From IMG/VR virus record IMGVR_UViG_3300047471_000949: a stretch of DNA of 57,059 bases; one strand, 5' to 3'. Under the pieces are notes generated by a model. The model had not been told where the DNA came from, ran no database searches, and was given only the letters and a program-made list of their open reading frames with translations. Position 1 is the first letter of the stretch; each line of letters starts with the position of its first letter. Made by a program: the position numbers and the translations under genes. The stretch is from a virus. Lineage: Duplodnaviria; Heunggongvirae; Uroviricota; Caudoviricetes. Positions 1 through 57,059 of this stretch are shown here, piece by piece.

Positions 1-1
1 A

Positions 2-2638
2 AGCGGCAAGCGTTGGACTGGATATCACGGGAGAGCAACATTTTTACCAGGTGCAGGACCTAAAGGTCGCACTAAGATAATTGGCGCTGGAAAATCGACA
101 ACTCCTAAAGAGGAAACCGTCAACGAAGGAGATGTAGAAGCACTGACCCAATATCGTCGAGCATTAGCGCATCGCGCTGGTATGGAAGGTAAAAATCGTG
201 AAGCACTAGGAACACTTCAAGCTATAGATAAAAAGATTGCTGATGCTAAGAAAAAACAGAAAGAAATAAAAAAGGAAACCGTCAACGAACTGTCCCACGA
301 AAAGCTTGGTCAGTATGCTAAAAAATCATTAGCTGATATTGTTCGTCGTAGCAAACCTAGCCATCAGTCAAAAGATGAACGTAAAATCGCAAACCGCGAA
401 AAGGGATTTGCAAAAGCTATTCAACAGGTCGGTAAAGAAGAAACCGTCAGCGAAGGCGCATATAGAGCTTCTGATGACCGCCACGCTTATAAGGTTAACG
501 ATTATGTAAAAACACTCGAAAAACAAGGGCACAAAGTTACTGGCACAGTTATGCGTGATGATTCTACAAGATCACATGAAACAGACATTTATTATAAACA
601 CAAAAAAACTGGCACTGAAAAATCTAAAAGAGTTGCAACAAGAATGTCTTATGAAGAAACCGAAATAGTTGAAGGCACAGAAGAAAATAGAGCGCGGGAG
701 AAAGCACGTCGAGATAAAAATACCAAGAAATGGAAACAAAACACTGACCGTTGGGCGAAGTGGAAAAATCACATCCGCGCGGGAAATTATCGCAATTATC
801 CAGGAGGACCACTTGTTCCACCAAAATATGGCGCTCCTAAAGAAGAAACCGTCAACGAACTGTCAACTGGATTACTGAAACGCTATGCTGCAAAAGCTGA
901 TACTGCGTCGTTACGCGCTCAATACAAGAACAAACCAAAAACTGAGTTCAAGAGAGCTGCCGGAGCAGCAAAAGCTAGAGCTATTGTTGCGAAGCGCGAT
1001 AGTAGTGGTCAGCAAGTCAACTTCCGTAAGCAAGCAGCGAAAAGAGAGCGTCTTGCTCACTCCGGTTACGACACCACCAAAGAACGTGATATGGATATGA
1101 AGGAAGGTCTAACCCTTACCAGGCTCCGCCAAATTATGGGAGAGGATAACGGCACCAACTGGGGCGGCAATCAGTCATCGACTGCAGGACCTGGAAAAGA
1201 CCTATCTGGCCCAAAAAAGAATAAACAACCGAAACAACAAACACAGCAACCTCCCAAGCAACAAGCCAAGAAACAAGACGAACCACTTGATCCTGAGGAT
1301 AAAGTAAAGCTCGGCGGAAAAACTCCAGTCATCGTCAATCCGACCCTCGCACAAACTGCATCAGTTGCTACTGATAAGGATATGAAGCTAGCCAAGTCTG
1401 GAAAAGGTCGTATAGAAAGACCAGTAACAGAAAGTAGCAGCGGGGCTCGTCTTATAATGGCTTTGGGCGCCTATGCAATGCGACACCGAATAGGCCGAGG
1501 AATTCGAAGCGTATTGGGCACTGATCAATCCCGAACAAGCTCACAAGAACGACCAACACGAGTAACAGCAGCCTCAAAGAAACTTTCGGGAGTAACAGTT
1601 GGAGCAACTGGTCCAAAAATGAAATCAGCCCCATCACCATGGGGAGCAAGACCAACTGCGGGTCTTGATCGAGCAAGTTCTGCAAAAGAACGAGAAGCAG
1701 CAAGAACTGCTGCTGATTCGGCAGTATTACATAAAAGCATCGTTGATCGAGGCCAACAACGTAAAGCCGGAATGGATGCATGGCATAAGAAATGGGATAA
1801 TGATCCTCAATCGCTGGCAGCCAAAAAGAATTTTCAATCTACTACAGTTGATAAACCTATTGGAGATGCAGGCAGAACTTCTTCTGAACCTAAACCTGAA
1901 AAACCAGCGCTAAGTCTGAGCAAGATAAAATCAGGACAAAAGATAAAAGCCCCCGACTATCTTAAACTAGTGAGCAACAACCCCAAGATGAAGCGGAGAT
2001 GGGGGAATAACGAAGAAACCGACCTAGATGAAATCAGCTTCCGTCAGGCTTCCCGCATTAATAAACGAATGCATCCTGGAGAGATACGTTCCTATGGACA
2101 ACGCGATGATCGTGAGGCGCTTAGAAATCTTCGAAAGGATAAGGATTGGGGAATCTATGGTGATTCTAAAGCCGAACAACGTCGTGGTCAGGAATACGAA
2201 GCTGAACGAGAAGCGATAAAAAAGAAAGTGAAAAAAGAAGAGACCATCCGACGAGTAATCGGGGAAGCTACTGGAAAATCATTTAAAAAGAACTTAGCAA
2301 CATCAGGGCTGGGCGGCGCTTCAAAATCAAAAGGCAAGGCCGGAGCTAAAGGACAAGATACTGAAGGCGATCAGCACCCTATCAATGTCGCCAGGAAAGC
2401 CGTTGATTTGCGCTCTCCGGTAACCCTAAAGCATTCTAACAAGGAAACGACCTCCATCAGCCCCAATGTTGGCCATAAGGTGCTACAGAACTATGGGAAG
2501 CTTCAAAGACCTCACGAAAAAGAAGCAATGGTATCGCAGATATGGGGATCGGCAAAGGGATTATCCGATCATTTAGAAGGTAAAAAACACAGTCCCAAGC
2601 CAGTTCACTGGGCACTAAAGGGTATCCCAAGAGCTTAA
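2..2638 (+). CDS. Large basic head-internal (virion) protein, 5'-truncated by the window edge, with repeated KEETVNE-like motifs
   Basis: Frame is open from base 2 (SGKRWTGY...KEETVNEG...) into the listed ORF. It is Lys/Arg-rich with recurring KEETVNE/KEETVSE/EETDLDE motifs resembling T4 gp21 prohead protease sites (cleavage after Glu). Confidence 0.65.
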   Translation, partial: SGKRWTGYHGRATFLPGAGPKGRTKIIGAGKSTTPKEETVNEGDVEALTQYRRALAHRAGMEGKNREALGTLQAIDKKIADAKKKQKEIKKETVNELSHEKLGQYAKKSLADIVRRSKPSHQSKDERKIANREKGFAKAIQQVGKEETVSEGAYRASDDRHAYKVNDYVKTLEKQGHKVTGTVMRDDSTRSHETDIYYKHKKTGTEKSKRVATRMSYEETEIVEGTEENRAREKARRDKNTKKWKQNTDRWAKWKNHIRAGNYRNYPGGPLVPPKYGAPKEETVNELSTGLLKRYAAKADTASLRAQYKNKPKTEFKRAAGAAKARAIVAKRDSSGQQVNFRKQAAKRERLAHSGYDTTKERDMDMKEGLTLTRLRQIMGEDNGTNWGGNQSSTAGPGKDLSGPKKNKQPKQQTQQPPKQQAKKQDEPLDPEDKVKLGGKTPVIVNPTLAQTASVATDKDMKLAKSGKGRIERPVTESSSGARLIMALGAYAMRHRIGRGIRSVLGTDQSRTSSQERPTRVTAASKKLSGVTVGATGPKMKSAPSPWGARPTAGLDRASSAKEREAARTAADSAVLHKSIVDRGQQRKAGMDAWHKKWDNDPQSLAAKKNFQSTTVDKPIGDAGRTSSEPKPEKPALSLSKIKSGQKIKAPDYLKLVSNNPKMKRRWGNNEETDLDEISFRQASRINKRMHPGEIRSYGQRDDREALRNLRKDKDWGIYGDSKAEQRRGQEYEAEREAIKKKVKKEETIRRVIGEATGKSFKKNLATSGLGGASKSKGKAGAKGQDTEGDQHPINVARKAVDLRSPVTLKHSNKETTSISPNVGHKVLQNYGKLQRPHEKEAMVSQIWGSAKGLSDHLEGKKHSPKPVHWALKGIPRA

Positions 2639-2668
2639 AAATAATAAATAACAATAAGGAGACACAAT

Positions 2669-3619
2669 ATGTCACAATGGAAAAGCAACGCTAACACAAC
2701 AGGAGCCCCAAAATGGGGAGCTGAGATATTGCAACAAGGCTCGGGCCGAACTGCAATAACCGCTAATAACCTAGCGCTTGTGGCAAATGTTACTCCCGGA
2801 TCACAAGTAATACACGGAGTGACTCAAAAGATGGTTAGTGGTATCTTCCCTGTCACCGCACGAGCCAAGGCAAACACCTCCGGCGAATCGGCTAAAGCGC
2901 ACGGTCTAGGCTGGGCTCTTCGAACTAGAGGGGAAGGCCAGCTCAAGACATTTACCGCAAATACCGGCTCGGGATTTCTAACAGGTGATACAGTGACTGT
3001 ATCTAATGGCCAAGGCGTCAATGCCTTTGCTATTATTACTGCAAATGCCACCGGCAATATTGCTTCTGTTGCGTGGCCGGGCTCGATCCTCGGAGGACCA
3101 GCATTCGTCAATACCTCGATTATTTTGGTTGGCTTCAATCGAGAAAAGCACATTACCAAACTGAATTCAGCCAACGGCTCCAGCTCATCGCTTACAAACG
3201 TCGGCAATGCTAACGTCATCAACGTCACTATCTCCAACACTGGAAACAGCTTTGCTCTAGGTTCTGGAAAAATCGCTACTGGTTCGTTCACCTCGAACGC
3301 AACCGGCGGTATCTCTAACACCGAAACTCAGGCCATCGTATGGGGAGCAAATGGAGGTCAGTTCTCCAACAACCAGGTCAACACCGCAGTTGTTGTAGTC
3401 TTCACCAACGCCGCAAATGGCGCAGTAATTGGTAACACTGGTGGAACTTGGACCGTAACAGCAAACCTAGACGCAAGTGCCGGTGGTGCAGTAAACGCAA
3501 CGCCTGGCGCAATCGGCGGGCGAGCTGGTCGAGTGACCTATGAGATGCTAGTCATTGATCGACATATCGCAAACGGCACTAGTACAGTTGCTAACTCAGC
3601 AGTCCTGCCTGAAACGTAA
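2669..3619 (+). CDS. Putative virion structural protein (Gly/Asn/Thr/Ala-rich)
   Basis: AGGAG RBS; beta-rich composition; C-terminal GRAGRVTYEMLV motif typical of T4-like structural proteins. Confidence 0.55.
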   Translation: MSQWKSNANTTGAPKWGAEILQQGSGRTAITANNLALVANVTPGSQVIHGVTQKMVSGIFPVTARAKANTSGESAKAHGLGWALRTRGEGQLKTFTANTGSGFLTGDTVTVSNGQGVNAFAIITANATGNIASVAWPGSILGGPAFVNTSIILVGFNREKHITKLNSANGSSSSLTNVGNANVINVTISNTGNSFALGSGKIATGSFTSNATGGISNTETQAIVWGANGGQFSNNQVNTAVVVVFTNAANGAVIGNTGGTWTVTANLDASAGGAVNATPGAIGGRAGRVTYEMLVIDRHIANGTSTVANSAVLPET

Positions 3620-3621
3620 GC

Positions 3622-3629
3622 TATAAATA
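3622..3629 (+). promoter_or_regulatory. T4-type late promoter TATAAATA
   Basis: Exact gp55 consensus 8 nt upstream of ORF 3637; the motif recurs upstream of many genes and tRNAs in the window. Confidence 0.75.
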
Positions 3630-3636
3630 GTTTATA

Positions 3637-3960
3637 ATGGTCAATCAAGGGAAGTCCACGCTACAGTTTCCGATTAAAACTACTCTACTCGACGCTAACG
3701 ATAGAGTAGTTTTTATTTACGGAGCCGATACGGCCAATGTCGCGGCTCCAGGCAATGTCGCTCAAACCGCGACAATCACCGTCCCCAACCTCTGTACTGC
3801 TATAGCCCCTACTCTACAGGTCGCAATCCTTCCATCTGATCCAGCCAATTCCGTATCATTAGTAATCAAGAAAGGCACTGTTTTCGCAACACCTTCCTTC
3901 CTTTATGTGGCTAATGAAGATAATCATACAGTGAGGGTGGCACTAGCACCATTTCCGTGA
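3637..3960 (+). CDS. Hypothetical late protein
   Basis: ORF directly downstream of a late promoter. Confidence 0.6.
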   Translation: MVNQGKSTLQFPIKTTLLDANDRVVFIYGADTANVAAPGNVAQTATITVPNLCTAIAPTLQVAILPSDPANSVSLVIKKGTVFATPSFLYVANEDNHTVRVALAPFP

Positions 3961-3976
3961 TAGCCCATGATTCATT

Positions 3977-4405
3977 ATGATTATCCATGTAAACCCACCA
4001 TTACTCACTGAAGAAAATTGGCCGATCTATACCGCCCAACACTACAGAAATACTCAGTGCGCGTCTATGGACGAGTTCAACGAAGATATCCGAAGAATAA
4101 AATACCTAAAAAAACTTTGCACTCGTTTCGAGACTACTGGAGAACTCAAAACCAGACTTATACTTAATCACCTTGTTGTCCTTAATAACGTATTCCTCCC
4201 CGAACCATTCAATCGAATCCTCTTCCTTAAAACCGAACCTCAGTTTGGCCTGATTAAACCGTTTCTCTTGACTTTATCAGTCCTATCTGATAAAATAATC
4301 AATGTAAAAACGCATCGCATTGTCGATACCTCCTCGATTGCTATGAATCCTATTATTATAAATAACCTACGCGAGATTTTACCGGGAAAAAGGCTAGACG
4401 AATAA
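3977..4405 (+). CDS. Conserved T4-like phage hypothetical protein
   Basis: HYRNTQC...EFNEDIRRIKYLKKL...GELKTRLILNHLVVLNNVF motif, commonly found upstream of primase in T4-like phages. Confidence 0.75.
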   Translation: MIIHVNPPLLTEENWPIYTAQHYRNTQCASMDEFNEDIRRIKYLKKLCTRFETTGELKTRLILNHLVVLNNVFLPEPFNRILFLKTEPQFGLIKPFLLTLSVLSDKIINVKTHRIVDTSSIAMNPIIINNLREILPGKRLDE

Positions 4406-4830
4406 TGTTTGTAACCAAAGCAGTTCAGGACGCAATTGCGGCCAAGAATAAAAAAAAGGCGGATGAGGTGGAAAAGCGCGTCAAAGACTTCAAAAAAATG
4501 AAGTTTCCAAAACCTAAACCCAAAAAACTGAAAGAAAACGAAATATTGATGTATAAGTCAGGGGAAAAACACCTCAAAACCTATCTTAATCTTATGAAGA
4601 TGAAACGAGCAAATGGGCAGATGACGCCGGCCGACGAGGAAATGGAGAAGCTCGCGCAAAAACATCATGCGGGCAAGATACTGAAAAATGTGCTGACTTC
4701 CAAGAATATCAAAGAGAACGCCCCCACCAACTGTGTTGGTTCTGGTTCTATCGCCGCCTTCAACCCAAAACTGGGTGGAAAAAAGGTTCTAAAGCGTTAT
4801 AAAGATGTTGTCCGAAAAACTAACTCTTAA
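4405..4830 (+). CDS. Basic hypothetical protein, probable head-internal protein
   Basis: Coupled to the previous gene; IKENAPTNCVGSGSIA motif seen in T4-like phages. Confidence 0.55.
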   Translation: MFVTKAVQDAIAAKNKKKADEVEKRVKDFKKMKFPKPKPKKLKENEILMYKSGEKHLKTYLNLMKMKRANGQMTPADEEMEKLAQKHHAGKILKNVLTSKNIKENAPTNCVGSGSIAAFNPKLGGKKVLKRYKDVVRKTNS

Positions 4831-5311
4831 GTGGAAAAAACCCAATCCTGAGAAGGAACACTCCGAAGTAAAGTATCAGCTAAAGAAAGGCTGTAAACCT
4901 GGAGAGACACTAACTGGCTGTCCAGATTGGGTTAAAAAACGACTTAAAAAGCTCCGAGATAAGAAGAAGTGGAAAGCGGCCTTAAAGGCTGGAATCGAAA
5001 AACACTTCGGCCGAGAACATATCAAAAAAATAGGTTGGTTCGGGCCGCGCGGCAACACCGGAGAAACCTGGAAACAAATCCTTCATAAAAAATACTTCGA
5101 TCAGTCTGCTGGAGAACACTTCAAGCATGTTAATACTCCTTACAAGATCAAGGAGAAAATGAAGGCAGGCAAGGGACTGAGAAAACCTGTTGTCCTTCAC
5201 AATCCCAAGACTGGCGCCCACTGGTTGATTGGAGGTCATCATCGAATGTCCTATGTCTCCACCAAACTGAAAAAGCCGGTGGCGGCCCATGTAATCGAGG
5301 ATACTAAATAA
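4805..5311 (+). CDS. Basic protein with C-terminal ParB/sulfiredoxin-like motif
   Basis: KPVVL...WLIGGHHRM...PVAAHVIE resembles the ParB-N GxxR motif. Confidence 0.5.
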   Translation: MLSEKLTLKWKKPNPEKEHSEVKYQLKKGCKPGETLTGCPDWVKKRLKKLRDKKKWKAALKAGIEKHFGREHIKKIGWFGPRGNTGETWKQILHKKYFDQSAGEHFKHVNTPYKIKEKMKAGKGLRKPVVLHNPKTGAHWLIGGHHRMSYVSTKLKKPVAAHVIEDTK

Positions 5312-5641
5312 ATGGCAGATGATAATAACAATTATGACAATGAAAATACCAATGACAATAAATCATTTAATGATATACAGCAACAACGGCGTCTTAATGA
5401 TTATACATGGGTAGAATATCGTCAGCTTATTATTTCAGAACTAAACAGATTGAATACAACAATCATTCAGCTTAACAACCGTTTAGACCGAAATTTTCAT
5501 GAGTTTAGTACAGAGTTTAGTAAAATAAAAATCGATATTGCTATGCTCCAAATAAAATCGGGAATATGGGGAGGATTAGCAGGAGCTGTTATCGCGTTGG
5601 CCGCGGTATTAGTCCGATATATATCAGTCTCAGGACACTAA
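5312..5641 (+). CDS. Coiled-coil protein with C-terminal transmembrane helix
   Basis: Heptad region followed by hydrophobic GIWGGLAGAVIALAAVLV. Confidence 0.55.
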   Translation: MADDNNNYDNENTNDNKSFNDIQQQRRLNDYTWVEYRQLIISELNRLNTTIIQLNNRLDRNFHEFSTEFSKIKIDIAMLQIKSGIWGGLAGAVIALAAVLVRYISVSGH

Positions 5642-5642
5642 T

Positions 5643-5837
5643 ATGACATTTAAAGAACATTGGCGCTCGTTATTTCACATTACATCTCAAAAAGAAATTC
5701 ATCAAATGCTTGATAAAATAGATGCTCAGTATAAGGACCTTAAACAGGATGTATTTAAACTTCAGCAATCAATTGATCCCATTTCTGACCTGATTAGCGA
5801 GTTAGAAAAAGCGTTTATTAAAGATCGCGAAAAATGA
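5643..5837 (+). CDS. Hypothetical protein
   Basis: Tightly packed ORF with ATGA overlap to the next gene. Confidence 0.55.
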   Translation: MTFKEHWRSLFHITSQKEIHQMLDKIDAQYKDLKQDVFKLQQSIDPISDLISELEKAFIKDREK

Positions 5838-6205
5838 CCAATCCTTTTGCATATTACAATTTTATAACATTCTTCTTATTACTGCTCGATATCCTCGTGA
5901 TAGGCGTCATTAGTAAGTTTATGATTAACCAGTTGAAACAAAATAAATGGAATTCCCCCTCTAACAAGTTGTCAGCGGGTTTACTAGCTTATATCTCTGG
6001 ACATACCCTGCTTATAGTGACCGGACTTATTGCTACTACACATTGGTCATTTCATTTTACCAGAACTGCCGCAATACTATTAACTGTTGTTGGTTTATTA
6101 TGTCTTTTTAGACAGTTGTATCAGTCACTTATTCCTGCGAAAGGACTAGGAATAATAATCGCTGGTTTGGTCATTCTTGCTGCGGTTGGAGCTTATATCT
6201 ACTAA
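5834..6205 (+). CDS. Four-TM membrane protein
   Basis: Four hydrophobic segments. Confidence 0.6.
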   Translation: MTNPFAYYNFITFFLLLLDILVIGVISKFMINQLKQNKWNSPSNKLSAGLLAYISGHTLLIVTGLIATTHWSFHFTRTAAILLTVVGLLCLFRQLYQSLIPAKGLGIIIAGLVILAAVGAYIY

Positions 6206-6400
6206 GAATAGAAAGAAGTAGGTTTTCTATACAACAAAACTAGCGTATATTCAATAGTATGCCACATACACAACATTAGAAGCCAAATTTGATCGACAAG
6301 AATAAACAGCCCCTTACCTTCTGGGACATAGCCATCAGGATAATATCCTAAACTGGCTGAAACAATAACTGATAACATCGAAGATACTAAATAACCAAAA

Positions 6401-6967
6401 ATGACTGAAACCTCAAGCACCAACTGTAATCATAATACGGCCCTTAATCTACGGATCGATGCCATCGAAAAAATGGCGCAGGAACGGGAAGATCGCAACA
6501 AGGAACGAATAGAGTCCATCAAAGCTGCTACCGCTATTGCGCTGTCTTCGGTTGAAAGAAGCTTTGAAAACATTAAGGAAGCAACAGCCTTAGCTCAGGG
6601 CACTATGGAAAAGCGGCTGGATGGAATGAATGAGTTCCGCGACGCACTCAAAGATCAGACCATGAATTCTCCCACCCGTGAAGAATTAAATCGGGTTGTA
6701 GAAGACATAAAAGTTATGGGGGGCCGGTTCCTGGACAAAGCTCTTTATGATACCCAACACGAGCAACTACGCCAGCAAGTCAACCACAACACCAACAGGC
6801 TTTATGAGATTGAAAAGTTCATTTCATCCATTGCCAACATCAAGGAAGAAAAGAGACAAGGCGTTACCCAGACTTATTACGGGATGGCCATGGTCGGTGT
6901 TGGATTTTCGGTCCTTACCTCGTTGGCTGGTATTATATTTACAATGATAACTTATTTTCACCAATAA
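6401..6967 (+). CDS. Coiled-coil protein with C-terminal TM helix
   Basis: RLDGMNEFR coiled-coil region and hydrophobic C-terminus. Confidence 0.6.
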   Translation: MTETSSTNCNHNTALNLRIDAIEKMAQEREDRNKERIESIKAATAIALSSVERSFENIKEATALAQGTMEKRLDGMNEFRDALKDQTMNSPTREELNRVVEDIKVMGGRFLDKALYDTQHEQLRQQVNHNTNRLYEIEKFISSIANIKEEKRQGVTQTYYGMAMVGVGFSVLTSLAGIIFTMITYFHQ

Positions 6968-6995
6968 AATTAATGTTCAGTCATCATCTTAGCGC

Positions 6996-7023
6996 TTGAC
7001 ATACGTATAAATATCTATACAAT
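6996..7023 (+). promoter_or_regulatory. Overlapping sigma70-like (TTGACA...TACAAT) and late (TATAAATA) promoters
   Basis: TTGACA 6996-7001, TATAAATA 7006-7013, TACAAT 7018-7023; followed by ~350 nt with no convincing ORF. Confidence 0.6.
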
Positions 7024-7379
7024 ATAGACTACTCTTGAATGTCGGAACAATAACGGCTGGTTCAAGTTTTATCATGTAAACAGTGGGATTCTGGCAATAC
7101 ATAGCGGCGGTCGAATGGAGAGAGCCGTAGGACCAGATAGGGGAGTGAAACCCGAAACAGTAGTCTCCTAGTATTGAGTTCACCTCTAACTCTTTATACT
7201 GATGGCTCCATACGGGAATGCTAGTCAGGACGGACATCTCCGACAAAAAGTTGGGGATGTCTAAGTTCGTCCTGACTGATTCACACACCGGGAATATCAA
7301 AGGCCTTAAGTATAAGGGAGGACTCTACCTTTTACCTAATCTAAGGCCGATTGGACTCGACTCCTTTAAGAACCAGTCC

Positions 7380-7409
7380 TTGACAATCGCGGCTTCGCCG
7401 CGATATAAT
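7380..7409 (+). promoter_or_regulatory. Consensus sigma70 promoter of primase with palindromic spacer
   Basis: TTGACA-18 nt-TATAAT; spacer region ATCGCGGC-TTC-GCCGCGAT. Confidence 0.7.
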
Positions 7410-7416
7410 ATCCTTT

Positions 7417-8445
7417 ATGAATACTATCAACTTAGATAGGAAGTATATCCTACAACTCTCAAATCGCCTTGAGGGTTTCAGACAAAAGGCTCAAAACCTT
7501 TTTAACTGTCGTTGTCCGTTCTGTGGTGATTCCAAAACCAGAAAGAGGATTAAACGAGGTTACTTTTATCTCAAGAATGATCACTTTATTTATTATTGTC
7601 ATAATAATCCTGGTTGTTCTTCTTCAATAAAATATTTCCTAAAAAAGTTCGATACTTCTCTTTATAGTCAATATCGGCTGGAGGAGTTTCAACAAAGTAA
7701 GCCAGATATGATTCCCCTTACCAAGACTAATATAGCCTTGAAGTTCGACGACTCATTCTATTCACAAAAACTAAAAAATCTTCCTAAAATATCACAACTA
7801 AAACCAGATCATCCGGCCAAGCGCTATATAGAGAGTAGGAAGATACCAACTGAGTTCCATTCATTATTACGATGGGAACCAGCGTTTATGTGGTGGGTAA
7901 ATACTTTAATAAAAGGCAAGTTTGATGAAAAAGCTTTGTTCTTTGATGAGGGGCGTATTGTCATCCCTTATTTTGATCGGCAACACCGCCTTACTGCTGT
8001 TTCTGGTCGGGCTATTTCTGATTCTCAGCAGCGCTATATTAATGTGGTATTGGATAAGGATGCGCCTTTACTCTATGGGCTGGAAAGGGTAGACTTAACG
8101 AAAACTGTTTATGTAGTGGAGGGGCAGTTCGATTCGATGTTTCTGGATAACTGTATTGCCTTGTCGGGAAGCAACATTAATGCCTTGACAACGCTGGCAG
8201 AACGTGATAAATTTGTAATAGTCTTTGATAATGAACCAAGGTCTCAAATTGCCAGAAAAAAGCTTGAAGTCGCCATTAATCAAGGCTACCGTGTGGTTGT
8301 GTGGCCCAGATGGATCGCGTCGAAAGATATCAACGATATGGTTAGAGGAGGACTCAGCCCGACGTATATTCTGGAGGTCATTGACAACAACGCCTTCGAA
8401 GGCATCTCAGCTAAAATAAGATTAGAGGAATGGTCAAAGAACTGA
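7417..8445 (+). CDS. gp61: DNA primase (T4 gp61-like)
   Basis: Zn finger CRCPFCGDS...YYCHN; TOPRIM motifs VVEGQFDSMF, VFDNEPR, KDINDM. Confidence 0.95.
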   Translation: MNTINLDRKYILQLSNRLEGFRQKAQNLFNCRCPFCGDSKTRKRIKRGYFYLKNDHFIYYCHNNPGCSSSIKYFLKKFDTSLYSQYRLEEFQQSKPDMIPLTKTNIALKFDDSFYSQKLKNLPKISQLKPDHPAKRYIESRKIPTEFHSLLRWEPAFMWWVNTLIKGKFDEKALFFDEGRIVIPYFDRQHRLTAVSGRAISDSQQRYINVVLDKDAPLLYGLERVDLTKTVYVVEGQFDSMFLDNCIALSGSNINALTTLAERDKFVIVFDNEPRSQIARKKLEVAINQGYRVVVWPRWIASKDINDMVRGGLSPTYILEVIDNNAFEGISAKIRLEEWSKN

Positions 8446-8663
8446 AGTTAATAGCAAAAGCAATTGTTCTGGCGTTATGGACTATCGCAAACTTTCTTGT
8501 AACAGCAACACTTTTGGTAATACCAGTCCTGGCTGTTATGTTTATGGTTAGCTGGCTTACTAATTCTCCGGAATCGATTTTATGGGAATGGATAGCCGGA
8601 GTTGCAATGTGTATTTTTTATGCAATAGTCACAGTTCATTATACGGAGCTTAAAGACAAATGA
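8430..8663 (+). CDS. Small membrane protein
   Basis: Two hydrophobic helices; operon packing. Confidence 0.55.
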   Translation: MVKELKLIAKAIVLALWTIANFLVTATLLVIPVLAVMFMVSWLTNSPESILWEWIAGVAMCIFYAIVTVHYTELKDK

Positions 8664-8923
8664 CTGTTTTGATAACAATTCAATCGCCAGATAGTGATAT
8701 TAATACTAAACTGGGGTATTTTATTGGAAACGCGCGGGACCGTGATGAAAAGCGTTGGCGACGTCCGCGTTCGCTGTTAAAGCGGCTTCGCGATGCGCTT
8801 AGCCCTGATCAACCAAGATGGAATGGCAGAGGAGGCAATGAATGGAACAATATGCCGGGATTTGCCTTTGAATACAAGACTAAGGAAATTGTTTGGACAA
8901 ATAACGAGTGGCAAACGAAATGA
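8660..8923 (+). CDS. Hypothetical protein
   Basis: ATGA overlaps on both sides. Confidence 0.55.
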   Translation: MTVLITIQSPDSDINTKLGYFIGNARDRDEKRWRRPRSLLKRLRDALSPDQPRWNGRGGNEWNNMPGFAFEYKTKEIVWTNNEWQTK

Positions 8924-9105
8924 GTGATAAGAGTAGTAGTGGAGGAATAGGCTTTGTTGGCCTCTTGACGCTTTTATTTATTGCGCTGAAGCTGACTAAT
9001 TATATTGACTGGAGCTGGTGGTGGGTTTTGTCGCCAATGTGGATTGGTTTCTTGTTGATTTTTATTATTGTTGCTGCGGTTATTGGGATGGCTATAAAAA
9101 AATGA
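8920..9105 (+). CDS. Small conserved phage membrane protein
   Basis: SSSGGIGFVGLLTLLFIALKL..IDWSWWWVLSPMW, a widespread phage motif. Confidence 0.75.
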   Translation: MSDKSSSGGIGFVGLLTLLFIALKLTNYIDWSWWWVLSPMWIGFLLIFIIVAAVIGMAIKK

Positions 9106-9359
9106 GTTGGAGAGATTGGTTTAGTGTCAGGCAAGAAGAAGTAGCACTAGAAGACGTCATAAAGCTTGTTAGTGATACTATTAAAAAGCTTATTAATGCT
9201 ACTCAAGGAGGTTTTGACTTGCTTGTGAAGGTCTATGAGCGTACTAAACAACTTGAGGAACGCGTGGAGAAGCTTGAGGCGCATAATAAGCGACATTGGA
9301 GCAATATACCAGAAACGCGTGAGCATTATTTATCGAGAGACGATCAAAACGATGTTTGA
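9102..9359 (+). CDS. Coiled-coil hypothetical protein
   Basis: ATGA overlap; heptad C-terminus. Confidence 0.55.
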   Translation: MSWRDWFSVRQEEVALEDVIKLVSDTIKKLINATQGGFDLLVKVYERTKQLEERVEKLEAHNKRHWSNIPETREHYLSRDDQNDV

Positions 9360-9594
9360 TCTTTTTAAATCCAGCCAAGACCATCTCAATAATACCATAG
9401 TTGGTAGTATTACCAAACTAACCAACAATGTTACGGAACTGACTCTAATCGTTACTGATATGGTTTCCACTGTTAAAGTATTATCTACTCAGATAAACGA
9501 GCTGCAAAAATGTGTTATACATTTACACGAGCGGCTGAAGCAGTTAGAAACACCTGATGTGAGCGGCAATGAGTTCCCAAGCTTCAAATTATAA
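9352..9594 (+). CDS. Coiled-coil hypothetical protein
   Basis: Overlapping start; heptad pattern. Confidence 0.5.
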   Translation: MFDLFKSSQDHLNNTIVGSITKLTNNVTELTLIVTDMVSTVKVLSTQINELQKCVIHLHERLKQLETPDVSGNEFPSFKL

Positions 9595-9732
9595 AAGGAG
9601 AAATAATGAGCGGTATTGAAACTTTGACAGTGCTATTACTGTTTCCGTTTGTACTAACTGGTAGTACCTATTGCGGCTGGCTAGTGATGCATTGGATATG
9701 GGACCAGGCAAAAAAATGAAAATTGATGCTCG

Positions 9733-9972
9733 ATGACTAAAAAAACAAAAACAGCAAGCGGCTGGGCTATTGTCGGGGACTGTGGTTTATATATTGGATG
9801 GTGGTTAACCCGACAAGACGCTATCGATGGTCATTGTGAGGCTTTTAGATGGCTTGATCGTATTGATCCTATAAACCGGAAAGCTGAATGGAAGGCCCGC
9901 CAAAAAGACGGCGACCAGGTTGTTAAAGTCCAAATAAGCTATGATAATATTCGTAAACAGAAATCAAGCTAA
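9733..9972 (+). CDS. Hypothetical protein
   Basis: ORF in co-directional array. Confidence 0.55.
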   Translation: MTKKTKTASGWAIVGDCGLYIGWWLTRQDAIDGHCEAFRWLDRIDPINRKAEWKARQKDGDQVVKVQISYDNIRKQKSS

Positions 9973-19076: not shown

Positions 19077-19385
19077 ATGAAGAAGCCCAAGCCAAAGAAG
19101 AAAAGTGAACAGCCACACGCAGGGCAATACGATTCGGGGCGCGCACGCGACTTTGTCCGTGAGGCGTATCAAAAATCAGGCGGTGCGACCCCGGAACTGA
19201 AGCGTGTCTACAACTCATTCCTCGAAAACGAGCGAAAACGAGAACGCGCGAGGCTAGACACAGCCGACAGGATGAGGAAGCTGAGCGGCGGGAGCCTGCC
19301 GGAAGATTGGGATGGCGACCCGCTAAATGATGTTTGCAAGGAAGCAAAAGAGTTCCTTGCTGATCTATCAGTCATGAAGGATTAA
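19077..19385 (+). CDS. Hypothetical protein in the repeat-flanked cassette
   Basis: AAGGA RBS within the repeat; GC-rich codons. Confidence 0.65.
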   Translation: MKKPKPKKKSEQPHAGQYDSGRARDFVREAYQKSGGATPELKRVYNSFLENERKRERARLDTADRMRKLSGGSLPEDWDGDPLNDVCKEAKEFLADLSVMKD

Positions 19386-19416
19386 CGATGAAAGATATGG
19401 AAGAATATAAAACAAT

Positions 19417-19779
19417 ATGATCTTTACCTGGCTTAAAAACCTATTCAAAAGAGGCCAGCCTGAACACGATCATTGGCATCATACGCATTGGCCAGATGAC
19501 GATGATAAATTTAACATTCCTCGAATGGAAGGACGCTTACTCCCAAATCATGATTATAGAGAGACTAATAAACTCATAAAGGATGCTGTTGCCGACATAG
19601 TTGCTCATCAAAAGACTGAATGTCCCGAATTATGGGGTGGCGGTGCTGGGGGTTCTAGTTCAAGTAAAACAAGGAGAAAGAAAGTGCCTCATCCGCATAA
19701 AGGGAAACGTAAGGGACGCCGGAAGGTTGGCTCTCATATCAGAAAGGCTCGACACAAGAGAAAGCATGCAAGACGCTAA
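19417..19779 (+). CDS. Hypothetical protein with highly basic C-terminal tail
   Basis: His-rich N-terminus, Lys/Arg-rich C-terminus. Confidence 0.6.
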   Translation: MIFTWLKNLFKRGQPEHDHWHHTHWPDDDDKFNIPRMEGRLLPNHDYRETNKLIKDAVADIVAHQKTECPELWGGGAGGSSSSKTRRKKVPHPHKGKRKGRRKVGSHIRKARHKRKHARR

Positions 19780-19982
19780 GTAGTGGTAGTTGGTTTTGTT
19801 GTTGCCTTAAGATATGCAGCTATAACTGCTTCTGCCGCTGGTCTAGATATTTGCTTGATTTCATCGTCAGTAATATTCACCATACTCTGAGCCCAGGATG
19901 GCACCAATTGCTGGACCATAACCATAACGTGATCTTTGGTATTCTGAAACGCAACATTATAAACTGATTGTGGTAATGCCAT
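19776..19982 (-). CDS. Hypothetical protein
   Basis: GAGGA RBS before MALPQS. Confidence 0.6.
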   Translation of the reverse strand: MALPQSVYNVAFQNTKDHVMVMVQQLVPSWAQSMVNITDDEIKQISRPAAEAVIAAYLKATTKPTTTT

Positions 19983-19998
19983 AGTTATTCCTCGTTTT

Positions 19999-20517
19999 TT
20001 ACTTTTCATCAGGCCACCAATGCCGTTTTCCTTGACTGTCCCGCCAGAAATAATGCTTAGCTCCATTTTCTAAACGCCAGCGTAAATGATGACCAGAATG
20101 GTCTGGATCATTATATGGAGTTTCGACAAGCTGACCATGCGAGTCATATCCCGGAATGGTAGTTTGTGGTGTTGGATTGACCGGCGCAACCACCGGAGGC
20201 TTTACAACCGGAGCGGGCGTGACGACTACCGGAGGCGTTGGAGTTGGTGTCGGTGGATTAGGTGTGTGGAAATATCCGACAACAGCCAACGCTAAGCCAA
20301 TCAAAAGGATTATAAGAAGAGAGATACCGACGACATGGGGATTTTGCAGTTCTTTGACGGGATATTGCTCATATGGCAGTTTTACTGCTGACTTAACTTT
20401 ATCGCCCGGCTTGTAATCATAATCATCGGAATATGTGTATGGTTCATCCACGTATGAAGGCTTTGCTAGTATCTGTTTTAAGTTATCTTTCTTTTGTTTC
20501 TTCTTCTTTTTTGCCAT
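19999..20517 (-). CDS. Single-pass membrane protein with Pro/Thr-rich linker
   Basis: TM helix followed by PTPTPTPPVVVTPAP. Confidence 0.65.
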   Translation of the reverse strand: MAKKKKKQKKDNLKQILAKPSYVDEPYTYSDDYDYKPGDKVKSAVKLPYEQYPVKELQNPHVVGISLLIILLIGLALAVVGYFHTPNPPTPTPTPPVVVTPAPVVKPPVVAPVNPTPQTTIPGYDSHGQLVETPYNDPDHSGHHLRWRLENGAKHYFWRDSQGKRHWWPDEK

Positions 20518-20518
20518 T

Positions 20519-21094
20519 TTAGCTTGCTATTAGCTCCTTAGCTTTTTCCACAATTGGATCATGAACATGGATTACGTCCCAATCGTCAGGATGAGGCGCG
20601 TCTACATATTTATAGGTAATCTTGGTTTTCCCGTGATTACCAACTCCGATTCGATTTTTACCATCATTGAAATCCCATTTTGGCGGAGGGACTTGTAGTG
20701 GAGTTTCGAACTGGCTTAGACCAAAGGTTTGAAAGCCTCCATATACATCATAAACCTCTTTTACATTATCTGGAACTGGGGGACAATTGAGATTACACCA
20801 CATCGAGGCATTAATAACAGCCATATACTCGATGGGCCGAGGATAAACGGCTGCAGCCACATAGGCAATTCTATTTCCTCCACACGAATCCCCCGCGAGC
20901 ATAATTTTTTCATCAGGATGTGCCTCTCTTATAAGAGCCGCTGCTTTGTCCTGATCCGTATATTCTAGTAAGAGCGGACAATAGGTGCCGTGTAGCGCAT
21001 TGACCTTTCGGCGGATTGTGATAGCGCCTCCTGGTGTTTCGAACATCATTCCGCCCATTCCTAATAGATAGATAAAAGTTACATGTGAGGTCAT
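20519..21094 (-). CDS. Alpha/beta hydrolase-like protein
   Basis: Nucleophile elbow IMLAGDSCGG; C-terminal His. Confidence 0.55.
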   Translation of the reverse strand: MTSHVTFIYLLGMGGMMFETPGGAITIRRKVNALHGTYCPLLLEYTDQDKAAALIREAHPDEKIMLAGDSCGGNRIAYVAAAVYPRPIEYMAVINASMWCNLNCPPVPDNVKEVYDVYGGFQTFGLSQFETPLQVPPPKWDFNDGKNRIGVGNHGKTKITYKYVDAPHPDDWDVIHVHDPIVEKAKELIAS

Positions 21095-21336
21095 TTCTTT
21101 TCTCCGATAGTCACACCATAGCCGAATCGTTGAAACAAGAAATCATCCATTTCTCTCACCAGTTTTTGCAGTTCGCTGACCTTATCGTCTAAAGTTACTC
21201 TTGCCTCACTTACGTTAGATATATTAGTGTCTGTTATATCTAACCTGTTGGTTAACTCCAGAACTTCTGTTTTCAAATCGTTAAAATGTTTGTTTTGTGT
21301 CAGATCAGCTTTTGTCCAGTCAGTCATTTTGTCCAT
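21091..21336 (-). CDS. Coiled-coil hypothetical protein
   Basis: Operon packing. Confidence 0.5.
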   Translation of the reverse strand: MDKMTDWTKADLTQNKHFNDLKTEVLELTNRLDITDTNISNVSEARVTLDDKVSELQKLVREMDDFLFQRFGYGVTIGEKK

Positions 21337-21779
21337 CCTAAAGTTTTCAACGCCAGATCGGCGTCATCTGCATAAGCAATACCAACACTTCGTCTTGAAT
21401 GTAACAAAGCTTTGGCGTCTACTTGGGACCATCCTTGCGCGCGTAGGATAGCATATGCCAGTGATGGTCCCCTGTTGTAACCTGCGGCACAGTGTGTGAG
21501 GACTATTGTTCCAGGAAACTTCAAGGCTCCAATCCCAAATTCAACGGCGTTTTTGAACCATTCAACAGGTTTTGGATGTTGACCGTCGTCTTGTTGGGGG
21601 TCCCAAAGAATTGTGAGTCCGATCATATTTTTCGGTTCGAAAACGTTGTCGTCTCGTTCAGCCTGCGCGTCAATAATGTGGGTTACTCCGGCAGCCTTAA
21701 GTTCGTCAAAATCTGCATCAGAATTGATTTGTGCTCCGCAGAAAAGTCTTTCAGTGATTAGAGAATAGTTGTAGCTCAA
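21324..21779 (-). CDS. Dual-specificity (Cys-based) protein phosphatase
   Basis: CX5R loop THCAAGYNRG; GVTHIID. Confidence 0.88.
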   Translation of the reverse strand: MSYNYSLITERLFCGAQINSDADFDELKAAGVTHIIDAQAERDDNVFEPKNMIGLTILWDPQQDDGQHPKPVEWFKNAVEFGIGALKFPGTIVLTHCAAGYNRGPSLAYAILRAQGWSQVDAKALLHSRRSVGIAYADDADLALKTLGWTK

Positions 21780-22009
21780 TTTTTTTCCTTATAGTCTGTT
21801 AGGTCTTTTATCAAATCGATAGCATCTCGGAGGGTTGCTAGGTCCTGTGGGGGTATTGATAGATTAAGATACCAATCCGGAATAAAATAGATTGCTCGTA
21901 ATTGATGTTGTTGTCGTATATTATTAATGACTTGTTCAAGCCGTGGGACAATATTATCTAATGCACTAGCTCGAGTTTTTCGTTTGTTGGGAGACTTGAT
22001 TATTTTCAT
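21776..22009 (-). CDS. Hypothetical protein
   Basis: Operon packing. Confidence 0.5.
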   Translation of the reverse strand: MKIIKSPNKRKTRASALDNIVPRLEQVINNIRQQHQLRAIYFIPDWYLNLSIPPQDLATLRDAIDLIKDLTDYKEKN

Positions 22010-22531
22010 TTAGACTCTTGCGGCCTGCATATGCATCGCGTCAGGACTTCCCCAACGTCCGCCCCACGACCAACCTTCTTCCTCAAATCGCTTTACAATG
22101 ATATCACCTGATTGAAATAAATGATGTTGTGAATGGAACGCATTGTCCTCGGCATCCCAGTCTATTGCGACTCCGAAGGCGTGCATCGATAAAGAACTGC
22201 CGCCCCGTTTCGGTCGATAGTTAAATGACCCGTCATAGATCGAATACTTATGCTTATCGATTACATCTTGGCTCTGGCCACAATCGCTCCATATGTTGTT
22301 AAGAACTCGGGTTAGAGAGTCGGCACATCGCTTGTGAATAATGATATACGGGACTGCTTGTTCACCCATATAGAGCGCCCAGGGACAATGAACATGAACA
22401 AGATGGTTAGCCGCCCAGGTTGGATTATAGTGACCGTTTTCACCACGAGGATCGCCATAGTATGAGATACAATCGCTTTGTCGCGGCCATTGTGGAGCTG
22501 TTGCGAGTTTACGGTGGCGTTTGAATATCAT
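22010..22531 (-). CDS. M15-family peptidoglycan peptidase (endolysin)
   Basis: FNYRPKRG..LSMHAFGVAIDWD...WGGRWGSPDAMHMQ. Confidence 0.88.
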   Translation of the reverse strand: MIFKRHRKLATAPQWPRQSDCISYYGDPRGENGHYNPTWAANHLVHVHCPWALYMGEQAVPYIIIHKRCADSLTRVLNNIWSDCGQSQDVIDKHKYSIYDGSFNYRPKRGGSSLSMHAFGVAIDWDAEDNAFHSQHHLFQSGDIIVKRFEEEGWSWGGRWGSPDAMHMQAARV

Positions 22532-22535
22532 TTTT

Positions 22536-23066
22536 TTATACCAAGGCTAAACATTTTTGAGTTCCATCAATATTTCGATTAGTCCATCCGTGTCCAAATG
22601 TTATCCACGTAGGTTTTGTGTGTTTATTGGAAATATACGCGGCGGATAAAGCTAACACTATACACTTAGCATCATAACTATTTATCATTTTTATTAGGTC
22701 ATCAGTTATGTGTCCGGTGAGCGGCCATTGCAGCAACACCATTTCCAGAATATTAATTGCTCCAGTTACTCCAAGATTTATTGCGATATCAACCAGACGA
22801 ACATCCACTCCTGACGGAAGATCGTTAAATCTTATAGATGGGAGAAACGAGTTCGAATAAAAATCTCGAGCTTGTAGCTCGGTAAACGCTGCGATATCGT
22901 CCATGGTAGGAACTGGCAAAGCGTTTTTCTTACAGAAGTCAGCATAGGTCTGAAGTGAGATACCATACTTGGATATTCCTCCCGGTTCTGTCGAGGAACG
23001 ATTAACCTCGGGGCCTTCCCATTTTATTATAAGCGATAATGCAGCCTCAGTATTCTTTACAACCAT
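22536..23066 (-). CDS. Glycoside hydrolase family 108-like lysozyme
   Basis: WEG..VN...EPGGISKYGIS; LPSGVD...DIAINLG; FGHGWTNR. Confidence 0.82.
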   Translation of the reverse strand: MVVKNTEAALSLIIKWEGPEVNRSSTEPGGISKYGISLQTYADFCKKNALPVPTMDDIAAFTELQARDFYSNSFLPSIRFNDLPSGVDVRLVDIAINLGVTGAINILEMVLLQWPLTGHITDDLIKMINSYDAKCIVLALSAAYISNKHTKPTWITFGHGWTNRNIDGTQKCLALV

Positions 23067-23428
23067 AAGCCTATTTACTAAATAGACTGACAGGCGATTT
23101 GTCCTAGGTTGACTATGCTCTTAACCTAACCTTGCGGATGGACATTCCGTAAGTCGTCATAGCGAGCCTGCCTCGATCACGAAATCGTGATAGGAAAGCT
23201 CGAAAAAGCTATTGACATTCTGTCCCAGAACCATTACATTGAGAATATATATAAATAGAACAATGATTAAGATGTGTTTACGTAGTACTATAACTAAAAC
23301 CTTTGCCGGCCTCGCGCCGAGCGAATGGTCCGTGTATAATATCATCTAACTTCTAGCGAAGGTTCAAGCCTCCGCTAAAAGTGGAGGAAACGGAACCTAA
23401 AAACTCCCCCTCCAGTTATATATTTGAA

Positions 23429-23504
23429 GCCACCTGAAGCATTTCTGGTGATGTACAGCCTTCGTAAAGCTGAAAAGACAGTCCAAATCTGTCCGGTGGC
23501 ACCA
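23429..23504 (+). tRNA. tRNA-Thr(CGT)
   Basis: Cloverleaf, loop TTCGTAA, atypical T-loop TCCAAAT, CCA. Confidence 0.8.
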
Positions 23505-23672
23505 AATATATAAGTTTTGTAGCAGGCTTGTCGGCGGCATGAAGCGCAAATGCTCCCCTAACCGACAAATCGCCAATCGGAGGCAAGGTGGTGTCTTTAC
23601 GTCCCGTGACACCTTCTTATCCCACTAGGCAGGGTCAGAGATAGCATCAAGATCATTGAGGGAAAGATATTC

Positions 23673-23747
23673 GCCGGTATAGCCTTAATGGTAGAGGTCT
23701 CGCCTTGTAAGCGAGGTATGGAGGTTCGATTCCTCCTTCCGGCACCA
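23673..23747 (+). tRNA. tRNA-Thr(TGT)
   Basis: CTCGC-cttgtaa-GCGAG, GGTTCGATTCC, CCA. Confidence 0.92.
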
Positions 23748-23754
23748 AGATTAT

Positions 23755-23831
23755 TCCCATCAATCGCACTAGGTGTGTGAACCTGACTGTTAATCAGATC
23801 GTGGTAGGTTCGAATCCTACGATGGGAGCCA
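23755..23831 (+). tRNA. tRNA-Asn(GTT)
   Basis: CTGA-ctgttaa-TCAG; acceptor TCCCATC/GATGGGA-GCCA. Confidence 0.9.
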
Positions 23832-23835
23832 ATAT

Positions 23836-23910
23836 ACCGGTGTAGTTCATTGGCAGAACGGCGGCTTCCAATACCGCGCGCAGTGGGTTCGATTCCTACC
23901 TCCGGTGCCA
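23836..23910 (+). tRNA. tRNA-Trp(CCA)
   Basis: Loop TTCCAAT, canonical T-arm, GCCA. Confidence 0.88.
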
Positions 23911-24230
23911 ACCCCCACCGGCCTCGGGGTAATGAGGTCGTCCTGTCGTTTCTAGCTTTCGACCAAAAAATAAAAGTCGTAGAAGTTCAATGTAGGATAG
24001 TTGCGGATAGTGCACTCTGAGATTATCCCGAGTGCACTCTGAGATTATCCCGAATGACGTGTGCTGTGGGTAAGGCCCTAAAGGCCGGCGGAAGCTAACA
24101 CGTAAAAGCGGCCCACACGAAATCACCTAGCGCGCCTGACTATCGCGTTGATACAAATAATGGTCTAGGACGGACGGTCCTCCTGTGAAAGAACAGGTGT
24201 TTGTAAAGTCAAGCAGCAAAACGTTCGTTA
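23911..24230 (+). ncRNA. Candidate pseudoknot-rich ncRNA between tRNA-Trp and tRNA-Glu
   Basis: No credible ORF; crossing helices ACCCC/GGGGT with CGGCCTC/GAGGTCG, and ACGTGT/ACACGT with TGTGGGT/GCCCACA. Confidence 0.5.
24009..24052 (+). repeat. Perfect 22-bp tandem duplication
   Basis: AGTGCACTCTGAGATTATCCCG x2. Confidence 0.95.
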
Positions 24231-24232
24231 AT

Positions 24233-24309
24233 GGGGCGGTCTTCTAGCGGTCCAGGAAAACAGTCCTTCAAACTGTGAAACCGGGGTTCGAATCCCCGTC
24301 GCCCTACCA
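24233..24309 (+). tRNA. tRNA-Glu(TTC), C33
   Basis: ACAGT-ccttcaa-ACTGT; GGTTCGAATCC; CCA. Confidence 0.9.
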
Positions 24310-24339
24310 TCTATATAAATAACCCAAAGGAGTAACACC

Positions 24340-24531
24340 ATGTCAACTGTATCAGTTTGGGTTATTGTTTTATTAAACTTTTTTCATCAGTCTCAAGGAG
24401 TTTTACCAGGAAACTATCCAACACTAAACGACTGTAAGCTTGCTATTGTTCAACAAGGCTATGCAGATATTAATATACTTGGTGTACATGGAGAATGTAT
24501 GCCAATATCCGGTTCAGTTGTAAAACATTAA
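24340..24531 (+). CDS. Small secreted/membrane protein
   Basis: TATAAATA, AGGAG RBS, hydrophobic N-terminus, Cys pair. Confidence 0.65.
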   Translation: MSTVSVWVIVLLNFFHQSQGVLPGNYPTLNDCKLAIVQQGYADINILGVHGECMPISGSVVKH

Positions 24532-24542
24532 TAAATAACAGC

Positions 24543-24797
24543 ATGAAGAAAATCGCTCTACTCCTTACTCTATTATTCGTTGGACTTCAGGCCGGAGGTT
24601 GTGCCCTTGTGGCTGCTGGCGTTGCCGGAGCTGTAATCGAACACCAACTAGACCGTGGCTATTGTTCCTATCATCGATTCGATGGCGCTTGTAGCTATTA
24701 TTGGGAGCATCCCAATGAAGTTCTTTGGGCCCGCGCCCATCGCGCCGAAGCTCGCGAGTACTATAGGCAACATCATCTACCCCTCGATCTACGATAA
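24543..24797 (+). CDS. Putative lipoprotein
   Basis: MKK + hydrophobic stretch + AGGC lipobox-like motif. Confidence 0.6.
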   Translation: MKKIALLLTLLFVGLQAGGCALVAAGVAGAVIEHQLDRGYCSYHRFDGACSYYWEHPNEVLWARAHRAEAREYYRQHHLPLDLR

Positions 24798-24959
24798 AGG
24801 GTAATGACCAAATATCTCTTGGCGGCATTCGAAGCTGCTATGATCATCACTGTATTGATGCTCGCAATAATTTTTTTAGTATGGGCTGGATATCTCACGG
24901 CTCCAGCCCACCACAATGATGGTAATTCGTATCATCAAGAAGTCACATTTCCAGGTTAA

Positions 24960-25034
24960 GCCTCTTTAGTTCAATGGTTAGAACACTGCTTTGGTAAAGC
25001 AGGAATTCGTGTTCAATTCACGATTGAGGCACCA
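24960..25034 (+). tRNA. tRNA-Thr(GGT)
   Basis: CTGCT-ttggtaa-AGCAG; CCA. Confidence 0.9.
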
Positions 25035-25053
25035 TCTTAGTGATAAATATTAT

Positions 25054-25401
25054 ATGCGAACAATCTTTTTGATATTACTTGTTTTAAGTTTGATCACAAC
25101 ATCAGTGTCGCCAGCTTCGGCACGTTTGTATTGGTTTCCTTTTCCTTGGTTTTATACTTATCATCAGCCTCATGCTTATCATAAGCATCATACTGAACAT
25201 AAGCATTATACTGAACATAAGCATCGTTCAACGTGTCCAAACGGTCAAACTTTTTCGGAAGATAAGTGTGTGACAATTCCACCTTCGCCTCCACCCTCTT
25301 CTTCATCCTCTCCTCCAGAATGTCCTCCTGGTCAACATTGGTCGTTGTTATCGTTCTTGTTCAGGACATGCCTTGACGATTTACCATTTCGCAAATACTA
25401 A
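25054..25401 (+). CDS. Secreted His/Pro/Cys-rich protein
   Basis: Signal peptide; 18-bp repeats encoding HKHHTE/HKHYTE; two CPxGQ modules. Confidence 0.65.
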   Translation: MRTIFLILLVLSLITTSVSPASARLYWFPFPWFYTYHQPHAYHKHHTEHKHYTEHKHRSTCPNGQTFSEDKCVTIPPSPPPSSSSSPPECPPGQHWSLLSFLFRTCLDDLPFRKY

Positions 25402-25485
25402 AATCAACAACTAATCACGGGGCTATAGTGATAGAAGGTAAAGATGCATAAACATCATCTAAAATGTTGGAAAAGAATAAAAACG

Positions 25486-25561
25486 GGGGGTCTAGCTCAT
25501 CTGGGAGAGCAACTGCCTTGCAAGCAGTAGGCGGCGAGTTCGAGTCTCGCGACCTCCACCA
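25486..25561 (+). tRNA. tRNA-Ala(TGC)
   Basis: G3-U70 pair; CTGC-cttgcaa-GCAG; CCA. Confidence 0.93.
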
Positions 25562-25566
25562 AATAT

Positions 25567-25636
25567 GGGCCTGACGTCTTTGATAGTGATGGCGATTGCA
25601 ATCGCCTATAAACACTATCAACGACTCGGCCCGCCA
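25567..25636 (+). ncRNA. Armless rod-shaped RNA ending in GCCA
   Basis: GGGCC(T)GA/TCGGCCC, TTGATAGTG/CACTATCAA, GGCGA-ttgcaa-TCGCC, 3' GCCA. Confidence 0.55.
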
Positions 25637-25642
25637 AAGTTA

Positions 25643-25724
25643 TTCGGGTGCCAACCTTTCATTCCTGGCCAGGAATAGGTTGGAGAGTCACGCAAGGGAA
25701 GTCGTGCAACCCAACCCGAAGCCA
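25643..25724 (+). ncRNA. Non-cloverleaf RNA with 7-bp acceptor-like stem and GCCA end
   Basis: TTCGGGT/ACCCGAA-GCCA enclosing CCAACCT/AGGTTGG, ATTCCT/AGGAAT and CACG/CGTG helices. Confidence 0.55.
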
Positions 25725-25729
25725 AATAC

Positions 25730-25812
25730 GGACGACTGGCATATGGAAACTGGCACACCTAACCGCCTTAGAAGCGGCGCTTTTCGGGGTTCGACTCCCC
25801 GGTCGTCTACCA
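25730..25812 (+). tRNA. tRNA-Leu(TAG)
   Basis: CCGC-cttagaa-GCGG; T-arm; CCA. Confidence 0.85.
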
Positions 25813-25816
25813 ATCC

Positions 25817-25894
25817 GGGTCAATGAAGGGAATCGGAATACCTATCTCGCTTAAAACGAGGTGTCTGTCAGTTCGAGTCTGACTTGACCTACCA
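25817..25894 (+). tRNA. tRNA-Leu(TAA), short variable region
   Basis: CTCG-cttaaaa-CGAG; CCA. Confidence 0.87.
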
Positions 25895-25984
25895 AGTTTG
25901 TGCTAGCTCCTTGACGGGAGTAAGGAAGTGATCTAGACGCGACCTGGCAGATCAGTGCACTGATGTTATAGCACAATTCAATTT

Positions 25985-26064
25985 GTTGCAATGACGGAAA
26001 CAGGCAAACCTCCAAAGCTCAAACCTTTGGGATTCTGTGGGTTCAAGTCCCACTTGCAACACCA
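25985..26064 (+). tRNA. tRNA-Leu(CAA), short variable region
   Basis: CAAAG-ctcaaac-CTTTG; CCA. Confidence 0.87.
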
Positions 26065-26203
26065 TCTTACGGAAGTTCCTGCGGTTGTAGCGCAGCGCAA
26101 GTTCGACGGCGGTCATGACCGCGGCATCAGCGCTCTTGTGGAACAAAATGGAGATTTACAACATCCTCCGGCTTCCGTATTCAATAAGGTCCAGAAATCA
26201 AAC

Positions 26204-26279
26204 AGCCTGAAAACCAAACAGCAGCGGTGCCGGATTGCAAACCCGGTTTTAGTCGGGGCAGCACCGACTCAGGCTTCCA
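26204..26279 (+). tRNA. tRNA-Cys(GCA), atypical T-loop
   Basis: AGCCTGA/TCAGGCT-TCCA (U73); loop TTGCAAA; T-loop GGCAGCA. Confidence 0.8.
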
Positions 26280-26285
26280 ATTTAA

Positions 26286-26362
26286 CAGGGCGTGGGAAAG
26301 CTTGGTAATCCGTCTGGCCTGGAACCAGAAGACCGTCAGTTCAATTCTGACCGCCCTGACCA
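26286..26362 (+). tRNA. tRNA-Pro(TGG), C33
   Basis: C1-G72, A73; TCTGG-cctggaa-CCAGA. Confidence 0.88.
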
Positions 26363-26366
26363 TTAT

Positions 26367-26451
26367 GGGTAACGCGCGTGCTGGGACACCAGAGGCTCTG
26401 TAAAAGCCACGCCTTTCGGCTAGCTGCGTTCGATTCGCAGGTTACCCACCA
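26367..26451 (+). tRNA. tRNA-Tyr(GTA)
   Basis: GGCT-ctgtaaa-AGCC; long variable arm; CCA. Confidence 0.88.
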
Positions 26452-26453
26452 TT

Positions 26454-26747
26454 CTATATCGGCAGCGGAATATGTGACGTCACCGAACCAAGCAATGTCC
26501 CTAAGAAGTCATTATCAACCATCGTAACCTCCCAGTTGGGAATATCGCAACATTTCTGAGCAACTTCTGCGGTCATCCATTGTCCAGGTCTGTAATAGGT
26601 TGAGTTCTTAATTGTCTTGACCTGGAACGCCGTTCCATACCAGGTCAGCCCCAGCTCAATCTTCTTTGGAGATATTGTGATTGGATGTGTAATAGTTTTG
26701 ATTACATTTTTTGGTTTAGGTGTATCGGTCATTTTTCGTTTGGCCAC
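26454..26747 (-). CDS. Hypothetical protein
   Basis: ORF coupled to the upstream minus-strand gene. Confidence 0.6.
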   Translation of the reverse strand: MAKRKMTDTPKPKNVIKTITHPITISPKKIELGLTWYGTAFQVKTIKNSTYYRPGQWMTAEVAQKCCDIPNWEVTMVDNDFLGTLLGSVTSHIPLPI

Positions 26748-27358
26748 ATTTTTAGATCGTGTAAAGGTTCGAAGAAGGTATCGCGATTGACGAATGCCGA
26801 ATCCATCATAAAAATCAAAAACTCATCGGCCGGCGTTATTCTATTTTTCATCATCGGACACTTGACTCCATCTCCCCAATAATTTCCTTGTTCAAAGCAA
26901 CAAACCGAGTATTCTGCACAAAACCATTTATGCGGGTCCCGCCAATCTCTTGATTCAATGTCTCCAAGAAACGGATCAGACAGGAACACCTTAGGATTGA
27001 GAGCCCCTGAATCAAATGGCTTGCCGATCTGTTTATGAGCATAAGCAAGTATTTCATTTACCCGAGGAGTGAAAAGTATCATTCGACGGCGTATTCCAAA
27101 CTCTTGATATTCATGAGGTCGAATTGCAACGCCACGAGGTGAACCAGCAATGACTGGAGCATCAGGATTATCGGAAGCTCCAAGCATTGTTCCGTCTGCC
27201 AAAACAAAATCAACATGTGAAAAATAAGTATGTCCTAGTATCCGAATGGCCTTGGTCCAACGATTCGGCCAGCCTTTTGTGAATGGAACGAAACTTGCCG
27301 GAGCGCAAGTGGAGAACTGCAGGACAATATGATCGGTATTGGAAGTTGGGAGGACCAT
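26729..27358 (-). CDS. Permuted papain-like (NlpC/P60, YiiX/YebB-type) amidase
   Basis: FSHVD (His) precedes QIGKPFD and KWFCAEY (Cys); ITPAD at C-terminus. Confidence 0.8.
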   Translation of the reverse strand: MVLPTSNTDHIVLQFSTCAPASFVPFTKGWPNRWTKAIRILGHTYFSHVDFVLADGTMLGASDNPDAPVIAGSPRGVAIRPHEYQEFGIRRRMILFTPRVNEILAYAHKQIGKPFDSGALNPKVFLSDPFLGDIESRDWRDPHKWFCAEYSVCCFEQGNYWGDGVKCPMMKNRITPADEFLIFMMDSAFVNRDTFFEPLHDLKMWPNEK

Positions 27359-27376
27359 AAATAATATTTATCTAAA

Positions 27377-27450
27377 AGGCCTTTATCTTAAAAGTAAAGT
27401 ATCTGGCCTACACCCAGAATAAAACGGGGCAGTACCGTTAAGGCCTACCA
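27377..27450 (+). tRNA. tRNA-Val(TAC), C33, atypical T-loop
   Basis: TCTGG-cctacac-CCAGA; T-loop GGCAGTA; ACCA. Confidence 0.8.
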
Positions 27451-27535
27451 GAACCCTTTATACTTTTATAAAAGTATTACAAGCGAGGATAGATAACAAA
27501 ACATAGGGCCTCGACCATTCCCTTATAAATATATC

Positions 27536-27706
27536 ATGGTCCTAGGAGTTCTCATAACTCTACTTTTTATCATCCTGCTGATTGCCATCCTTGACTGGTT
27601 AGGCGGAATGGCCGGTATTCCCGGCAACATTATCCAAATACTAAAAATCATCATCATTGTTATCGGAATCTTCAAAATTATAGCGATGTTAGGTTTTGGT
27701 TTTTAG
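27536..27706 (+). CDS. Small two-TM membrane protein (56 aa, not in ORF track)
   Basis: MVLGVLITLLFIILLIAILDWLGG...; preceded by TATAAATA. Confidence 0.65.
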   Translation: MVLGVLITLLFIILLIAILDWLGGMAGIPGNIIQILKIIIIVIGIFKIIAMLGFGF

Positions 27707-27780
27707 CAGCCTTAGCTCAGAGGAAGAGCGCAAGATCGACATTCTTGAGGTCCGGATTTCAAAATTCCGAGGCTGCACCA
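27706..27780 (+). tRNA. tRNA-Val(GAC), C33
   Basis: CAAGA-tcgacat-TCTTG; ACCA. Confidence 0.85.
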
Positions 27781-27904
27781 GAATTGGGTGAACCGTTCGA
27801 TTCGGTAGGAGTAGCTATCCGCCTGTGGCCGCAGGATTGCTTGGTGGCACACCCAGTGAAAACAGTTCTTGACATATATGGATAGACGTGTTAGATTTAA
27901 AATT

Positions 27905-28805
27905 CAGTTTCCCGTATGCGGAAAGAGGTTACGTAAGTAACTGACAGGGGATTGTGTCCTATACCACCCCCGACCAGAAATGGGCGAAGCATACCGATCA
28001 AACTAATTTCCTAACAAGGGAGTTCGTCACTTGGCCGTGGCGATAGGATCGACAGTTGGTGAAGGTTAATGTTTCCTGGGTAACACTGGGGGAATAAAGG
28101 GCAGCTAGGCTCTACCGATCATACGCAAACAACTTAGATATGATAGTAAATGATCAGGGCGCGACAAAGTCCGATGCTTAGCGGCAAAGGGCGGCGCGAA
28201 ATATCAAGGGTGGCGGCTCGTACGTTGTCCTGAAGTATTTTCGAGTATCCCGCAAGGAGAAAGGAATTAGGAGTGTTGCATTCTATAAGGCCAAAACCTT
28301 ACGGAACAACTGGAACAGCGCTTCTAGGTAGGTTCTACTATGGGTTCGATTCCCATCGCCCGCTCCAGTATACACATAGAGTTTAACGTGCTTCAACGTT
28401 ATTATGTGTGTATAAAGCGGGTGTCGAGATTGGTATTTCAACTTCATTTGAAACGAAGCATTCAGAAAAAGGCAAAGACTGTTCCAGTGGTAGACGTAAG
28501 TGGTCAAACACGATCCCGCAAGGAAGATCGTCCGAGGCGAGCCCGCAAGGTTCACCCCTGTTGTTTGAGGAAACTTCATAATCGCTTAGCGGCGACTAAC
28601 TGATCCAAAGTCAGGTGGAGCGACAATCAGACGAGTAGCTTACCGCGATAAAGGAACCGCCACCTTTCAAAGGCGACCATGATCGGATACTTGTTGACTA
28701 GCGATGGCATCAAAAGCAGTGAGTGGACGCGAATGAAACCCGAGTGGGCAATCTTGGGGCATAATCTTCAAAGGCCGATCAATGAAACTGTAATCTCAGG
28801 TTTCT
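27905..28805 (+). ncRNA. Large ornate ncRNA, GOLLD-like
   Basis: ~900 nt without a credible ORF, with its own promoter (TTGACA 27869), inside a phage tRNA array. Has many GNRA hairpins (CCCGCAAGG x3), long-range CTGGAACAG/CTGTTCCAG and a 3' GAAACTGTAATCTCAGGTTTC hairpin. Family assignment is from recalled motifs, not a CM search. Confidence 0.65.
28330..28444 (+). ncRNA. Circularly permuted tRNA-Gly-like domain embedded in the large ncRNA
   Basis: The 3' half (T-arm ATGGG-ttcgatt-CCCAT, CGCCCGC-T-CCA, 28340-67) precedes the 5' half (GCGGGTG + D-arm, 28417-39); they are separated by a TATACACATA/TATGTGTGTATA hairpin. Confidence 0.8.
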
Positions 28806-28981
28806 ATTAATTTTTTCAGGAGAAAAAAATGGATTTGCGCTGGATACTGTTGGCGATAATAGTTTTATGGTATGCCGTCATGATTTTTTGGGTCTATCCG
28901 CTCTAAAAACAGTTCTTGACATCTCCTTTCTACTCTGATACTCTATAAATACAATAAAGACATTAACCAGGAGAAACTGAA

Positions 28982-29158
28982 ATGTCTGAAATCAAGTCTA
29001 TGTCCTTTGTTCAATCGATGAAGGACTACTTTGGCCTCTTGCCGGGAAAGTCCAATGTGGACTTCCTTCGCGAAATCAAGGCTCTCAACGACGAGGACCG
29101 AAAGTGGTTCCGTGAAAACCTTCCCAAAGTGGGATACCAAGTTCTGGATTCTCACTAA
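28982..29158 (+). CDS. Small hypothetical protein (58 aa, not in ORF track)
   Basis: Early and late promoter motifs, AGGAG RBS, MSEIKSMSFVQSMKDYFGLLPG... Confidence 0.75.
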   Translation: MSEIKSMSFVQSMKDYFGLLPGKSNVDFLREIKALNDEDRKWFRENLPKVGYQVLDSH

Positions 29159-29509
29159 ATAGAATAACTAGATGTGGGCCCCGTGTCTAGTTAGACGTAA
29201 GTAAGTATAAGTCAACGGGGCTTTTATAAGGTAGTAAAATGTAGTGGTCTTACCCGTCACTAATGGTTTTAAGGGATTGTTCCGGAGACCCAATACAATC
29301 CCACTCTATTTTTTCTAAGGCGTAGGACACCAATAAAATCACCTAAATATTTTACCTACGTCCCAGAAAAAATATTCTTCAGTGAGCAATCAAGGCCAAC
29401 GGCTGAGATAGAACACCTAAGACTGTTGGGTCCAACGAGGTTCAATATCGCGAGGTATTGTGTAAGACTCGAGGAGAGAGGTCTATCTCCTGAAGAAAAA
29501 ATAATAATA

Positions 29510-30079
29510 ATGAGTGCGTTTGACGAATATAAAGACAACCTCTTCCATATTTTAGACTGTGTAGAAGTAACCAGGGAAAACGGCAAGATCAGCTTTTCCG
29601 AGGGTTATGATGCGTTTATTAGCAACGTCAAAGACTTTAGAACTTCCCAGAATAAACTGATCTTTATCGGCAACGGCGGCTCTGCTGCTATTGCTTCTCA
29701 TATGGCCATTGACTATTCCAAAGCTGGCGGAATAAATGCTGTTGCCTTGAATGATCCAGCGGCTCTGACCTGTCTCGCTAACGATTATGGTTATGAGCAA
29801 GTATTCTCGAAACAACTTTACTATCAATATAGAGACGGCGATATTTTAGTTGCAATATCATCCTCAGGACAATCTGAGAATATTCTAAAAGCAGTATATT
29901 ATCTAAAGCCGTTTGCAACTATTTTTACCTTTTCCGGGTTCAAACCAGATAATCCTTTACGACAAATGGGACACTTGAACTTTTATGTTCCAAGCGATAG
30001 CTATGGATTCGTGGAAATCAGTCATCTAATACTATTACACGCCATTCTCGATATATACAACAACGAAAAACCAAAATGA
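29510..30079 (+). CDS. gmhA: Phosphoheptose isomerase (SIS domain)
   Basis: GNGGSAAIASH, LTCLANDYGYEQVFSKQ, AISSSGQSEN; start reassigned to ATG 29510. Confidence 0.85.
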   Translation: MSAFDEYKDNLFHILDCVEVTRENGKISFSEGYDAFISNVKDFRTSQNKLIFIGNGGSAAIASHMAIDYSKAGGINAVALNDPAALTCLANDYGYEQVFSKQLYYQYRDGDILVAISSSGQSENILKAVYYLKPFATIFTFSGFKPDNPLRQMGHLNFYVPSDSYGFVEISHLILLHAILDIYNNEKPK

Positions 30080-30228
30080 CTGACGTATATGATATTTTGC
30101 CCACAATTGAAGTAAAAACTGGTGAAAAACTGATAGATGCTTTGGTTCGTATAAAATTCGCCACATCAAAAAGAGAAGCAAAACATCTTATTCAAGCAGG
30201 AGCAGTGAGGTTAATAAAAATAAAATGA
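30076..30228 (+). CDS. Stand-alone S4-like RNA-binding mini-protein (50 aa, not in ORF track)
   Basis: LPTIEV...LIDALV..FATSKREAKHLIQAGAVRL resembles the TyrRS C-terminal S4 domain; ATGA overlaps on both sides. Confidence 0.7.
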   Translation: MTDVYDILPTIEVKTGEKLIDALVRIKFATSKREAKHLIQAGAVRLIKIK

Positions 30229-31280
30229 CTGACGCAGAACTATTTCCTAATAATAACTGGGACCTGATGGAGAACAATGAGGTTGGTGCCAATGCTCACG
30301 GTGGTACTGAACGCTACTCCAGATTTGTTTTTGACGGCACCATTCCTCGTGCCTTATTCGAGAATGTTCAGATTATCCCTTCACGAATCCGTGAAATCAA
30401 AGAGGACAAGATTCGAGTATATTGGGAGCATAATCTGCCGAATGATCCTGAGAGCATTCATCTCAAGGAGGAAAACTTACGCAATCGATTCCATAAGATC
30501 GTATTTCTGTCAAACTGGCATTATCAACAGTTTATGAATCATTTAGGAATGCCGTATGAATCGAAGAACACTGTAATCGAAGGCGGCTTTTACATTGACG
30601 AAACTTTACCTCCTCCAGAAAAACCTGATCCCAAGGAAATGGTGAATATTGCCTACTACACAACACCCCATCGCGGGCTTGAAATCCTGGTGCCGGTGTT
30701 TGTTCATATGGCCAAGGAAGACCCAAAAATCCATCTGCACGTTCATTCGTCATTCAAGATGTATGGCTGGGACGACCGCGACAAACAATTCGAGCAGCTA
30801 TACAAGACCTGTGAGGAACATCCTCAGATCACCTATCACGGTTTTACTGAATACTGGGAACTTCGCAAGCAACTGGAGAAATATCATATTTTCGGCTATC
30901 CGAATATCTGGCCAGAAACCATGTGTCGTTCTGTACTGGAAGGCATGTATTATGGACTGGTTTGTGTACATCCTAATTTTGCAGCGCTTCCTGATACCAC
31001 TGGGGGTCTCAATCCGTTTATGTATTCGGCGACAACCAACCATAACGAACACGCCAATATATTTTTAAATCAGCTGCATAATGCAGTGCAGGTGGTGCGT
31101 GAAAGTCCTGAAGGACTGAAAAATCAACTATTATTCAACAGGGCGTATATCTGTACTCGATATTCCTCAAGAATAGTGCATTATAAATGGGAAAAGCTTT
31201 TGGAGGCCCTAAACCAGCAATATCCAACTGTTGAAAGCCGAGCAATGGTTAAAGAGCAGTTTATATATCGGGTGAACTAA
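30225..31280 (+). CDS. Glycosyltransferase (GT-B/GT4-like)
   Basis: HGGTE, YYTTPHRGLEIL, YPNIWPETMCRSVLEGM. Confidence 0.85.
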   Translation: MTDAELFPNNNWDLMENNEVGANAHGGTERYSRFVFDGTIPRALFENVQIIPSRIREIKEDKIRVYWEHNLPNDPESIHLKEENLRNRFHKIVFLSNWHYQQFMNHLGMPYESKNTVIEGGFYIDETLPPPEKPDPKEMVNIAYYTTPHRGLEILVPVFVHMAKEDPKIHLHVHSSFKMYGWDDRDKQFEQLYKTCEEHPQITYHGFTEYWELRKQLEKYHIFGYPNIWPETMCRSVLEGMYYGLVCVHPNFAALPDTTGGLNPFMYSATTNHNEHANIFLNQLHNAVQVVRESPEGLKNQLLFNRAYICTRYSSRIVHYKWEKLLEALNQQYPTVESRAMVKEQFIYRVN

Positions 31281-32251
31281 TGGCAAAATATCTTGTAACT
31301 GGCGCCGCAGGCTTTATAGGTTCGCATCTGTGTGACCGATTGTTGGAATTGGGTCATACGGTTATTGGTCTTGATAACAAAAAAATAAAACATTTAGGAT
31401 ATCAAAATAATTCGAATCCGAATTTTACTTTCATTAATTGTGATCTAACAAAACATTTTGATGGCGCTATATACGACAACATCGATATGGTATTTCATCT
31501 TGCTGCCAATGCTGATGTTCGTCACGGCTTTGAAGACACCAAACGAGACTTGGAACACAACACAATTGCGACCTATAATGTGTTGGAATTGATGCGGAGA
31601 GCCAACATTAATAAGATTGCATTCTCCTCAACCTCAGCAATATATGGAGATATTGGTAAGCAATATTTCCCCAAACCAATCCCTGAAAATTGTCAGATTC
31701 CTACACAAATCTCGTTGTATGGTGCATCGAAGCTGGCTTGTGAGGGACTGATTCAAGCTTATTGTTCTGGTTTCGGAATGCAATCTTGGATATTTCGTTT
31801 CTCGTCCATTATCGGCGAAAGATATTCACATGGCTTTATTTACGATTTTTATCGACAGCTAAAGAAAGACCCAACCAAACTTTATGTGGTAGGAGGAAAA
31901 GATCAGCAGAAATCTTATCTTTATGTTAAGGATTGCGTTGAAGGAATATTGCACGCCATCAATTCCGATTGGACATTTAGTCATGGTATCTATAATCTTG
32001 GTCATAATGATGCTGTTTCTTTGACCGACACGATTCCTATCATCACTCGTTATCTTGGAATTAATCCTGAAGTGACTTGGTCAGGAAACCCAGTGGGTTG
32101 GAAAGGCGACAGCAAATATTCTTTTGTTGATACTTCCAGAATAAAAGGTTTCGGTTGGCATCCGACAGTATCAATTTCCGAAGGGATCATTCTAACGCTC
32201 AAATGGCTTCAAGAGAACGAATGGATTTTAGAACAGAGAGGTGATTTATGA
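31280..32251 (+). CDS. NAD-dependent nucleotide-sugar epimerase/dehydratase
   Basis: VTGAAGFIGSHL, SSTSAIYG, YGASK. Confidence 0.93.
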   Translation: MAKYLVTGAAGFIGSHLCDRLLELGHTVIGLDNKKIKHLGYQNNSNPNFTFINCDLTKHFDGAIYDNIDMVFHLAANADVRHGFEDTKRDLEHNTIATYNVLELMRRANINKIAFSSTSAIYGDIGKQYFPKPIPENCQIPTQISLYGASKLACEGLIQAYCSGFGMQSWIFRFSSIIGERYSHGFIYDFYRQLKKDPTKLYVVGGKDQQKSYLYVKDCVEGILHAINSDWTFSHGIYNLGHNDAVSLTDTIPIITRYLGINPEVTWSGNPVGWKGDSKYSFVDTSRIKGFGWHPTVSISEGIILTLKWLQENEWILEQRGDL

Positions 32252-32371
32252 GAAAAGTTCTTTGTTTCTTTGGATTTCATTACTATATTGCTGATCCGAA
32301 TCATTATCACGGTAACGTATGCAAGCATTGTGGGAAATGGAAATCAACAACTGGACCGATGTGGGGATAAA

Positions 32372-32590
32372 ATGAGTATCTATATAATCTACTATAACTA
32401 TCAAGAAGCCTTTGTTACTACAATAGACGACGAGCATCTAATGCTGGATAAGTATTTCAATACAACAACAGACCGAGAAAAACAAGATTTTACTAGAGTA
32501 GTAAAAGATACAGAATCGATTAGATGTTATATCTATTCGGATAAGGTTGATGACTTAGGTTTTTTTAATTCTTATTTGGCAACCGGATAA
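32372..32590 (+). CDS. Hypothetical protein
   Basis: GGGG RBS; coupled to the kinase gene. Confidence 0.5.
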   Translation: MSIYIIYYNYQEAFVTTIDDEHLMLDKYFNTTTDREKQDFTRVVKDTESIRCYIYSDKVDDLGFFNSYLATG

Positions 32591-33576
32591 TGTATATCTC
32601 AAAGACTCCTCTTCGAATCTCACTGTTTTCCGGTGGAGATATGGAAGCGTTTTATAAACACGATGATGGTTATTGCCTGTCGGCGACTATCGATAAATAT
32701 ATTACGATCAATGTCTCTAGATCACAACACCAGAACATCAAAATAGCACAAGCTCATTTTTCCGAAGCTGAAAACGGCGAATGTCCTGATGATATAAAGA
32801 ATGCTTTGGTCCGTGAGACATTAAAAACACTTGGAATTTCAAACAATATCACAATCTCAGCAGTTTCCGACATTGATGCTTATGGTTCAGGTTTAGGGTC
32901 GTCCTCAGCATTCACAGTCGGCTTAATTGCTGCGCTATATTCTTTAAAAGGTGACAATACCTATAGTAAATGGGACCTTGCCGAAGACGCATGTCATATT
33001 GAAATCAATCGCTGCGGCCACCCTGTCGGCAAACAAGACCAATATGCCGCGGCACTTGGCGGTCTGAACCTATTAAAGTTTGGCCGTAACGGCGAGGTAA
33101 CTCAAACATGCTCAAGGGAGGCATTTTATGGACTTAGAAAGCTTCATCGGAACCTGCTTCTTGTGTATAGTGGTATTAATCGCTCTGCTAATGATATTCT
33201 AAAGATACAGAATCAGAATCTTAAAGACGATAGAACTAAGTTTGCATTATTAAAAGCCAACGCTGTCCGAGCGCTAACCGCCTTCGCTTTACTTGAAAAC
33301 CGTCAATACGACCGAATTGGCGACCTGATGGCTGATGCATGGCTCGATAAAAAAGAGGTTGCTAGCGGTATCAGCAATCCAGAGATTGATGAAATCTACC
33401 AGATGGCGCGCCGACACGGTGCCCGTGGTGGAAAACTGATTGGGGCTGGAGGCGGAGGATTCTTTATCTTCTATGCCGACGAAGAATACCATATCGATAT
33501 TAAAAACGCCTTGTCGCCTTTGAAGTTTTACGATTTCAATTTTGTTGAAAAAGGATGTGAAGTATTTAAGATATGA
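32590..33576 (+). CDS. hddA: GHMP sugar kinase, HddA-like (heptose-7-phosphate kinase)
   Basis: TPLRISLFSGGD, GSGLGSSSA, GKQDQYAAALGG, GGKLIGAGGGGF. Confidence 0.85.
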   Translation: MYISKTPLRISLFSGGDMEAFYKHDDGYCLSATIDKYITINVSRSQHQNIKIAQAHFSEAENGECPDDIKNALVRETLKTLGISNNITISAVSDIDAYGSGLGSSSAFTVGLIAALYSLKGDNTYSKWDLAEDACHIEINRCGHPVGKQDQYAAALGGLNLLKFGRNGEVTQTCSREAFYGLRKLHRNLLLVYSGINRSANDILKIQNQNLKDDRTKFALLKANAVRALTAFALLENRQYDRIGDLMADAWLDKKEVASGISNPEIDEIYQMARRHGARGGKLIGAGGGGFFIFYADEEYHIDIKNALSPLKFYDFNFVEKGCEVFKI

Positions 33577-33905
33577 TGGCCTTGTTGTTCGAATCGATTG
33601 ATACACACATACTTAAATCAAAAACAGAACGCCAATCTCATTTAAATCTATTAGAAGATTGTATTGAGATTGGCGGTAGAGAAAGTCGTGAATTTCGAGG
33701 CTTATTAGCACATTACTTGAAAACAACTATACCAACAGGTATGAAGATATATTGTTGTCACGCTTGTAATAATGACAAATGTTCCAACCCAAAGCATCTT
33801 TATTGGGGAACAGCAGGTGAAAATAATCAAGATGCATACGATTGTGGCGCTAATATAAGCATTGCCTCTCGAATGAAACTAAAGAGAATTTCTAATGGCC
33901 TGTAG
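33573..33905 (+). CDS. HNH-type endonuclease abutting tRNA-Ile
   Basis: CCHACNNDKCSNPKHLYWGTAGENNQD. Confidence 0.8.
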   Translation: MMALLFESIDTHILKSKTERQSHLNLLEDCIEIGGRESREFRGLLAHYLKTTIPTGMKIYCCHACNNDKCSNPKHLYWGTAGENNQDAYDCGANISIASRMKLKRISNGL

Positions 33906-33970
33906 CACAACGGTTAGTGCAGTCGGCCGATAACCGACAGACGAAAGTTCGACTCTTTCTAGGCCAACCA
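33896..33970 (+). tRNA. tRNA-Ile(GAT), C33
   Basis: GTCGG-ccgataa-CCGAC; ACCA. Confidence 0.9.
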
Positions 33971-34039
33971 ATTCTCAATCAAGCTCACCGGATGGTGTTA
34001 AAGCGATCGTTGAAAAGGCCGCGCAGCTTGATTATCTGT

Positions 34040-34115
34040 GGACCCGTAGCATAATAGGTAGTGCGCTGGCCTTTTAATCCATGAGATTCCGATTCGAATT
34101 CGGACGGGTCTACCA
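34040..34115 (+). tRNA. tRNA-Lys(TTT)
   Basis: Loop CTTTTAA (weak stem); GGACCCG/CGGGTCT-ACCA. Confidence 0.83.
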
Positions 34116-34122
34116 ATTTTAA

Positions 34123-34198
34123 GGACGCCTAGCACAATAGGTAGTGCTCTATCCTCTTAAGTTAGAAGGTCTCGGTTCGACTCCGAGGGCGTTCACCA
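34123..34198 (+). tRNA. tRNA-Lys(CTT)
   Basis: Loop CTCTTAA; GGTTCGACTCC; ACCA. Confidence 0.88.
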
Positions 34199-34357
34199 CC
34201 CTATAAATATCCGATGCTGCGCCGGTTTATCTTCGTTAAATTGATAGGCCTTGCAATTTTTTTCTTACCGTGTCGGGATAAAGAGTTACAAGCTGAACTG
34301 AAAAGAGAAATGAATCTAGTTATACTGGATCACTTGTATAAAAGTCGAATTAAGTAG

Positions 34358-34822
34358 ATGTCGTTATTAGATATTATGCCAGCAATGAAGATTGCGATAG
34401 ACCAGCTTGCTCGCGAGCAAGTTCCATCTGATAACCTTAAATATGCTGCAGCTCTTCTGATAGGACAGGCCCTCACGGAAAGCGGGTTAAACCCCAACGC
34501 TATTCACGACAACAATACTGGATATGGTATCTATGGAGCCAGGCTTGAACGAAAAGATGCTATGTGGAAATGGCTTAAAGACAACAGCTATCCAGAAAAC
34601 TCTCTTGAAGGCCAAGTTCGTTATATGGTCATTGAAGCAATGGCCAAGCCAATCTGCCGCCAGTCACTTTTAACAGCTACTTCATATAATCAGCCACTCG
34701 GAAACTTTATTCTGACGCATTTTTTTGAGGCGCCGAAGATTGAGAACCTCGGCACCCGTCTCAAAAATACTAAAAAAGCATTACTTGTCTATGAATTAGG
34801 GGGTGTTGGCAGTGTTAGTTAA
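34358..34822 (+). CDS. Phage tail lysozyme-like (Phage_lysozyme2) protein
   Basis: AAALLIGQALTESGLNPNAIHD..TGYGI...R; FFEAP. Confidence 0.75.
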   Translation: MSLLDIMPAMKIAIDQLAREQVPSDNLKYAAALLIGQALTESGLNPNAIHDNNTGYGIYGARLERKDAMWKWLKDNSYPENSLEGQVRYMVIEAMAKPICRQSLLTATSYNQPLGNFILTHFFEAPKIENLGTRLKNTKKALLVYELGGVGSVS

Positions 34823-35125
34823 AGGTGTGCTGGCTGTAATAGCAGCCGCTAAAGCATTAGCCGAGGCTTGCAGGTCAGTCGTAAAAGCTTGTAACGCAAC
34901 TGGATCATTCTTAGCAATGGCTGCAGCGAGTTGAGCGGCAAGACCATGGATCAGAGCAACAGCCGAAGCTTCAACTGAGGCGTTTTGTGCGACTTGTGCC
35001 TTTAGGGCATCGAGTTCAGCAGACATATTTTTTTCTCCTTGTGTAAGCTTATTTAGTTGGGATACAATATAGTGGATGTTCTGTTCAATTCTATTTAGTT
35101 GATTAGGATCATCCCACCAGCCCAT
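34796..35125 (-). CDS. Ala-rich helical hypothetical protein
   Basis: LDALKAQVAQNASVEASAVALIHGLAAQL..DPVALQA motif; GAGG RBS. Confidence 0.7.
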   Translation of the reverse strand: MGWWDDPNQLNRIEQNIHYIVSQLNKLTQGEKNMSAELDALKAQVAQNASVEASAVALIHGLAAQLAAAIAKNDPVALQAFTTDLQASANALAAAITASTPLTNTANTP

Positions 35126-35156
35126 CTTTGTTCCTCTTTAGGTTATTTAGTGAAAA

Positions 35157-35233
35157 GCGCTATTGGTGTGTAGTGACTAGCATAGCCGCCTGTCGAGCGG
35201 TAGGAGGGGGATTGAAACCCCCATAGCGCGCCA
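35157..35233 (+). tRNA. tRNA-Asp(GTC)
   Basis: CCGC-ctgtcga-GCGG; G73-CCA. Confidence 0.85.
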
Positions 35234-35281
35234 TTTTAAGTCTTGACATAGTGCAGTGCAACCGATAAGATAAATAGCATC

Positions 35282-35485
35282 ATGAATTATCAAGACATCT
35301 TCTTAACTCTGAACCACCCCAAACGCCGATACAAAAAATGGAAGAGATTTCATTTTACTGATTTGCTTGGCAAACACAAAATCGTGTCGGGCGGCATCGA
35401 ATCCGACGGAACTGAAACACGCATTCACGATCTTAATATGTCCACTGATTCTTATGAAGTAGCCAAATCAGACTGTAAAAAATAA
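35282..35485 (+). CDS. Hypothetical protein
   Basis: Downstream of a TTGACA promoter. Confidence 0.55.
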   Translation: MNYQDIFLTLNHPKRRYKKWKRFHFTDLLGKHKIVSGGIESDGTETRIHDLNMSTDSYEVAKSDCKK

Positions 35486-35524
35486 GTTCTTGACATAACG
35501 TTGGATATAGCTTATCATCATTCT

Positions 35525-35893
35525 ATGAAACTTATCATCAAATACAACGAGATGACCGAGCCGCCGACTCTGGAACTTTATATTCACGGAGCCCCGCATA
35601 AACGCGAACACCGTAAATCGCTCCAAAGGTTCCGCGAAGAGTTGACTGAACTGGCCGTGAGAAAGATTGGCGATAAGGTCGATTTACCTATCGATTGGCC
35701 TATTGATTTGAAGGTCGTTTATTCCAACCCGAATTCTCCTGATATGGATCATCTGCTTGAGGCAACTTTTATGGCCCTCGACGGAAAAAGCCTGAAGGGA
35801 CCTTCTATTCTGACCGACGACCGATATATTCAGAAAGCGACGATAAGTAAATATTATGCAAACCCACCGACAAAAAGAGATGGAGCAAGATGA
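35525..35893 (+). CDS. RusA-like resolvase-fold protein (degenerate)
   Basis: PIDLKVVY..P..PDMDHLL...ALDG...ILTDDRYI. Confidence 0.55.
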   Translation: MKLIIKYNEMTEPPTLELYIHGAPHKREHRKSLQRFREELTELAVRKIGDKVDLPIDWPIDLKVVYSNPNSPDMDHLLEATFMALDGKSLKGPSILTDDRYIQKATISKYYANPPTKRDGAR

Positions 35894-35999
35894 ACTTTGT
35901 CGATTCAACGATAGTAATACTAATACTATTGCTTATGTTTGGTGTGATGATTTATACTCAATATATATTCGGTAAGTGGCTAACTACAATATTCGATAA

Positions 36000-36085
36000 G
36001 GAGAGTTAACCTGGCTGGGCTGGGGATAGTCTTGAAAACTAAACGCAGGGCAACCTGTGGCGTTCGATTCGTCAGCTCTCCGCCA
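36000..36085 (+). tRNA. tRNA-Ser(TGA)
   Basis: TAGT-cttgaaa-ACTA; long variable arm; GCCA. Confidence 0.9.
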
Positions 36086-36090
36086 ATTAT

Positions 36091-36176
36091 GGAAGGTTAA
36101 CTCAACTGGGTTGAGGATGGTCTCGAAAACCAAACGCAGGGCAACCTGTGGCGTTCGATTCGTCAGCCTTCCTCCA
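36091..36176 (+). tRNA. tRNA-Ser(CGA)
   Basis: TGGT-ctcgaaa-ACCA; variable and T arms identical to the preceding tRNA. Confidence 0.9.
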
Positions 36177-36188
36177 ATAAATAATATT

Positions 36189-37058
36189 ATGGCAATCAAC
36201 GTTGCAGAAAAATATAATCTTGATATGACGGGGGGATCGGACAACTCCGACAAGCTCGCTACTATGGCTGCCGACATTGCTGCCATTCATGCTGCTAAAA
36301 AACCAATGCCGCTTCTTGTGTTTTCTGAAGGCGTTGTGTTGTTCGATCATTGGCCCAATCTTGCCTATGATGGACTTAAAATCTTTGCCGAAGGTGAATG
36401 TATTTTACGCCATACAGGAAAAGGTCATGCTGTGAACTTTGATGGCCCAGCAATTTATCCAGGAGACCAAGGCGGTCCTGATGGTCTTCAGTTTGAAGGT
36501 TTTATAATTGAACCGACAATGAATGGTGGTCATGGTTTTGTTATCAATTCGTGTCATCGTTCACGTTTTGATGTTTTTGTTCGATTAACAAGTGGCCCAA
36601 CAACAACAGATTTTAATGCAGCGATCAATATGGTTTTTGGTATTCTGACGGAAATTCGACCGCGTGTTAATGGTCATAAGACAAACTGTATTGGATTAGC
36701 GTTTGACTCACTACCAAATCGCCCTGATTTACCTCCGACCGCCAATCGTATTTCCTTGCCAATCTTGGAAGGGTGTGAATGGGGAACATATCTTGCGGCA
36801 GCTGCCTATACTAATTTTTATGATGGCAGTATTGAAGGCTGTGGCACAGGTATTGAGATAGACGACGGTGGCAATAATCATTTCATAATGGTCGAAATGG
36901 AAGGCAACAAAAATTATGATGCAGTCACCACCGCCAAAGCCCACGATAACCTTTTCTGGCATTGTGGAGAAGGACACCCATCAAAATTCAAATCCAGCTT
37001 CGCCGGTTGGAATAATCGCCTGGAACACGGCCCGCTTGATGGGTTGTTTGGACTATAA
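36189..37058 (+). CDS. Parallel beta-helix (pectin-lyase-like) protein
   Basis: N-terminal NV..YNLDMTGGSDNS motif; repeated beta-coil pattern; start reassigned to 36189. Confidence 0.6.
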   Translation: MAINVAEKYNLDMTGGSDNSDKLATMAADIAAIHAAKKPMPLLVFSEGVVLFDHWPNLAYDGLKIFAEGECILRHTGKGHAVNFDGPAIYPGDQGGPDGLQFEGFIIEPTMNGGHGFVINSCHRSRFDVFVRLTSGPTTTDFNAAINMVFGILTEIRPRVNGHKTNCIGLAFDSLPNRPDLPPTANRISLPILEGCEWGTYLAAAAYTNFYDGSIEGCGTGIEIDDGGNNHFIMVEMEGNKNYDAVTTAKAHDNLFWHCGEGHPSKFKSSFAGWNNRLEHGPLDGLFGL

Positions 37059-37066
37059 ATAATCAA

Positions 37067-37139
37067 AGCAGGGAGGATTGGTATCCCGCGAGGTCTCATA
37101 AGCCACGTCACGAGTGTTCGATTCACTCCTCTGCCACCA
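37067..37139 (+). tRNA. tRNA-Met(CAT), initiator-like
   Basis: A1xC72 mismatch; loop CTCATAA; short D-arm; ACCA. Confidence 0.75.
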
Positions 37140-37172
37140 CTATTAGGGTAAGGAAAACGAAAGGAGTAAATT

Positions 37173-37442
37173 ATGTTCCATATCTTTGTATTATTAACCA
37201 CGTTAATTGTATCTCCTGTTGGGCCTGCTGGCACACAGTTTGGCGCCCTACAATACCAAGCCAAAGCTTTTCCAACAGCCGAATCATGTCAACAATTCTT
37301 GGATAGTCCAGTATTTGCTGCCGATAAAGAATCTGGTCATGCCTATGTTGAAAATCAATTAAAGGAAGAGTTTAAAGGTCAGCTCAAGTATGATTATATT
37401 TGTTCGGACAAGGCGCTGCAAGAATTTACACCAAAAGAATAA
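37173..37442 (+). CDS. Secreted hypothetical protein
   Basis: AGGAG RBS; signal peptide; Cys pair. Confidence 0.65.
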   Translation: MFHIFVLLTTLIVSPVGPAGTQFGALQYQAKAFPTAESCQQFLDSPVFAADKESGHAYVENQLKEEFKGQLKYDYICSDKALQEFTPKE

Positions 37443-37524
37443 CTTGGTACTGCTCGTTTGTCACCTGAAGACATAGGATAGAGCAGCTAAGAGAAAGTAT
37501 GTGAAACTGCCAAGTTTTAATAAT

Positions 37525-37598
37525 GCGGGCTAAGGATTACGATAGTCTCTCGCGTTGCCAACGCGATGGCGCGGGTTTAACTCCCGCAGCCCGCACCA
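37525..37598 (+). tRNA. tRNA-Gly(GCC), A73
   Basis: TCGCG-ttgccaa-CGCGA; GCGGGCT/AGCCCGC-ACCA. Confidence 0.85.
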
Positions 37599-37611
37599 AT
37601 AAGGATATATT

Positions 37612-38439
37612 ATGCAACCTACCTTCCTAATGGTCCGACCAGAATACTTCCGAGTTGATTATTCAATAAATCCTTGGATGCACCCGGATGAATGGAAACT
37701 AGATTATAGCCAGCTAGCACAACAACAATGGAACCAGCTAAAAGGTAAAATAGAAGATGCTGGAGGAAAAGTTATAGTAGAACACGGCCAACCAGACTGT
37801 CCTGATATGTGTTTTGTCGCTAATGCTGGTGTTGTTCTTGATAATAAAGCGTTAGCATCATCGTTTGTACATCCTGAAAGACAAACCGAAGAAGCACGAT
37901 GGTATCGTATCTTTTATAAATCACTGTTTATAGACAACGTATATTTTACGGCTTATTATGGGAGATATATTCCATTCGAGGGAGCTGGAGACTGTTTATG
38001 GGATTCCACCAGAAAAACATTTTGGTTAGGCCACGGAATTCGGAGTGATATTGAGGCAACCGCTGAAGTTATTAAGGCCTTTCACAAACCAGTTAAACCT
38101 TTACAATTGATCGATCCCCGTTTTTATCATCTCGATATGGCGATGTGTATTCTGCCGCACGGCGAGATACTAAATAATCCTGAAGCATTTGATACCGATT
38201 CACGCAAAATCTTATCTTTACAAGAAAACATTTTCGTTTCCGAAGCCGACGCTTTGGCGTTTGCCTGCAATTTAGTAGCAGTTAATGATAGTTTGATCGT
38301 CAATAATGGTATATCCGAGGAATTGTTTAACGAACTGACTGTGCGAGGTTATACTGTTATACAAACCGATTTTTCAGCCTTTATAAAAGCGGGAGGAGCC
38401 GCCTCTTGTCTAACCCTTAGATTGGATAATAAATCATGA
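37612..38439 (+). CDS. Amidinotransferase/pentein-family hydrolase (arginine dihydrolase ArgZ-N / DDAH-like)
   Basis: FLMVRPEYFRVDYSINPWM, PDMCFVANAG, FEGAGD, PRFYHLD, FIKAGGAASCLTL. Confidence 0.88.
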   Translation: MQPTFLMVRPEYFRVDYSINPWMHPDEWKLDYSQLAQQQWNQLKGKIEDAGGKVIVEHGQPDCPDMCFVANAGVVLDNKALASSFVHPERQTEEARWYRIFYKSLFIDNVYFTAYYGRYIPFEGAGDCLWDSTRKTFWLGHGIRSDIEATAEVIKAFHKPVKPLQLIDPRFYHLDMAMCILPHGEILNNPEAFDTDSRKILSLQENIFVSEADALAFACNLVAVNDSLIVNNGISEELFNELTVRGYTVIQTDFSAFIKAGGAASCLTLRLDNKS

Positions 38440-39251
38440 CCAAACGACCTGCTGTTTTTGTTCTTGCTGCTACTAATCATGGACCTATGATCTTAAGTCA
38501 TTTAGATGATTTCAAAATCACTGTAGAACACGAAGGTAAAGATGTAACCAATGAATATGGTGTTGGTTACGAACTTTTAAGAGATTCTGAATATGGGATG
38601 TTTGAAGCTCAGCTTTTCAAAGATGCTATTACATATCGAAGAGCTAGCCGTGGCGATGGAGTTGTTGCTATAGATTGTGGAGCTAATATTGGAGTTTTCA
38701 CAGTCGAGTTGGCCAAATATATGACTGGCTGGGGTAATGTAATTGCTTTCGAAGCACAAGAGCGAATATTTTATGCTCTCGCCGGAAATATAGCACTTAA
38801 TAATGTATTTAATGCCACAGCTATGAATGTCGCAGTTGGCGAGAAAGTTGGGCTACTAGAAATTCCAACGTTGGACTATACTATTCCTTCATCGTTTGGT
38901 TCGCTTGAAATTAAACCACTTCCAGCCCGAGAAATAATAGGTCAAGACGTAAATTATGATGACCATTTAACCAAAGTCGCTAGCTTTACTATTGATTCCT
39001 TGAATTTGGAAAGAGTTGATCTAATAAAACTAGACATTGAAGGAATGGAACTTGATGCTCTAAAAGGTTGTGATTCAACTATTCATCGCCATCATCCGAT
39101 CATTTATGCGGAATATCATAAAGTTGGAGAACAACCAATTAAAGATTTCATAGAAGATTATGGTTATAAAACCTATCATAATAATCGAAGTCTAATTTGT
39201 CTTCATGAAAGTGATGATATAAATTTAACAATAGTAGAACAAAAGCCTTAG
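38436..39251 (+). CDS. FkbM-family SAM methyltransferase
   Basis: IDCGANIGVF, IAFEAQ, DLIKLDIEGME. Confidence 0.9.
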   Translation: MTKRPAVFVLAATNHGPMILSHLDDFKITVEHEGKDVTNEYGVGYELLRDSEYGMFEAQLFKDAITYRRASRGDGVVAIDCGANIGVFTVELAKYMTGWGNVIAFEAQERIFYALAGNIALNNVFNATAMNVAVGEKVGLLEIPTLDYTIPSSFGSLEIKPLPAREIIGQDVNYDDHLTKVASFTIDSLNLERVDLIKLDIEGMELDALKGCDSTIHRHHPIIYAEYHKVGEQPIKDFIEDYGYKTYHNNRSLICLHESDDINLTIVEQKP

Positions 39252-39319
39252 TAGCTCAGTGGTAGAGCGCATGCCTGAAGAGCATGGCGTCGGTGGTTCG
39301 ATTCCATCCTAAGGCACCA
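39245..39319 (+). tRNA. tRNA-Phe(GAA)
   Basis: CATGC-ctgaaga-GCATG; canonical. Confidence 0.93.
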
Positions 39320-39322
39320 TTT

Positions 39323-39399
39323 GGGGGTATCGTCTAGTATCTCAGGACACCGTTCTCTCAAGACGGAAACAGGAATTGATTCATTCCTTACCCCTACCA
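39323..39399 (+). tRNA. tRNA-Glu(CTC)
   Basis: CCGTT-ctctcaa-GACGG; degenerate T-loop; ACCA. Confidence 0.8.
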
Positions 39400-39402
39400 A
39401 TC

Positions 39403-39686
39403 TTTTCAAGCCTAGATGATCGAGCTACGGCTAGGAAACTCCGGACTTCTAATGCACAAGTAGCGGGTAACTCCCGTCCACCGTGAGGTGAGGATTAGAA
39501 TCACAGAGACGAGTAAAGTGAAACGCGATAATCTCTACTTGAAGCAACCCCAAGTTCTCCGACGAGTGTGCATTCTCATTTCTTAAATGGATGTTAGGTA
39601 ATGGTAGGGGGCAAAGAATTCAACAGTAATGTTGAATCAAGACGAATGATCATCGTTATACAAAATCCGGGTTATTGGCTTGAAAA
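39403..39686 (+). ncRNA. rnpB: RNase P RNA (compact, bacterial type)
   Basis: P1 TTTTCAAGCC/GGCTTGAAAA; GGAAACTCCGGAC and ACAAAATCCGGGTTA form P4 with bulged U and a compensatory swap; CACAGAGAC, GTGAAAC and GAAGCAA conserved regions. Confidence 0.88.
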
Positions 39687-39884
39687 TTAATACGAGACCT
39701 CGATACTACGAATGACCGCATCAATATCGGTTTTCCAATAGTTAAGGAACCGATGGACTCTAGGTAATTGTGGAATTTCATCGTCGATCTGCCAATAAAA
39801 TTCCTGTAAGATATTGACAAAGTCAGGCCTGTAGTATAAAATACCTACTGTTACCAATTCTCGACGTTGAATTTTAATAAGCAC
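39687..39884 (-). CDS. usg: Usg-family protein
   Basis: ILYYRPD...LQEFYWQIDDEIPQLPRVHRFLNYW...I. Confidence 0.8.
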   Translation of the reverse strand: MLIKIQRRELVTVGILYYRPDFVNILQEFYWQIDDEIPQLPRVHRFLNYWKTDIDAVIRSIEVSY

Positions 39885-39896
39885 AGGTTATTTATT

Positions 39897-39974
39897 ATGC
39901 TTGAAATTACTGAAAACTATATAAATCTTTCCAAACAAGAAAGACAAAATCATTTAGATTTGTCTGAAGCTTGA
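39897..39974 (+). pseudogene. N-terminal remnant of an HNH nuclease paralogous to 33573-33905
   Basis: ITENYINLSKQERQNHLDLSEA* aligns with IDTHILKSKTERQSHLNLLEDC. Confidence 0.65.
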
Positions 39975-40010
39975 TCTTGGTTGGAAAAAAGGTAGATTAC
40001 CTTATAATTA

Positions 40011-40093
40011 GGTCACGTAGCCGAACTAGCCTGCGAAGTTAGTAACCGTAACTGGAGCTGGAAATAGGAGTTCGAATCTCCTCGTGATCGCCA
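40011..40093 (+). tRNA. Rearranged tRNA-like RNA, Arg anticodon GCG
   Basis: GGTCACG/CGTGATC-GCCA; ACTAGC-ctgcgaa-GTTAGT; CCGTAACTGGAGCTG; canonical T-arm; no canonical D-arm. Confidence 0.8.
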
Positions 40094-40094
40094 T

Positions 40095-40178
40095 GGTCCA
40101 CTAGCCGACGTGCGCTTCGAACGCATGACACCGTAACTGGAGCTGAAAATGCGGGTTCGAGTCCTGCGTGGATCGCCA
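40095..40178 (+). tRNA. Rearranged tRNA-like RNA, Arg anticodon TCG
   Basis: GGTCCAC/GTGGATC-GCCA; GTGCG-cttcgaa-CGCAT; CCGTAACTGGAGCTG; T-arm. Confidence 0.8.
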
Positions 40179-40198
40179 TTATCAATACCCTATTCATC

Positions 40199-41320
40199 TT
40201 AAAAATCTATAGCTGCTCTTCTAGGAAGTATGTCCCGTAAATTCCGTCCCCGTTTTTTTATCACTATTGTATGGGATGGAATATAACCAAAATATCGTGT
40301 TTCTTTTCTACCACGTAGATTCCGTCTTTTAACTTTTCGCACTTCAAGCCCCATTGCATGAGCCATTCCTGCTATTGAGACTTGTTTCCAACCAGTTGCG
40401 GCGAGAATTTCTTCTTTAGTAGTTCCCTTCGGATTGATTAATAGATCATAGACAATTTTGTTTTTACCAACATGACGCTTAACTTGTTTAATAGCATTAT
40501 TCAGAGCCGCTGCAGCTTCCCTTCTGCCAACTGGCCGGCCAAATCCGCCGCGCGCAAATAAACTTTTTCGCAAATGTTCTGGGGGTTCTACAGGACGTAC
40601 AACTTGTCGTAACGGCTTTGGTGCTGGGGGGCGGACAATCGGGTGATCAAAAACAAACTGGAATTGGCGAGGCGCACGAGGTGGCGCAGCTTCCTCAGCA
40701 CTATTTCCATAAGCTACCGGATCAGTTAATACTGGTACTTTTCCTCGCCACATAATATTAGCATCGTGTAGATCAAAATTAGCACCAGTTGGATCAATAA
40801 CGTGCTTCTGTATATCATCTAAGGCCTTGGCTAATTGTGCTCGACCGTGAAATATTGGTTCTAGTTTTTTATTTAATTCTTTAATCCGCCGAATAGTGTT
40901 GTCGTTACGATTTCCTTTAAACTTAAGATCAGAAACCTCCCTGCGTAAATCCCTCATAGTGTATATATAAGTATTGATATCTTTTGTGTCCTCTTGTTGC
41001 CGCTCACTCCGATCATTATATGGCTGAAGTTTCTCCATTCGGACTGCTGTATAATTCTTATTAACCCGCATAGGCAATCCGCGTAATTTAGGAAAATGTG
41101 GATTATCCGGCTGCGATTGGACCAATTTCAGGAACCGTTTATAGGCGTGGTCTCGGTCCTGAAACAGCTTCAAGACATAAGGTTTACCCTGCCTGCCATA
41201 AACAGAGGCAAACATACCACCGCCCAGACGTCGCCATCCAGCAGCCTTTAATCGGACTTCGGCATCGTTAACGCCTACGGGCAACGACAGTTCACTGATA
41301 ATTGATCGAAGTCTTTTCAT
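40199..41320 (-). CDS. T7 gp0.7-like Ser/Thr protein kinase with C-terminal DUF3489-like HTH region
   Basis: LGGGMFASVY, YVLKLF, NPHFPKL, VRMEKL, DLHDANIM, LTDPV; C-terminal LLINPKGTTKEEILAATGWKQVS; start reassigned to 41320. Confidence 0.8.
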   Translation of the reverse strand: MKRLRSIISELSLPVGVNDAEVRLKAAGWRRLGGGMFASVYGRQGKPYVLKLFQDRDHAYKRFLKLVQSQPDNPHFPKLRGLPMRVNKNYTAVRMEKLQPYNDRSERQQEDTKDINTYIYTMRDLRREVSDLKFKGNRNDNTIRRIKELNKKLEPIFHGRAQLAKALDDIQKHVIDPTGANFDLHDANIMWRGKVPVLTDPVAYGNSAEEAAPPRAPRQFQFVFDHPIVRPPAPKPLRQVVRPVEPPEHLRKSLFARGGFGRPVGRREAAAALNNAIKQVKRHVGKNKIVYDLLINPKGTTKEEILAATGWKQVSIAGMAHAMGLEVRKVKRRNLRGRKETRYFGYIPSHTIVIKKRGRNLRDILPRRAAIDF

Positions 41321-41337
41321 CGTTATATTTACTTTAT

Positions 41338-41412
41338 TGGGGATTAGGCTAACTGGCAAACCATCGGACTCTGACTCCGAATTTCGTGGTTCAAATCCAC
41401 GATCCCCAACCA
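41338..41412 (+). tRNA. tRNA-Gln(CTG)
   Basis: TCGGA-ctctgac-TCCGA; U1-A72. Confidence 0.92.
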
Positions 41413-41529
41413 AAAACAGTTGTTGACATCTGGTGTAGGTCCTGTTATAAATAAGATGAACGACTACTTTAACACTATTCAAAGGAGCAACAGCTATGAC
41501 GAAGTAACCTAAACAAAAGGAGAAAAGTC

Positions 41530-41748
41530 ATGGTTGTTGCCAAACTTAAAAAGGCAAAAAAGTCTAAGAAGCAGCGCAAACACGGCCGCGCCCATCGTGG
41601 TCAGGATTACGCAAAGCTTTATAAGCTTCGCCATACCCGCGAGCATAACAAGGTCCGTCATCTTAATAAGCATATACTGAGACATCCAAACGACGATTGT
41701 GCAGTACGAGCTATCGATAACGCGATGAAAGTTATTCGAGGGTTTTAA
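41530..41748 (+). CDS. Small basic phage protein
   Basis: AGGAG RBS; KHILRHPND..A..AI motif. Confidence 0.7.
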   Translation: MVVAKLKKAKKSKKQRKHGRAHRGQDYAKLYKLRHTREHNKVRHLNKHILRHPNDDCAVRAIDNAMKVIRGF

Positions 41749-41831
41749 GGTCGCCTAGCCGAGCTGAGCTTCTACCTCAGTAACCGTAATTGGAGCTGAA
41801 AATGCGGGTCCGAATCCTGCGGCGATCGCCA
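41749..41831 (+). tRNA. Rearranged tRNA-like RNA, Arg anticodon TCT
   Basis: GGTCGCC/GGCGATC-GCCA; GCTGAG-cttctac-CTCAGT; CCGTAATTGGAGCTG; T-loop TCCGAAT. Confidence 0.8.
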
Positions 41832-41834
41832 ATT

Positions 41835-41911
41835 GCTCTAGTATCTGTCCTGTCTCCTAAACAGGTACCAGTAATGGAAGAATGCGAGTCCGATTCTCGC
41901 CTAGAGCCCCA
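41835..41911 (+). tRNA. Rearranged tRNA-like RNA, Arg anticodon CCT
   Basis: GCTCTAG/CTAGAGC-CCCA; CCTGT-ctcctaa-ACAGG; CCA-gtaa-TGG; T-loop TCCGATT. Confidence 0.78.
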
Positions 41912-42039
41912 ATAAGGAGTGACCAAAATGTTCTGGTTTCTGATAATATTTTTTCTTGTATTGGTTCTTGCAGCGGGTGGCACCAGCGGCAGTGGACCAT
42001 TTCATGGCAGGCCTGGCGGTGGTCCTGATGAGTAATTAC

Positions 42040-42126
42040 GGAGTGACCAATCAGCAAGGAGCTGAGGGGACCTGCTAAGTCCATCGTACCGAGAGGTATT
42101 CGGATCGAAACCGAGGCATTCCGCCA
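42040..42126 (+). tRNA. tRNA-Ser(GCT)
   Basis: GGAC-ctgctaa-GTCC; long variable arm; GCCA. Confidence 0.85.
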
Positions 42127-42153
42127 ATATAAATAAACCAAAGGAGAAATATT

Positions 42154-42309
42154 ATGTTAGGATTAGTATTACTTGTTTTTGCTTTTGTATGTTTTGTATT
42201 AGGTGCCTTTAATGTTGGTGCCCGCTGGAATTTAGTTTCGGCTGGATTAGCGTTTTGGGTCGCAAGCTTGATTTTCGCAGGCGCACAAGGCGCACATCTA
42301 TTACATTAA
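42154..42309 (+). CDS. Small two-TM membrane protein (51 aa, not in ORF track)
   Basis: TATAAATA, AGGAG RBS, MLGLVLLVFAFVCFVLGAF..RWNLVSAGLAFW. Confidence 0.7.
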   Translation: MLGLVLLVFAFVCFVLGAFNVGARWNLVSAGLAFWVASLIFAGAQGAHLLH

Positions 42310-42314
42310 ATAAC

Positions 42315-42389
42315 GCGGGCGTGGTATATAGGCTGTTGCCCTGGGTTTCCATTCCAGAGAAGTGGGTTCGAGTCCCACCGTCCGTTCCA
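42315..42389 (+). tRNA. tRNA-Gly(TCC)
   Basis: CTGGG-tttccat-TCCAG; U73-CCA. Confidence 0.88.
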
Positions 42390-42392
42390 TAT

Positions 42393-42466
42393 AGGGGATT
42401 CGTTTAGTGGTAAGACAACAGACTTTGAATCTGTTTTCGAGGGTTCGATTCCTTCATCCCCCGCCA
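42393..42466 (+). tRNA. tRNA-Gln(TTG)
   Basis: ACAGA-ctttgaa-TCTGT; GCCA. Confidence 0.9.
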
Positions 42467-42480
42467 TTTAAGGAGAAAAA

Positions 42481-43050
42481 ATGAGAAAGACACTTATCGC
42501 ATTAGCAGTAGTTCTGATGGCTTCAACAGCTTTCGCCCAACACGGTGGAGGCGGTCACGGCGGGGGAGGCGGTGGTGGAGGCGGCTATCACGGCGGAGGC
42601 GGCGGAGGTGGACAATTCCACGGTGGAGGTGGCGGAGGCCAGTTTCATGGCGGAGGAGGCGGGGGATTTCATCCCCAACCACAACCGCATTATAATCCGC
42701 AACCACACTATAACCCACAACCCCATTATCAGCCACAACCTCATTTTCAACCACATGTAGTGCCACACGTTGCGCCGCATTTTAATCCACAACCATTCCA
42801 TCACGAGGATCATGGTAATATTCACCACGGACCCGATTTCAATCACGAGGACCACGGCGATCACTTTTTCCATCATGGACAGTTTCATCACGAACACGGG
42901 GACTTCTTCTTCCACGAACGGCACTTCGGCTTTCATAACTGGTGGAACGGATACGAGGTCTATTTTGACGACCCTGATTCCTGTACAGGATGGTATTGGA
43001 ATTATGAATGGGTTCCTGTCAATATCTGTGATGACTATTATGGAGATTAA
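42481..43050 (+). CDS. Secreted low-complexity Gly/Pro/His-rich protein
   Basis: Signal peptide; HGGGGGG, PQPHYN and HEDHG repeats. Confidence 0.75.
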   Translation: MRKTLIALAVVLMASTAFAQHGGGGHGGGGGGGGGYHGGGGGGGQFHGGGGGGQFHGGGGGGFHPQPQPHYNPQPHYNPQPHYQPQPHFQPHVVPHVAPHFNPQPFHHEDHGNIHHGPDFNHEDHGDHFFHHGQFHHEHGDFFFHERHFGFHNWWNGYEVYFDDPDSCTGWYWNYEWVPVNICDDYYGD

Positions 43051-43125
43051 GGCGGTATAGTTCAGTGGGAGAACAGGCGGCTCATATCCGCTAATGAGTA
43101 GGTTCGATTCCTACTTCCGCTACCA
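43051..43125 (+). tRNA. tRNA-Met(CAT), elongator (or Ile2)
   Basis: GCGG-ctcatat-CCGC; canonical arms. Confidence 0.88.
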
Positions 43126-43132
43126 AATTAAT

Positions 43133-43204
43133 GCTGCGTGCTGGAGGACAGGGGGTTGGCTGTGAACCAATTTCAGTAACGTTCAATTCGTTAGCGCAGT
43201 ACCA
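43133..43204 (+). tRNA. tRNA-His(GTG), alphaproteobacterial type (no G-1, G1-U72, A73)
   Basis: GTTGG-ctgtgaa-CCAAT; GCTGCGT/GCGCAGT-ACCA; base -1 is T; short D-arm. Confidence 0.82.
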
Positions 43205-43237
43205 AATCACTATAAATAGAGGGAGGAGAGACTATAA

Positions 43238-43585
43238 ATGACATCTTTAGGAATTACAGCAGCTTCGGTTGCAGCTTTAGCATTGGTTGCTCAGCTTTCG
43301 TTTTGTGGGCAAACAGTTGATCTAGCATCAATCGATAGTATCGCAACAACGCTTTGCAAGTTTGCACCAGACCTGGACACCGTAAACGCATTTATCAATG
43401 CCAATGGATCATTGAAAACTGCTACCGCGATTGCTCAGGAAGTGTGTAAGCTTTATCTTGCATCACAAGGCACAACAACTGTGGCTGGCCAAAAGCTAGG
43501 AGCAGCTGCACCTGGAACAGACGTGAAATTCGTTGTTCTTTATAACGGCAAGGCAATTACTGTTTCTGGTAAAGTAACACAGTAA
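43238..43585 (+). CDS. Hypothetical exported protein
   Basis: TATAAATA, GGAGG RBS, hydrophobic N-terminus. Confidence 0.65.
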   Translation: MTSLGITAASVAALALVAQLSFCGQTVDLASIDSIATTLCKFAPDLDTVNAFINANGSLKTATAIAQEVCKLYLASQGTTTVAGQKLGAAAPGTDVKFVVLYNGKAITVSGKVTQ

Positions 43586-43630
43586 AACAGTTCTTGACAA
43601 AGAACCGCTTTTAGACTACACTATCAAGAA

Positions 43631-43726
43631 TGGCTTCAGCACCAGCCGTGCGGTGGAGATTTATAACCTCTAATATAGCGCCAGATGGGCGTCAACGGGT
43701 CGGGGCAGCACCGACGAGGCCAACCA
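43631..43726 (+). tRNA. tRNA-Ile(TAT) with long variable arm and atypical D/T loops
   Basis: TGGCTTC/GAGGCCA-ACCA; loop TTTATAA; variable hairpin GCGCC/GGCGT; T-loop GGCAGCA. Confidence 0.72.
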
Positions 43727-44009
43727 ACTTTTATTAGCCTGCTACAAAACATGACTTGGATAGATGCGATTGGACTGTTAATAGTTATTATCCTCCTCGT
43801 GGCTCTTGTGGTTATTACAAGATGATCGAAACCTATTTCGATATTCTACTTTTTTTCTTTGTAATCCCACTTACAGTCGTCGGACTATTATGGTGGGCGC
43901 TGTGGCAAACCGTCGAATATCAATACCGAAAAGAACTGAAACGACGAGCCAAACAGATAAAAACTTATGGTTGGTCCAATGAATATCAAAAACACCGACG
44001 AAATCAGTA

Positions 44010-44774
44010 ATGCTAATTGACTACGCGTATAAGTTCTCGAAGATGCGAGAGATTGGAAAATTAACAAGCCAATGTCTTGATGAACTAAAGTTTTTTATTA
44101 AACCTGGTATATCGACTGGAAACATTGACCAATTCGTTAAGAATTTTGGCGAAGACAATGATCTAAAAAACGCCCAATATGGTTACCGATTTGATAGAGA
44201 AATGCCACCGTTCCCAGGATATTGTTGCACCTCTATAAACGAGGTCCTCTGCCACGGTATTCCAGCCGAAGGCGAATTGCTGAACGATGGTGATATTGTA
44301 TCGGTTGATATTACCTTTAAATCAAAAGACGGCTATCACGGCGACGCTTGTCGGACTTATATAGTCGGACAGATTCCACAAAAGACCAGAGATTTGGTAG
44401 AGGTAGCCGAATGCGCGCTCCAGATAGGAATCCAGCAATGTTTCCCTGAAGGCAAGATTGGCGATATTGGAAAATATATCGAGGAATATATAGCTCATAA
44501 TAAAATGTATGTGGCGAAAGACTTTGTTGGCCATGGTATCGGCCAAAACTTTCATGAAAATCCTTCTATCCCACACGTATTGACTGAGGGATATAACGCC
44601 GAGGTTAGAATGCATCCTGGTGATTGTTTTACTGTTGAACCCATCATTTTATTACATCACACTAAACAGAAGGTATTGCATGATGGCTGGACTGTTCTGG
44701 GAAAAAGCCTAGCAGCTCAATTTGAAGCAACAATTGGAATCAACGAAACAGGCTATGAGGTATTTGCAAGATAA
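44010..44774 (+). CDS. map: Type I methionine aminopeptidase
   Basis: CTSINEVLCHGIP, GDIVSVDI, GYHGD, GHGIGQNFHE, FTVEP, AQFE. Confidence 0.93.
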   Translation: MLIDYAYKFSKMREIGKLTSQCLDELKFFIKPGISTGNIDQFVKNFGEDNDLKNAQYGYRFDREMPPFPGYCCTSINEVLCHGIPAEGELLNDGDIVSVDITFKSKDGYHGDACRTYIVGQIPQKTRDLVEVAECALQIGIQQCFPEGKIGDIGKYIEEYIAHNKMYVAKDFVGHGIGQNFHENPSIPHVLTEGYNAEVRMHPGDCFTVEPIILLHHTKQKVLHDGWTVLGKSLAAQFEATIGINETGYEVFAR

Positions 44775-45004
44775 TGTTATATTTATTATTACAATTCGTC
44801 GCCGCCGGAATTTTGTTGTTAGGTCTGTTTTTAATGGGAAATCATCGTAAAAGTGGTCCTTTGTTGGCAGCTTTATCTGAGGCGTTATGGATTGGCGTGT
44901 TTATTCCTCCTCGATTATGGGGTGGAATATTTTTATCATCTATTTTATTCATAATGCAAATGCGAAATTTTATTAAATGGTATAAAGAGGGAGTATCTTG
45001 GTGA
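44774..45004 (+). CDS. Small membrane protein
   Basis: Three hydrophobic segments. Confidence 0.55.
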   Translation: MLYLLLQFVAAGILLLGLFLMGNHRKSGPLLAALSEALWIGVFIPPRLWGGIFLSSILFIMQMRNFIKWYKEGVSW

Positions 45005-45481
45005 TAAGAATAGAAATCAGACTATCTAAGGACGAAAACCGCGAGTTCCGTCGTCTAAAACCTGTTCCAAACGTCGCCTTCACGTTCTGGGAACGGGTCG
45101 CCAAGCTACGCGACCTTGACCCTGGTTCGATTGTGTGGACTGATGGAAAGCTTACCGGATTGCCGCTGAGACACAACCAACACTGGTGTTATCCCGTTCC
45201 ATTGAAATGTAAAGTTGATCCGGCTACAGTAGAGATATGATAGAATTTAACCGACAACCCAGTATGTATGATATTGACTTAATTGGCGGTGTCCCAGAAT
45301 TAAACGAGGATATGAAGCGCGGAATTGCTATAGCTGCATGGATTTGTCGGAGTTATGGGGAGGGCCAACTTTGGGCTGAGACTATTGAAAGCTATGGCGA
45401 ACAAGTTCGAGCAATGTATTGGATGAAAAAAGAGAATAAATAAAAATACCTGGAACAACCAACGAGGGGATTTCATGAGCG

Positions 45482-45841
45482 ATGGAATACGGAACCTACG
45501 ACGATTACCTAAAATATCAAAAAATCGCAGCTCATCTGCGTGGTTTGCTGAATAAAATCTGGGAAAATCACAGGGTGCGGTCAGATTTAAATTATTCCGA
45601 CAGCGAAGCCTATCAAGAACTTGTTACGATGGGGGATAAAATAGTTCCCTTTATTATTAGTCGAATGATTGATGGACAGGCCGAATGGTTGCATTTAGCA
45701 TTATTAGGTGATTTAACTGGAGAAAATCCGATAAAAGAAGAACATGCTGGTCTTTTTTATCATCAAATAAACGATTGGTTAACATGGTATCTCGACTCTA
45801 AATACTATGAACAAGACGATATATATCATGGACTTTTATAA
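45482..45841 (+). CDS. Hypothetical protein
   Basis: AYQELVTMG..IVPFI...AL..LTGENP motif. Confidence 0.6.
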   Translation: MEYGTYDDYLKYQKIAAHLRGLLNKIWENHRVRSDLNYSDSEAYQELVTMGDKIVPFIISRMIDGQAEWLHLALLGDLTGENPIKEEHAGLFYHQINDWLTWYLDSKYYEQDDIYHGLL

Positions 45842-45856
45842 TGAAAGGAGCTAGAC

Positions 45857-46174
45857 TTGAAATGGACTATTTGTATTGTGTTAGTCCTTCTTTTTTCTAT
45901 GGGAACTGCTAACGCTCAATGTGGAATTGCAAGCCATTACGGAACTGAAACCGGAAACCACACCGCATCTGGGGAACGACTCAACCCCCACGCTATGACT
46001 GCAGCGCACCGAAGCTTGCCAATAGGAACACTAATCAATGTCAGAGCGCACGGAAAAAGTGTTCATGTTAGAATTAATGATCGCGGTCCTTTTATACGGG
46101 GCCGTGTGCTTGACCTCAGTGATGGCGCTGCTCGTGTGCTTGGCCTAGGCGGAACGGGGCGTGTCTGTTTTTAA
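45857..46174 (+). CDS. rlpA: RlpA-like lytic transglycosylase (double-psi beta-barrel)
   Basis: GIASHYG, TASGE, TAAHRSLPIGT, VRINDRGPF, RVLDLS. Confidence 0.9.
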   Translation: MKWTICIVLVLLFSMGTANAQCGIASHYGTETGNHTASGERLNPHAMTAAHRSLPIGTLINVRAHGKSVHVRINDRGPFIRGRVLDLSDGAARVLGLGGTGRVCF

Positions 46175-46202
46175 GATAAATAGCTTGACATCTGGATAAA
46201 AA

Positions 46203-46448
46203 ATGTATAAGATATATGTTAGAGAAAACTGTCCAATTTGTGATCAAGCCGAATCGAAACTTATCGATCACAAGGTTGAATACAAGGAAATAGTTATTGG
46301 TGTTGATATTACACGTGATGAAGTGATCAAACAGTTCCCAAATGCGACTATCGCCCCAATAATAGTTTCCCCTGATGGTTACGAAATACCTGTACAATAT
46401 CTAGATATGATACTGGTGCTTGCAGAAAGGATGCAAAAAAATGGCTAA
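46203..46448 (+). CDS. Glutaredoxin
   Basis: CPIC active site; FPNATIAPII. Confidence 0.85.
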   Translation: MYKIYVRENCPICDQAESKLIDHKVEYKEIVIGVDITRDEVIKQFPNATIAPIIVSPDGYEIPVQYLDMILVLAERMQKNG

Positions 46449-46743
46449 TTTTATGAAGTTAAATGAGACTGAGATATTAAACGAATTACGAAAAGCTGTC
46501 CTCGAGATTTTATTCGAAAAAGTTGATGGCACCAATCGTCTGATGAAATGTACTCTACAGCCAAGTTATTTTAATAAGCCGATTCCTACCGAAAGCGAAC
46601 GACAAGACCGTGCTAATTTCTTAGCTCAAGGCGAAACCGAACCACAAAAAGTCCGAGTAATCCATGTATGGGATGTGGATCAGTCTGGTTGGCGTTCAAT
46701 TAGATTAGATAAGATTATTTCAATCCAATTGACTTCTGCATAA
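46441..46743 (+). CDS. WYL_2/SH3-like conserved phage protein
   Basis: FEKVDGTNRLMKCTL...VWDVDQSGWRSIRLD. Confidence 0.8.
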   Translation: MANFMKLNETEILNELRKAVLEILFEKVDGTNRLMKCTLQPSYFNKPIPTESERQDRANFLAQGETEPQKVRVIHVWDVDQSGWRSIRLDKIISIQLTSA

Positions 46744-46756
46744 AAGGAGAAATATA

Positions 46757-47029
46757 ATGACCCTAATAAAGCTAACACTGCTAACTGACGATAGTTCTAA
46801 TGGTATGTCAGTATGGTTTCACCACGACGAAATCCGACGAGTAATTCCACTTCAGTATGGCTCAGGCGTTTTTCTTTTAAATGGAGAAAACCAAAAGTTC
46901 CAGGAAACTGCTGAAAGAATAGCGGAACTAGTAAATGGTGGGACAAACCTTCTTGGTGAAAGCGTATCTCTCAATAAGGTAAAAAAAATAAATAAGAGTA
47001 ATGAGCAAAAAACCCAAGAAACAGTCTAA
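46757..47029 (+). CDS. Hypothetical protein
   Basis: AGGAG RBS. Confidence 0.6.
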   Translation: MTLIKLTLLTDDSSNGMSVWFHHDEIRRVIPLQYGSGVFLLNGENQKFQETAERIAELVNGGTNLLGESVSLNKVKKINKSNEQKTQETV

Positions 47030-47426
47030 TAGCAATATTATACTATTTCCGCCTTCCCGAGTAGTAAATCCAACCAGATCAGCTCTTCGTTCTGAAGATG
47101 TTCCTAAGAGTATTGAACATATTAACAACGCCACCTCTCTTTTAAAAATCAAACGAATAGATCAAATAATGGAGGAGATGCTTCCAGTTATTGCACAAGG
47201 CTTCTTAACAAAGGGAGTGGTTCTTAATAAACAAAACGAAATGAAACCTTGTGCATTTATGATAGAGACTATTCGATCGGTGGTATGTATGCACTTTGGA
47301 ATAAGGCACCCGTTCCATGAACTGGCTGAAAATATATTCCATCAAGACAACGCTACCGGAATCATAACAGTGAAGGAAATCGCCGTCAAAGATATGTCGG
47401 CCAATAGCGTAGGCGCAAATACATGA
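47001..47426 (+). CDS. Conserved T4-like hypothetical protein
   Basis: NIILFP...FMIETIRS...HPFHELAENIF. Confidence 0.7.
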   Translation: MSKKPKKQSNSNIILFPPSRVVNPTRSALRSEDVPKSIEHINNATSLLKIKRIDQIMEEMLPVIAQGFLTKGVVLNKQNEMKPCAFMIETIRSVVCMHFGIRHPFHELAENIFHQDNATGIITVKEIAVKDMSANSVGANT

Positions 47427-47833
47427 TCAAGAAATACTTTTATCAGATACTTCAAGAAATCTGTATGGCTCCTACCCGACAGGATAAGATTATTTTACTC
47501 CGCCATCATGATGAGCCGGCCTTGCGTGGCTATCTCAAAATGGCGTTCGATAGGAACTTGAACTGGTTACTACCTGATGGCGCTCCTCCATTTAAGCCGT
47601 GTGCGGAACTAGACGTTGAGTTTGTCCTTCGACACGAATATCGCCGCATGTATATATTCCTGGAAGGCGGTAATCCCAACCTTAAACAGAAACAGCGCGA
47701 AGCACTATTCGTCACTTTATTAGAATCAGTTCATCCCAAAGATGCGGAGTTTTTGGTTGATGTGGTGAAGGACAAGAAGGTTCCGCCAGGGATTGATGCA
47801 AGGATTATTCAGGAGGCTTGGCCAGGCTGGTAA
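47423..47833 (+). CDS. Conserved T4-like hypothetical protein
   Basis: WLLPDGAPPF...YIFLEGGN.NL...REALFVTLLESVHPKDA. Confidence 0.8.
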   Translation: MIKKYFYQILQEICMAPTRQDKIILLRHHDEPALRGYLKMAFDRNLNWLLPDGAPPFKPCAELDVEFVLRHEYRRMYIFLEGGNPNLKQKQREALFVTLLESVHPKDAEFLVDVVKDKKVPPGIDARIIQEAWPGW

Positions 47834-48381
47834 TATGGAACGCAGATCATTATTAACAGGTATTTTTAGTCTGATTGCAGCGTTGCCTTTTATGAAAATA
47901 GCACCTGCAGTCGCAGATGAGTATGAGTTTGTTCGACAGCTTGGCGACGGTTATGTTTTAAAGCGAAGATTATTGCCCAAGGAAACGTGGTTATATCCGA
48001 GCGTGCCGAATTATGCTTTTTGTGTTGAAAAGGACGGCAAAATATTCAGGGGGTAACAATGATTAAGATGACGCGAAACGAGTTTGATAATCTTCCCACC
48101 AAAAGGACTTTTAGTCAGAACGATGTCGGCAAAATATTTGGTATGCCCGACTATGCTCCTTTCACAGATAAGCCGGTTGTTTTTGTTGGTAAGCCTGATG
48201 ATTTTACACAAGTTGCATATGAACTTAATATTGTAGAGTTTATCTAAGAACAACAAGGAGTAAAAATGTCTAAATCGTTCAAGCAAGACGATGATTATTT
48301 TAACTTAAAGAAACGAAAGTTCAGAGAAAGAAGGACACAAAAACTAAAGAAGCCAAAGAACGGAAAGACAGCGGAAGAAAA

Positions 48382-48630
48382 ATGCCCACCTACAGAATTC
48401 GCCACAGAAGAACCAACAAAATAAAAGAGCTGTTTATGTCCATTTCGGAGATGGAAGAATATGAAAAACAGCATCCTGAGGAAGAGGTAATGTGTGGTGC
48501 CCCTCTTTTGCATTCAGGAGGAGACTTAGGCCTAAAATCGGCCAGAACCGATGAAGCATTCAAAGATAAACTGCGGGAAATAGATAAACGAAGCCCCGGT
48601 AATACACTCGGTGACTATGCAAAATTTTAA
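48382..48630 (+). CDS. Conserved T4-like small protein (MPTY family)
   Basis: MPTYR...ELFMSISEMEEY...P...DEAFKDKL.EI...PG. Confidence 0.75.
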   Translation: MPTYRIRHRRTNKIKELFMSISEMEEYEKQHPEEEVMCGAPLLHSGGDLGLKSARTDEAFKDKLREIDKRSPGNTLGDYAKF

Positions 48631-49298
48631 TGTTTAATCATCAACTTCTCCCTCGCTTAGAGCTGGACCGCAAAGATACTAAAGCCGGTCGCTGCTATAT
48701 TACGCCGGTAGGTATTGTGCCTAGTGTTACTACCGTAATCGACAATCTGCAGGATAAAACCTTCCTTAAACGATGGCGAGAGAAGATTGGCGATCTTGAG
48801 GCAGATAGGATAGTTCAAGAATCCAGAAAGCACGGAAACACGATCCATAAGTTATGTGAGAGTTATTTACTCAACCAGCGAGTGTGGAAAATGGATGAAA
48901 CTGTTAATCCTAACGATATAAGACCTTTTCACAACATCACACCCATATTAGATAAAAACATCGAAACAGTTTATGGAGTAGAATTACCAGTATGGAGCGC
49001 TACGTTAAAAACCGCAGGAACTACCGATGCTGTGGTCAAATGGCAAAAAGAAAACACCATACTTGACTTCAAGACCTCGCGAAAACCCATAGAGCGAAAG
49101 AGTGAAAAGTTTCGGCTTTATATGCTTCAAGCGGTCATCTATTCGATCCTTGTTAGAGAACAGTATGCCATAGATTGTCCGTGGAGTACAATTTTAGTGA
49201 TTGTCAAAAACGAAAAACCAGAAATTACACGATTTAGAAATCGTGATTATGAAAAAATAGCCGCGGATATCTTCCTTCGAGCTTTGACAACCCGATAA
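48630..49298 (+). CDS. PD-(D/E)XK exonuclease
   Basis: RCYITP..PSVTTV, GNTIHKLCE, AGTTD, ILDFKTS, Y.LQ...Y. Confidence 0.88.
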   Translation: MFNHQLLPRLELDRKDTKAGRCYITPVGIVPSVTTVIDNLQDKTFLKRWREKIGDLEADRIVQESRKHGNTIHKLCESYLLNQRVWKMDETVNPNDIRPFHNITPILDKNIETVYGVELPVWSATLKTAGTTDAVVKWQKENTILDFKTSRKPIERKSEKFRLYMLQAVIYSILVREQYAIDCPWSTILVIVKNEKPEITRFRNRDYEKIAADIFLRALTTR

Positions 49299-49341
49299 TT
49301 ATCGGTAATACACGACTAAATAACACCGAGGAAAATGCATT

Positions 49342-51261
49342 TTGACAATGTTGAATTCTCTCGTTACAAAATACTCTGCTAAACCTGAAATAATCTCGTT
49401 CCGAGAGTATCTAGACCGCTGTCGGGCGGAACCATCATCATACAACACTGCAGCCGAGCGGCTGCTTAAAGCTATTGGTAAACCAAAGATCATCGATACT
49501 CAAGATGATCCCATCCTCTCGCGCATCTTCTCCAACCGCAAGATCAAGCTCTATGAAACGTTCTCTGACTTCTATGGACTCGAGGATGTGATCGACAATC
49601 TGGTCAATGTAATCAAATACAACGCTCAGAACCTCGAAGAATCTAAGTCGATTCTTTATATGCTAGGACCTGTGGGCGGCGGCAAGTCATCGCTAGTCGA
49701 AAAACTCAAGCTGCTGATGGAACAAGAGCCAATCTATGTCGTGCAAGACTCTCCGGTATTCGATAATCCTCTAAACGTATTCTGGGGCAGTGACCTCTCT
49801 CGTATCGAGAAAGAATACAAAATCCCATCCTACTACATTCGCACTTGTCCATCACCGTGGCTAGTACAGAAACTGAAAGACCTCAAGGGCGACCTCGGCC
49901 AACTCAAGGTCGAAAAGCTTTATCCATCCATTCTGGATCAAGTCGCCATTTCCAAGATTGAACCTGGCGACGAAAACAATACCGACATCTCAACGCTGGT
50001 TGGCAAAATCGACATTCGCAAGCTTGAAAGCTACTCGCAGAATCATCCCTATGCCTATAACTACTCGGGAGGCCTCTGTCGCGGCAACCGTGGCTTGGTT
50101 GACTTCGTGGAAATGTTCAAGGCCCCGCTAAAGATGCTCAATCCACTGCTTACCGCCACCCAGGAGCGTAACTTCAACGGAACCGAGAATATCGGCTCCA
50201 TCCCATTCGAGGCTATTATTGCCGCCCACTCGAACGAAGAAGAATGGATGCAGTTCAAGAACAAGTCCACCAATAAACCATTCGTTGATCGTATCTCCTT
50301 GGTCAAAGTGCCCTATTGTCTTCGTTCTAAGGAAGAAGCCAGGATTTACGAAAAGCTAATCTCTAACTCCACTCTTCGTGCCGCTCCTTGTGCGCCTTGG
50401 ACCCTCGAAATGTTGTCCAAGTTCGCTGTGCTTTCGCGGCTGCACGACACCTCAAACTCCACACTCTATTCCAAGCTGCGGGTCTATGATGGGGAAAACC
50501 TGAAGGACACCGATCCAAACGCCAAGCCCATCTCCGAATATAAGGATGAGGCGGGGGTCACCGAAGGGATGACCGGAGTATCAACACGGTTCGCCTTTCG
50601 AGTTCTTTCCAAGACCTTTAATGTCGATCACGAAGAAGCCGCAGCCAATCCTATCCATCTGATGTATCTGCTTCGGACGGAGATTATGAAGGAGCAGTTC
50701 CCCAAGGATAATGAAGCCAAGCTGCTCGGCTTCCTCGACAGTGTTCTCCACGAAAAATATCTGGAGTTCGTTGAGAAGCAAATCCGATCAGCGCTATTAG
50801 CGGCTCATGGTGATTATTGCCAGACAACATTCAACAAGTATGTTGATTGGGCTGATGCCTGGCTGCGCGAAACCGACTATCGTGATCCTGATACTCAAAC
50901 TATGCTCGACAAGGCCGCGATCAATTCCTCGCTAGAAAAGGTCGAGAAGGCAGGCTTGAATATCTCGAATCCTCGCGAGTGGCGTTATGAAATCGTCGCA
51001 TTCGTGTTGCGCTACAAAGCCGGCCATAAGGGCGAAATGCCGAAATGGGATGCTTATGCAAAGATGCGTGATGTGATCGAGAGACAAGTTCTCGACACCA
51101 CCGAAGCCTTTTTGCCGATCATCTCGTTTTCTCCGAAATCATCTGATGAGGATCGTAAGAAGCACGACGACTTTGTAGCTCGAATGAAGGACCTGGGATA
51201 TACTCCGCGACAGGCTCGATTGATAGTCGAGTGGTTTATGAGGGTGCGTAAATACACCTGA
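49342..51261 (+). CDS. prkA: PrkA/YeaG AAA+ serine kinase-family protein
   Basis: GPVGGGKSSL, EPGDENNTDISTLVG, GGLCRGNRGL, EMFKAP, VKVPYCL. Confidence 0.95.
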   Translation: MTMLNSLVTKYSAKPEIISFREYLDRCRAEPSSYNTAAERLLKAIGKPKIIDTQDDPILSRIFSNRKIKLYETFSDFYGLEDVIDNLVNVIKYNAQNLEESKSILYMLGPVGGGKSSLVEKLKLLMEQEPIYVVQDSPVFDNPLNVFWGSDLSRIEKEYKIPSYYIRTCPSPWLVQKLKDLKGDLGQLKVEKLYPSILDQVAISKIEPGDENNTDISTLVGKIDIRKLESYSQNHPYAYNYSGGLCRGNRGLVDFVEMFKAPLKMLNPLLTATQERNFNGTENIGSIPFEAIIAAHSNEEEWMQFKNKSTNKPFVDRISLVKVPYCLRSKEEARIYEKLISNSTLRAAPCAPWTLEMLSKFAVLSRLHDTSNSTLYSKLRVYDGENLKDTDPNAKPISEYKDEAGVTEGMTGVSTRFAFRVLSKTFNVDHEEAAANPIHLMYLLRTEIMKEQFPKDNEAKLLGFLDSVLHEKYLEFVEKQIRSALLAAHGDYCQTTFNKYVDWADAWLRETDYRDPDTQTMLDKAAINSSLEKVEKAGLNISNPREWRYEIVAFVLRYKAGHKGEMPKWDAYAKMRDVIERQVLDTTEAFLPIISFSPKSSDEDRKKHDDFVARMKDLGYTPRQARLIVEWFMRVRKYT

Positions 51262-52487
51262 TGGCCGTAATCATCGACTCAAGAACCACCAACAAAGCCC
51301 ACCGATCCGCCGATAATCGACGAAAGTTCATCAACCGGATTCGTGGAAGTATCAAAAACTCGCTTCCCGCAATCCTGGGGGAGGGCAAGTTCGATACTCG
51401 TGCTCAATCTGATCAAAAAGTCAGAGTTCCGCACAGCAAGCTTGCCGAACCAAAATTTTCGTATGATCGAAGCGAAACCGAAAACCATATCGTTACTGGA
51501 AATGTCGAGTTTAAGCGAGGCGATCGTATTCCAAAACCCGAAAAAGAAGACGGTTCAGGCCGCCGCGGCAGTCTTACTGATGACGGCTCGCACGACGATT
51601 TCATCGTCCAAATCTCCCCCGAAGAGTTCTTGAACTACTTTTTCAATGACCTTGAACTGCCGGACCTCGTCAAAAAGGAACTGGCCACAGTCAATGAGTT
51701 TCTTCGCGTCAATGCTGGATACCAAATCGAGGGCCCTCCTGGTCGATTATCAATCGTCAAATCCCTGAAAAACGCTTACCTTCGTCGTATGGCTTTCGTT
51801 GGTCCATACAAACACCAAATCCACGAGGAAGAAGAAAAAGACGATCCTGATCAAGACCGCATTGAAGAATTGGAACGCAAAATAAAGGCCATACCGTATA
51901 TCGACACCTTTGATCTACGCTATCGTTACTTTGCGTTAGACCCACAACCTGCAACAACAGCAACGATGTTCTGTATTCAGGACATTTCAGGTTCGTTGGG
52001 AGAACACGAAAAAACGATTGCTCGAAAATTCTTTTATTTGCTTTATCTCTTTCTGGTAAAAAAATATCAAAGAGTCGAATTGGTATGGATTGTTCATACT
52101 GCTGAAGCTCATGAAGTCGGTGAGGAGGAGTTCTTTACAACAACCCAAACTGGAGGCACAGTGATATCGACAGCATTGGAGCTGGCCAAGCAATTGATTG
52201 AAAGCAAGTATAGTCCGAGCAAGTCCAATCTATACTTCCTTCAGATTACTGATGGAGATAACGCAACTGAAGATAATCCAAACGTTTCACAATTACTTGA
52301 CGATCTAATGCCATTGGTTCAGTTTTTTGGTTATATCCAGATTGAGCAAGAGGCCGTCGCCTTCCCCTGGCCAAAGGTAATGGACGTTTATCAAGAGAAG
52401 AAGAACCCAAAACTACGAGCCAGTATTGTTCGTCATAGCCGAGAAATTTGGCCGCTATTCCGAGACCTTTTCAAGAGCAAGTCATAA
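51261..52487 (+). CDS. yeaH: YeaH/YhbH (DUF444) vWA-like protein
   Basis: NRRKFINR, DLELP.L, DLRYR, MFCIQDISGS, GGTVIS, DGDN. Confidence 0.92.
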   Translation: MAVIIDSRTTNKAHRSADNRRKFINRIRGSIKNSLPAILGEGKFDTRAQSDQKVRVPHSKLAEPKFSYDRSETENHIVTGNVEFKRGDRIPKPEKEDGSGRRGSLTDDGSHDDFIVQISPEEFLNYFFNDLELPDLVKKELATVNEFLRVNAGYQIEGPPGRLSIVKSLKNAYLRRMAFVGPYKHQIHEEEEKDDPDQDRIEELERKIKAIPYIDTFDLRYRYFALDPQPATTATMFCIQDISGSLGEHEKTIARKFFYLLYLFLVKKYQRVELVWIVHTAEAHEVGEEEFFTTTQTGGTVISTALELAKQLIESKYSPSKSNLYFLQITDGDNATEDNPNVSQLLDDLMPLVQFFGYIQIEQEAVAFPWPKVMDVYQEKKNPKLRASIVRHSREIWPLFRDLFKSKS

Positions 52488-53938
52488 TGGTATATAAATC
52501 TAAATTTCCGTTATTTCGCTCCGGCGAAGATTGGACTATTCCAAAGATCAAAAACGTTATGGACGTGATCGAGGGCATTGCTCACGAATGGAAAATGCCG
52601 CTCTATCCTAACCAGATCGAGGTTATCGACTTTGAAGGGATGATCAACTCTTATGTATCGATCGGTGTGCCTATTCTTTATAACCACTGGAGCTTCGGCA
52701 AGCAATTCGAGATAATCAAAAAGCGCTATAATCTAGGGGTGATGGGACTGGCTCTTGAAATGGTATTAAACACCAATCCCTGCATTAACTATATTCTTGA
52801 ACAAAATGATATGACTTCCCAGTGTATGGTGCTTTGCCACTCAAGCGTTGGACATAATTTTGTATTCAAGAACAACTTTGTGTTCCAGGAGTTCACTGAA
52901 CCTGATGCTATTGTCAACTACCTAAAGTTTGCCAAAGCCTATATTCAGAAGTGTGAAGAAAAGTATGGAGAAGACGAAGTCGAGGACTGGCTTGATTGTT
53001 GTCATGCAATCTCTGATTACGGAATTGATAGTTTTACTCGCCGAACCAAAAAGAAGGAGGAAAGTGACGAAGACTATCTGGCGGCTAAACTGACCGAAGA
53101 ACGTATCAAAAACTTCGATGCAGTATGGGAAGCCACAGTTCCCAAGATCGAACAAAAAGAAGAAAATAGCGTTATGCTGGCCAAGCCAGAAGAAAATCTG
53201 CTCTACTTTATTGAGAAGAACGCCAAATGGTTACCACCCTGGAAACGAGAAATCATTCGTATTGTCCGCAAGGTTGCGCAATACTTCTACCCGCAAGCCA
53301 AGGACAAAGTCATCAACGAGGGCTTCGCAAGCTTTATACATATGGAGCTAATGACTACGCTTTATGAACGAGGCTATATCGACGACGGTTCGTATATGCA
53401 GTTTTTACATCTACATTCGGGCGTTATCAACCAACGAGGCCTCACTGTCGATATCAATCCTTATACGCTAGGCTATAACATCTTCCGCGACATTAAGCGT
53501 GCTTGTAAAGACCAAACCGAGGAGGACAAATTGTTTTATGGAACGACTTCTTTGGACTACAACTATCTAGACTTTACCAAATCAATCGCGGCCGGATTTG
53601 TTGATTCTTCCTTCTTAGCTCAATTTCTAAGCCCAAAAGTCATTCGCGATATGAAGCTGTTCTCTATCGAGGACAAGGAAGACGATGACTTTTTTACCGT
53701 GACCGAAATCCACGACGAGATTGGATACGACAACATCCGCAAGCTGCTCTCGATAAGATACGAGCGAAGCAATTCAATTCCGAACATTCAGGTAGTTGGA
53801 GCCGATCTGAATGGCGATAGAACTCTCTATCTCAAGCACTTCAGGACGGCGCGACCGCTACACGAAGACGACGCAGACGAAACTTTGGAATATGTTTCGA
53901 ACTTATGGGAATTCGAGATAAACTTCGAAAGTGTCTAA
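52487..53938 (+). CDS. ycgB: SpoVR/YcgB-family protein
   Basis: YPNQIEVI, YNHWSFGK, EMVLNTNPCI, GHN.VFKNN, YFYPQ..KVINEGFAS. Confidence 0.93.
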   Translation: MVYKSKFPLFRSGEDWTIPKIKNVMDVIEGIAHEWKMPLYPNQIEVIDFEGMINSYVSIGVPILYNHWSFGKQFEIIKKRYNLGVMGLALEMVLNTNPCINYILEQNDMTSQCMVLCHSSVGHNFVFKNNFVFQEFTEPDAIVNYLKFAKAYIQKCEEKYGEDEVEDWLDCCHAISDYGIDSFTRRTKKKEESDEDYLAAKLTEERIKNFDAVWEATVPKIEQKEENSVMLAKPEENLLYFIEKNAKWLPPWKREIIRIVRKVAQYFYPQAKDKVINEGFASFIHMELMTTLYERGYIDDGSYMQFLHLHSGVINQRGLTVDINPYTLGYNIFRDIKRACKDQTEEDKLFYGTTSLDYNYLDFTKSIAAGFVDSSFLAQFLSPKVIRDMKLFSIEDKEDDDFFTVTEIHDEIGYDNIRKLLSIRYERSNSIPNIQVVGADLNGDRTLYLKHFRTARPLHEDDADETLEYVSNLWEFEINFESV

Positions 53939-53945
53939 AAAAGTT

Positions 53946-57059: not shown

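What the first reader, a model, noticed from the sequence alone, without database searches (positions are those of the whole stretch)
40011..41911. Four rearranged tRNA-like RNAs that all carry arginine anticodons (GCG, UCG, UCU, CCU)
Seen: four elements (40011-40093, 40095-40178, 41749-41831, 41835-41911) have 7-bp acceptor stems, NCCA ends and T-arms but no normal D-arm. After a 7-8 nt linker comes a 5-6 bp hairpin with a textbook 7-nt CU-NNN-A(A/C) loop, then a conserved CC(A)GUAA(Y)UGGA mini-hairpin. A short helix (UAGC/GCUG or UCU/AGA) can enclose both hairpins. Stem sequences differ between copies while pairing is kept, and every triplet is an Arg anticodon. The 32 normal tRNAs in the window cover 19 amino acids; Arg is the only one missing. 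Established: bacterial ArgRS uses D-loop A20 plus C35, and GCG is rare as a bacterial Arg anticodon (usually ICG). Inference: a distinct tRNA architecture that could be nuclease-resistant Arg decoders, decoys, or tRNAs charged with another amino acid that recode Arg codons.
Basis: partly seen in the sequence, partly recalled or inferred. Interest (0 to 1): 0.92.

Follow-up and report, generated by a model that had tools for sequence, protein, structure and literature searches.

The report
Full set of rewired arginine tRNAs
Four neighbouring genes in a 185-kb soil phage encode arginine tRNAs whose D-arm strands lie on either side of the anticodon arm instead of before it. They belong to a large, unannotated phage family that I could not find described, and in this phage they take the place of every ordinary arginine tRNA.

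Summary
The four elements are real, at the stated coordinates. A covariance model scores them at 57-91 bits, while every ordinary tRNA in the window scores below 28.

They belong to a family of at least 158 distinct sequences from over 150 viral contigs and from cultured phages, where none is annotated. 151 of the 158 carry an Arg anticodon, although the search pattern left the triplet free.

Covariation supports the acceptor, anticodon and T stems plus a split D-stem. Its 5' strand (positions 8-14) pairs with two 3' segments that flank the conserved UAAYUGGA.

The phage (called complete by CheckV) has no canonical tRNA-Arg and no ArgRS core domain. GCG, UCG, UCU and CCU together read all six Arg codons, and the phage uses all six.

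In other phages, rewired and ordinary Arg tRNAs avoid sharing an anticodon (10 loci against 22.5 expected). Pseudomonas phage PA11 is AGA/AGG-rich, and its only tRNA-like gene is a rewired Arg(UCU).

Most likely (0.7) these are working Arg tRNAs charged by the host ArgRS. Expression and charging are not shown.

This scan has met the family before on other DNA. I found no paper describing it.

The parts
40011..40093 (+). e1: rewired tRNA-Arg gene, anticodon GCG (40033-40035), ends G-CCA
   Evidence: R2 85.6 bits; Rfam tRNA 34 bits with the D-arm deleted; coordinates checked
40018..40024 (+). e1: 5' strand of the split D-stem (UAGC + CGA)
   Evidence: Family covariation at 10-48, 11-47, 13-37 and 14-36
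40026..40042 (+). e1: anticodon arm, CUAGC / CUGCGAA / GUUAG
   Evidence: All 5 stem pairs covary in the family
40046..40060 (+). e1: 3' strand of the split D-stem, CCG + bulge UAACUGGA + GCUG
   Evidence: U43, G44, G45 and A46 are invariant in 46 of 46 sequences
40066..40082 (+). e1: T arm (loop UUCGAAU)
40095..40178 (+). e2: rewired tRNA-Arg gene, anticodon UCG (40117-40119), ends G-CCA; 1 nt after e1
   Evidence: R2 76.5 bits; coordinates checked
40102..40108 (+). e2: 5' strand of the split D-stem (UAGC + CGA)
40110..40126 (+). e2: anticodon arm, GUGCG / CUUCGAA / CGCAU
40131..40145 (+). e2: CCG + bulge UAACUGGA + GCUG
40151..40167 (+). e2: T arm
41749..41831 (+). e3: rewired tRNA-Arg gene, anticodon UCU (41771-41773), ends G-CCA
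   Evidence: R2 90.5 bits; Rfam tRNA 25.6 bits, below the gathering score
41756..41762 (+). e3: 5' strand of the split D-stem (UAGC + CGA)
41764..41780 (+). e3: anticodon arm, CUGAG / CUUCUAC / CUCAG
41784..41798 (+). e3: CCG + bulge UAAUUGGA + GCUG
41804..41820 (+). e3: T arm with loop UCCGAAU (C at the position-55 equivalent)
41835..41911 (+). e4: compact rewired tRNA-Arg gene (7-nt-linker subfamily), anticodon CCU (41856-41858), ends C-CCA; 3 nt after e3
   Evidence: R2 56.6 bits, R1 43.5 bits; no Rfam or ARAGORN call
41845..41847 (+). e4: CUG, 5' strand of inner helix H2
   Evidence: Pairs with CAG at 41869-41871. The homologous pairs are 47/47 and 46/47 paired, with CG/GC/UA/AU variants, in the 7-nt-linker subfamily. 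R2 aligns e4 this way
41849..41865 (+). e4: anticodon arm, CCUGU / CUCCUAA / ACAGG
41869..41883 (+). e4: CAG + 7-nt bulge UAAUGGA + short connector AGAAU
   Evidence: Other CCU members also have 4-5 nt connectors
41884..41900 (+). e4: T arm with loop UCCGAUU
39814..39842 (+). Promoter-like site (TTGACA-17-TAAAAT, 11 of 12) about 170 nt upstream of e1
   Evidence: Consensus scan only; not evidence of function

Best explanation
e1-e4 are four working arginine tRNA isoacceptors with a non-cloverleaf, 'rewired' secondary structure.

Structure. The acceptor stem, T arm and anticodon arm are ordinary. The D-stem is built from two distant strands. The 5' strand, U8-A9-G10-C11-C12-G13-(A14), lies directly after the acceptor stem. 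Its partners lie after the anticodon arm, as (N36)-C37-G38 and G47-C48-U49-G50. These two partner segments are interrupted by an 8-nt bulge, UAAYUGGA, which carries the D-loop hallmarks GG followed by A. The anticodon arm therefore sits where the D-loop normally is, and a 5-nt connector leads from the D-stem to the T arm.

Mechanism (inferred). The long helix stacks on the anticodon stem and gives a leg of normal length. The bulged GG reaches the T-loop to form the elbow. The following A acts as A20, which together with C35 is the main determinant for bacterial ArgRS. The host ArgRS charges the RNAs with arginine. GCG reads CGU/CGC, UCG reads CGA/CGG, UCU reads AGA/AGG and CCU reads AGG. This lets the phage, which carries an ordinary tRNA for nearly every other amino acid, decode all six Arg codons from its own tRNAs.

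Shown here: conservation, covariation, Arg restriction, complementarity and genomic context.

Inferred: the tertiary fold, processing, charging and use on the ribosome.
For: 1. Models R1 and R2 separate the four elements from all ordinary tRNAs in the window.

2. The family is large. After cmsearch there are 158 distinct rewired sequences. Their anticodons are UCU 75, ACG 47, UCG 18, CCU 9, GCG 1 and CCG 1, plus six Ile and one CUU.

3. Covariation on an ungapped 46-sequence alignment. Every pair of the acceptor and anticodon stems, and four of the five T-stem pairs, have double-sided changes. Pair 10-48 is GC 31, AU 13, CG 1, UA 1. Pair 11-47 is CG 34, UA 6, AU 3. Pair 13-37 is GC 38, AU 4, CG 3, GU 1, with none broken. 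An all-against-all MI scan recovers exactly these pairs.

4. UGGA is invariant in 46 of 46 sequences. Rewired Ile members mostly read GG-U instead. This matches the bacterial identity rules of A20 for Arg and U20 for Ile (PMC9976931).

5. The genome is 184,965 bp and CheckV calls it 100% complete. It has no canonical tRNA-Arg even at relaxed thresholds and no ArgRS core domain. It uses all six Arg codons: CGA 28%, CGU 20%, AGA 19%.

6. In 53 dereplicated loci that hold both rewired and ordinary Arg tRNAs, the two share an anticodon in 10. Shuffling gives 22.5 +/- 3.0 (P about 1e-4).

7. Pseudomonas phage PA11 (GC 44.8%) has no annotated tRNA and none found by ARAGORN. It has one rewired Arg(UCU) ending in GCCA, and 42% of its Arg codons are AGA/AGG.

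8. E. coli aaRS, EF-Tu and ribosome accept a tRNA that lacks the whole D-arm without any adaptation (PMC11551756).
Against: There is no direct evidence of transcription, end processing, aminoacylation or decoding for any family member.

The secondary structure of these four copies therefore rests on comparative data, not on thermodynamics.

Pair 14-36 is A.C in 21 of 46 sequences. The outer helix H1 is weak or ambiguous in the 7-nt-linker subfamily, to which e4 belongs.

e4 has discriminator C, which is not among the listed bacterial Arg determinants (A/G/U73).

e3 and e4 have C instead of U at the position-55 equivalent of the T-loop.

The complementarity test uses partial contig windows and related phages, so its P value is rough.

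The search patterns required GUAAYUGGA, so the GG-A rule is partly built into the sample of Arg members.
Confidence: 0.7

Rival explanations
1. The RNAs are tRNA mimics that are not used for decoding. They could be decoys or sponges for host factors that read tRNA-Arg, such as anticodon nucleases of the colicin D type, modification enzymes or ArgRS itself. Or they could be regulatory RNAs matured by the tRNA processing machinery.
For: The fold is non-canonical and most tRNA finders reject it. The same phage carries several other tRNA-like oddities and its own RNase P RNA. Phage tRNAs are known to interact with tRNA-targeting defences (general knowledge, not tested here).
Against: A decoy would not need four anticodons that exactly tile the six Arg codons. 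It would not need an intact 7-bp acceptor stem with encoded CCA. It would not be expected to avoid the anticodons of co-resident ordinary Arg tRNAs. The genome would then lack any tRNA-Arg while supplying nearly all other amino acids. PA11's single tRNA-like gene matches its AGA/AGG demand.
Confidence: 0.13
2. The RNAs are working tRNAs, but with the fold the first reader drew. In that fold there is no D-stem extension: a short closing helix encloses the anticodon hairpin and a CCGUAAYUGG mini-hairpin, so the RNA is effectively a D-armless tRNA with a small extra arm.
For: In e1-e4 this fold is 1.5-4.5 kcal/mol more stable than the H2 fold by nearest-neighbour rules. In the 8-nt-linker subfamily, pairs 36-45 and 37-44 are standard pairs in 36 and 43 of 46 sequences.
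Against: The mini-hairpin has no double-sided change and 13 broken cells. Pair 13-37 covaries with none broken. PA11-type members read CCC...GGG, which pairs across the anticodon arm but cannot pair with UGG. In the 7-nt-linker subfamily, at least 35 of 47 members have GG before the bulge, which cannot pair with UGG. The cross-arm pairs there are 47/47 and 46/47 paired. The MI scan finds no mini-hairpin pair.
Confidence: 0.1
3. The RNAs are charged with an amino acid other than arginine and recode Arg codons in phage proteins.
For: None that is specific. The body is unusual, and natural cases exist where anticodon and identity are uncoupled (nematode nev-tRNAs, from memory; some mitochondrial CCU tRNAs, PMC7609411).
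Against: The A after GG and C35, the main bacterial ArgRS determinants, are conserved. Acceptor stems and discriminators vary freely across the family, as expected for Arg identity. No G3:U70 pair and no long extra arm is present. Family members occur in phages of unrelated hosts, where proteome-wide Arg recoding would be very costly.
Confidence: 0.03
4. The elements are decayed tRNA pseudogenes or chance tRNA-like sequences.
For: Low or absent scores with standard tRNA models.
Against: 158 distinct homologs show compensatory changes in every helix. The non-helical motifs and the anticodon class are conserved across phages of Pseudomonas, Microbacterium, Maribacter, Mesorhizobium and Xanthomonas.
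Confidence: 0.01

Closest known systems
Canonical bacterial and phage tRNA-Arg (Rfam RF00005 cloverleaf; for example E. coli tRNA-Arg ICG and UCU, phage T4 tRNA-Arg)
   Same: A 7-bp acceptor stem, discriminator and CCA. A 5-bp T stem with a UUCGA-type loop. A 5-bp anticodon stem whose 7-nt loops, CUACGAA and CUUCUAA, match from memory those of E. coli and T4 tRNA-Arg (not compared here). The 5' segment UAGCCGAG resembles positions 8-15. The 3' segment YUGGA-GCUG resembles the D-loop GG-A20 plus the D-stem 3' strand. The Arg determinants C35 and U/G36 are present.
   Different: The order of parts differs. The anticodon arm lies between the two D-stem strands, and the GG-A loop is a bulge inside the 3' strand. 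No arm lies between the D-stem 3' strand and the T arm. The RF00005 alignment has to delete the D-arm and insert 20 nt in the variable region.
D-armless mitochondrial tRNAs (for example mt-tRNA-Ser(AGY)) and the synthetic D-armless mini HisT (PMC11551756)
   Same: [quoted passage not shown]
   Different: Here the D-stem pairs and the GG-A element are kept and conserved, only in another order. The carriers are phages of bacteria, not organelles. The family is restricted almost entirely to Arg, with a few Ile members.
Other non-canonical bacterial or phage-associated tRNAs: allo-tRNAs with 8/4 or 9/3 acceptor/T branches (PMC5389517), tRNA-Sec, tRNA-Pyl (PMC7609411)
   Same: Natural elongator-type tRNAs that depart from the 7/5 cloverleaf. 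tRNA-Sec has a 6-bp D-stem, and tRNA-Pyl has a single-nucleotide connector after the acceptor stem.
   Different: Those keep the cloverleaf order of arms and change only arm lengths. Here the connectivity itself is changed.
Class II tRNAs with a long variable arm (Leu, Ser, Tyr; nematode nev-tRNAs, from memory)
   Same: Extra nucleotides between the anticodon arm and the T arm. The RF00005 alignment treats them as a variable-region insert.
   Different: The extra segment does not form its own conserved hairpin. It pairs back to the 5' linker instead.
The same rewired phage tRNA-Arg/Ile family as noted earlier by this scan on other genomes (AI notes, unpublished)
   Same: Same layout, same Arg and Ile restriction, same absence from annotations.
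   Different: This window holds a complete four-anticodon set with no canonical tRNA-Arg in the genome. It has the only GCG member seen. It has members of both the 8-nt-linker and the 7-nt-linker subfamilies side by side.

Membership tests
Canonical cloverleaf tRNA (Rfam RF00005) | 7-bp acceptor stem closed by a discriminator (and CCA where it is encoded) | tested here: met
   All four elements meet this. Family acceptor pairs are 99% paired, and all 7 covary.
Canonical cloverleaf tRNA (Rfam RF00005) | T arm: 5-bp stem and a 7-nt TPsiC-type loop | tested here: met
   e3 and e4 have UCCGA instead of UUCGA.
Canonical cloverleaf tRNA (Rfam RF00005) | Anticodon arm: 5-bp stem, 7-nt loop with U33 and a purine at 37 | tested here: met
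   The loops are CUGCGAA, CUUCGAA, CUUCUAC and CUCCUAA.
Canonical cloverleaf tRNA (Rfam RF00005) | [quoted passage not shown] | tested here: not met
   Only 7-8 nt lie there. The RF00005 alignment deletes 15 model positions.
Canonical cloverleaf tRNA (Rfam RF00005) | Score at or above the curated gathering threshold (29 bits) | tested here: not met
   e1 scores 34 bits. e3 scores 25.6, e2 scores 24.3, and e4 gets no hit.
Rewired phage tRNA-Arg family (defined here by models R1/R2; not in Rfam) | Outer helix H1: positions 8/9-11 paired with 47-49/50, enclosing the anticodon arm | tested here: met
   e1-e3 have UAGC/GCUG. In the family, 10-48 and 11-47 covary. In e4 only U10-A47 and possibly U8-A49 pair, as in other 7-nt-linker members.
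Rewired phage tRNA-Arg family (defined here by models R1/R2; not in Rfam) | Inner helix H2: positions 12-13(14) paired with (36)37-38 across the anticodon arm | tested here: met
   e1-e3 have CG/CG. e4 has CUG/CAG. Energies in the four copies do not favour this helix.
Rewired phage tRNA-Arg family (defined here by models R1/R2; not in Rfam) | 7-8 nt 3'-side bulge UAA(Y)UGGA between H2 and H1 | tested here: met
   UAACUGGA twice, UAAUUGGA once, and UAAUGGA in e4.
Rewired phage tRNA-Arg family (defined here by models R1/R2; not in Rfam) | Arg (rarely Ile) anticodon | tested here: met
   GCG, UCG, UCU and CCU here. 151 of 158 in the family are Arg.
Bacterial arginine identity set (PMC9976931) | C35 and U/G36 | tested here: met
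   All four anticodons are NCG or NCU.
Bacterial arginine identity set (PMC9976931) | A20 in the D-loop variable pocket | tested here: inconclusive
   An invariant A follows GG in the bulge (46 of 46). Whether it occupies the position-20 pocket in three dimensions cannot be told from sequence.
Bacterial arginine identity set (PMC9976931) | Discriminator A/G73 (U73) | tested here: inconclusive
   e1-e3 have G and e4 has C. The discriminator varies across the family.
Bacterial arginine identity set (PMC9976931) | Actual charging by ArgRS | not testable with these tools
   This needs an aminoacylation assay.
D-armless (type III) mitochondrial-style tRNA | D-arm replaced by an unpaired connector, with no D-stem pairs and no GG element | tested here: not met
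   The connector pairs with downstream segments, and the GG-A element is conserved.
Class II tRNA (long variable arm) | A self-contained, conserved hairpin between the anticodon arm and the T arm | tested here: not met
   The candidate mini-hairpin shows no covariation. It cannot form in most 7-nt-linker members.

The most novel reading that the evidence does not exclude
The rewired fold is an adaptation, not an accident. It keeps recognition by ArgRS, EF-Tu and the ribosome, but removes the canonical D-arm/elbow geometry that host tRNA-directed nucleases, modification enzymes or decay pathways read. A phage such as this one can then run all arginine decoding on host-proof tRNAs, possibly matured by its own RNase P RNA encoded 320 nt upstream. 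This would make the family the first natural non-cloverleaf elongator tRNAs acting on bacterial ribosomes, and a new layer of the phage-host conflict over tRNAs.
Probability: 0.2. Interest if true: 0.92.

Novelty: new variant of a known kind. Interest (0 to 1): 0.8.

Why it matters
[quoted passage not shown] If these RNAs are charged and used, a whole family of natural tRNAs working on bacterial ribosomes breaks that rule. They do so by changing the connectivity of the arms, not just their lengths.

This has three consequences.

- Phage tRNA repertoires are under-counted. PA11 is recorded with no tRNA, and the carriers Pumpernickel, Zooman, Panino, XacN1 and Cp1R7A-A1 show no tRNA feature at the match.

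- The family offers a natural test of how ArgRS, EF-Tu, RNase P and the ribosome read tRNA shape.

- It offers a ready-made, compact, possibly orthogonal scaffold for engineering.

This window is a particularly clean case. It has four anticodons, covers all six codons, has no canonical tRNA-Arg, and holds both subfamilies side by side.

Tried and rejected
1. e4 motif scan (CCAGTAATGGAAGAATG) of viral contigs: 7 loci, none confirmed by the model, so these were chance hits.

2. blastn of e4 against cultured phages: no match.

3. Twelve of the 36 loci from the first gapped pattern gave no model hit at E<=1e-5 and were treated as chance matches.

4. Expression: no RNA holder listed for this stretch; only rhizosphere and soil DNA runs hold it.

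5. Single-sequence MFE folding: inconsistent folds, with z-scores near zero for e1-e3, so not informative.

6. ARAGORN's reading of e1 as tRNA-Val(AAC): its anticodon stem is not conserved in e2-e4 or in homologs, so it was rejected.

7. A pair 15-35 extending H2: only 18 of 46 paired, so it was dropped.

8. Phage ArgRS: no PF00750 match in this genome or in the 411-kb carrier G003.

9. Host assignment through a large conserved protein: it turned out to be a YeaG/PrkA-type kinase shared by unrelated phages, so it was uninformative.

10. Literature: five full-text searches and two reviews gave no description of this layout.

11. Permuted-gene or intron readings: rejected by reasoning. Removing the inserted hairpin would remove the only anticodon, and converting the order of parts would need two cuts and two ligations.

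Full report
WHAT IS THERE

The window is the minus strand of positions 29285-86343 of a 184,965-bp IMG/VR virus record that CheckV rates complete. DNA runs that hold the stretch come from rhizosphere and soil metagenomes.

The four elements lie in a tRNA island, as two tandem pairs. e1 (40011-40093) and e2 (40095-40178) are 1 nt apart. e3 (41749-41831) and e4 (41835-41911) are 3 nt apart.

Each element has:
- a 7-bp acceptor stem;
- a discriminator plus encoded CCA;
- a 5-bp T stem with a 7-nt loop;
- a 5-bp hairpin whose 7-nt loop reads CU-NNN-A(A/C), with NNN being GCG, UCG, UCU and CCU.

Only 7-8 nt separate the acceptor stem from that hairpin, so there is no D hairpin.

ARAGORN sees only e1 and miscalls it Val(AAC). 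The Rfam tRNA model reaches its threshold only for e1. It does so by deleting the D-arm and inserting 20 nt in the variable region, which reads the hairpin as the anticodon arm.

THE ELEMENTS BELONG TO A LARGE FAMILY

A 21-nt motif shared by e1-e3 found a homolog in jumbo-phage contigs. That homolog has different stem sequences and the loop CUACGAA.

I built model R1 from e1, e3 and that homolog. I then scanned viral contigs with a pattern that fixes only part of the T arm (the first five loop bases and the two stem bases before them), the GUAAYUGGA motif and the CU...A frame of the loop. The triplet and all helices of interest were left free. A stricter version found 28 contigs among 185,579 prokaryotic species genomes.

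cmsearch confirmed 116 and 44 matches. Pooled with the earlier set, there are 158 distinct rewired sequences. Their anticodons are UCU 75, ACG 47, UCG 18, CCU 9, GCG 1 (e1), CCG 1, GAU 5, UAU 1 and CUU 1. So 151 of 158 are Arg, where about 9% would be expected for a free triplet.

The family is phage-borne. The 27 MAG contigs carry dense tRNA arrays where examined. The single isolate hit (Limoniibacter) lies beside a terminase and a tape-measure gene.

Cultured carriers include PA11-type Pseudomonas phages, Microbacterium phages Pumpernickel and Zooman, Maribacter phage Panino, Mesorhizobium phage Cp1R7A-A1 and Xanthomonas jumbo phage XacN1. No record has a tRNA feature at the match.

STRUCTURE

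I analysed an ungapped alignment of 46 distinct 80-nt members (A8).

- All acceptor and anticodon-stem pairs, and four of the five T-stem pairs, show double-sided changes.
Pair 10-48 is GC 31, AU 13, CG 1, UA 1. Pair 11-47 is CG 34, UA 6, AU 3.
- Instead, 12-38 is always C-G. Pair 13-37 covaries (GC 38, AU 4, CG 3, GU 1) with none broken. Pair 14-36 pairs in 25 of 46, in five pair types.

The first clue to this was PA11, where CGA...CCG has become CCC...GGG.

In the 47-member subfamily with a 7-nt linker, the two homologous pairs are 47/47 and 46/47 paired, with CG, GC, UA and AU variants. Most members there have GG before the bulge, which cannot pair with UGG at all.

An unsupervised MI scan over all column pairs recovers the acceptor, anticodon, T, 10-48, 13-37, 14-36 and 11-47 pairs. 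It recovers no mini-hairpin pair.

The conserved layout is therefore as follows. A D-stem-like helix has a contiguous 5' strand (8-14). Its 3' strand is split into 36-38 and 47-50 by the invariant bulge UAAYUGGA. The anticodon arm is capped onto the inner end of the helix.

Compared with a canonical tRNA-Arg:
- UAGCCGAG looks like positions 8-15;
- YUGGA-GCUG looks like the GG-A20 part of the D-loop plus the D-stem 3' strand.

The parts are kept but the connectivity is changed.

Model R2, built with this structure, raises e4 from 43.5 to 56.6 bits and pairs its CUG (41845-41847) with CAG (41869-41871). The window's best non-family score is 27.7 bits.

One caveat applies. In e1-e4 themselves, nearest-neighbour energies favour the mini-hairpin fold by 1.5-4.5 kcal/mol. 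For these four copies the argument is comparative only.

e1-e3 belong to the 8-nt-linker subfamily. e4 belongs to the compact 7-nt-linker subfamily. Like other CCU members, e4 has a 4-5 nt connector to the T arm.

FUNCTION

All the evidence here is indirect.

1. The genome has no canonical tRNA-Arg, even with ARAGORN thresholds lowered to 85%. It has ordinary tRNAs for 18 amino acids, plus a Cys-like gene read by eye.

2. It has no ArgRS core domain, so a host enzyme would have to charge these RNAs.

3. Arg makes up 4.4% of codons, and all six codons are used: CGA 28%, CGU 20%, AGA 19%, CGC 17%, CGG 9.5%, AGG 6.7%. By wobble rules GCG, UCG, UCU and CCU cover all of them.

4. The A after GG is invariant in Arg members, while Ile members mostly have U there. 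The bacterial identity sets list A20, C35, U/G36 for Arg and U20 for Ile (PMC9976931). Acceptor stems and discriminators vary freely, as expected for Arg identity.

5. In 53 dereplicated loci holding both rewired and ordinary Arg tRNAs, the two kinds share an anticodon in 10 loci, against 22.5 +/- 3.0 after shuffling. This partition of the codon box is what co-working decoders would show.

6. PA11 has 44.8% GC; from memory its host P. aeruginosa is GC-rich, about 66%. It has no tRNA by annotation or by ARAGORN. It has one rewired Arg(UCU) ending in GCCA, and 42% of its Arg codons are AGA/AGG.

7. E. coli translation accepts a tRNA without any D-arm (PMC11551756).

I therefore put 0.7 on the reading that these are working Arg tRNAs charged by the host ArgRS. 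Expression, processing, charging and decoding are not shown.

RIVALS

- Decoys or regulators (0.13). These do not explain the tiling of the codon box, the complementarity or the PA11 case.
It is contradicted by family covariation.
- Mischarging or recoding (0.03). It is disfavoured by the conserved ArgRS determinants.
- Pseudogenes (0.01). This is refuted.

KNOWN OR NEW

Rfam holds no matching family. Five full-text searches and two reviews of non-canonical tRNAs gave nothing. One 2024 paper states that all known bacterial tRNAs are cloverleaves.

This scan's own earlier notes record the same family in several other phage genomes, also as apparently undescribed. I retested their main claims here rather than relying on them.

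Relative to the published record, this is a new variant of a known kind: a tRNA with changed connectivity. What this window adds:
- a complete four-anticodon set that replaces canonical tRNA-Arg;
- the only GCG member seen;
- both subfamilies side by side;
- the correction of the mini-hairpin;
- the complementarity statistic;
- the Arg/Ile position-20 parallel.

Noticed in passing
window 39403-39690 (+): A phage-encoded bacterial type A RNase P RNA, 148.7 bits against a gathering score of 100. It is only 288 nt long where the model has 367 positions. It lies about 320 nt upstream of e1, inside the tRNA island.
   Followed up: partly
window 28268-28802 (+): A GOLLD-like large RNA, 135.4 bits. 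This is below the Rfam gathering score of 150 but has E = 5e-36.
   Followed up: no
window 25730-25812 (+): Another odd CCA-ended tRNA-like gene. It has a 7-bp acceptor stem, a T arm and a hairpin loop CUUAGAA (UAG, Leu), but about 25 nt with a TGGCA direct repeat sit where the D-arm should be. R1 and R2 score it about 19 bits. ARAGORN at relaxed thresholds calls it Ala(CGC).
   Followed up: partly
window 26204-26278 (+): A Cys(GCA)-like tRNA gene with a non-standard T-loop (GGCAGCA). ARAGORN and Rfam do not report it. Without it the phage set would also lack Cys.
   Followed up: partly
window 41804-41820 and 41884-41900: e3 and e4 have UCCGA instead of UUCGA in the T-loop, that is a C at the position-55 equivalent. 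The family-wide searches required UUCGA, so how common this is in the family is unknown.
   Followed up: no
window 41530-41748 (+): A 72-aa, very basic ORF directly upstream of e3. It has no Pfam or PHROG match.
   Followed up: partly
window 40199-41482 (-): A 427-aa ORF between e2 and tRNA-Gln. It has a weak match to a PHROG of phage protein kinases that modulate host RNases (phrog_15752, E = 4e-17) and a sub-threshold DUF3489 hit.
   Followed up: partly
window 37612-38439 (+): A DDAH/amidinotransferase-type (arginine-modifying fold) protein encoded inside the tRNA island (PF19420, E = 1.6e-11).
   Followed up: no
L035:332-412, L149:4841-4922, L147:12513-12594, L158:6041-6121, L081:193-271, L135:2238-2314: Rewired-type tRNAs with Ile anticodons (GAU five times, UAU once). 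Most read GG-U instead of GG-A in the bulge.
   Followed up: partly
L145:11003-11080: A single rewired-type member with loop CUCUUAA (CUU, Lys) and only 4 of 5 anticodon-stem pairs.
   Followed up: no
L059:6590-6680, L035:1173-1262, L054:679-767: Rewired Arg(UCU) variants with an extra hairpin of about 10 nt inserted between the D-stem 3' strand and the T arm.
   Followed up: no
L003:370-460 (= G003:C1:156464-156554): A 91-nt tRNA-like element in a 411-kb phage. It has an acceptor stem (6 of 7 pairs) and a T arm but an unusual interior. It lies 210 nt downstream of that phage's rewired Arg(ACG).
   Followed up: no
L209 (NC_007808.1) 47672-47751: In Pseudomonas phage PA11 the rewired Arg(UCU) gene overlaps the last 27 nt of an annotated HNH endonuclease CDS. 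It is the only tRNA-like gene found in the genome.
   Followed up: yes
L205:179-252 (Limoniibacter endophyticus KCTC 42097): The only isolate-genome hit for the family. It sits in a prophage next to terminase and tape-measure genes.
   Followed up: yes
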